Positions 1 to 64,000 of a stretch of 64,000 nt of DNA are shown piece by piece. The notes beneath the pieces were generated by a model. The model saw only the letters and a program-made list of their open reading frames with translations, was not told where the DNA came from and made no database searches. Numbering within the stretch: the stretch's first letter is position 1; every line of letters begins with the position of its first letter. Source of the DNA: Perna viridis (Eukaryota); contig CM074511.1 in assembly GCA_037379345.1 (NCBI GenBank), positions 58,534,862 to 58,598,861 on the forward strand, given 5' to 3'. Made by a program: the position numbers and the translations under genes.

Positions 1-129
1 AGGCTTATACCGAAAAAGAATCCGAGAATATTCGTTGGCGACAAATTGATTAGGTAATGGGAGGTATAAAGGTACCTAAAAATCACCATGAAGTTGATGA
101 GTGGGGATGCACGGTGGACCCTCTCATCC

Positions 130-350
130 CATTAACTAATTTAGATCGAGAGGATAAGCAGTTTGATGTTTCTTTATCCATAAAATTTCGCAAACTTCCC
201 TGAACAGGTGTATTATTTTCCTGTTCTGTTAATATCAGGGTCTTTTTTTCCAGACTCGGAGAATAATGAAATACTAATTGATGCAAAATAGTCATGGTTT
301 TTTCCTTTACATTATCAGGTGTTTGGCCAACTATAACTGAATACAACAAC
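130..350 (-). mobile_element. Decayed GIY-YIG endonuclease fragment of a Penelope-like retroelement
   Basis: Frameshifted translation gives ..VIVGQT.. and REVCEILWIKKHQTAYPLDLN*, matching the PLE endonuclease motifs YVG(E/Q)T and RE.FWI..LQT..P.GLN. Confidence 0.55.
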
Positions 351-1031
351 TGAAGGTCTTGCTTTACTATAATACATTTAATTTGTTTGAAATATTTTCT
401 CGTTCACATATTTTTTTTTGGCAAAATAGATAATAAAAAGAAGGAGGTGATTATAAAGACTTACCCTACAGAAACTGATCCCGTAGTTTGGCTTACTGTA
501 GGGGACTCGCATCTAATGGTATACTGTCGATCGCTACCGGTGTGGACAAGTTCACTGGCCAAAGCTTTCACCTTTAATTTATACTGATCACCCTGCTAAA
601 ATAAATCATGGTAAAAGTATCGTTAATAGATAAAAATACAAGATCTGTTAAAAAGTAAATTCAAAGAGACCTTGATAATAACGAGGAACCAGATACAATC
701 CGGTACAAAAACAATACCAAAAAGTACCATAAATATCATAAATAAATAAAAAGAATAAACGATTAAAAACGATTAAAACTGCCTTGATAGGTACCTTTGA
801 TAATCTCCGAAATTGGTAACAGACTAGAAAGTTATCTGTAGTCATCTTTGGTATGTCGTTCTTGGGTATATAAGTATGGAAACGCATCGTGAAACCTGTG
901 GTCTATGGCAGAATGCCACGGATCTTATACTATAACCTTAGAAACAATTTGATGATGATGATGATAATTTTATTTCATTTATCTTTACAGGCAAAATATA
1001 CTTCAATCAACTGAATTTACAGCATACGTAC

Positions 1032-4000
1032 ATAAACAAGACCACAATCTGCCACCGGGCTGACTTGATGTTTAGAGGTAGTATTAACAGAAACACGCAG
1101 GTGATACAGGCCATGTGTGGAGTCGTACTCAGCAGCACAATCTTTCATGTCCACAGATGTTGATTGGTCATAAGCATACACATAGTTAATGCTGTCGTCC
1201 TTTTTGTCCAACTGGAAATCTATGTGTAAAATGTCACTGTTGTCTTTGTCAGCAAGACAGTAGTATCCGGCTATAATGAGGCAAAATGATATAAAATAGG
1301 AGAATTGATTCAGGTTTGCAGATCTACTATTTAAGCCCCATGATGCTTTTTGGCGCTAAAACCCGTCATGCTCCATGTAAAAAAATGGAAACTAAATTAT
1401 AAATCTCCTATGCAATTATATGAATAGAGGTTTTTTTTCTTCTTTCACAGATATAATTACAAATTCCATTATCAATGCGTGAATAAAGAAAACATTGAAG
1501 GCGATCTTAAATGTATGCAAACATATCTTACCAGAATGCTCGGCATGGGCTTTAATTACCTAGAAACAAAAGGAGAGTGTAAGTAATACGTGTACTTTAT
1601 CAATGGTCTTGCAAATTCCAACCTCAAATTTACATTTAGTCAACAAGCATCACATGACATTCGTACATTCTTGATTATTAAATTGAAAGCTTTTGAGATA
1701 GGTTGTTTAAGTTGAATGAGAGTTTGTATGACAACAGTTATCTGATGTGTGCTTATGCAATCAATCCAGAAAAAAATTTGCCCATTCATAAAGTGAATTT
1801 TACTCACCAGGAGTGTAAGCAATCCATAACTGAAGAGCTTAAAGTTCTGAAATAAAAAAAAAGAATGAATTTGAAGTTCCGAGAGCCTACATTAAAAGTC
1901 TCCTTCTTCTTCTACTTCTTCAGGATTTAGAATGTGAAACCTCCCGGAACATGTGTGCTATGCCATTGTATTTATAATTAAATTTAAATATTTATAATAT
2001 GTAGTTTAATGTTTGTATGTGATTCTTTTAAGTTTTAGTTTGGAGATACCACTTTTGAAGGATTCCAGTCTTAGGATGTTGCAATTGTCTCTGGCAACGA
2101 GTTCCAGTCAGAGATAGTATATGGAAAAAGGAAAATTTATAAATATCTTTATTGGAGGATAATTGCCTACATTTATGTATACCCCTAGTGCGTAAGATTT
2201 TGTTAGTTGTCTTGTTGTACTTCTACTAACCCGATACTAAATCATTTAAACGAGATACGAAGTCGTTTAAATGAGATACGAAGTCGTTAAACGAGTTAGC
2301 TGTGTCGTTATAACGAAATGCTAAGTCGTTTAAACGAGATATCAAGTCGTTATAATGAGATACTAAGTCGTTATATTGACTTAGAAATAAGTGAACACCT
2401 GGCACTAATGGGCTTCCGTACAGTAACACCTTTATCTAACCGTTCAGTAAGACGTCATCGTGCTGAATGGACAACTTAGACGAAATGCCGTCAAAAACCT
2501 AAAACATTTGAGCGGGTAAAATACTAACTAAAAAACCGTACGACAACCTACACAAATGCTGCTAATACCCAGGAGAAATTGATTTCATTTTAATTCAATA
2601 CTTTCACCGAATAAAATTATGATTTCTCCGTATTTTTTTCAACCTGATTTATTTGTTAGTTTCTTATGGGTCCCAAACTGGTAACATTCACGTGTACTTT
2701 CTTGGGAGGACTCAATGGAACCCCCTTTTTTATGGCCTTGGCAACACATTTTGATTTTTCAGTTTTCTTCTCCTTTCTCTACGATCAAGGTCTGAAAGAC
2801 AACTGTTTTAAGCAGAAATGAATCAGCTTTTCATTGTCGTAGAAGAAAATTGTTTGCTGTATGGAGAGCGGTAATTGTGACCATTTATTGACACTATACG
2901 AAATTGGGGGAAAAAAAGATTCAATCCGCTCTTAGTACACTAGTAACAATATGTCGCTCTCTTTGATTTTTTGATAAAGACACGAACCTCTTACATTTTG
3001 ACAAGATTTTTATTTATGTTGAAATTTTCTCTTTTTTTTTCTCTCAAAGAAATGATTTCTTATATGTTCAAATGAAGAACTATCGACAGTAAAAATAAAG
3101 TACTTAGTCTATTTGTTTTTCTTTACAATACCAACATGTCCACTTTTCTTACAGTTTTGAACTATACCAGAAAACCTTTTTCTTGCGTATAGTATTGCGA
3201 TGATTCATAATTTATCGAGGAACTTACATATAATTATTTTTTTCTCGTTTTATTACCATAGTTACAGATAGTTACACGCATGACCAAAGAAAATTTGTTA
3301 TTTTCACAGATAATGAATAATGTACAGAATAAACAGACAAACAAAAAATATTCGACTTTTCTAAATAGCTTCATTTCCGAAATTGACATAAATTTGGTTT
3401 TGTTTCATGTGCCCTAAAGTAAATTTACAAGAATATCGGATTCTATTCAAATGTATGAAGTTTACAAGAAAAAGTTTCAATCCATATATAAAAGTCAGAC
3501 ATGCAAATGAAAGAGGTGATAGAAGGTGTAGGAAAAACAAATGATACTTTTTGCTCCGTTTTTTTTTTTAATTTATTTACTCCACATTTTAGATACAACT
3601 GAAGGGGGTCAGCTCTGTGTTTCATAAAAAAACCCAACATAATTACAACCATTTCCTCTTAAATCAACCAAACAAAAACGGTAGCTCTTGTAAAATGTCA
3701 ATGTCGTATAAATGTACAATCTATTAAATATTTTTTTCATTTCTGAAGTATTCGGAAGTAGAAATAAAAGTTTATTATGAAAGCCGAAAGACCATTCATA
3801 AAAGCTGATACTCTCAATTACGTTGCAAATCCTCAAGTGTTATGTTCCCTGGTTATGTTAAATACTTGCTAAATCTATGAGGGTTGTGTGTGGTTTAGAT
3901 TTTCAATTTTAATTACCGCAATCTCAGCTTTAAAAACACTCAGTTTTCTGATTATCAAAGGATTGATTTACATAATGATATACATTAAATAAGTTCAGAC

Positions 4001-4417
4001 CAATCAAGTTTATTTCTATCCATGGAATCTCATTTTAATATTATAATTAAATCACGATTTCATGTTCCACTTTGAAGAATGTGCTAAAAGTAATGAATTT
4101 TAATGCAGTTAGAATCAACATGTGAAATTGCTTAGGCAGACTGTAATCCTAAACTGTTAAATGCAGTAATTTGTCAAAATACAAAATAACTAAGACACAA
4201 AAATCGGGAAGAGTTTAAACTCATTTTATCATGTTAGTTATAACTGTAAGCCAAAATTAAAAAAAAACATGTTGAATGCCACCCATTTGTTCATTAAAAA
4301 TCATATCACATTAAACTATTTATACATGTATGTGTTAGTCTAAAAAACTGCTGACAGCTAAATGATATGGGTTTAATACTGCCCTAATGTATAAAGTAAA
4401 AGTTAACTTACAGTCAT
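1032..4417 (-). CDS. 5' part of a secreted protein with a putative ZP-N-like domain; exons 4417-4412 (tentative ATG exon), 1846-1808, 1559-1532, 1270-1032; continues beyond the left edge
   Basis: GT-AG exons join in frame to MTNFKLFSYGLLTLLVIKAHA (signal-peptide-like) EHSAGYYCLADKDNSDILHIDF...DCAAEY...YHLRVSV...ADCGLVY. The start exon (ATG ACT|GTAAGT) and the domain call are inferred. Confidence 0.6.
2226..2420. repeat. 21-bp tandem array (AAACGAGATACGAAGTCGTTT-like) at the end of a non-autonomous DNA element
   Basis: About 7 imperfect 21-mers followed by AACACCTGGCACTA. The same unit and terminus recur at 9425-9575. Confidence 0.8.
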
Positions 4418-4656
4418 CTTACTTCTCCAGAATTTCTTCTAGAATGAAAAGTTTTAACTCAAAAGTCTACCCTTCTTTTTACTGAAACCCAATAGAAAAC
4501 TATGTTACAAATGTAGGTGGAGCTAAGGATGGTTTTCATGTTTACTAAAGCATGGTGAATGTAAGCATTTACTTAACTTACTATTTTCTTAATTTTTTTT
4601 TTATTATACTCAACACATATCTTCATGTAATAGTACAACGGGCGGATAATGACTTT

Positions 4657-5042
4657 TAAGTGTAAGTATTTGTAAGAATCAGGCAAAATGGGAAGAAAAA
4701 TCAGAAACATGCATGTCTCCATCGACCTGACAATATAATATCACTCAAGGAAACTTTTACTATTTGAAAGACTATTATTTGATCTCAACATTACTGGATT
4801 TGATCAGATTTTTATCATCAGAATGTTTGAAAAATGAGTTTTTTGACATAGTTATCTGCCTTTGAAATGTTCATTTTCAATGCATTTTAATGAAATTATA
4901 TATAACCCAATCTTACCAACCTGATATGGAAAAAAATCCTTTGATATATGATGGTGCAAATAGTCAAATAAAATCTCAAAATTATGTGTTTTCTCATACC
5001 ATGTTTCCGCCCCTACCTGATTTTTACAGACTGACACTTTAA
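4657..5042. mobile_element. MITE-like element with imperfect TIRs, TTAA-flanked (Kolobok-like, uncertain)
   Basis: TTAAGTGTAAGTATTTGTAAGAATCAGG ... CCTGATTTTTACAGACTGACACTTTAA. A homologous copy lies at ~55326-55626. Confidence 0.55.
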
Positions 5043-6439
5043 ATAGAGTAAACGGCTATATGATAGGATATTCCTTTGTGCATTTTTTTAACCGTTTCCC
5101 AATACTTTCAATGCAGAATTTCATTCAAATTACCCGTCAACTTGTATTAGAGCCATTTGATCTTTGACCCTTCCTCTCAATAATGTAAAATAACATAAAA
5201 CTCAACTGTAAGCATTATTTAATAAAACTACAATAAGTTATCTTTCCAATGAAATTTGACATAGCTATTCAACCTCTAGGCCCATGAAACGCAATATGCT
5301 ACCTGTTCGCAGCACTATAACATTTGTCAGTATTAACCTCTGTAAAGCTTGGGATGACTTGCAAAAGTATTAATTATTTTATCATATTATTATAAATATA
5401 CCATATATTATAATATTACACATATATTTATATACTAATGGAAAAAAGAAACATTGCACACCTTTCGAATTCAGTTATTTCAAGACGGATAGTTTTTCGT
5501 TCAATTTTCTTTATATAATTTCTCTTTCCAAAACATTCCAATTTAAAGTTTCATGACTAGGAATAAAAAAAAACTTTCTTCGCAATAAATATAGGAGGGA
5601 AAAATAAATTTCGAAATCTGATCTTCTATAAAAGCGTACATTTTTAAGTATCGGATTTCGATTATGATTTCCGACGAAAACGTTTGATCACCATTCTGTG
5701 GAGAGATTACACTATGAATTTTGCAACAAAATCGACTTATTCAAATGTTAGGTAATTTTTTTTTTAATCTCAGAAATTGGAATTCACATTTTTTTTTTCT
5801 CAATTTTTGCCGAAAAATGATGTACAACATTACCTTTACATTGTTTAAAGAAATTCAAGAAAATATTTGCAACAGAGAGGAATTTATGCGCATTTGAAGT
5901 TTAGTTACCAATGAATTTTAACGGGAATTCATAGTTTCTCTTAATTTCCATTAGTATATATAAAATATTTATTTATGTGTTGTTCAAGAATTTGCATTTT
6001 ATAAAAAAATTAAAATATTTTCTTTCTACCCTTTTAACGAAGAAAAGTGAGGGTCTACATATACTTTATTCTGCTAAAGTACATGTAGAAACATTGGTAT
6101 ACAGATAAACAAAAAAGCATAATTTATAATATTAATGTACAGTGTTTAAAAAAAAACAAAACAAAAAACAAAACAAAAAAATACAAAAACAAAAACAAAA
6201 AACAAAACAATAAGAGATATTAATCCAGAGATAAGATGTGTGTTAAGATGTTATGGGTGAAATGGGGGTGAAGAGTAAATAGCTAAATGAGAAAATCCAT
6301 TTTATTATAGATAATTCTGATAAAATTGACACGACTTATGGAGTTAAGATTTTTTGGGGTATAATTAATTCATTACTTTATTGAACTTTAAAAACATTGC
6401 AATTCACTATAAATTGACTATATATACTGTTCTTTCTAT

Positions 6440-7000
6440 CCCTTTCTATCTTGTTATCTCTGGATATGTTTTTCCATCTTCCATATTCACTAGAATGTTT
6501 ATGATTTATGAGTCGATTACAAAGCGTTGCAATATCTTTATCGATAATTATAAGTAAATCGAAATATTTTTCGATACAATGATCTTTTTTGAATAGCCGG
6601 TAATTCAATGTTTTAGCATCATTTTTAATATTTGAATACCAACTTTGGATGAATTGGTCATGAAGAGTTTGTTCAACAGTGCTTTTTAGCCATTTACCAT
6701 TGATAGAGCCATACACGTATGTACATGTCTTGGAGGCCACATTGGTTCAAAATGTTTTCAATACTTTTAAGCCAAGATGACGAGAAAGATGTTGTATCTG
6801 ATAGGTTGGTTATAAGCTTTTTAGCAATGATACTTAAATTTTTCTTCGGACCGTTTAAGATTTTCATCCAGTGAGAAAGCATACTTTAATACCTAAGACT
6901 AAAATATATCTTACTGATTTCCAACAAACCATAACCATGGAGCTAGGCGTTGTTGATTTAACTCGGAGTAGATGTTTACAAAATCTAAATGGATTTTAAA
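6440..7000 (-). mobile_element. Decayed LINE ORF2 C-terminal fragment (RTE-X-like)
   Basis: Frameshifted FCKHLLRVKSTTPSSMV..., WLKSIENILNQCGL, LHDQFIQSW...LNYRLFK...EKY, NHK..EYGRW are typical of the post-RT region of invertebrate RTE-X LINEs. Confidence 0.75.
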
Positions 7001-7529
7001 AAGTTGTATCTTTTCAAACAAGTGTGCATATCTGTAAGTATTATCATTATTTCTGACCATTAAATAATGATACGGAGAGTTTGTAATACTAAAATTACTT
7101 TATGATATAAATTAGAAATGCTGATTCATAATAAGTATGAGGAAACAACTTCTACACAAGTAAACAATAAATGTTATCCAGATATCCTTTTTTTTGCATA
7201 AATTTACATACATTTTTCAGGTGGTGGTGTTTTTATATCAAAGATTAAAATATTATTATTCTAATGTAACTTTTAAATCGCTAATTTCTGAGGAATTGCA
7301 ATGTTAACTGTCACATTTTGTGATATAAAACGAATCTCGTCTCCTATATTTCCCACATTGTAGGAATTACGTAATAAATACAAGAATACAAATTATATAT
7401 ATTGCAAATTTCGATGATATTTTCGCTCTTTTCTACAAATTTGTTGTCAAAATAACAACCGTAACAAAAGGCATAGTTACAGTGCAATTTCAGAGGCCAT
7501 ATGCGTTTATATTGACCTAGAATCTCTTA

Positions 7530-8036
7530 AGGCCCGTTTACACGATCAAAGTTTGTCATAATTTGTTTTCCAAACTTTTTTTCTGAAAACTTTGTTGAAA
7601 CAAAACTTTATCAAAGTTGCCTGTTTACACGATCAAAGTTAAGTAATTGAAATCTTTCATGTGGACAGGAAAGAAATCAAGCATCTGCTATTTGTACTTA
7701 ATTGCCATACCAAAATCTCAATTTGATTAATCAAATCCATCGAAGTCCGTGAAATTCATTTAAAATCAAAATACTCATGTACTGAATCAATTTATATCGA
7801 TCGTTTGAATTTTTACACCTCAAATAATCATCAAATCGCAAAACATGGGATAAAAGTATTATTTACAAATCTAAAGGCTGTAGCGACTGCTATAATATCA
7901 ATTCTGATCTTCGATCTAAATTGATAAAAATATGATGGAGTTATATTCCATCAAAGTTTTCTGTCAAAGTATTTAAAACACTCAGGTTTACACAGTCAAA
8001 ATGTTGATGGAAAACTATGATCGTGTGAACGGGCCT
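7530..8036. mobile_element. ~505-bp MITE (PIF/Harbinger-like termini)
   Basis: TIRs AGGCCCGTTTACACGATC / GATCGTGTGAACGGGCCT, with subterminal repeats GTTTACACGATCAAAG. Confidence 0.75.
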
Positions 8037-9424
8037 TTGGGTCTATAAAACTCTAACTGAATCATTCGGATGTTAACAACTTAAGTTTTCTAATGAAATA
8101 ATACAAAACCAAACATAGTGACAATTGAAAGCAGGTCAATACAATATCAATGCATTCAGGCTTTCATAGCTATATTATACATTAATTGAAAGTAAAAGTG
8201 ATGGAGTTAACATCATTGTTATTCAAAATTATATTTGAATAGAATATCGTCTTACCTAATATTGATGATTTAACACTACTACATATTTCAAAGGTGTTTC
8301 TATATGGTTTATACTCCCAGCTTCAGCAATGAAGCTATGCTTGTTCTATAGGTTTTTCGTAAATTTGTATTATTAACGATGTTTTTTTCAATTTACTTGG
8401 TCCAGTCTGATTTGAACTATCCAGTGATACCTTTTAATTTAGTGTAGCAACTGCAATGGGGACCATGTCTTGATCTCCTTAATGGTATCATTAGTGAAAA
8501 TAAAATATATCTTGTTTCAATTGGAAGATACGACACCAGTTAGTGAGTTTATGGGGGAGGTGGCTGCGATCAAATTTTATACCCTGCCTCCCCCTTAAAA
8601 ATTTTAGATCCTTCCTTTTGGTTTTTTTTTCAGCGCAAAGTGGCGAATTTTTTTTTTATATAAACAAAAGATATTAGAACAATCTTTATTTTTTACTTGT
8701 GGCCTGTACTGGCTTTTTATTTCAAATTTAATCCAAGCCTCCTCCTCCCTTATAAAAATCAATACTAGTTCCCTTATACTTACATGTCCCGGTGAATGGC
8801 TTTTTGGTATTTAAGAAAAAAATATAAGTAAATTTGTTCTGCTGAATTATTCAACCATACAGCTGGTTTAGTCATAAAGACACAAAAATATAAATATATT
8901 CAAACAATAAAAAATACCAGTCTTTATTTTCGTATTAAATTCGATTTTGGTATCATTATAATAAATTAAATCCTATGAAAAATGAAAAGGAATCGTGGGG
9001 AATTGTCCTACGATTGCATAATTATAGTGACAACATCCCTATATATACATGTGTATGTGTTCCACAGATTTACAAAAACGCTCTTTAAATGATTACATAG
9101 TAGTTGAATATAGTTCTCTACGGAAATGAAAGAGAGGCCCCAGACGAAAAATAAGCCGCAATAAATCTCGAAGTCCGAATGAGTATTGGCCGGAATAACC
9201 ATGACTTCTATTTCGAAATCATGAAATAACATACCAGAAACCTTTTTCCACTATCTTGCATAATTTCTATTGTGTGCTAAATTATATCAGAATAAACTAT
9301 TTTAGAGTTTTTCGTCACCATTTATACCTGCCTTTTTCCTAAAAAACTCTTCTTCTAACATAAGGAAATGAATTAATCGTTTTCTCATACTAGCTTTGGA
9401 CATTTTGGCTCGCCATATCAGTTC

Positions 9425-9575
9425 AAACTAAGTCATTATGACGAGATACACGGTCGTTCTAACGAGTTAGCTTAGTCGTTAAAGCGAGTTACTAAGTCGT
9501 TATACCGTGTTAGCTAAGTCCTTGTAACGAGATGTTTGTTATAACGACTTTAAAATAAAACAACACCTGGCACTA
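9425..9575. repeat. Second copy of the 21-bp tandem-array element
   Basis: CTAAGTCGTT..AACGAG units ending in AACACCTGGCACTA, as at 2226-2420. Confidence 0.7.
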
Positions 9576-9608
9576 TTATATGTTGCTCTTATCAACAAGT
9601 AATGTGGC

Positions 9609-9678
<70 letters not shown>
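9609..9678. repeat. (CA)n microsatellite, ~35 units
   Basis: Directly visible perfect CA run. Confidence 0.98.
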
Positions 9679-9680
<2 letters not shown>

Positions 9681-10433
9681 TAGTGGCCAATCTTTCTCAA
9701 CTTACTGTATTTTATAAGTTATTTACTTTAAACTGTTCTCATGTTTCAAAGTGCACATGAATTGTTCTTTGCCTTAATTTTTCTAGTTATTTGAATGGTA
9801 TTCTTTTTAAAGATTGTTGACCATTATACTTTTATTGCAGCAAATGAAGCCTATGAGATATTATTATTAAGTTTAAGAACTACTTTATCATTATCTATAT
9901 ATGTTTATAAGGATCTCTGTACAAGTCATCATTGCTAATATGCTTTAAAACATAATTTAAATTATTTTTCTTTCGACGTCATCTAGTAGAATCTAAAATC
10001 TCCTTCAAATTCCTTTTTCCGTTCATCTCAAAATGTGTTGAAAAATTTACATGCTGCGTTTCGGTATTTTTAGTCTAAACACGGTCACACGCGTTTGTTC
10101 TCCACGTGAGAATTCAACTACGTTTAAGTTGGTTAGTAGTTAATCTTTTTTTATTGTATTGATAGCAGAGTTTTATTAAATGTTCCCCGCGGAACAAGTT
10201 CCACGCGCTCGTTAAATCTATGCGTTCTTCGGCACTCTTGACAATATTTTGGTTACTCACTCTTTCCAATTAAATATCCTACTATAATCCCATTCTAAGC
10301 CGATGGTTAAAAATGCATATGATTTTTTAACCATGGGGTGGTGATTAAATTTCTGCGAGAGGTCCCACCATTTTACATTAACGAGTTTTCTACAGATTTC
10401 ACGGGAGAAACCGATTCTCCTTCAATGCTTTCT

Positions 10434-10550
10434 GGGATTACAATATTTCTCCACTCTCGATAATGAAAGTTTAGATTTAACCCACTCGCTTTAGCTTGTG
10501 GGTTGAAATCTAAAATTTAACTAACTCGAATTGAGAAATCTTGTAATCCC
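10434..10550. repeat. 117-bp imperfect palindrome, probably inside a non-autonomous DNA transposon
   Basis: GGGATTACAA..TTTAGATTTAACCCAC / GTGGGTTGAAATCTAAA..TTGTAATCCC. Confidence 0.75.
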
Positions 10551-12919
10551 TTTGAGACAGAAAAAGAATCTATATTGTGTTGAATTACTCAATAAAAGTG
10601 TAAACTCAATTAAAAAAGAACAAGAATGAGATCCTAACTGAAATACTACGAAGAGTTACTTAAACTGTAGTATTTGTGTTTTCGTTTCCATTTGATTATA
10701 AAAATATTTAAAAATATATTATAGATTTTAACAGTTAGATATCTATATTCTGTGTTTTGTATTTATAGTTATGTTATATAGATTAGACACATTACTGATC
10801 ATTTACATGTACAATTCACCCCATTCATAAATATACGTTTATTTCATGGCGTAGTAATACCTTATAAGACTATCTTTAAAACGATCGTCTTAAGATAGCT
10901 TTGTTATGTAACTTAAGCGTCATCGTAAGATGGTCTTAAGAATATCCTAATCCATGTCCTTAGATATGTTCCCCCGTTCTTTGCTTTTAATTTGGCGGGA
11001 AACATGTCCTAATCTCATTAACATAGCATCATCAAATGATAAAAATATACCTTTGTTTAAAGTTGCAACTTAAATTGGGTAAAGTACGCTGTCAACTACA
11101 GTACAAGGTTTACAATTCATCCCAGAAAGAATAAATAAGAACTAATTAATGCGTAGATTCAGAACTGATAAAGGAACGTATTACATCAATATTCAGTAAA
11201 TAACCATATTTTTGCGGATATAGTGAGTTAATGGTTTGATCTTCAATTCTATTTCTTGTATATCATGTTTTTAGTTCAATCCACAATTATAGGATCATAA
11301 TTTTAACGATTTTTGAGGAGGAGTTTATTTCCATTTTATATTTCCTCTACGCAATCCCTTCTTGGCAACATAACTAACTGATCGAATTGGCCAGTTGTAT
11401 AATTGATCATTTCGTTTTTGTTTAAATTATTTTTGTCTGTGTTTAAAATCGCATGATATCTATGTTAATATATTCTTCATAAATTTTATGGCTGCAAAAT
11501 TTGATACTGAACTGGTAACAACCGTATTATTCTTAGTAAAATGTCACAAATTCTTGTACCGGTGATTAAGTTAGACTAGTGTAAATGGTTTTATTTTTCA
11601 TGATAATGCAAATAATTTGCTTTCCAATACTACACGCACAAATGGTTTGACAGATTTTAAGACTACAATGCTGAATTATAAGATTTAACGAGCCATATGA
11701 AGCCATAAATACACAAATTAAATCGGGCAATAAAAGTGCTTTTTATTTTTGTTTGAAAAATGTTGCTCCCATTATAATTTGATAAAATAAATAAAAAAGG
11801 GATTCATGGTGCATTTCTCTAGCTACGACTGCATAAAAAAAGCTTTTCCTGTTTGAGTAACAAGCCACACAAGATTAAAGCAACACCGTTTACAGGGTTT
11901 GGTATACTGTCATACATAATAATTCAATCTGGTTATACGGAATTTCAACACAGGTAAAACTTGAAACGCTACAAAGAAAAAAAGCTCTAATTACAATAAG
12001 TCGCGGAGCTTTCACATGTTCCGTTGAGACGTCTTGATATATCGTACCGGAATCCACTTTTCCCCTCTGTTGCAGAATTTCTTCGTTCCATGGTAAAACA
12101 GTTACTTAAGTTTTAATTCACATTTTTTTGGTTACATATTGTTTAAATATAAAAAGGTAGTAAAAATTAACGTGCATATTTAATCACTGTCCCAGAATGA
12201 CAAAAATTTGGTTATTTTACTACTTAACCGTTAGAACGTTAGAACTTTACTTGGAAGAGTAATCGAGGGAACCAAGTTTCTATGGAAAATCAAAGAATGT
12301 AATCCAGGGACAAAGAATGTGTACCAAGACTGAAGCGCGAATGTATTTGTTTTTCCAAATAAACATGCACTGTTAAGCTGTACAATTTTTCATACCATAC
12401 CGTGGGATAATAGGTAACTTACTTACGTACTTCACTGGTCGCATTGCTGTAACTCATCCGACGTCCTCGACCTAGGCAATCATTGTTCGTCAAGCTCAAC
12501 GCAGAGGCAGTCATTCGATTCCTCTCTTACTTTCTGACATCATTCACACTTTCCCGACTTTGCACGATTCTTGCATTTTCTGAGAGGGTTGGCTGTATCG
12601 TCTACAGTGAATTTCGAACGTCCTAATCAGTGTCTCTGGTCAATAAGGTAACAACAAAATAACCGAACACTAGTTAGTTTCATAATCAAGTATAGTCCAA
12701 AATAAATCTGACAAAATAGATATTACAACACCGAAGCAGCTGGTACCGTAATAGTCCTGACTTGGTACAGGCACTTCAAACGAAATGGTGCGTTAAATCT
12801 ACAGCGCGCCAAACCTCCTTCTTCCATTGCGGGATGACTATACCAGTAGTGAATAAAAAGCATTTGCACATTATTGTCATAATCGGTACACTGCGCGTCG
12901 TTGGTTGGTTTTCAGCTAC

Positions 12920-13445
12920 TGTTGTCCTTCAACCAAACTCACAGGATGACTTTCCCGCTGCTTGGCCAAGTCTTCGTACTGCTGTTCTCCTGCATCGCCC
13001 AGTCACTACTAGTGCATAAAAAATAGTCGCCGCAAAGATCGTGCAGAAAATCATCCACTGTAACATCTAATTTCCATTGGGAAGTTCTATGTTTGCCAAT
13101 ATTTGTCTCTTCACTCATATCATTTACTCTGATCTATATTTCCTAAGGTCTTCTTGTTTTCCCATAATTTTGTTGTTGCACCTTCCTTTACAAACTGTGT
13201 ATGCACTGTCTTTTGTTTATGTTTTTTACATCCTTCCTCTGTTTTTCAATCGCGTCGCAAACTCCCGGTGTATCTGGTTGTGTCTCCATGTATACCTTCC
13301 ATGTGCTAAACGAAGGCGCACATGCTATGGGGGATGCGCTGTTTCCACACAAACGGCAATCTGGTGTTTCTGTTATGTTTCATCTCTATGGATTTGCCGT
13401 ACTTAGTAGCACACCATAGACTGATCGTGTAATATGTGATCGTGT
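12920..13445 (-). mobile_element. Decayed 3' fragment of a Hero-clade non-LTR retrotransposon (restriction-like endonuclease region)
   Basis: With stops and frameshifts: RSVYGVLLSTANP*R*NITETPDCRLCG, GRYTWRHNQI, QFVKEG, FSARSLRRLF, VTGRCRRTAVRRLGQAAGKSSC. These match Hero/NeSL-type C-terminal motifs. Confidence 0.75.
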
Positions 13446-16429
13446 CCTCCACCCGAAAATGCTTTCCATTTATGCAACATTTTGATCAATCAAATATTGG
13501 GATGGCCTCAAAACGATGTCAATGGAGAAATTAGCAAATATATTTTGCCATTTGCTTTGGCCTCCCCATCTGATTTTAAATAAAAGAACGTACCTTTAAA
13601 ACCATAATTTCATATATTTCGGATTAAAAAAATATATTGGAGGGGGGGGGGGGTTGCAACTGTGTACAAGCGTTTTAGAAGGTTTCCATTCATTACTGAA
13701 GATAATGAAAATATTGCTAATGTGTACATGTATATGTATGCGTCCTAGATCTTGACTTAGGAATAACTTTAACACAAATATTCGATCTATACAACAATAA
13801 CATGATTTCAGGCTACGCCTAAGACGGACTGAACTCATTCTTTGTTTACGGTGCACCACCATATTGCTATGAGCGAAGTAGCAATCGATGAGGAGAGTGT
13901 GTGAGACTTTCTTCTGGGAAAGCTTAATACATTTCTACACAGCCAATAATCTCCATATTATTATTAAACAAATAAATATGAAAAATTGTATCCATCGATG
14001 TATTGAAATATAAAATAACGCCTCCGCACCTGTCTTGAATACACTTGTATTTTAGTTAGATGTTTGCTTTGACCATATGCGATAATATGACAGTTTCAGG
14101 AAAAAAACTTTTACATATGTATATCTGATCTGTTCGAGAAAAAATTCCCTTCACTCGCGAACTGATTGTTTTTGGTATCTGGTTTTGATAAATTATTTTT
14201 CATTTTCAACTGTTTGGCGTTCAAAATTGTTGTGATCTTGTTATCAAAAACCATATTTACTTTTTAATATAACAATAAATTTTATTGAGTCGTATACGGT
14301 CATGTAAATATGAAATTGTATAAGTTATACTCCTGCTCTGGCAAAAAAATGCACATTAGGAAAATGCATCAGTTGGTATTCTTATGGATAAAAATACTAA
14401 CTCAAAAATTACCCGTATACATAAATGGATTTTTGTCCTTGGGGGAAATGGCTAAGATAATTTATTCCAGCAAATAGAACCTAGGGTATATTTTTTATAA
14501 AGATCTATAATAAAATAATGTTAAGTTTTTTTTGTTGAGTATAAAGGTTTTGTTTTTCTGTGTTATAATTTAGTGTAGTTTTTTACATATTGTGCGACTT
14601 GAATTTCTTACACTCTTTGTGCCTTTATCTTGTTTTCTTTCACTGCACGTTTTGTTCTATTGTAACTATGGTTGAATCATTAGTATATTTTACTAAGAAG
14701 TCTATAACATATGTTTTAAAGCTTTAACTGCATATTATTTTTGTAATCGTCTTTTTTTCACGGGTTGAATTGATAATATTGTTATAATTCTTATGAGTTA
14801 AGAAGTGGAAGTGGGACAGATCTGAGCGAAAATCTAAGTCACAATACACTCTATTAGTCTAAAAGGACAAAATAAATAATAGGAACGAGCGACACGAAGA
14901 CCACCACAACTAAGGATTAATTCTTGCACGACATGGAGACCAATTGTAATTTTGCGACCAGCACTTTAAGGATTTTATGCAGATTAGATGGTGTATTTCT
15001 TTATATATTTAACTTTTTTTCGGCAGGTAAAGTTGTTTTTTTTATTAATTATGTCGCTATATTCATATACAGTGTAGCATATACACAGTGTTGTATTGTA
15101 ACGATAAAGTGAAAAATTAGAATATAATTACGAAAATCCATCTAGCTCATTTTCATAGACCAAAAATTTTTTCTCGTTGAATATGACGAGCTATGATGAT
15201 TTAAATACTACAAGCTAGAAATGGGCAATTTAGGGCAATGTTGTATGATAAGTAATGAGTGCTTATTATAAAATATAACACATTAATAGTGCATGAAACA
15301 ACAAATCGGTACAATCCACAAAGTTTATTGTAGTAACAAGATGTTCATGAGGAAATACATTATGTAACATGACAAAGGGGTATTTCTCGGAATGAGCATA
15401 TCAGTCGATAGCTTCTCTTGTCTGCAAAGCTTGACAAGTCACACATTGTAGAAATGACAATTTTTAAGGTTCAAAATCTATATACTAAAATTACTCTTGA
15501 AGTTCGATATAAAGAGAAAATTCCATCTGTTTATAAGCATTTACATCAATAACTTTATCTGATCCTTTTACTTTCTGATACTTTTTTAATCAATTGAATT
15601 GTTATGCCGAGTTCATTTTTAGAAATACAATAAAGAATCGATGTAAGATTCAAGTACACTCTTTTTGTCCGTCCGTCAGAACTTAGTACAAAAATGTATT
15701 AAGTAAAATGGTCAGCGTGTATCTCACTAGAATCACTGAATTATATATACATGCTAACTATTAAAAGATATGGCTACTTTTCATCTTGCATATTGATTTA
15801 ATTTGTTCAGAGTTTTGTTTGGCTAACATGTGCATATTTTATAGAATGCATTTATTTTTGACAGTGTATTTCCAACGAGAAATTAAACTTCACAGAGTAG
15901 GCTTTGAAATAATAACACAAGAACCTCTCGGTACGTAAAACGTTTGTGTAGTTTTAACAATAAGTACGATATGATACATTAATGTAGTTTTTTTCAATTG
16001 ACCTTATGTGGCTCAGTACCTGGTACTTTGATTTCAGAAGCCAATATTTTAGCCGATGTAAGTGCTTCATGTTTACATCTAGGTTAAATTTTGCCCAAGT
16101 TGCCTACATTCAACTACAGAGTCAAATAACAAAAAAATATTTTTATAACCAGCTAAGGTCATTTTATCAAAGGTACTTCAAACGCTGATCCAGGGGGTCT
16201 CTATGGTTGGTCTTTTCTTTTGTTGGACAATGTTAGATTTTTTGCCTTCTTACGACAATAATGAGCTACGCATAGCGCAGCATGATACGACTGCAGCATG
16301 TCAAACTCTGTTCACCTGGGACAAGTATGATCACAATATTAGATTTTGACACACTTAGGCATAGGGACTAGTTTGGTTGACTGTCGGGGTTTAACGCCTG
16401 AGCAGCAATATGGAGACTCAATGAAGGAT

Positions 16430-16982
16430 TAATCAAAGGAACCAAGGTTATAGCGGTAATCAAAAGAATATAATCCAGGGACAAAGACCAAACATGGAAA
16501 ACAGACATACACAACAAAGAACATAAAGTAACTAAAATCATACATACAAAGTAACAAAAGCAAATGAGCAACTCGGACTCCACTAAAAACTGGGAGTATG
16601 GACCAGGTGCACCGGTAGGGTAAGCGTCCTCTGCTTTTCTAGAAACTCCCACCGAGTTCCTCATAAAAAGTCAAGTCCGGGGTAGACAAACGAGGAAAGG
16701 AAAACTGACCCGTTGAACAAATCAGTGTTCATGGTGCGGATGGATACACCATAACGATCCACGAGTTCATGATGACGACCGTAAAACTTCTGTAGTAATG
16801 ATTTCAATCTTGTAGCAACATATCCGTGTTCCAGAGGACTATTTGTTAGAAGTCTAGCGCGATACAAAAAGTCTGCGTAGATTCGGCAAGCTTTGGCATA
16901 ACGTATGAGTTGTGATATGAACACTCCATTCGCAGGTACTGAAGGGATGTTGCCACAGTTGAATGGAAAGATGACAATTCTG
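16430..16982 (-). mobile_element. Penelope-like (Naiad-type) retroelement, 5'-truncated: RT C-terminus plus 3' region
   Basis: GNIPSVPANGVFISQLIRYAKAC...KFYGRHHELVDRYGV; homologous to 35990-36500. Confidence 0.88.
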
Positions 16983-16999
16983 AATATTATGAAGAACAG

Positions 17000-17695
17000 C
17001 ATTTGAAATTTAATTAAATATGGTAGAAATCTGATTTTTTTTTTAAAAGCCGATTTTATGGGGGTGATTCCTTTGACCCCTTATGACTCAAAAACCATAA
17101 GAGATATCTGAATTCTGATTTTCGGAATCCAATTTAAAACAAATTTTTGAAATCAGACCAAAAATTAAAAAAAAAATGTAGATTGATAGGGTGTGGCCCT
17201 TTGATCCACTATAAGTCGAAAACCGTAAGAGATACTAATATCTGAAATCTGATTGAAAAACGAAGGCAGGGATTTTCATAAAGAATCTAATAAAACAATT
17301 AAAAATCGTACCTACAATAAAAAGTTTAATATTTGGAGCGTGGCCCAAAATACTCCAAAACAGTTTTGGATATTAAGCTTAACCTGCATTTTTTAAACAA
17401 AATTTCAAGAGGAACAGATTGAAATCTGAATCATGAAAATCGGATCAACAGCTTTTCCTGTCAATTTTTTAATAATAACAACCATTTTCCCCCTTACTTG
17501 CAAATAAGGTGGAGCAAAAACCTCCAAAAACAATAGATCCCACCACCATGTCCCTACAAAATATGTGTTAAAATTTCAAAAAAGATCGGATTATTTTTAC
17601 TCAAGTTATCATAAATAAACTAAAGTAGATAGATGCCAACGACAGGCTGATATCATTAAACGACTGAAAAATAATTTTTGCGGGCGTATAAAAGC
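17000..17695. mobile_element. Decayed non-autonomous Helitron/HINE-like repeat
   Basis: Degenerate internal subrepeats (GGGTGTGGCCC..TAAGAGATA) and a terminal hairpin followed by GCGGGCGTATAAAA. Family assigned from recall only. Confidence 0.4.
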
Positions 17696-18213
17696 TGGAA
17701 CCCTCTTTGATAAATTTCTGTATCGGAGCTCCTTTCATGATTTCTTTTAACTACTAAACAAACTCCTATACATTATACGTCCGTTGTTGTTTGAAGTACG
17801 AGGGTACCAGAGTCTAAGATTAAATACATTAAATACTTAGTACATTTATAACACTTGCCAAAAACGGGATCTTTTTTTTTGCCTTTGCCTCCATACCAGA
17901 TTAACTGACACAATAAGAACGCGTAATCATCCTTTTCTTTTCAAACATTCACTTTTGAGTACTATGGTTTATTTATAGACGGATATTTAAAGCGAAAAAA
18001 AACTAGAAAGCGAACTTCATTTCAAATTTTAAATAACAAGGGTAACATATACTGTATAAAATGAAGTCTCATTCAAAACGTTTACCAAAAATTTAAATGC
18101 ACGAGGAGTATATAATAATTAAATATTTCACCGGTAAAATGCCAAGTCTTTTACAGGATCATATTTATACATAAAGGGTGTATTTAAATAGGGAATAATT
18201 GTGTATAAACAGC

Positions 18214-18726
18214 TTAAGTAAACACATCCTCATAAGAACTAATTGTGGCCTGTGTATCATTACTGTCCTTTGATATCTCCCTCATCAGTGGCTCCTTCGT
18301 GCTTCCTGATGATATACTGAATCGAACTTTTTTGTACGATCCTTTTCCATTTATCACAGCATTATCCCAAGAAGAATCTGGTGTACATAAACTATCTCGA
18401 CCTTTCAAGTATAGGCTCGGGACAGTCGAGTTCGAAAAATTAGGATCGGACACAGAGGTCAATAGACTTCTCGTTCTATTCACATCACACTTGTGTTTAC
18501 CTAGCCACGATAAGTTATCTGACTTAAGGTATCGAGATATTGCGGTTTCTTCCTCCCTGTTGACTCGCCGTTTTTGGATATGTCCGGCTATAAACGCCAT
18601 TATCCCAAGTCCATAAACAACTACGGTGATAATAATGAAAGTAGCTGCGCCTGTAGCATCGTAGTTTCCATTAGACACATACTCTGTGCAGTTCACAAAA
18701 CTTAAATTAGAAGCAGAAACTTCCAT
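18214..18726 (-). CDS. 170-aa intronless single-pass membrane protein, KCNE/MinK-like paralog B
   Basis: ATG-to-stop ORF; no signal peptide; N-terminal sequons NLS and NCT; TM AATFIIITVVVYGLGIMAFIAG; basic IQKRR; EEETAISRYLK; aligns with the neighbouring ORF. Confidence 0.8.
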   Translation of the reverse strand: MEVSASNLSFVNCTEYVSNGNYDATGAATFIIITVVVYGLGIMAFIAGHIQKRRVNREEETAISRYLKSDNLSWLGKHKCDVNRTRSLLTSVSDPNFSNSTVPSLYLKGRDSLCTPDSSWDNAVINGKGSYKKVRFSISSGSTKEPLMREISKDSNDTQATISSYEDVFT

Positions 18727-18945
18727 TGTGTAACTGTTACATGTTGCTTCTAATTCACTTAATTTTTAAGAACACAAACAAACAGTAAATCAAGACACAC
18801 ATAAAACATTAGAAGTTACATATATAGACTTTCTTGATTTAAAACACAAACACACAAATATATTAGTATACGGTTTAAAATTTTATTTTATTTTAAAATC
18901 TTAATGCCGATAAACATAAACTATTTCGTATGTTTGGAACGGGAT

Positions 18946-19497
18946 TTAAATTTTGGTGGTTGACCCAAACGTTACTGATTTAATTGTAGCTGTAGATTTC
19001 TTTCTTGTAGATTCGCCTGGGAATGAGTATGGAGGGACAGGTGATAACGGGGATGTCGTTTCTGACGTCTCAGAGTAGTAAGACCGGAGAGACGTGTCCG
19101 ACTCCGCGCCTGATAAATCACTCTCAGTTAATCTGGCTTCTTCTGATTCTGAAATCCGTTGCATTCTTTTTTCTTCGTGTCTGAAAAGAATTGCCTTCAT
19201 CATATTTTTTCGGTGCTGCATCAATTTCTGTCTGTGTGCCTGTAAGTTTACCTTCTTTTCCATTTTGAGATATCGTCCCAGTTCTTCATCTTTGTTAGAT
19301 GTTTCTTTATGTTGACGTTTTATTCTAGCACAGAGCATCGAGCAGACACCCAGTAGAGAGTAAACAAGTACGGTAGTAACTATATACTGCATTGCTCCTT
19401 GTTGATCGTAGTCATCGGGGAATCCATCACAATTTTTATCTTTTCCCGTTACGTTACATGGCATCAATGTTGTTGTTATTGCTGTGACATTGGCCAT
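18946..19497 (-). CDS. 183-aa intronless single-pass membrane protein, KCNE/MinK-like paralog A
   Basis: First ATG at 19497 (MANVT..); sequon NVT twice; YDQQGA, TM MQYIVTTVLVYSLLGVCSMLCA, then RIKR and DEELGRYLK; Ser-rich tail. Confidence 0.82.
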   Translation of the reverse strand: MANVTAITTTLMPCNVTGKDKNCDGFPDDYDQQGAMQYIVTTVLVYSLLGVCSMLCARIKRQHKETSNKDEELGRYLKMEKKVNLQAHRQKLMQHRKNMMKAILFRHEEKRMQRISESEEARLTESDLSGAESDTSLRSYYSETSETTSPLSPVPPYSFPGESTRKKSTATIKSVTFGSTTKI

Positions 19498-22380
19498 TTC
19501 TTTCGTTCTTGTATATGAGCAGAAACTGGCAGAATTGTTTAAGTGTTTTAGTTTCAATGAAGTCAAATGAACTTAAATTTCATAACTTTTTTTGCATTCC
19601 TTAGTTAAATTGAGGTCGCATTTTTACACAAGGATCTTAAATTTCGAAGGCAATAGAATAAAACGTAAATCCAAAAATAGTTTCCGATGAACAATTCACA
19701 CACCAACAAATTAAACTTTCACTTCACTATGAATTATTCATGATTTGTTAGATACAGATTCCTTTACTACAAAACTGATGTAAATTTCATTCAAGCTAAA
19801 TTAATTGAATTAAAAACCCAGCTTATACTGAATTATCATAAGTCAGTTATATGAGTATTCCTTCAGAGATATCATCAAAACCTCAAAAGACCGTCATAGT
19901 CCATTATTTCTTTTGTTGTTTATAAATGATACTTGTACATGTATCTTGCCATTTAACACAATAATATAACAATTACATATCTCGCATGATTATCATGATC
20001 TCAAAACAAATTAAATTTAGTGGCATTACCTGCACGTTGATAGTTATGTGCATTTTTTGCTGACAAAAATGTTTTTGTTTTATTATCATAATACATGTAT
20101 GTCGACCAGTGATTGTTCTGAAATAAACGGTATCATATTCGCACCACAAAATTGAGAATTTGCAACATGAAGACTACAGGTATGACATCAATGGAGCCTA
20201 CGGTTCAAATTTCGATATTCAAGAAAAAATAGATAGAATGGAGAAAAGAGAATAAGAAACTAATACAAAGACACAGAAAACAATGATGAACAAAATCGGG
20301 AGACCGAAGCATGGCATTAAATTCCTAATTAATAAATACCTAGAGAAAACAAGAGAAAGTTACCTCCCTTGTGAGCGTCGTGAAAGTGTTAACTCACTAT
20401 CAACACTGGAGAAAGGTCTTACAACTTTATGTAATGTGCATTGTAGCTTTTGATCATTATTTCGTTCAACAAATTTATTTATTAGTTTCCTTCAATCTTA
20501 TTTGGGTCAGTTTACAAAATTTACTATTTACACCATATATATCAAGGCTTTCATTGAATATATCAGTAAATGTCAAGACCACCAACTTTGAATTGTTGAG
20601 ATAATGAGATGTTAAGACACTCGGTTTTCAAAATAATTACTATTAAACCCCAAATTATATTGTAATTATTTACAACCACTCTTTCTATGATGTCTATTTG
20701 CACATTATTCTGTCACCTCTCGCATATTCTTACTACGCTTTTTTTTTGCAGAGTTGAGTCACCACCGCGGAAGTTCCTACGTTAATCAAACTTGATATCT
20801 TTCTTTTTTTGTTGTTGTAGTCAGAAATTACATACTTTGTTTCTATTATTTGTGTTATGACCATTTACTGTAAATGTGTTGGAACAAATACAAATATTGA
20901 ATTTGAATATATAATAAAGTCTGAATACGACGACATCTTGGAGTAAAACTTTTAATATCGAACTGATCACTAGATAACGCTAAGGCAACTAGCAAAACGT
21001 ACTTTATAACATTCAAGATTGAAATATAAAAATACAATGATATGAAGAGATGTTAAAAATTATGTTGGAAAACCCTCTTACACATCATTAATCACATCTT
21101 TAACATTCAATTCAATGTAACAAAGAAAAAAAAAGAGAAACAACTGATCTAGAAGTTGTTATAGCAGGCATAATTGTTAAATAATGACTGTCAATGTAAC
21201 AGAAGTATAGACCGTAGAGCCTATCAATGCCACTAGATAAAACATGCTCAATTTTCGAGAATGGTTCAAGAATAAAAACATTACATTTTTGTCGTCGTTT
21301 TTTGTTTGTTTGTTAAAGCCAATGACAGATAAATAGATAGGTGTTAATCGATTTATAAATGACTTGCTTCTCTTTTGGGCTTGTAAGGGAGCAAAATATG
21401 TAACTTTCACGTAGGCGTCAGGCCCGCCAGTATCATGGTATCATAGTAAAAATAATGTCATGTAGTCTCCTCATGTTCAATGAAATGGTGGAATAAAATA
21501 TGATACTAGTAGTTATGACTGCCGAAAGGGGATTAATAATATCTGAAACGCCGGTAATGCCTAAGCCAAAGACGAGTGCATGGACTTTAAGATCAATCAA
21601 ATAGCATGTCACACTGTGCAACACCATACTGACTGATGACATTGGCCAGGCAGAAAAAAATACTACTGAATAATGCATTCCAAGTGATTTCCTATAATCC
21701 AGTGCGATTACTGAAATCAGAATTGATACGATCTAATATAATACACTTGTACTTTCGTTTGATGGAAAAGGACCTTTATTGATTTTTTTTGTACAGATAA
21801 CTTAAGTAATATAGAGTGTTAAAAGAGGAAGCGACACAACTACAAATAAAAACAAGACACAAGAAATATAAAGCAGCATAAAACGACCGACGCATATCAT
21901 ATCTGTTCACTTGTGGCAAATGTGGGTACAATATTAGTTTTTGAACTTTCTCCATGGAACTGCAGTTCCATAACTAGTTTGGACACAATATATTGAAAAA
22001 AAATTAAATTAAAAAAAGTAAAAGCAGTTCTGCTTTAAAGGTGCTTATCAAAGACATTTGCTTTCGATTTCTAAGTAGAAATAAAAAAAGATTTTAAAAT
22101 ATTAAATATCTATTATAAGTATATTATAAGTATATTTCCTATATTAATTTATTATTGAATAAAATTTAATTTTCAGCATTCTGTTTGATCTTTATGAGTT
22201 ATTATGAGCACGACGTCTTACGTACCCCCCACCCCCCCCCCATTTTTATCAGCAACATAATAACAAATCAATAGAAATTGGAATATTATCAATGGAAATA
22301 ATAACACTTTGTGATGCTTATCCATATGTCTTAAGCAAGAACTTTGATATTCCAACTACAGAATTAAGATTCGGTCCTTA

Positions 22381-25300
22381 TTAATCTACGGTATCGTCAA
22401 TATCGTCAATCGGTTCTACATCCTTGTTAGTGTCATCGTCATCACTGTTTTGTTTATCCTTCCGCGTGCTTTCCTCCATTCTGTCGGAACTACTGGCATA
22501 GTTCTCGTCTAGACTAAAAACTTTTTCTTCAGACCCAACATGAGAAAATTTACTATTTCTTTCAGACACTTCCAGTTTCACCCCCTCAAACTTCACCTGA
22601 CTTTCCTCCGTCTCTTGATTTACGGGATTGACTTCGGTAATGATACCTTCATACTTGTCTTCAGTGATACCTACCATGGAGTCATGTGATTCTGGTAGTG
22701 GACTTTCATTATCGGCACATGTAACGTCTGAACTGGAAAATGCCACCACCTCATCAACGTGTTTTGCCGTCGTTAATGGGCTAGCTTCTTTACCGAGGAT
22801 AGGAGATCTTCTGTTTTCTGAAATACTAGCAGCACCATTACTTTTTATTGGCTTCAAAACATCTTCGTCGTCCGATTCAACAAGTCCGAAGGGGATTGAT
22901 TCGTCTGAGGAATCATCAGTGTTGTCAACATTTGTCAGCGTGCTCCTTCCTTTCGAGACACTTTTCTGCTTTTCTGTTTCAATGTGATGTTTTGATGAGA
23001 TTGTTTCTGACGCTTTTATCATCGATTTAGAAACCGACGGTAGAATTTTTACCTCATCATCGCCGTCATGGTCCGCTGCTTTCGTTTCACAAATGTTTAT
23101 TGATTCTTTTTCATCCCTGGACTTGTTATCGTCCCTTTCCCTCTCAAAAACTGCGTCATGACCACTGTTTTCGCCAATAAGAACTAGATTCTTAGCACTG
23201 TGTCCAAACTTCTCGCAACCATTAAGGTATCGATCACGTGCTGCTACCTGTGTAGAAATCTGGTCAACATCAAGAAGAGACCGCAAAACAACGATTGTAG
23301 AGCAAGTACTGTCTGCCTCGTTGCTGACTAGACGGATTTCTTTCAGATGTTTCATGCTGTCTGGAGTCATGACGTATAGCAAGAGAGCGTCGTAAAAGGC
23401 TTGTACACATACATCCAGGGGGAAACCCACTCCACCTGGAATTTAAAATTTCACGCAAGTACACCAGATATGCAACGAAAATAATCACTTAATTTTTTAT
23501 GGTAAGTTTATATAACAGTTTGAAATTTTCTGAAATCTATTTTTATGACATTTAGAACAATTCAGAAAAATCAAATTGAAAGCAACTTAATCAGTGATGA
23601 GTAAATAATGATGTCTGTTCTCCTAAATAGCAATTAGGGCGGTTATAAAATCTAAAATACTTTCACAGTGTCATACAACATAAGGAAGCAACTGTCACAG
23701 TGTAATCACCTCCTGTATTAATGCAGTAAACTGATCAATATCTATATGTACATGTACATACTTAAAACTTTCAACAAGCACTGACATTTGAACTACAAGG
23801 GAGTTTAAGGTAGCATAGATTGAAATTGAAGAGAAACAACTGGTAAGCAGTTCTCCTTGTCTATTTTCACAATCACTTACCATTTTAAAATGCTTTTCAA
23901 AAACTCAGAACTACAAGAAGGAGAAATCGTGTGTAATTGTCTGTTTGATTTCTTAGCTTTACTCAAGGGCTATTTAAAGTAGTCGTACTTGATAGAAATC
24001 GGCCAAATGAAGACTAAACAGAAAAATCATGATATACTGTAAGACCTATATGTGCTGCGTACATGTACACAAAAATGTTATAGCTCTATTAGTTCGAATG
24101 GGCAGAAACAAAAACGACTCCATGGACAAATAAACTCATGGAAATTGTAGTTATCATATATACTTACTTAATATGAAGCATTTTCTGTTATTTTGAATTC
24201 ATATGATAGCGATCAAAGACTAATGGACCCATATCCATTTTAATACGTAATATATATCAGTGATACTCAGTCATCATTGAAACATTAATGGGTAAAAAAC
24301 AAAACATACATTATTATCGACCGTTTTCATTCACGAGTTAACTTGTCAACACACAACAAAAATGTCCTAAAAATTGCATTTTAAAGCATTTTCAAGAAGT
24401 ATACCAACATGTACAGAGTGACATATTACAGAATAATAATTAAAAAATGTAACCATTATATATTGTGTAATACTAGTACATTTAAGTAAACCTCTAGATT
24501 ATATTATCAGCTACAAACCTATCAAGATATATTTGCTTGAATAAGATCAGTATAGTAGGTAATCAAAGTTGAATCCGAACTGTGATGCGTGAAACCGTTC
24601 TATGCGTTAGATTAAGGTAAGAAATTCGAACTGTGATGCGTGAAACCGTTTTATGCGTTAGATTAAGGTAAGAAATGTACTTTAGTCATGTGTGTCAATT
24701 TCAAGACACATAAATGATGAACTTTCGGTCTACATGCTCAAGAGTTTAAACTTTAGTAAAGAGCCGTTAATTTTTAATATTTTCTCGGATCTTTCTGCTT
24801 GAACAGTTTTTTTTAACTGTCACATGATGAGGTCTCAAGGTCGGAAACTGTAGAAAAAAGTAAGAATCCAACAGTTACATAATGGTTCATGAGCATGAAT
24901 TGGTACATGGATAGTATTTCTTATGTTAGGTTTATTTCAAAATCTTACCAGTTCCTATAAGTGGCATGGCAATACTTTTAAGCCACATAAGACTGTTGGC
25001 ATACTGGAAAACATTGACGTATGTACACGTCAGTAGATGTGTTGATTCATCTTTGTTATCCTCCCGCCATAATGGGCCTACTGCATGGATGACGAAACCA
25101 ACTTTCTTGTCTAAACCTCCACCAGCGCTTGTATGAATAACCTCCCCCAAATTTAGTTGCCCGTGCTGTTCAATATACTCCTTGCATTCTGTCTTAAGTT
25201 TTTGATCGGCAAGATTGGCAATAATTCTTGAGAGGCCGTAATTATGTGACAATTTGGATGTAGCAGATGTGACAATGGCGTCGGTTTTCTCTTTCAAGAT

Positions 25301-28300
25301 ATCGTTCATGAGGACAGATATAGCAAGAGTAGAGATGTTAAAGTCGAATGTCAAAGGTACATCTTTGAAGTCGTTGTGAGACAGGGAAAACCCGCTCTGT
25401 GGTGGCCTTTTTGGCATATTTCGAAGCCAAGCAGGGGCGCTGCCTAATCCTGTACCGCACATTCCTAAACCTCCAAGCAGATCATCTGCATCCCCAAAAC
25501 TCAATGCATTATGGTCAAAACCTGCAGGTTCTGCATCGCGCCATCGTTCATACGAATACTGTTGGAATTGATCAGCCTCCCTTGATTCAGTATGATACGG
25601 ATATTGCAGTGGGTTCAGGATTTCATTTAGTGTTCCCCCACTTGCTTCAAGACTACGGTCTTCTTCAGTATTGAAGACCCGTTCTTGACTCTCTTCTCTG
25701 TTCAGAAGAATCGGTTTCACTTCACCGCCTTGACTGCATACGTCATCTAAATATTGCCACGCCCACTCGATTTGGTACCAGTCACCTGAAATCGTATAAT
25801 TGTCTTCGGAGGTGACATCCAACTCTCCATCGTACTGAATGTCGTCGAGATATTTTGGATCATTGTCCAGTAGTTCAGTCATTGTTGGACACAACTCAAC
25901 TGTCACTTTACTAAAAACCTGCAAAATAGGTATCCGTGAATTTTTTAATATCATAGTTAATTCTGAACTCGAAACAATATGTTCAATATAAAGTATTCTG
26001 GCAAGCACAAAATGACATGAAAAATGCATCAGAAACAAATTTTGAAGATAATATACTATTAGACAAAATACAGAAATTATAAAGTAATAAATTGCTTCGC
26101 GGAGTGCAGGTAGTCATGCCCGCAGAGGTCAAACCCTGATTCGATAGTGATCTAATATCTAAAAAAAAAAAAAAATATGCAAAAAAAGATTCTGAAATTA
26201 CTAAGAAAAAAACAAAACAAATAACAAAGTTGCATGAACAATGCTTGGAACGTTTTGAAGTTATAAGATGTATGAAGCAATTATCGGAAAACCCTCTTTT
26301 TTGTAAATAACGTAAAAAAAACCCAAAAAAAACAAAAAAAACAAAAAAAAACTCGTAAACGGAAAAAAATCATCACAATTAAAGGGGAGCTAATATCGAT
26401 AGTAATAAACTAATTTCAAAAGTTTCATGAAAACGGATGCAACCACTACTGAGTTATAGTCCGAAACTGCGAAATCCCCTCCTTTTTTTTTAACAAACTC
26501 AAGCCTCATAACTGTAAATCGTAAAATTGGAAATTTATTAAGGGAGCTAAAAATCAATGTAGATAAACAATGCCCCAAAGTTTCATTGACATTGCTGTAA
26601 GGTGATTGAGTTGATGAAGTAGTCCGAAAACATAAACTACCTCCTTTTTGACGAATTAAGTCCCATTACGAAAACTGAAAAAAACGAAATTCAAAACAAA
26701 TCGAACTCTTCAATAAAAAAAAACAATTCAACTTAGTTTCACAAGCAAGAAATCTGTGAGTGATGGCTAACTAGTGATGCCTCCGCTTTCAATCACGATA
26801 TCAAGCACATTACCAAAATTCTCGGTAAAAAGGAAGTTGTTGTGGATCTTTCTGAAAATTAATCACATATGACATACCTGCAGAATATGTTAAAATTTTA
26901 AGCCGCTGTGATGAGTAGTTGCTGAGAAAACTGTGACGGAAAAAAACTGTTACGGTAACACGGAAAGGGTAAAACAGTAGACCCCTTATTCTTCGAAGCA
27001 GGATATAAAAATGGTGCCAGCATTTTAGTAATAGTGCGACGACTGAACGACGAATGGACACCGGTATACTATAATACGTCAGACAGACAGACGCATACAA
27101 ATAAAAAAAGTGTCACGGAGCTCAACTTGATGCGACCGAAGCGTGTTGAATTCTGTTCAATTGAAACAAGTGTGGACACAATTATAGTTTTTGACACACT
27201 TAAGCATAGGGACTTACAATGTACAGTTCATTATGGACACAAAAACTGGTTTGTACACAATATAACACTAAGTGCAAATCAAAGATCTTTGCCTTCAATC
27301 CCAGTAATTAAAAAACAGAAGAGATGTAAATCTGATTGGCAAACGATGACTTAAAATTTCCAAAAGACTGGACAAGTTTTACTTAAATCATCGTTAATAA
27401 AAGTTAACGGGCGTCACCCGCAACGACGACGACGCCAGGGTCATACAACCGGAAACAGTTTCGTATAAAATTACTATAAAAGATTTTTTGAGTATTTGAA
27501 TACATGTACCATGCATCAATACTAAACGGTTTCTTCAAATCTTACGGTAAAAAATAAAACAAGGCCGTGGCTATTGGACTTCAGAAACGGGGCCGCACAA
27601 GGGGAAAGAAAGCGTGGATCTGCACTGTCCTTTCATAAATAAATGTTCATGATGAAGTGTTTGATCAATGTCCAATATATTTGTACAGTCAATATGGGAA
27701 CGTCAACTTTTTTTCAGTGCTTAATTAACTTTAATAAAAATTGGTGACATCCAGTTTCTCTCACTTCCTGTGTGTCTCTCCTAATTCTATTAACATTGAG
27801 TGCTCAGCATATAACTGCTGTTAAATAGACCTGTAAAACTCCCCTAAAGTTTGGGTTAAAAACAATTATAATTCATGTAATATTTGTTAATTGTATATTG
27901 TTAATACATGTAAATGTAAACTTTCTAGGAATTTGACAGTAAGGGGTTAGTCCCAATTTTTTGTGTTGCAGTACTTTTGTGTTACAGAACATGTACGTAG
28001 TTAACATTCTATTCCATGGTATATAGCTATAGGAATCGGGTATAGGGACATTGTGTTGTATAGCTATAGGAATCGGGTATAGGGACATTGTGTTGTATAG
28101 CTATAGGAATCGGGTATAGGGACATTGTGTTGTATAGCTATAGGAATCGGGTATAGGGACATTGTGTTGTATAGCTATAGGAATCGGGTATAGGGACATT
28201 GTGTTGTATAGCTATAGGAATCGGGTATAGGGACATTGTGTTGATTGTAAATATAAATAAAAATCATATTTGCAAATTAAAGAAGATCTGCCTAATTTCC

Positions 28301-29058
28301 ATTGTCACAAGAACACTTATTTAAATGGAGGTATATTGCCGATTCCTAGTTGATTAATATATTAATAATTGTTTTAAAAACATTTTCTCTGAGTATTTAA
28401 ATATATTTTGTGAATCAATATAAAAAACATTCTAAGTAAATTTTGCTCATAGGTTCAATCAACACTAAAGTAAGTTCACACTAAAATGCCATGTTGACTT
28501 ATGAACATTTTGTTTTCGCTAAAATTACCTTAGTTTGGTCTTCACCAACTTGACTACAAATGAATACCTTTCTATCAAAGTTTTAAAGCCAGGTATCATG
28601 AGTCAATATATTAATTCGCTTTTATCTGACATCCTATACAGATACTTACTTGTCTTTGTAAAGGTCTGACTTTGATGTCTCTTCCCCGTAATACATGATC
28701 CTGTTGAAATATCTTCGGATTCGCTAAAATATATAAAACATTTGTCGTGTAAAAACCAGCTTAAGTAAAATTTTATATAGGGAGTTTCAATGACGGCAAT
28801 TTTCTGATTCTGTTCATTTCAATGTTTAATACCATATACATGTAATAAGAATAAAGTTTATGAAAGTGCTTTAACAAGCAACAGACTTGTACCTTTTCCA
28901 TCCTGAAACAAGATGACAGCATCGTTAGCCTGCAAGGGGTAATATATCTTCTTTATTTTCGACCCGCCATACCGAGGGTTGCTGAAGTATACTTTAATGT
29001 CTCTCTGTGAAGCATCCTTCGGTACATCAAGTACCCGAACACCGGGAGACGTCGCCAT
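22381..29058 (-). CDS. PARP14-like RRM + macrodomain protein without ART domain, ~754 aa; exons 29058-28893, 28723-28650, 25918-24949, 23435-22381
   Basis: All introns GT-AG with matching phases (1,0,1); CDS 2265 nt. N-terminal PARP14-type RRM (VRVLDVP..DIKVYFSNPRYGG..DAVILF); macrodomain (NDILKEKTDAIV..VIHAVGP..KSIAMPLIGTGGVGFP..LKEIRLV); acidic disordered C-terminus. Confidence 0.88.
24574..24675. repeat. 51-bp tandem duplication (2 copies), intronic
   Basis: CGAACTGTGATGCGTGAAACCGTT(C/T)TATGCGTTAGATTAAGGTAAGAAA twice. Confidence 0.9.
28023..28243. repeat. 37-bp minisatellite, 6 perfect copies, intronic
   Basis: Unit ATAGCTATAGGAATCGGGTATAGGGACATTGTGTTGT. Confidence 0.95.
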
Positions 29059-29231
29059 TCTGTAATATATATATATATATATCATTAGACAAGATAATTT
29101 CGATATAGTTAGTCATGTGCCAAGTTAGCCAAAGATTTTAAAATTGGTGGTCACATTATTCACCCCCCATGATTTAGGGGATAGAGCGACGACTAGTTGC
29201 CTCACAGTCAAATAATGTGCCCGACTTGAAT

Positions 29232-29479
29232 AAAATGTCTAATTTGGGGCTGTTGCTTCTGTGAGCTAAATCAAAATCATGGTTTTACCATATATATTTT
29301 GTTTTAGTATATATAATTTGTTTTCGCTCACAGAAACAACAGCCCCAAGTAGACATTTTGTTTTCGCTCACAGAAACAACAGCCCCAAGTAGACATTTTG
29401 TTTTCGCTCACAGAAACAACAGCCCCAAGTAGATATTTTGTTTTCGCTTACAGAAACAACGGCCCCAAGTAGGCATTTT
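29232..29479. repeat. Inverted repeat whose right arm is amplified into four 40-bp tandem copies
   Basis: TTTTGTTTTCGCTCACAGAAACAACAGCCCCAAGTAGACA x4 (29317-29479), with a reverse-complement copy at 29232-29276. Confidence 0.9.
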
Positions 29480-29915
29480 GAAGTTCCATAGAGATCAACA
29501 AGCTTTTCCTCTTGAAAGTACATGAAAAAAAGTTGTTTTTGATCCTTCTTAGACCAAACTTATTGGTAACAGTAATGGTCACGACTCACCAAATTTACCG
29601 TTGTCTGCCTTTTGTGGCGTGTAATCTTGTACAATTTCATGACCTTCGAATGACGACAAAGCCTACGTCATTACATTAAGTCGACAGAACTTATTTCTGT
29701 GGTTGTGGAAAAGACACTTCATATGTAGCCTAGTTATGACGAGGAACTTGAAATTTTAAACGAGAACTTTCAGTTCATAAGGGTTACAACATCAACTAGT
29801 AAAAGCGCATGGTAGGCACATGGACAATATGGCTAAGAATAAATAAGCAATATATTTGAAATAGTTGGGACAAAAGAACAAATGGAGAGTCTCTTACATT
29901 CATTCTAGACTGATT

Positions 29916-30917
29916 TATGGTAAGCCAAAGTGGACAAAAATCAATGTTTTGTAATATTAGAAAATGAATTTGTAATACTACCAAATCATTTTTCTAATAT
30001 TAGTTTTTTGTTTATTTGTTGGGGTTTAACGTCCGCGCAGCAATATTTCAGCTATATTCAGACGATGAACATGAAATGGATGATAAAATGAACATGAAAT
30101 GTTGATGAAATGAAAATAGGATGGGACACAAGGAAAATAGGGTCGACAAATTTTCATTGCCACTAGAAAAAAGGGGATGGGTAAGGTCGGTCAATTTAGC
30201 CTCCTGTGGCGGAGCGCAAAGGTTCCATCTCCTATCGAATACCACAGCAGGGTTCTTAAACGTGCGAGGAACGTGACATCTTTCCCAACACGGTGCACCA
30301 CTATAGTTTGGGGTCAGGTTTTCCGTATTATAGCCTGACAACCCCGGCATGTAACATGCCAGGGGTACCTCATTCCACCACCTGGGGCACACATCCCAGT
30401 TGCTCTGTGGGCAGAGCGCCTAGCCCCTAGCTAGGTTTCTGAGCACTATTTAGTCGCCTTTTACGACAAGCTTAGCGCTGCTGCAGGCCTATTCTTTTGA
30501 CACTCGGACCTGCATGGGGCTTTTAATATTAGAAAAGATTTTTTACTATTAGAAATTCATCTTCTAATATTACAAATTCCTGATTTAGTAATATTATAAA
30601 ACATCAGACATTTTGTAATATTACAAATTGAATATGTAATATTAGAAAATGAATTTGTAATATTGCAAAATCAGTCACATTTATTAATACTACAAAATAA
30701 TTTTCTAATATTAAAAAACCGTAATTGAATACGACAAATCCATTTTCTAATATTAGAAAATCAATTTCCAATATTAAAATATTCGTTTTTTAATATTAGA
30801 AATTCAGTCGATTTTTTAATATTTAAAACAGAGTTATGTGATATTAGAAATCTAAATATCTAAATCATTTTTTAATATTGGAAAATACTTATTATTTGTC
30901 CACTTTGGCTTGCCATA
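29916..30917. mobile_element. Non-autonomous TIR element (TATGG...CCATA, 6-bp flanking direct repeat) with internal AT-rich tandem units, interrupted by a SINE
   Basis: TIRs TATGGTAAGCCAAAGTGGACAAA / TTTGTCCACTTTGGCTTGCCATA; CTGATT at 29910-29915 and 30918-30923; internal TTCTAATATTAGAAA-type units. Confidence 0.85.
30004..30520 (-). mobile_element. SINE-like retroposon, copy 1
   Basis: Homologous to 43746-44281 and 59484-59897; tail GAAATATTGCT..CGTTAAACCCCAACAAATAAAC; TSD TT(C/T)TAATATTAG. Confidence 0.9.
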
Positions 30918-31612
30918 CTGATTTAAAGGCATTTTAAGTCCGGATGCAATACACGTACCGTCACAATAAGAATAATACAGGACTCAAAACCTCTTCTTCA
31001 ACGATCCCTACTTTGCTGGGATTGAAAAGTAAACAAATCGTAGCTTGGATCCCCATGTAAACGTGTTTTTATCATGATACGAAAATATCTTAAATTCAAG
31101 TTGCACGCAAAATGTATTCCCGTGTAAAAGGGTCTTCAGTGTCAAGTGTAGTCCAGATAATAATGACATTCGCTGAGACATGTTTTTAATCTGACCAGGC
31201 CACCAAGCAAAAATTAGCCTCCCAAGACGGCAAAATTATTTGGACTATTGACAATGTATCACTGCAAGAGCAAAACGAAGCAGTGTGTCTTGTTAGGAAA
31301 CCATACAGTCCCGGGTGTAGTCTCCGGAATCTAATCCGACCTAAACAAATATAGCATCTGAAAAATAAACCAATATTCTTGCCCATACACAAAGCGACCC
31401 CCCCCCCACCCCGACCCCCACTGCTCCTCACAAGGAAATGAACTGCAGACTACAGTACATTAACATAAATTTGGAATGTATGATGATAAGTAGAGATAAA
31501 AGCAGTACATTGAATATTTTTCGTCATTTACTCTACTATATAGTTGCACTGTGAATAAAATTTACTTACAAACCATCTGACTCCCGGAAAATGTCTTCAA
31601 TTTGTTCAAAAG

Positions 31613-31624
31613 GAAAACGAAAGT
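31613..31624. promoter_or_regulatory. ISRE/IRF-E-like motif beside a candidate non-coding first exon of the macrodomain gene
   Basis: GAAAACGAAAGT fits GAAANNGAAA; a minus-strand GTAAGT donor lies at 31564-31569. Confidence 0.35.
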
Positions 31625-34600
31625 AAAATGTTTACGTTTTGATAAGCGGTAATTTTCAGTACGTCACGAGATTGAGTGCGTTTAAAAATAGATTTTGGAA
31701 CTATCACAAGCGGGAAATATAAAAATGTAAAGGCGATGTAATGGATATACTACATTTGTTTGTAATGAATGCACTTTGAAAAAAAAAAAAAAACCAATGG
31801 CCTCCTTCTCGATATGGTTTTTCTTTTGGCTTAAGCCATTTCCCGGGACTTGTTTACAATTTTGGTCAAATTTACCAATTTAGTTTCGATACAATCATTT
31901 TAGTAACTAATACTTTGTCTCGGATGCCTATCATGACAATGCATACTGATAATTTACTTAATTTATAGTAAACGGAATTACAGATATAGGCAAAGATCTG
32001 CCCGCAAACAAAAACCACTCCTCTTCGGTTTTATCTGTGAATATGGTTCTTTAGACTTTTTAAAACGTCGATCATTGCTGTATAGTACATTTTCAATTGT
32101 GTGACAGGGGTCGTATAATTCTTGGTCCGCCATATAACACCTGAACTTAAAAAGGTTCATTTAACCTTTCAAAATATTCACAATATTTGTTTTCATTCTC
32201 TAAACTATTCATTTTTTTATTCGCATTATTATCCACATATCATATGTAACCCTCCTACAATCTTGACTTTGTTGCTTGGTTTTATAAAATATTATTGCTT
32301 TGTGCCTAATATGTCGAAACATGGTTTTAAATACAAAGCAGTTCTGACATGACTGATCAGTACATCTAAAGGTGCATTAGAATAAAGTATGATATTAAAA
32401 GATTACTTTTGTATAAAGGTTTAAGGAAAGAACCAGAAAGAATGTTGATTGTAAGATAAGACCAATTTTCTTTTGGCATTCCGTTATGAATTCGCTTCAT
32501 GCATAGGCTTTTTGAAAGCATTATTCAATTATGCATTTGTACTAGTTCATTGAACATGTCATAACACATCTATCATAATCCATTTAGAAATTTGTTCCGC
32601 CAGATAAGACATTAACCGTCATTTTACCTTTCCTTTTGGCGCCATTATTTTTATTTCAGCAAATCTTTCTGTAAAGAACAACGCTAATGATGACAAATGC
32701 TAATACAGTGTGTATTTCTAGGATCATTTATATAAATAATTGTTATTAGTTAACATTTGAATCCATTCACAAATAGACATGGAACACACGTGGTATAGAT
32801 TTCTTTGTGAAGGTACATGTACGTACCAGCTCTACAACAAGGAAATGAAATTAATGAATCTTAATATCCAGTAGTTAGTGTTGGTAATCATACACTGTGG
32901 CGTGAAAGTTCAATCTACTACCTCGCTAGCTTAAATGTGGCAAAACATTCTCACTGGGTTTGATTTCAACGGAACTGAATTAAAATATTAATCATGATGG
33001 TCTTGATAGACAATGTATATATCTCTTGACAACAAATGCATTCTCGTTGAGACGTCAATAGTTACTGATGATTCCATTAGTTATATTTAGATTATAATAA
33101 ACCAATAAAGTGTTTATTTACAATAATATTCAAATTTGACGGATACACGACACAATTGAAAAGAAAATTATTTTAAACAATATTCATACATTCCCATCTC
33201 TTTCAGTTTTGCTTTGTAACGTAATCAATTCGTTACCAACTGCTTGTCTGTTGTGTAGTAATATGGGTGTGATTTTTAACCAGTGTGTAATTTGGATGTC
33301 GTAAAGGAGGCAACATAGTTTACAAACAAACGAACACGACACAAATGTAAAAAAAGATAGAATTTTTCATTTGTAAACGTTGATACCTGTATAGCCGGCA
33401 CTTAGAATGAAAGACACGCAAAATTGTACTGCAGCATACGTGTATGCTAATAAGTTATATAGACATTTAATTAGTGTAATATGCTTTTGGATACATTTTA
33501 ATTTTGTTAAGAGCTAACACTTTTTTCAAATAACAGCGGAAGTTCTCCTTAAGCACGTAACGTGCAATTGTCTACACTCCTGTTAACCAAATACGACAGA
33601 AGAAAATGGTACTAAAAGTCTTCAACCAACAATAGAAATATTGTGTAATTGCGATGTCACTGTTATATTTTAGTTTTTCGTCCAATTAGTGTGTTGTCTA
33701 TGATTGTCAGGCATTTATGAATTGGCATTTTTTTTCTATACATAACAAAATTTTAGGAACCACATCAATGACAAATAAGCGAGTTAGTTAAGGAAAGTTT
33801 CTTATTTTTAACAACCTGTTTTGCGACAGTGTAAACTGGCCCAGACCAGTTTATTGGGTATAACCTGTTCAAAAATTAGAATAAATCCTTATAATTTATT
33901 TTTTTTTGATTAAGTCATCCAAATATTAAGATTTGATTCGTTATTAAAACGTTGTTTTGTTTGGGATTACATAAAACGCGGAGTGCAGACCGATCCACAG
34001 TACCAAAGCAAGTTATACAAAACTCGCATTCCTAAAAGATAAACAACCAATCAGAAAGCTTGTAAGTTTGAACATATTACATTTATAAATATTGAATGTG
34101 TATGTACAACAAAGATCAAACAAAGTTTGACCAATAGGATTCGAAAACATACACTAAGCTTTCTAGTAATCCGTCAAATCTTGTTACTAATCAAATTACA
34201 TCATTCTCAAATAAATTTACAAACAAAATTTCATCTGCACGTATAATATTTTGTAGTCAGAAATAAATCTATGAAATTTGGTTAATTATACTGATCGGGA
34301 AATGATAGAAATAAAGAAACGAGAATAAATGTGTCAGTGCGAAGTGATATCGTTATCATGAAAAAAAAAGGCAATCAATGAGTTCTAATTTGTTCATCTG
34401 TCACCGAGTCTCCTACTTTCTTAAATTAAATAACTATGACAATGCCCCAGGAGTTGTAACACATTTTAGCACTTCATTTGAACTGACATTGTGGTTTATA
34501 TAAATTATTAGAATAATCGTTATCAACAGAAATTATGAAATGTCACTTATGCTCGTTAAGTCTTTTCTTTCTTCTTTAGTGGTATTTATTTCGGCTTTAA

Positions 34601-35504
34601 TGAGCTATTTGAAATAAATGCAAGGACATCGTCTGCAATTTTGTTCAGTGGTTGCTGTTCTACATGTGTAGGTCATTTCAGAAAGGCTGATTTTTTTAAA
34701 TTGCTTTCTTTTAAAGCGAAAATCTTATTCTTAAACTTTCACATTTTCCTGGGTTTTCAATTAAAACCTGACAGTCGGTGAGAAGTAGGAAAGGAATTCA
34801 TACGAACTTCATGTACATATAAACAAATTTTATATTTCAATCATTCCTGCTATTAGGACCACGAAAATTCACTTTTCTTCACTATACAATAAAATGTATA
34901 GATATTTTAATTATTGGTTTTAAGAAGCTTTGGATAGATATAGGCAATATTGTTTAAAAAAAAATTAAAATAAATAAAATAATAATTTAGCTCGATCGCG
35001 ATTCTCGTAGAAATTTCTGGAATGCGTGTAAATGAAAATCAGACCGAGTTAAGTATATATCTATAATAGTTTGTTCCCTCCAATCTGTCTGGCTAAATAG
35101 ATACAGTTAGGTCACGTGAGTAAGGCAAGCTACCTAATGAATGGTACGTAAATTGGTGGACATTATATTACTAACAATATCAAATGAAAATACGAAATCC
35201 AGCTATTGGATAAGTAAAATAATCTGGAGTGGAAGCGTAACAGGTATGCTTATCCACTTCTTTGTCAAATTTTTACACTTAATACAAATATAGTACATGT
35301 ATCATGTACGCCTAAAAAATAGATTTTTGCAAATAAACATGAATATTTTTATGCATGTAAATATTTCTTATCAAGAAAGAAACTTACGTCTGTTTTCACC
35401 ACATAAAAAATTAGAACTTCCCCTATCACCACATGTACTATACCAGGGTAAAAGTATTGGCGCGTCGAATGATTCGAACGGAGACGTACATTCAAATCAT
35501 CATT

Positions 35505-36500
35505 TCAGTAGTATAGTTCTTGGTAGAGATTACTTCGTGAAAAATAATTCCAAATCATCTTCCAAATATACAGAAGATCTTTACAAAATGCTGGAATTTT
35601 TAAACGACAACATATTTGTCCAGTGTAGTGAACGCGTTTTTCAACAAACGGTCGGCATTCCAATGGGAACAAATTGTGCTCCTCTACTTGCTGACCTATT
35701 CCTTCACTCTTATGAAGCTGACTTTATAGCCGATTTGATCCGTAAGAAAGAATCCTTTAATCTCAGTTTTCGCTATATAGATAACGTATTATCTTTACAT
35801 CTAAACAATCCTAATTTCGGGGATTTGATACATTGCATCTATACCAAAGAACTTGAGATGAAGGATACTACAGACACTGTTAGGTCACCCTCATATCTTG
35901 ACCTACACTTAGAAATCGATGTTAAAGGAAAACTATTGACCAAAATTTACGACAAACGTGATGACTTTTCATTCACTTTCCTTTCATCTGTGGCAACATC
36001 CCTTCAGCACCTGAGTATGGAGTGTTCATATCACAACTCGTACGTTATGCCAGAGTTTGCCGAAACTACGCAGACTTTTTGTATCAAGCTAGACTTCTAG
36101 GCCTCTAGAACAGGAATTTGCTGCTACAGAATACAGAAGTTTTATGGTTGCCAACATGAACTCGTGTATCGCTACGGTGTATTCATATGCGCCATGAAAA
36201 CTGATTTGTTTAACGTGTCATAGTTTTCCTTTCCTCTTTCGTCTACCCCGGACATGACTTTTCAGAACAACTCGGCGGGTATTTCTAGAAAAGCAGAGGA
36301 TGCTTACCCTACCGGTGCGCCTGGTCCATGCTCCCAGGTTTTAGTGGAGTCTGACTTGCTCATTTGCTTTTGTTTCTTTGTATGTATGATATTAGTTACT
36401 TTATGTTCTTTGTTGTGTATGTCTGTTTTTCATGTTGGTCTTTGTCCCTGGATTACATTCTTTTGATTACCGCTATAACCTTGGTTCCCTTGATCACTCT
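35505..36500 (+). mobile_element. Penelope-like (Naiad-type) retroelement, decayed RT plus 3' region
   Basis: FQQTVGIPMGTNCAPLLADLFL, RYIDNV (YxDD degraded), SYLDLHLEI, TKIYDKRDDF; frameshift near 35970; short internal deletions. Confidence 0.92.
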
Positions 36501-51600: not shown

Positions 51601-53446
51601 TGACGACAATTAAAGTTGTACTTCAATTTTAAGTACCAGAATCAACATTCATACTTAATTGTCTGATGTGAGATAGTGAGAAGAAGATGATTATAACTTT
51701 TTACTGCACAGCATATCAGCAACAACACAAAAACAAAAACAAAAACAAAAGCAAAAACAAAAACAAAACAAATCGAAACAAAGAAAAGTATCGTAGATTT
51801 TATTTCATTTAGTTTTCTGATAATTGTGTCGTATTCACTCAATAGGAAAAACAGTTAAAGGATATTTGAATCAGGTTATTTGTTTAGTATTTGTTTAGGA
51901 GTAACAGCCGGGGTTCCTCAGAAAAAAGAGGAGGGGTGCTAGGACATTACTTACCATTTTTTTGGTTTATTTTACACATGGAAATGACAAATTTTCCAAT
52001 AAAAAGTAGGGTTAGCCAACCCCCTGCACCCAATATCGATCCGCCATTGGTTCACTCAAACTTCTGTTAATAATACATAATTAAAAGGGAATGATGACAC
52101 AAATAAAGTTTAAGAATTCGGTTAAGGTAATGGAATTGATTAAGTCCACATCGACCACTTCTTGTTTAAACACTTGTAAAACTACAAGAATTTCTTAGCA
52201 GCCTTTAATTACGACTGCTACTTTGTGCGGTTAAGCATTAGTCTTCATTAATATCAGGTAGACACGCAGGCTAATTTAAGATTTATGCACGGCACAATGC
52301 TTATTGAATCTTTTGGTGATTTATATGCGTACCGATTTAGATCTCAGACATTTTCAGTTGTAAACAAAATAAAACTTCAGAGAGGTATCTGGTAAAACGT
52401 TCATGTCAAAGCAACCGACATTAATACTAATTACGAAAGTAAAATTAATATCGCAACTTTCAACGCGAAATATTTTCATTAAAACATTGACTTCTGTTTA
52501 AAAAAAAGCTCATGGAGAGAACCTAATCCCGTCGTAACATAGTACTAAACTTAATTTTCATTTTTATAATTAAGTAACCGTTTTTTATCGCCTAAAAGCA
52601 ACTTAACTACATTTATTTTCTTTAGGGAACTCGTATAAAATAAGATTGATTAAATGTTGATTTTGCTATGTAATGTCCCATTTTCACTTTTTGCTTCCAA
52701 TTAGAGTATGCACTAGGCACTTAAGTTGAAACGAAAACGTATTACTGAAGTACTAGTGCACTCGTATATCTATCGAGGAAAAAACGTTTGTACTTAGCAG
52801 TGGGTGTACATTTTACCGTATCTCAGTACATATGAATCTGGGGTGGGTTTCTCGAAGCTATCCTAAGATATGTCTTAAATCACGTCCTATGACAATGTTA
52901 TGTTGTGTCTCGAAACTATCTCAGACATGTCTCAAGTTAAGACGTCATAAAGATCTCCTACGTATATATTGCTTCCTAATTATATGCATGTGTATGAACC
53001 GAATGATTTCCGATTGTTACATGTATGTATTAGAAATAGAAACACAATATTTTTTAATAAAGTGTCACTGAAACGTGAAACGTTCAGGTCATAGTTTAAA
53101 ATCATGCACATGCCTTAAAAATATGTTTAAACCGACGCGTGCCGGTCATTCTGTGGTATTTTTTTCCCGATAAGATGATCCTAAGACACCTATTTAGTCG
53201 TCCTTAAGTTGGGATGAAAATTGCGACTCGTCTTAACTTATGATGGCATCGAGAACACGACTTAGGACAGAGACGAATCCTAAGATAGTATAGGACACGT
53301 ATTATCCCTAAGATAGCTTCGAGAAACCCGCCCTGTTTCCCAGTTCAAGTGGGTTTTCACTTGATCACAACACAAGTTGATCTATGCATGTATCTGTAAG
53401 TCCTTTTCTGAGAAACAATAGTATACAGACGGTATAAATGTACGCA

Positions 53447-53482
<36 letters not shown>

Positions 53483-56400
53483 AAAGAAAAGAAAAGAAAA
53501 TATTGTTTTCAGAAGTCCTGATAAACCCGCTTTAGCTATTTTCGGATTTCTAATCTATAAAAAGGTCTAAACGACGAAAAGTACAGACAACTTCACGTAA
53601 TAACAAAATTCAGTCATTGAGGAAATGCCAAAAGGTGTTTTTAACAAGGAAATGCCATCGAATTTGTAGGACATGCGTGTCTAGATCGATGCAAACATGC
53701 AAGTTCGAAACCAAGCAAGTTTTTTTTTCAAAAAGCGTGTAAATTTTTAATGAAAACAAGTGGTATTGGAGTTCTATTCTGTTAATATTACCGACACTTG
53801 TTGTTGAAATCAGGACTGTGCCGTTTCCTTTACCTAGAGGGAAAAACTGAAGTATCACTAATGGTTTCAACACAAGTGCCTGTCTATTTAATGAATTTAT
53901 CAGTCTGACCGTAACAATTCACCGTCACCATTTATTAACAGTTGCGATGGCTGATCGGTATTCATATCATAAATGATGTAAATGGTTCAAAATGAAAGTG
54001 GACAATTTTATGAAATCCAGAATCTCTTCACAGCTATAAACTAAATTATTATTAAATAAGGGACAGTGATTTACTGTTGTGATAAAATAATATGAATGTT
54101 AGTAAATCAACCCTCTAAGTTTAAGACTACAACTGATTTAATTTTTACTCTTTCGTCTTCTGATAAATTATCGTAAAATCCTACCACATTGTGCATATTA
54201 AATAACACATCAGTTAATTTTTTATCAAGTAGAGAAATAAACAATAGACAGGAGATAAACAATAATTACTTAAAAAATGAAAAGACCACATAAGACGGGC
54301 CAATAGTAAAAAAAGGTACTATTATTGTTTTTTGTTTCTTTTCAGACAACATCAGTTGCAGTTTCAGTGTTAACCCTATGTGCCATTTCCGTGGAGAGAT
54401 ATTTTGCAATTTGTCAATTCTGGAAAGTTAAACCAGCTTCGCGAACCATCAGCGGAATCATTGTATTAATCTGGTGTGTTGGTTGCCTAATTTCAATTCC
54501 AGAAATAGTTTTCAGAGCGGTTTGGCCAATATTTCCGGTCTCGATGACGTCATTACTGACAATGTGTCGAATTGACATGGACGAGGATCATTACTTTGGT
54601 TACATTTTATTATTAATAACAGTCCTGTTTGTTTTACCTGTGCTGATTATGACGTTTACATATTCTGTTATTGCGCGACATTTATGGAAGAATGAGTTAC
54701 CTGGAGTATCAGAGGATGGTATGATCAATTTATATTGTGCGGAATCAATTTTATGAAAAAAAAAAAAAAAAAAAAAGAAATACTAACAAACACACATCCC
54801 CCTAACATCAATCCTTTGTATCTCGTTGTTCCTGGCTATTAACGGTCCTAACATCTTGTATCCACAGAGTTCGAAAAATTTTATGCGTTTAAAGACACAA
54901 TTTTAAATCAATTCATACGTGGCTAAATTACATCCGTTATACCATCTCTTAAATTCAAATTTAGTTACTTAGTCATGAAACATTAATGAAAACACAGACA
55001 TATAGACAGTGAAGATGTGGAGATCAAACTCGACAAATAGTTATTCAAACAGTTGCGTTAAATGCCTTCATTAAAACATTGCCAATAACACGGATGAATG
55101 TCAAATCCATTTTGTTCAGATTAATACAATAAACTTTATAATGCAATACTAAAACAAACGTCAATATTGGGTTTTAGCAATAAAGTAATTTAGTTAACTG
55201 GTGTATATACATAAAAGTACATCAAAGTACAAATCAAATTTTCATGCGAACAACCTACTATAATTTACGGGTACAGAGAAGCGTATTTACCATTTTAAAG
55301 AAGATAAAGTTTGTCACAATAAGCCTTAAGTGTAAATGTTTGTAAGAATCAGGCAAAATTTGAAAAATTAGAAACATTACTGGACTTGTTCAGAAATCTT
55401 TCAATAGAATCTTAGAACGTTATTGTTTTTGATAGGTTATCTGCCCTGGAAATGTTCATTTTCAGCGCATTTCAATGAAATTGTAACTCAACGGTCCAGC
55501 ATGTAATAGAAAATCTTGTCTATTTTCCTTGATTCTGATGGTGAAAATAGTCAAATTAAACTATCAAAATGGTGTTTTTTACATACCATGTTTCACCGAC
55601 TGCCTGATTCTTACAGAAATGACATAATATACACTGCTTCCGTACAAAAGGTCATATATGTATATATAGAAAGCGAAACACAACAACTGATCTGTTACCA
55701 GTAATTTGTTTCCTTGCTACTCAAACTTATTGATACAGAAAAAAAAAAACGCATTATCTTTCGAAAAGAAGATCAGAAAGATTATGTAAATTTTATCACA
55801 ATTAAGCGTTTACTGACATTTTAACTCTGCTATCAGTAAAACATGTCTTAGATTTATAAAGGCGAAATACAACAAGGATTTGTAACCAGTAACTAGTTTT
55901 TCTTGCTATAAGTTAATAACTTTATGGTAAACATATCGGATATTGCTTCAAATTTGATCATTCAAACTGCTATTATTTAATGAAATTTAAAATAATTGTA
56001 AACCTAATAATCGAAATGTATAGGTTTTTGTTTTTCAGACCACAGGCCTGGTAAATTCACCAGTAAATCGGGTCCTGAATCCCAATTAAGGTCCCGACGA
56101 AGAGCAGCAAAAATGCTAATTACAATAGTCGCTGTTTTTGTCATATGTTTCTTTGTTGTACACCTACTATATGTTTTAAGGTAAGACATAAAAAATAAGT
56201 CCAATAGTACATGTTGGTAAAAAAAGTCTGTCCAATGTGGACATATATATATTGTTAACGATATCAACCAAAACTCAAGAGTCTGTTCTCTGAAGTTCAT
56301 TATGTTACTTGCTGTAATACAATACATGTTGAGGGGCAAAATGAAAATCGCGCGTATTAGAACAACGTTACGGCAACTGTAGAATGTGGACAAAACGATC

Positions 56401-59400
56401 AAGAGAAAAACTTAACATTTACGAATTACCTATCGATTAATCTTAAGCATTAACTAAGCTACTGTGTTACACCCGCATTGAAACTATCAAACTAATATAT
56501 TTATTTGTAGAAATCGCAACTAAATTGTCAAGTTTCCCTTATATGATATTTGTTGTATTACCATCATAATGTAAATAATAGTGACACTATTTTCATGGAT
56601 AATTAGATGTCACCAAGTTTTTTTTCGATCAACCATAATCACACGCCTAAATGTCAGTCACTCCTGTTTTATTCTAGCCATTCATTGTCCAGATGTTTAT
56701 CTGTAAAATCAAAGGCGACTGACGTATTTATAGCTACAGGCAGGCTTTAAGCTCTTGCAATTCGTTGGTCATTTATAATCATTAATGTAAATGATCTTGC
56801 TCACCTCTGTATAGTCTGCAAACAACAGTTACAATTCATTACTGAAATGAATTATCAAGAGCGCAATATTACCTAATTCCTTTAGTAATTGGAAAGTAAA
56901 CATTCTAGGATTGTTCGATCCCATTAGACTTTAAGACATTTGTCAAGTCACTCTGTAATAGATCTGTCTAAAACCCATTTACATCTGTTTTATGTTTCCT
57001 TAAACAAAATTGGATCGTGATACACAAGGAACTATAATTTTATCTTGCAAAAAGATTTATATAACGTTTATTTGAAATAAATGGTGAAAAGACTTGAGGG
57101 AATACCCTCTGTTCGGAATTGTACTTTGCACCTAACTTCCGGTTTGCAAGAATGTATGAATAACTGTGTTTTAATGATCTTTACAGCACAAGCAGTTTGT
57201 TATTCTTCAATAGATAACTTGCAATTTAAAGCCAAACCAATCACATCAAATTACCGCCCTGTGGACAAGCAACATGCCTTGCCTAGAATATTTTATAGAC
57301 GTCAGTTCATTTCACCAATAGAGGTTTTCTGAACTTTTCACCTCAGGCAGACACAATTATGTTGTACTAATGGACAAATGATATCGGAAGCCAGGCAACA
57401 TTTAACACTTGTTCCTCGTCCACTTTTCTAATGCAGCGAATAAAAAAGTATCCATTTCTTTCGTGTTAATAATTCTTATACAACAGCATTATTTAATATC
57501 TGGCCAATAAGGACGGTGGAGAGAAAACCCTACAACAATAATATTTCTCAATCAAAAACATACTTAAGAAAAGCAAACAAATACAATTCCAAATTCCATT
57601 ACTTTATTGAAAATAATAATTCAAGTCATAAATGATATAAAAAGATGCATCCACATCGAAAATAATAAATTAAACTGTTCAAGGTTTTAAAGTTAGTTTT
57701 GTTTGTAAAGTAAAAAACACAAGAGATGGCGTTCCAGCAGAGGGTTGCACCGTTAGGGATCAACGAAGATGCGACCTGTTGATAGTCCTAAGTACCATCA
57801 TCGTAATAATAAAATGAGAATGAAAGCACCATATATGATAAAATCTTAAAAATAAAAACATTAAAATCATTTAATGAATAAACGTCGGAATACCTACACA
57901 TAGTTTCTTAACTTTATTGAAGTAAATATTTGAACTACAGTGTTCCCACTGTAAATCTATAACCTCAATGTTGTTTTCATAGTAACGCATTGTGGAGGTT
58001 ATTATACATTAAGTATGGGAGTACTTCTAATTTTTACCTCAATAAAGTTAAGAAAATGAAGGTAGGTATTACTTACGACCTTATGAGATATCTTTTTTTT
58101 CCAACCAATTACACTGTTTGAAGATTTCAATAATTATTTAAAATGTCCTTCCAAATGGGCATTTAACTTAAACGTATATAAAATAATAATTGGACTAAAA
58201 GATGTGTAGGACTAAACAAAAAATTATATCTTTTTTCAACCAATTGCACTGTTCGAAGATTTTAAATATACTTTAAAATGTACTTCCAAATAATAACATT
58301 TTCTTTCTCGATGAGACTAACATCTGCAGTTATGTGTTATGAAAAATTATAATATAACCACAAGTACCCTAGTTAAGCTGTACTTTGATATTAATTGCCA
58401 ATCAAGCAACTCCCTGACTATTTCACGTTAAGATCTGCTTATAATGTAAATGAGACAAGAGCATGTTTACTTATGTAAAACTATGAAAACATAGACCAAG
58501 TGAATTGTTGTTTGTAACGTTATTTTTCAATAAAAACTCAATAAATAGCATTCTTGATTAAAAAAAAAATGACACTGTATAAATTCCTCAACTTTAACAG
58601 CTTGCATTTTTTTAATTATAATATTATAATTCCAATACCATTGTTGACATAAAGGTATCGAATCTGATACTTTGTAAATAGTGGAAATAGTATCATTACG
58701 AATATATCAATACACTTGCCTATAATCTAAACTATTTTTCCACCATTTTTTTCATGATTAGAATGTTTGGACTAGAACATAACTACTGTAACATCGTAGC
58801 CATATGTATATTTCGTATGTTCAGATAGAATTGACCTAGTCATAGTGATGTAATGTCATTCAACACCTGAACAAAATGTCTAGGAATTTATTCATTTACC
58901 ATGAGCAGAATTAGGTCAAGGCATGAATATAGAAAAACTGGAAACAACATGTATAATCTCATGCGCAAAAAGAAAAATAGTAAAAATGTAAAGAAAGAAA
59001 CAACAACAAGCTCAAGGAAAATTCGGTCGATTATTCCCAGGTGTAAACAAAGACGGGGAATAAAAAACGTAAAGAAAAAAATCAAAACAATTCTTAATGT
59101 TGTAATGAAAATAAAACATAGGCCTGTGTGATATTTGTTTTGATGGACCTTTAAGACCTATAGAATGCTCTGACGAGAGCCTTTAGATGAAGATTATATC
59201 TTATCATGCACGTATGGAAAATAGAGTTGACAAATAAAACTTATCTCTATTTTACAGATCATTGAAATTAGTAGGAGAGCTGTCAGAAGAAGAAGCCCAT
59301 ATATTGATTATGGTGTCCCACTGCCTTGTATACCTCAGTAGTTCCGTTAATCCATTGATATATAACTTTATGAGCGGTAAGTCTTAACGTAATAGATACA

Positions 59401-60253
59401 AACGCAGCACATTAAAACAATATTTTTTTTTTATCTTACTGGATATCAAAACGATTAGAACTGGTGTTGTTCTGATTGTCAGTGCCCCGTGTAGGTCCGG
59501 GTGTTAAAAGAATAGGCATGCAGCAGCGCTAAGCTTGTCGTAAAAGGCGACTAAATAGTGCTCAGAACCCTAGCCGGGGGCTAGGGCGCTTGGCCCACAG
59601 AGCAACTGGGATGTGTGCCCCAGGTGGTTGAATGGGGTACCCCTGGCGTGTTGCATGCTGGGGTTGTCAGGCTATAATACGGAAAACCTGACCGCAAACC
59701 ATAGTGGTGCACCGTGTTGGGAAAAATGCCACGTTCCTCGCACGTTAAAGAACCCTTCTGTGGTATTCTCCCGGAGTAGGAACCATAGGGTCCGCCACAG
59801 GAGGCGAAATTGCCCGACCCTACCCACCTCTCCCTATTTCCAGTGGCACTCAAAATTTGTCGACCCTGTTGTCCTTGCAAACAAACAAACAAACAAACTG
59901 ATTTTCAGTGGCGCCACAGTTAATATAAGGAAATGTTAGCGTTGAAAAATGCCGATACTTTAGTATCATTATACAAACCTTGAGATCGAAAATATGAAAC
60001 AGTATGTACATTGCTCCTTGTAACCGCAACTACTCCAAAACTCGTAGACTTTGAGGAAACCTGATATGAAAGTAGTTGTGCATCTTAGGTAGATGGGTAT
60101 GGAAGGAGTCCTTTATCACTTAAAAGTAAACGTGGGTGATATTGCGGGGGTTTAGAATCAAATCGAATTACCGCTTTTGTGAGCATACGCACAGTATTTC
60201 TTGTTCAGGAAATGCTAGGTTTGTTCTACATACATTTTAATAAAACAAGAAAA

Positions 60254-60286
<33 letters not shown>

Positions 60287-63200
60287 GATTTCATTGCTTG
60301 GGTTTTTGAAAGCTCTAATTAGTAAGAACAAGATAAACAATCCTCAAAATTGTGATAATTATCTTACTTAAAGTCAATTAGAATTAGATGTTATGTCTGG
60401 GTTTTACAACAAAGGAAATATTATATATATAATATAACCTAAAATATAGTGGCATTTTATCATTGAATAGGTTACAGTAAATTTTTTTTTGCACACGATA
60501 ACATTAAATAGACATCATTTCGACTCCTGAAGAAAGTAGTCTTAAATCGAAGGAAGAGCATTTTAAAACATACGCATCTTGTTTATTGACTTAAATGTCG
60601 ATTAGCGTTCAATCTTGCATTTTTTGAGTGTGTTTTATTTCAACATATTTTATTTGTAATTAACTCAATGCATCAGACACAAGATAAAATAGCATACTTT
60701 TGAAATAACATAGTTACATTAAACTACAGGCATGCGAATTGACTAGTGTTTAGTTTTTTTTATGTTAAGACGAGACTGTAAAAAAATAACATTAATTATT
60801 TTTACCAATACAGCTCAAGCCAAAGGAAACTTTTAATGCAAAACGTCTTTATGTATACATATATTAATGGATTACGTGACGGATACCAACATATTTCCGT
60901 ACCTATAACAAGTATTTCTCATTATCTAACACAGAATAGTGCGTTAAAAAGCTTAATCGTTCAAATGGTCCTACATGGTAGTCATTTTAAATCAAGGTCA
61001 CTTTAATTTTTATTGATGCAACAACAAAAAATAAATAAAAAAGCTATGTCACAATTTTTTATCGCCACATAAACCGGTTATGATAAGGTTCAAATACCTA
61101 TGGATTCAAAAGTTAGACCCTTAAGTTAATATGTTATGCTCATATCGATTACAATTGGTAAGAAGTCTCTATACAGAATATATCTCTTGGAATAAGCTTG
61201 GATTTTCGAAATGCAATTAAGAAAAATCAGGTTAATCGAAAATGAAAACTCAATGATCTAGAAGAGATCATAGAATCGCCCTTATTACATCAAACATTGA
61301 TTGAATTATTAATCAAAATAAAAGCCATTATTTTGAAGAAGGAAAGTACACAAACAGGAATTTTTTTTAATTCAGTAAATTGTCATATTTGGAAAACTGA
61401 GCTTCCCTATTCTGCAGATGACAAAAAACCTTATGGATCTAATTAAATTTAGTAAGCTTTCAAGCAGACGTATTAAGACAACATACAGCCAAACACACTA
61501 TAAGTGCAAATAATTACTTCGGAATAAAGCAGAGCGAGTTGTTGGTAAAGAGGTTTTCATTTAAACGTAAATGAGACTGTCTGCTGTAGGATAGGAAAAT
61601 AAAGTAAACGAGTAATGAATTTAATTTGGTCAAAATATGAACACGGATTCGGGCTTATTGTTGACAAAAAAGAGAGCTATGAAGAAACGTTTGGAAAATG
61701 ATTATCAGTTTACGACACTATGCCTCAGACAAACATTCAGGGACAAAAATCTTCTACATAATTGCAATGTACCAACTAGTGATATGTGTATCAATTTCTC
61801 ATAAAAAGTCAGTCATTTTACGACAACTGAATTACATGTAACAAAGATTTCATTTTGACCCGTTATCCAATTAGAACTATTTCAACACACCTTCAAAAGT
61901 GGACAGTAATACAGTCAATCACTAAGTTGTGGTGGTGAACTGTTATTATAAAATACTATTATAATACGTGTAATAATGTAAGCACGACTTATGCGTGTGG
62001 GAAGGTTCAAGATTTAAGTTCCAAACAGATCGAAGATAATAAAAAGCATTAGCTTGATAATATGGTTAAAATTCTTTTATACCTTCTCTATAATTATAAT
62101 AGGTCAACCATTGGTCCTTATGATTTTCTTTCTTTAAAATATTTATCCCTCACCAGATTTTTTGAACATGATGTGGCGTGTTCAGTGAACTAGATATTAA
62201 TATCATTATTTTATTACAGGAACTTATAAATTTGTTAACATTCAGGAACTCCTAAATAAATAGAAAAAATAGATAGGAAAATAAAACGCAATACAGTCTA
62301 GCTAAAAGCTAAACTAACCCTAAAAATTTTCCAACCCAAACACCTAAATAAAGGCTGTTTCCCTGAAGACATAAACAATTCTGGCGGTTACGGATGTTCA
62401 TCTCAGTAAATAGTTAGATGACAAGATTGAACCCATCAAACTTATCTTACAACTCTTGAAAAAAAAACTTTACTAATGGAGCACCTATTGGTATCACCTT
62501 TTTTTTTCGCTGGATATCATATTGCAGGTACTTTAGTGTTATTGTGCTGCCTTGGCAATCTTGATTCACATTTTGTAAAAGTATAATCTCATTTTATTCA
62601 GTTGTCTTCATTGTGGTTGTGGAAAGTCTCCGTTTTCTGTTTTAGCATTTTGATTATGTCTCTCTGAATTGTCTTTCTTTTTGGATACTTTGGTATTGTT
62701 TATGATATCTATAGAGGAAGATTCAAATTGAAAATATAAAGACAAAAACTGGACTTGCAAATTTTTTAACTGGTTAATCATAGAAAAGTTGTGGCTGCGG
62801 TACTGTATTACTAAAAAAAGTCGGTCGTGTCAATTGTTCTAAATAATATAATGATAACAATCATATAGGCATTTATATAAAGACAGCATCAATTGACATT
62901 TTGTCCTTGTAGAATTATCATCAGCATACCGCCATTGACATGATTATGTTATATCACAGACAATCTAAGTGACTTATCCTTTTATGGCACTCGCCACTCA
63001 AAAATAATAGAATACCTTACCATGGCTGAATTTCTAGTCCTGCAGTCTTTAATAATTTAGATAATTTATAACGTATTACTTATACAATTATATTAACCGA
63101 CATATTCAACCACAAGAACACAGTCGTGTAACATTTAATCCATATGACATATTTCTTTCCATTACAGCAAAATTCAGGAAAGAGTTCCGGGTTGCACTTC

Positions 63201-63418
63201 ATTGTTGTAGAAATGGAAGACGACTAGTGTTGCGTCTCCCGCAGTACACAACATCTACAAGTAGGAACCGAGGATCAATACCCCGTGGTTCTATACCCCG
63301 GGGTTCGATCCCTAGATCGGAAAGGTTTACTATGAACACCTACACCAAAACGCATGGTTGGTTCGTATCTTCTGGATTATTAAAAAAAGCTATGATTCAA
63401 CAAGACAAATATGACTGA
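39623..63418 (+). CDS. Orexin/allatotropin-receptor-like class A GPCR, ~424 aa; exons 39623-40012, 54346-54718, 56039-56180, 59258-59376, 63168-63418
   Basis: GT-AG exons join in frame (phases 0,1,2,1; 1275 nt). Motifs YVFPSTSEW, GLVGNALVC, NLAFSDLLVILFCLP, TETWYLGDAMCK, SVAVSVLTLCAISVERY, RRRAAKMLI, SHCLVY..VNPLIYNFMSAKFRKEF, CC are characteristic of orexin/allatotropin receptors. Confidence 0.93.
43746..44281 (-). mobile_element. SINE-like retroposon, copy 2 (GPCR intron 1)
   Basis: Full-length homolog of copy 1; (TCAA)n tail; TSD GAAA(G/A)TAATGAT. Confidence 0.9.
47520..47670. repeat. Degenerate tandem repeat (~45-60 bp units, 3 copies)
   Basis: Recurrent TGCTGACGACATGTTGCCGAT and GTAGGCGTTGATTTGTT. 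Confidence 0.7.
48682..48748 (+). mobile_element. 3'-terminal fragment of the Naiad-type element
   Basis: GGTCTTTGTCCCTGGATTACATT..GATTACCGCTATAACCTT..TTCCCTTGA matches 36437-36500; another fragment lies at ~12262-12317 (minus). Confidence 0.8.
50248..50956 (+). mobile_element. MITE with CTG target duplication (Harbinger-like), copy 1
   Basis: CTG|GGGTGGGATTTTCGAAGCTATCTTAGG ... TTAGGACAGCTTCGAGAATCCCACCC|CTG. Confidence 0.88.
52841..53333 (-). mobile_element. Same MITE family, copy 2, inverted and internally deleted
   Basis: CTG|GGGTGGGTTTCTCGAAGCTATCCTAAG ... AGCTTCGAGAAACCCGCCCTG; 53134-53289 is the reverse complement of 50293-50448. Confidence 0.88.
55326..55626. mobile_element. Second copy of the 4657-5042 MITE-like element
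   Basis: Shared TTTGTAAGAATCAGGCAAAAT, CATTACTGGA, GTTATCTGCC..GAAATGTTCATTTTCA. Confidence 0.6.
59484..59897 (+). mobile_element. SINE-like retroposon, copy 3 (3'-shortened, (CAAA)n tail)
   Basis: Homologous to copies 1 and 2; TSD CTGATT(G/T)TCAGT. Confidence 0.9.
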
Positions 63419-64000
63419 CTATATGCGAAATCGTCGGTAGTGCACAGACAACCAAGCTGTACCTGACGCAATTGTGATTACCCAACTCAAGGGGGTTCTG
63501 CAGCGCATATGTAAGCGTTCAATTTCTGATAATGATGGAAATACAAAATATTTCAATCTCCGAAATAGCTCTAAGCAAACAAATTTAACTACAAAATGAG
63601 TTCTTTCTTTAAAATGACAAGGTGTGGTAGGTTAAGTAAAACATGTTCTTTAGTATGGCGACCTGCTGTTGACAATACATTATTAGGTCATTACAATTCT
63701 TAATTGACCTGTTTGATATTAATGTAGTTTGAACAACTTCAGACCGTATTACCATATTTATTGTTGTAGAATTAGTGTTCATGAAAAGATTTATTTAGTC
63801 AAATATATTTAATATATATTTAAGGTTTGTTGCTTTCAGAGTTATTAAGTAGACCATTTTTTGAAAATTTTGAAATGCTTAGACAAACGTTTGTTTTAAG
63901 TACAAGTACCCACGAGCTTAGATTTAGAAAAAAAAAAACAGTCTCAAAACATACCATGGTATAATTAAATCGTTGCATAGTTACTCTAAAAACACAAAAC

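What the first reader, a model, noticed from the sequence alone, without database searches (positions are those of the whole stretch)
18214..19497. Tandem pair of intronless KCNE/MinK-like single-pass membrane proteins in a mollusc-like genome
Seen: two adjacent ORFs, too diverged to recognise as DNA repeats, share one architecture. Each has no signal peptide, a short Cys-containing N-terminus with two N-glycosylation sequons, and the pattern YDxxGA-x2-(Y/F)I-x2-TV-x-VY(S/G)L..G, a basic patch, then E..(L/I)xRYLK. Known: vertebrate KCNE beta-subunits have single-exon CDSs, occur in tandem (KCNE1/2), are N-glycosylated without a cleaved signal peptide, and show YIL.V..F(Y)G..GIM..Y.RSK+ followed by a juxtamembrane Tyr. 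The best-known invertebrate counterparts are the nematode MPS proteins. Inference: this may be an unannotated lophotrochozoan family of K+ channel (or GPCR) accessory subunits.
Basis: partly seen in the sequence, partly recalled or inferred. Interest (0 to 1): 0.75.

Follow-up and report, generated by a model that had tools for sequence, protein, structure and literature searches.

The report
Tandem KCNE-like single-pass membrane protein genes
Two neighbouring single-exon genes in a mussel-like genome encode small glycosylated one-helix membrane proteins of a large, unnamed invertebrate family that looks like a distant cousin of the KCNE helper subunits of potassium channels, which are so far thought to be essentially vertebrate.

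Summary
Two minus-strand ORFs (18214-18726, 170 aa; 18946-19497, 183 aa) share a 70-residue core (31% identity, E 4e-9) with the stated motifs. Both are real, conserved genes: full-length orthologues exist, including Mytilus "uncharacterized" proteins.

They belong to a large family with no Pfam model: 286 representative clusters at E<=1e-3, with named members from bivalves, gastropods and a flatworm. Members have a sequon-rich N-terminus without a signal peptide, a near-invariant YDxxGA motif, a very conserved TM helix, a basic patch and a Y-L-K motif.

The KCNE reading is partly supported.
- Against: neither protein hits Pfam ISK_Channel; only 3 of 148 members give a weak hit at E<=10. No solved KCNE chain is matched.
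- For: the family profile finds, at genome-wide E 5e-11, a gene 0.7 Mb away that passes Pfam's ISK_Channel cut-off. hhalign to that gene's mollusc/annelid family gives 98% probability, E 2e-13, against at most 27.8 score for shuffled controls. A protein language model puts both proteins nearest a KCNE4 cluster.

A channel-accessory role is inferred, not shown. The two genes are old paralogues, not a recent duplication.

The parts
18214..18726 (-). Gene A: single-exon CDS, 170 aa plus stop ('A subfamily')
   Evidence: ORF. Four full-length orthologues of 173-176 aa at 46-52% identity, and P0045 at 1.6e-34.
18946..19497 (-). Gene B: single-exon CDS, 183 aa plus stop ('B subfamily')
   Evidence: ORF. 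Six orthologues at 59-71% identity starting at the same Met. The Mytilus gene models are 177 aa.
18652..18726 (-). Gene A predicted extracellular N-terminus (residues 1-25): two sequons (N7, N12), C13, no signal peptide
   Evidence: Sequence. N12 and C13 are invariant in A2. Family statistics.
19399..19497 (-). Gene B predicted extracellular N-terminus (residues 1-33): two sequons (N3, N15), acidic DGFPDDYD stretch
   Evidence: N15, T17, G25, F26, P27 are invariant in A1..
18646..18663 (-). Gene A YDxxGA motif at the outer end of the helix
   Evidence: In the family, D is at 0.99, G at 1.00 and A at 0.99 frequency.
19393..19410 (-). Gene B YDxxGA motif
18580..18651 (-). Gene A transmembrane helix (residues 26-49)
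   Evidence: The only hydrophobic 19-mer windows are here. G26-K52 is almost invariant in A2.
19327..19398 (-). Gene B transmembrane helix (residues 34-57), the start of a predicted continuous helix 32-126
   Evidence: pLDDT above 90 over about residues 31-125; mean 2.51 bits per column, the most conserved segment.
18523..18534 (-). Gene A juxtamembrane RYLK motif
   Evidence: in the family, Y 0.77, L 0.70, K 0.62.
19264..19275 (-). Gene B juxtamembrane RYLK motif
18319..18333 (-). Gene A KKVRF, an RVxF-type (PP1-docking-like) motif in the cytoplasmic tail
   Evidence: K133-V-R-F-S137 is invariant in 5 of 5. [RK]KVRF is present in 6 of 6 A-subfamily members.
18967..18981 (-). Gene B KSVTF, an RVxF-like motif near the C-terminus
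   Evidence: Present in 3 of 6 B-subfamily members; the other three have KSMRI.
18727..18945 (.). 219-bp spacer between the stop of B and the start codon of A

Best explanation
The two ORFs are real, separately conserved, single-exon genes for small type-III membrane proteins: N-terminus outside, no cleaved signal peptide, one TM helix. They belong to two old subfamilies of a large spiralian family that has no Pfam model. The family signature is a short N-glycosylated acidic ectodomain ending in Y-D-x-x-G-A, an unusually conserved TM helix (..YIV.TV.VY.LGI...I..), a basic stop-transfer patch, an acidic cluster, a Y-L-K motif on a long cytoplasmic helix, and a disordered Ser/Thr-rich tail.

The family is most likely a divergent branch of the KCNE / ISK_Channel superfamily. 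It is a sister expansion to a mollusc-annelid family that Pfam already scores as ISK_Channel.

Inferred mechanism: the conserved helix packs against the transmembrane domain of a pore-forming partner, most plausibly a voltage-gated K+ channel such as KCNQ, which this genome encodes. The juxtamembrane helix and tail would then tune gating or trafficking and recruit regulators. The RVxF-type motif suggests protein phosphatase 1; the T-x-[IVM] C-terminus in subfamily B suggests PDZ scaffolds.

Shown: gene reality, family membership, predicted topology features, and homology to the ISK_Channel-positive spiralian family. Inferred: homology to vertebrate KCNE, the channel partner, PP1/PDZ binding and expression.
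For: Genes and family. Full-length orthologues exist for both genes. There are 286 representative clusters at E<=1e-3 and 49 at E<=1e-10. The own genome has nine uninterrupted ORF loci, 7 of them on contig C1.

Topology. 150 of 155 members have at least one N-terminal sequon and 110 have at least two. Sequon density is 4.59 per 100 aa in the N-terminus against 0.81 in the C-terminal part. Only 4 of 155 have a hydrophobic N-terminal 15-mer. Charge is acidic before and basic after the helix. There is a single hydrophobic segment, and AF2 predicts one helix 32-126 at pLDDT above 90.

The TM helix is the most conserved part: 2.51 bits per column against 0.69-1.33 elsewhere. That fits a specific intramembrane contact rather than a mere anchor.

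Link to ISK_Channel.
- Pfam PF02060 finds a gene 0.68 Mb away on the same contig (L007): 27.3 bits in the genome search and 26.3 bits by hmmscan, E 6.7e-6, model positions 1-113 of 126, cut-off 22.1. A second gene (L008) scores 20.9 bits.
- 12 of 19 L007-family members hit ISK_Channel at E<=1, best 6.9e-7.
- The family profile A4 finds the L007 ORF at genome-wide E 5.3e-11, 51.2 bits.
- hhalign of A3 against the L007 family gives 95.2% probability, E 2.5e-8. The 156-sequence core gives 98.0%, E 2.1e-13, score 67.0. Controls: reversed template 17.4; 100 block-shuffles mean 17.0, maximum 27.8.
- The core HMM scores 25 of 25 ISK-like proteins at 24.5-40.4 bits, against at most 2.9 bits for reversed sequences.
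- phmmer of L007 and L008 against all PDB sequences ranks KCNE2/KCNE1 first, though at E 0.43-0.9.
- The ESM Atlas nearest cluster for both window proteins is a KCNE4 cluster in which 93% of members carry ISK_Channel: scores 0.92 and 0.94, with 199 and 211 of 256 features shared.

Possible partners. The Pfam KCNQ_channel domain is present at 3 places in the genome.
Against: Neither window protein hits ISK_Channel at E<=10, nor do the four further paralogues tested, L003-L006. Of 148 family members, 0 hit at E<=0.01. Only 3 hit at E<=10, fewer than the noise families PFF1_TM (9) and V-ATPase_su_f (8).

Profiles A3, A4, A5 and A6, and both single proteins, find no KCNE chain in the PDB at E<=10.

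The similarity to the L007 family sits almost wholly in the TM helix: with only the flanks shuffled the score stays at 58.8 of 67. Convergence of a packing motif is therefore not excluded.

The L007-to-Pfam step is borderline. Only 2 of 24 L007 homologues carry a precomputed PF02060 hit. The same family also gives sub-threshold hits to the unrelated single-pass family EVI2A in 11 of 19 members, best E 2.8e-4.

Atlas scores of 0.9 or more occur for 4-10% of shuffled proteins by the tool's own calibration.
Confidence: 0.5

Rival explanations
1. An independent spiralian family of single-pass glycoproteins, together with the L007 family, that is not homologous to vertebrate KCNE. On this reading the ISK_Channel score of L007 and the language-model proximity reflect convergent architecture: short glycosylated N-terminus, one helix, basic patch, juxtamembrane Tyr. 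The proteins would serve as accessory or scaffold subunits of some other membrane complex (GPCR, transporter, ligand-gated channel), or as membrane-anchored PP1-targeting subunits.
For: There is no direct HMMER link to ISK_Channel or to solved KCNE chains. The L007 link to Pfam is borderline and is accompanied by EVI2A noise hits. The inter-family similarity is confined to the TM helix. An RVxF-type motif is conserved in 6 of 6 A-subfamily tails, and is present in 32 of 134 family tails against 12.4 +/- 3.3 for shuffled tails.
Against: L007 aligns to nearly the whole Pfam model (positions 1-113 of 126) above the curated cut-off. KCNE2/KCNE1 are the top-ranked PDB sequences out of 177,635 for both L007 and L008. 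The KCNE4 cluster is the nearest Atlas cluster for both window proteins, with 199-211 shared features; the tool says this range is typical of the same family.
Confidence: 0.38
2. FXYD-like regulators of the Na,K-ATPase. The Y-D just before a Gly-containing helix recalls the FXYD signature (motif recalled from memory, not taken from a call).
For: Only the superficial resemblance of [F..]YD..G before a single helix in a small type-I-like protein.
Against: There is no FXYD-family (ATP1G1_PLM_MAT8) hit for the two proteins at E<=10. It is not among the 25 families most often hit by the 148 members at E<=10. No FXYD chain appears among the PDB hits of profiles A3 or A4 at E<=10. The Atlas neighbours do not include it.
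Confidence: 0.03
3. Chance ORFs, pseudogenes or fragments of a larger spliced gene.
For: Expression was not verified. An antisense ORF of 123 aa overlaps gene A.
Against: Orthologues align from the first Met to the last residue, and their length differences keep the reading frame. Independent gene models of the same length exist in three Mytilus species. 155 of 156 family members start with Met and have a short N-terminus. All nine loci in this genome are open, uninterrupted frames. Fourteen small contig sets that the tool guesses to be RNA, from five studies, hold 65-79% of the stretch (a guess only).
Confidence: 0.02

Closest known systems
Vertebrate KCNE1-5 (MinK/MiRP), Pfam ISK_Channel PF02060
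   Same: Small size, a single TM helix, N-out topology without a signal peptide, N-terminal sequons, a basic patch after the helix followed by a conserved Tyr-containing juxtamembrane motif, a single-exon CDS and neighbouring paralogues. There is a transitive sequence link through the L007 family, and both proteins sit nearest a KCNE4 cluster in the Atlas.
   Different: There is no direct match to the Pfam model or to solved KCNE chains. The near-invariant YDxxGA cap and the VY.LGI helix motif are the family's own. The cytoplasmic helix is much longer (predicted 32-126). No function has been tested.
Spiralian 'L007' family (Mytilus, Haliotis, Capitella uncharacterized proteins), partly recognised by Pfam as ISK_Channel
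   Same: The same genome and the same contig, 0.68 Mb away. An intronless ORF with N-terminal sequons. A very similar helix (ALLYIV.TLLFYSLGI..GI.SYLKREK against GAM.YIV.TVLVYSLLG). Mutual HMM and hhalign recognition.
   Different: L007 lacks YDxxGA (it has xxHALLY), and its juxtamembrane segment EMEEDR.YD.F differs. Similarity outside the helix adds only about 8 of 67 hhalign score units.
C. elegans MPS-1..4 (KCNE-like / MiRP-related subunits of KVS-1)
   Same: Invertebrate single-pass proteins described as KCNE-like (abstract start of PMC4210162 in the listing; passages of 10.64898/2026.04.28.721385). An Atlas neighbour cluster of gene B is nematode, but its identity was not checked.
   Different: No MPS sequence was available to compare here, so the relationship is untested.
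RVxF-type PP1-interacting proteins
   Same: [RK]KVRF is invariant in the A-subfamily tail, and KSVTF is present in gene B.
   Different: This is a short linear motif only. It is lost in 3 of 6 B-subfamily members and absent from the four further paralogues examined in this genome, L003-L006. Binding is untested.

Membership tests
KCNE / Pfam ISK_Channel (PF02060) | Score above Pfam's gathering cut-off (22.1 bits) on the ISK_Channel model | tested here: not met
   No hit at E<=10 for either window protein. 0 of 148 family members hit at E<=0.01 and 3 of 148 at E<=10, best 0.028. The six-frame genome search with PF02060 did not return the window genes.
KCNE / Pfam ISK_Channel (PF02060) | Sequence similarity to experimentally solved KCNE chains | tested here: not met
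   Profiles A3, A4 and A6 and both single proteins find no KCNE chain at E<=10.
KCNE / Pfam ISK_Channel (PF02060) | Profile-level homology to proteins that are themselves ISK_Channel members | tested here: met
   A4 finds the ISK_Channel-positive L007 ORF at E 5.3e-11. hhalign gives 98.0% probability, E 2.1e-13, against a shuffle maximum of 27.8 for an observed score of 67. The core HMM scores 25 of 25 proteins at 24.5-40.4 bits. L007 itself scores 26.3 bits, above the 22.1 cut-off. That last step is borderline.
KCNE / Pfam ISK_Channel (PF02060) | Single-pass, N-out topology with a glycosylated N-terminus and no cleaved signal peptide | tested here: met
   Prediction from sequence only: one hydrophobic segment, sequons concentrated N-terminally, and an acidic-outside/basic-inside charge pattern. 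AF2 predicts a single helix. Glycosylation itself is not testable here.
KCNE / Pfam ISK_Channel (PF02060) | Coding sequence in one exon | tested here: met
   The ORFs are uninterrupted and equal in length to the orthologous proteins. Introns in the UTRs were not examined.
KCNE / Pfam ISK_Channel (PF02060) | Assembles with and modulates a voltage-gated K+ channel | not testable with these tools
   Only the presence of KCNQ_channel-domain loci in the genome was shown.
Unnamed spiralian YDxxGA single-pass family (no Pfam model) | YDxxGA cap, conserved helix with an invariant Tyr, basic patch and Y-L-K motif; significant match to the family profile | tested here: met
   (P0008 2.8e-50, P0006 4.0e-81).
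FXYD (ATP1G1_PLM_MAT8) | Pfam or PDB sequence match to FXYD proteins | tested here: not met
PP1-docking (RVxF) proteins | [RK]-x(0,1)-[VI]-{P}-[FW] in a disordered region, conserved among orthologues | tested here: inconclusive
   A subfamily 6 of 6; B subfamily 3 of 6; whole family 32 of 134 against 12.4 +/- 3.3 in shuffled tails (related sequences, so not independent events). Binding is not testable here.

The most novel reading that the evidence does not exclude
KCNE-type channel subunits are not a vertebrate invention. Spiralians would carry a large, Pfam-invisible radiation of them: at least 286 clusters at 50% identity, and nine loci in this genome, seven on one chromosome-scale contig. 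The window's pair would be an anciently linked, possibly co-transcribed A/B couple (219-bp spacer) whose tails bring PP1 and PDZ scaffolds to the channel. This would be a built-in version of the phosphatase recruitment that vertebrate KCNQ1-KCNE1 achieves through a separate anchoring protein (that vertebrate fact is recalled, not checked here).
Probability: 0.3. Interest if true: 0.8.

Novelty: new variant of a known kind. Interest (0 to 1): 0.58.

Why it matters
A 2026 preprint on lamprey KCNE0 says that comparative genomics has not found canonical KCNE genes in invertebrates. It also says that the nematode MPS proteins are only 'sometimes described' as KCNE-like (passages). Ciona is reported to lack KCNE altogether (passages of PMC3206303).

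If this family is truly KCNE-related, the origin of KCNE-type modulation moves back to the bilaterian ancestor. Molluscan neurobiology (Aplysia, Lymnaea, oyster, mussel) would gain a whole set of candidate channel subunits that current annotation calls 'hypothetical'.

Even if the family is not KCNE-related, it is large and strongly conserved, its most conserved part is the membrane helix, and it has no family model. It deserves a Pfam/InterPro entry and a search for its membrane partner.

Tried and rejected
Direct tests of KCNE membership all came back negative.
- Pfam at E<=10 on the two proteins, on the four paralogues L003-L006, and on 148 family members.
- PDB profile searches with A3, A4, A5 and A6.
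- Single-protein PDB searches with the two window proteins.
- A combined superfamily profile (A6) did not pull in KCNE chains. It only hit low-complexity and coiled-coil noise.

FXYD was considered because of the YD-G motif and rejected. The V-ATPase subunit e/f hits (E 1.2-2.5, 8 of 148) are short TM-only noise.

The JGI name 'K+-sensing histidine kinase KdpD' for the P0007 cluster has no support: no Pfam domain was found.

The UniRef name 'Ion_trans_2 domain-containing protein' for the Macrostomum member P0166 could not be reproduced. P0166 has no Pfam hit at E<=10. I keep it only as a lead.

I did not run fold search. The AF2 model is one long helix plus disorder, and fold matches to that would be meaningless.

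dN/dS and synteny at the DNA level were not done.

I could not obtain vertebrate KCNE or nematode MPS sequences from any tool, so no direct profile-profile test against them was possible. No sequence from memory was used.

They found only one relevant item: a 2016 pipeline paper that automatically classed 8 Schistosoma japonicum and 4 S. haematobium sequences as 'Isk/KCNE' (one passage of PMC4794918). The held library lacks most subscription journals, so absence from print is not proven.
Full report
WHAT IS THERE

On the minus strand of the window lie two uninterrupted ORFs. Gene A is 18214..18726 (170 aa). Gene B is 18946..19497 (183 aa from its ATG; the frame is open up to a TTG at 19566). 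They are separated by 219 bp. The window has no N and is AT-rich, at 28-39% GC.

BLASTP of A against B aligns 70 residues at 31% identity and 56% positives, E 4e-9. Each N-terminus has two sequons and cysteine, and no hydrophobic leader.

ARE THEY GENES?

Yes. Gene B has six homologues of 150-181 aa at 59-71% identity. They align from the first Met almost to the last residue, with a mean column identity of 74%. Gene A has four homologues of 173-176 aa at 46-52% identity.

The nearest named B orthologues are 177-aa 'uncharacterized' proteins of Mytilus edulis (CAG2189358.1), M. galloprovincialis (VDI71662.1, VDI67639.1) and M. coruscus (CAC5396010.1). The window therefore comes from a bivalve related to mussels.

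In another species' assemblies, A-type and B-type proteins sit on contigs of identical lengths (426,347, 83,569 and 2,585 nt). This indicates that the tandem arrangement is conserved.

The two genes are nevertheless not each other's closest kin. Among 162 family proteins, B ranks 84th of A's 154 hits, and A ranks 121st of B's 159 hits. The pair is therefore an old linkage of two subfamilies, not a recent duplication.

THE FAMILY

A joint profile of both subfamilies (A3) was scored against 1.84 billion representative proteins. It finds 286 clusters at E<=1e-3, 49 at E<=1e-10 and 5 at E<=1e-30.

Few representatives carry names. Of the 20 looked up, three clusters carry a source name: Biomphalaria pfeifferi/glabrata, Patella caerulea and the flatworm Macrostomum lignano. 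The family is at least spiralian; its wider range is unknown.

In this genome the narrow profile finds six loci and the broad profile (A4) finds nine. All are open, uninterrupted frames of 138-260 aa, and seven lie on contig C1.

Family statistics, from the 155 members with the core motif and an initial Met:
- The N-terminal segment has a median length of 41 aa.
- 150 of 155 have at least one N-x-S/T there, and 110 have at least two.
- Sequon density is 4.59 per 100 aa N-terminally against 0.81 C-terminally.
- Only 4 of 155 have a signal-peptide-like hydrophobic 15-mer.
- Net charge is acidic just before the helix and basic just after it.

This pattern is that of an N-out, C-in single-pass protein inserted without a cleaved leader.

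The most conserved part is the membrane helix itself: 2.51 bits per column, against 1.19 before it, 1.33 in the juxtamembrane part and 0.69 further on. D, G, A and one Tyr are at frequencies of 0.96-1.00. The members were picked with a motif regex that 156 of 162 matched, so the bias from that selection is small.

AlphaFold2 with the 148-row alignment predicts one continuous helix for gene B, residues 32-126, at pLDDT above 90. Both ends are disordered. A single-pass protein whose helix is its most conserved element is what one expects of a subunit that packs against another membrane protein.

IS IT KCNE?

Direct tests fail.
- Neither protein hits Pfam ISK_Channel at E<=10. The four paralogues tested, L003-L006, do not either.
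- Of 148 members, none hits at E<=0.01. Three hit at E<=10, which is below the noise families.
- No profile or single-protein search finds a solved KCNE chain at E<=10.

By Pfam's criterion these proteins are not ISK_Channel members.

Indirect evidence is nevertheless substantial.

(i) PF02060 searched against this genome finds an intronless 243-aa ORF 0.68 Mb from the window (L007). It scores 27.3 bits in the genome search and 26.3 bits by hmmscan, E 6.7e-6, aligned to model positions 1-113 of 126, above the 22.1 cut-off. A second ORF (L008) scores 20.9 bits. L007 has homologues in Mytilus, Haliotis and the annelid Capitella. 12 of 19 of them hit ISK_Channel at E<=1, best 6.9e-7.

(ii) The broad family profile A4 finds the L007 ORF in the 723-Mb genome at E 5.3e-11, 51.2 bits. 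hhalign of A3 against the L007 family gives 95.2% probability, E 2.5e-8. My 156-sequence core alignment gives 98.0%, E 2.1e-13, score 67.0 over 64 columns. The controls are as follows:
- Reversed template: 17.4.
- 100 block-wise column shuffles: mean 17.0, s.d. 3.8, maximum 27.8; 0 of 100 reach 67.
- Helix columns only shuffled: the score falls to a mean of 19.5.
- Flanks only shuffled: the score stays at a mean of 58.8.

The signal is therefore the residue order of the helix. HMMs recognise each other's families: 25 of 25 ISK-like proteins score 24.5-40.4 bits, and gene B and gene A score 23.0 and 19.7 bits. Reversed sequences score at most 6.7 bits.

(iii) phmmer of L007 and L008 against 177,635 PDB sequences ranks KCNE2 first for L007. 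It ranks KCNE2 and then KCNE1 first to fourth for L008. The alignments run through the helix and the juxtamembrane segment, but the E-values are only 0.43-0.9.

(iv) The ESM Atlas feature search puts both window proteins nearest a 'KCNE4' cluster in which 93% of members carry ISK_Channel. Scores are 0.92 and 0.94, with 199 and 211 of 256 features shared. A molluscan cluster with 25% ISK_Channel members follows. By the tool's own calibration such scores are leads, not proof.

Weak points:
- Only 2 of 24 L007 homologues carry a precomputed PF02060 hit.
- The same family gives sub-threshold EVI2A hits in 11 of 19 members.
- The similarity between the two spiralian families is essentially confined to the helix.

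My reading is as follows. Homology between the window's family and the L007 family is well supported. Homology of both to vertebrate KCNE is more likely than not, but unproven.

MECHANISM (INFERRED)

The proteins would act as KCNE-like subunits. The conserved helix, capped by YDxxGA at the outer leaflet, would lodge against the transmembrane domain of a pore-forming channel. The genome has three loci with the KCNQ_channel domain. The long cytoplasmic helix and tail would then influence gating, trafficking or regulation.

The A subfamily keeps an invariant [RK]KVRF in 6 of 6 members and a DDVFT-type C-terminus. Gene B has KSVTF, kept in 3 of 6 members, and a T-x-[IVM] end. RVxF-type motifs occur in 32 of 134 family tails, against 12.4 +/- 3.3 in shuffled tails. 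Kinship inflates this figure.

I had seen it independently and tested it. PP1 and PDZ recruitment are hypotheses only.

EXPRESSION

The look-up of sequencing runs listed 20 holders. Fourteen are small contig sets (59-105 million letters, five studies) that the tool guesses to be RNA. They hold 65-79% of the sampled words of 17600-20000. Three large sets hold 77-100%.

The two CDSs make up only 44% of that stretch. If the small sets are transcriptomes, they must therefore include UTR or spacer sequence. With a 219-bp spacer this raises the possibility of co-transcription.

Expression, transcript ends and the dicistronic idea therefore remain unchecked, and I looked for this place in no other read or contig collection.

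LITERATURE

- A 2026 preprint on lamprey KCNE0 states that canonical KCNE genes have not been identified in invertebrates, and that the nematode mps genes are only sometimes described as KCNE-like (passages).
- Nakajo et al. 2011 state that Ciona has no KCNE-like gene (passages).
- PMC4210162 calls MPS-1 highly homologous to KCNE (abstract start in the listing).
- A 2016 flatworm ion-channel pipeline classed 8 S. japonicum and 4 S. haematobium sequences as Isk/KCNE (one passage; supplements closed).
- I found no paper describing a molluscan or spiralian KCNE-like family (searches). The library is incomplete.

VERDICT

The genes are real members of a large, unnamed spiralian single-pass family. 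The KCNE-like interpretation is partly supported through a significant link to Pfam-recognised spiralian ISK_Channel-like proteins, but it fails direct membership tests. Function is inferred.

The finding is a new variant of a known kind if the KCNE link holds. If it does not, it is a sizeable uncharacterised family worth a family model either way.

Noticed in passing
G000:C1:59276140-59276703 (locus L007:1144-1872, minus strand), 0.68 Mb from the window: An intronless 243-aa ORF that passes Pfam ISK_Channel (26.3-27.3 bits against a cut-off of 22.1). It has homologues in Mytilus, Haliotis and Capitella, and many of them end in a VTNV-type C-terminus. It is a candidate spiralian KCNE proper. 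L008 (C1:39659393-39659587) scores 20.9 bits.
   Followed up: partly
own genome, contig C1: Seven of the nine loci hit by the family profile lie on contig C1, at about 10.34, 57.12, 58.55 (two loci), 59.28, 61.21 and 72.49 Mb. The others are on C14 and C3. This is a loose chromosomal clustering of the family.
   Followed up: no
window 18727-18945: Only 219 bp separate the stop codon of gene B from the start codon of gene A. Proteins identical to A and to B are each recorded on one contig of 2,975 nt. The mRNA may be dicistronic.
   Followed up: no
window 24932-26038 (-): A 368-aa open frame containing a Macro domain (PF01661, E 2.1e-18). The acidic 349-aa frame at 22381-23430 (-) has no Pfam hit. 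Both are probably exons of a neighbouring gene.
   Followed up: partly
window 16661-17002 (-) and 35297-36100 (+); also the flank of L003: Fragments of a repeated element. The same C-terminal module (...FISQLIRYAKACR.YADFLYRAR.LTN...GRHHELVDRY) lies next to gene A and next to the paralogue L003. The 267-aa ORF at 35297 looks like a reverse-transcriptase fragment but has no Pfam hit at E<=1e-3.
   Followed up: no
protein P0166 (Macrostomum lignano, UniRef100_A0A1I8HTW7): This family member is named 'Ion_trans_2 domain-containing protein' by UniRef, yet its 285 residues have no Pfam hit at E<=10. If the name comes from a longer fused model, it could hint at adjacency to a K+ channel gene. This is unverified.
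   Followed up: partly
protein cluster P0007 (JGI metagenome records): B-subfamily orthologues in metagenome data carry the automatic name 'K+-sensing histidine kinase KdpD'. No domain supports this name. It looks like animal host contigs mis-annotated in metagenomes.
   Followed up: partly
window 18245-18616 (+): A 123-aa antisense ORF overlaps gene A. It has no support; conservation is on the minus-strand frame.
   Followed up: no
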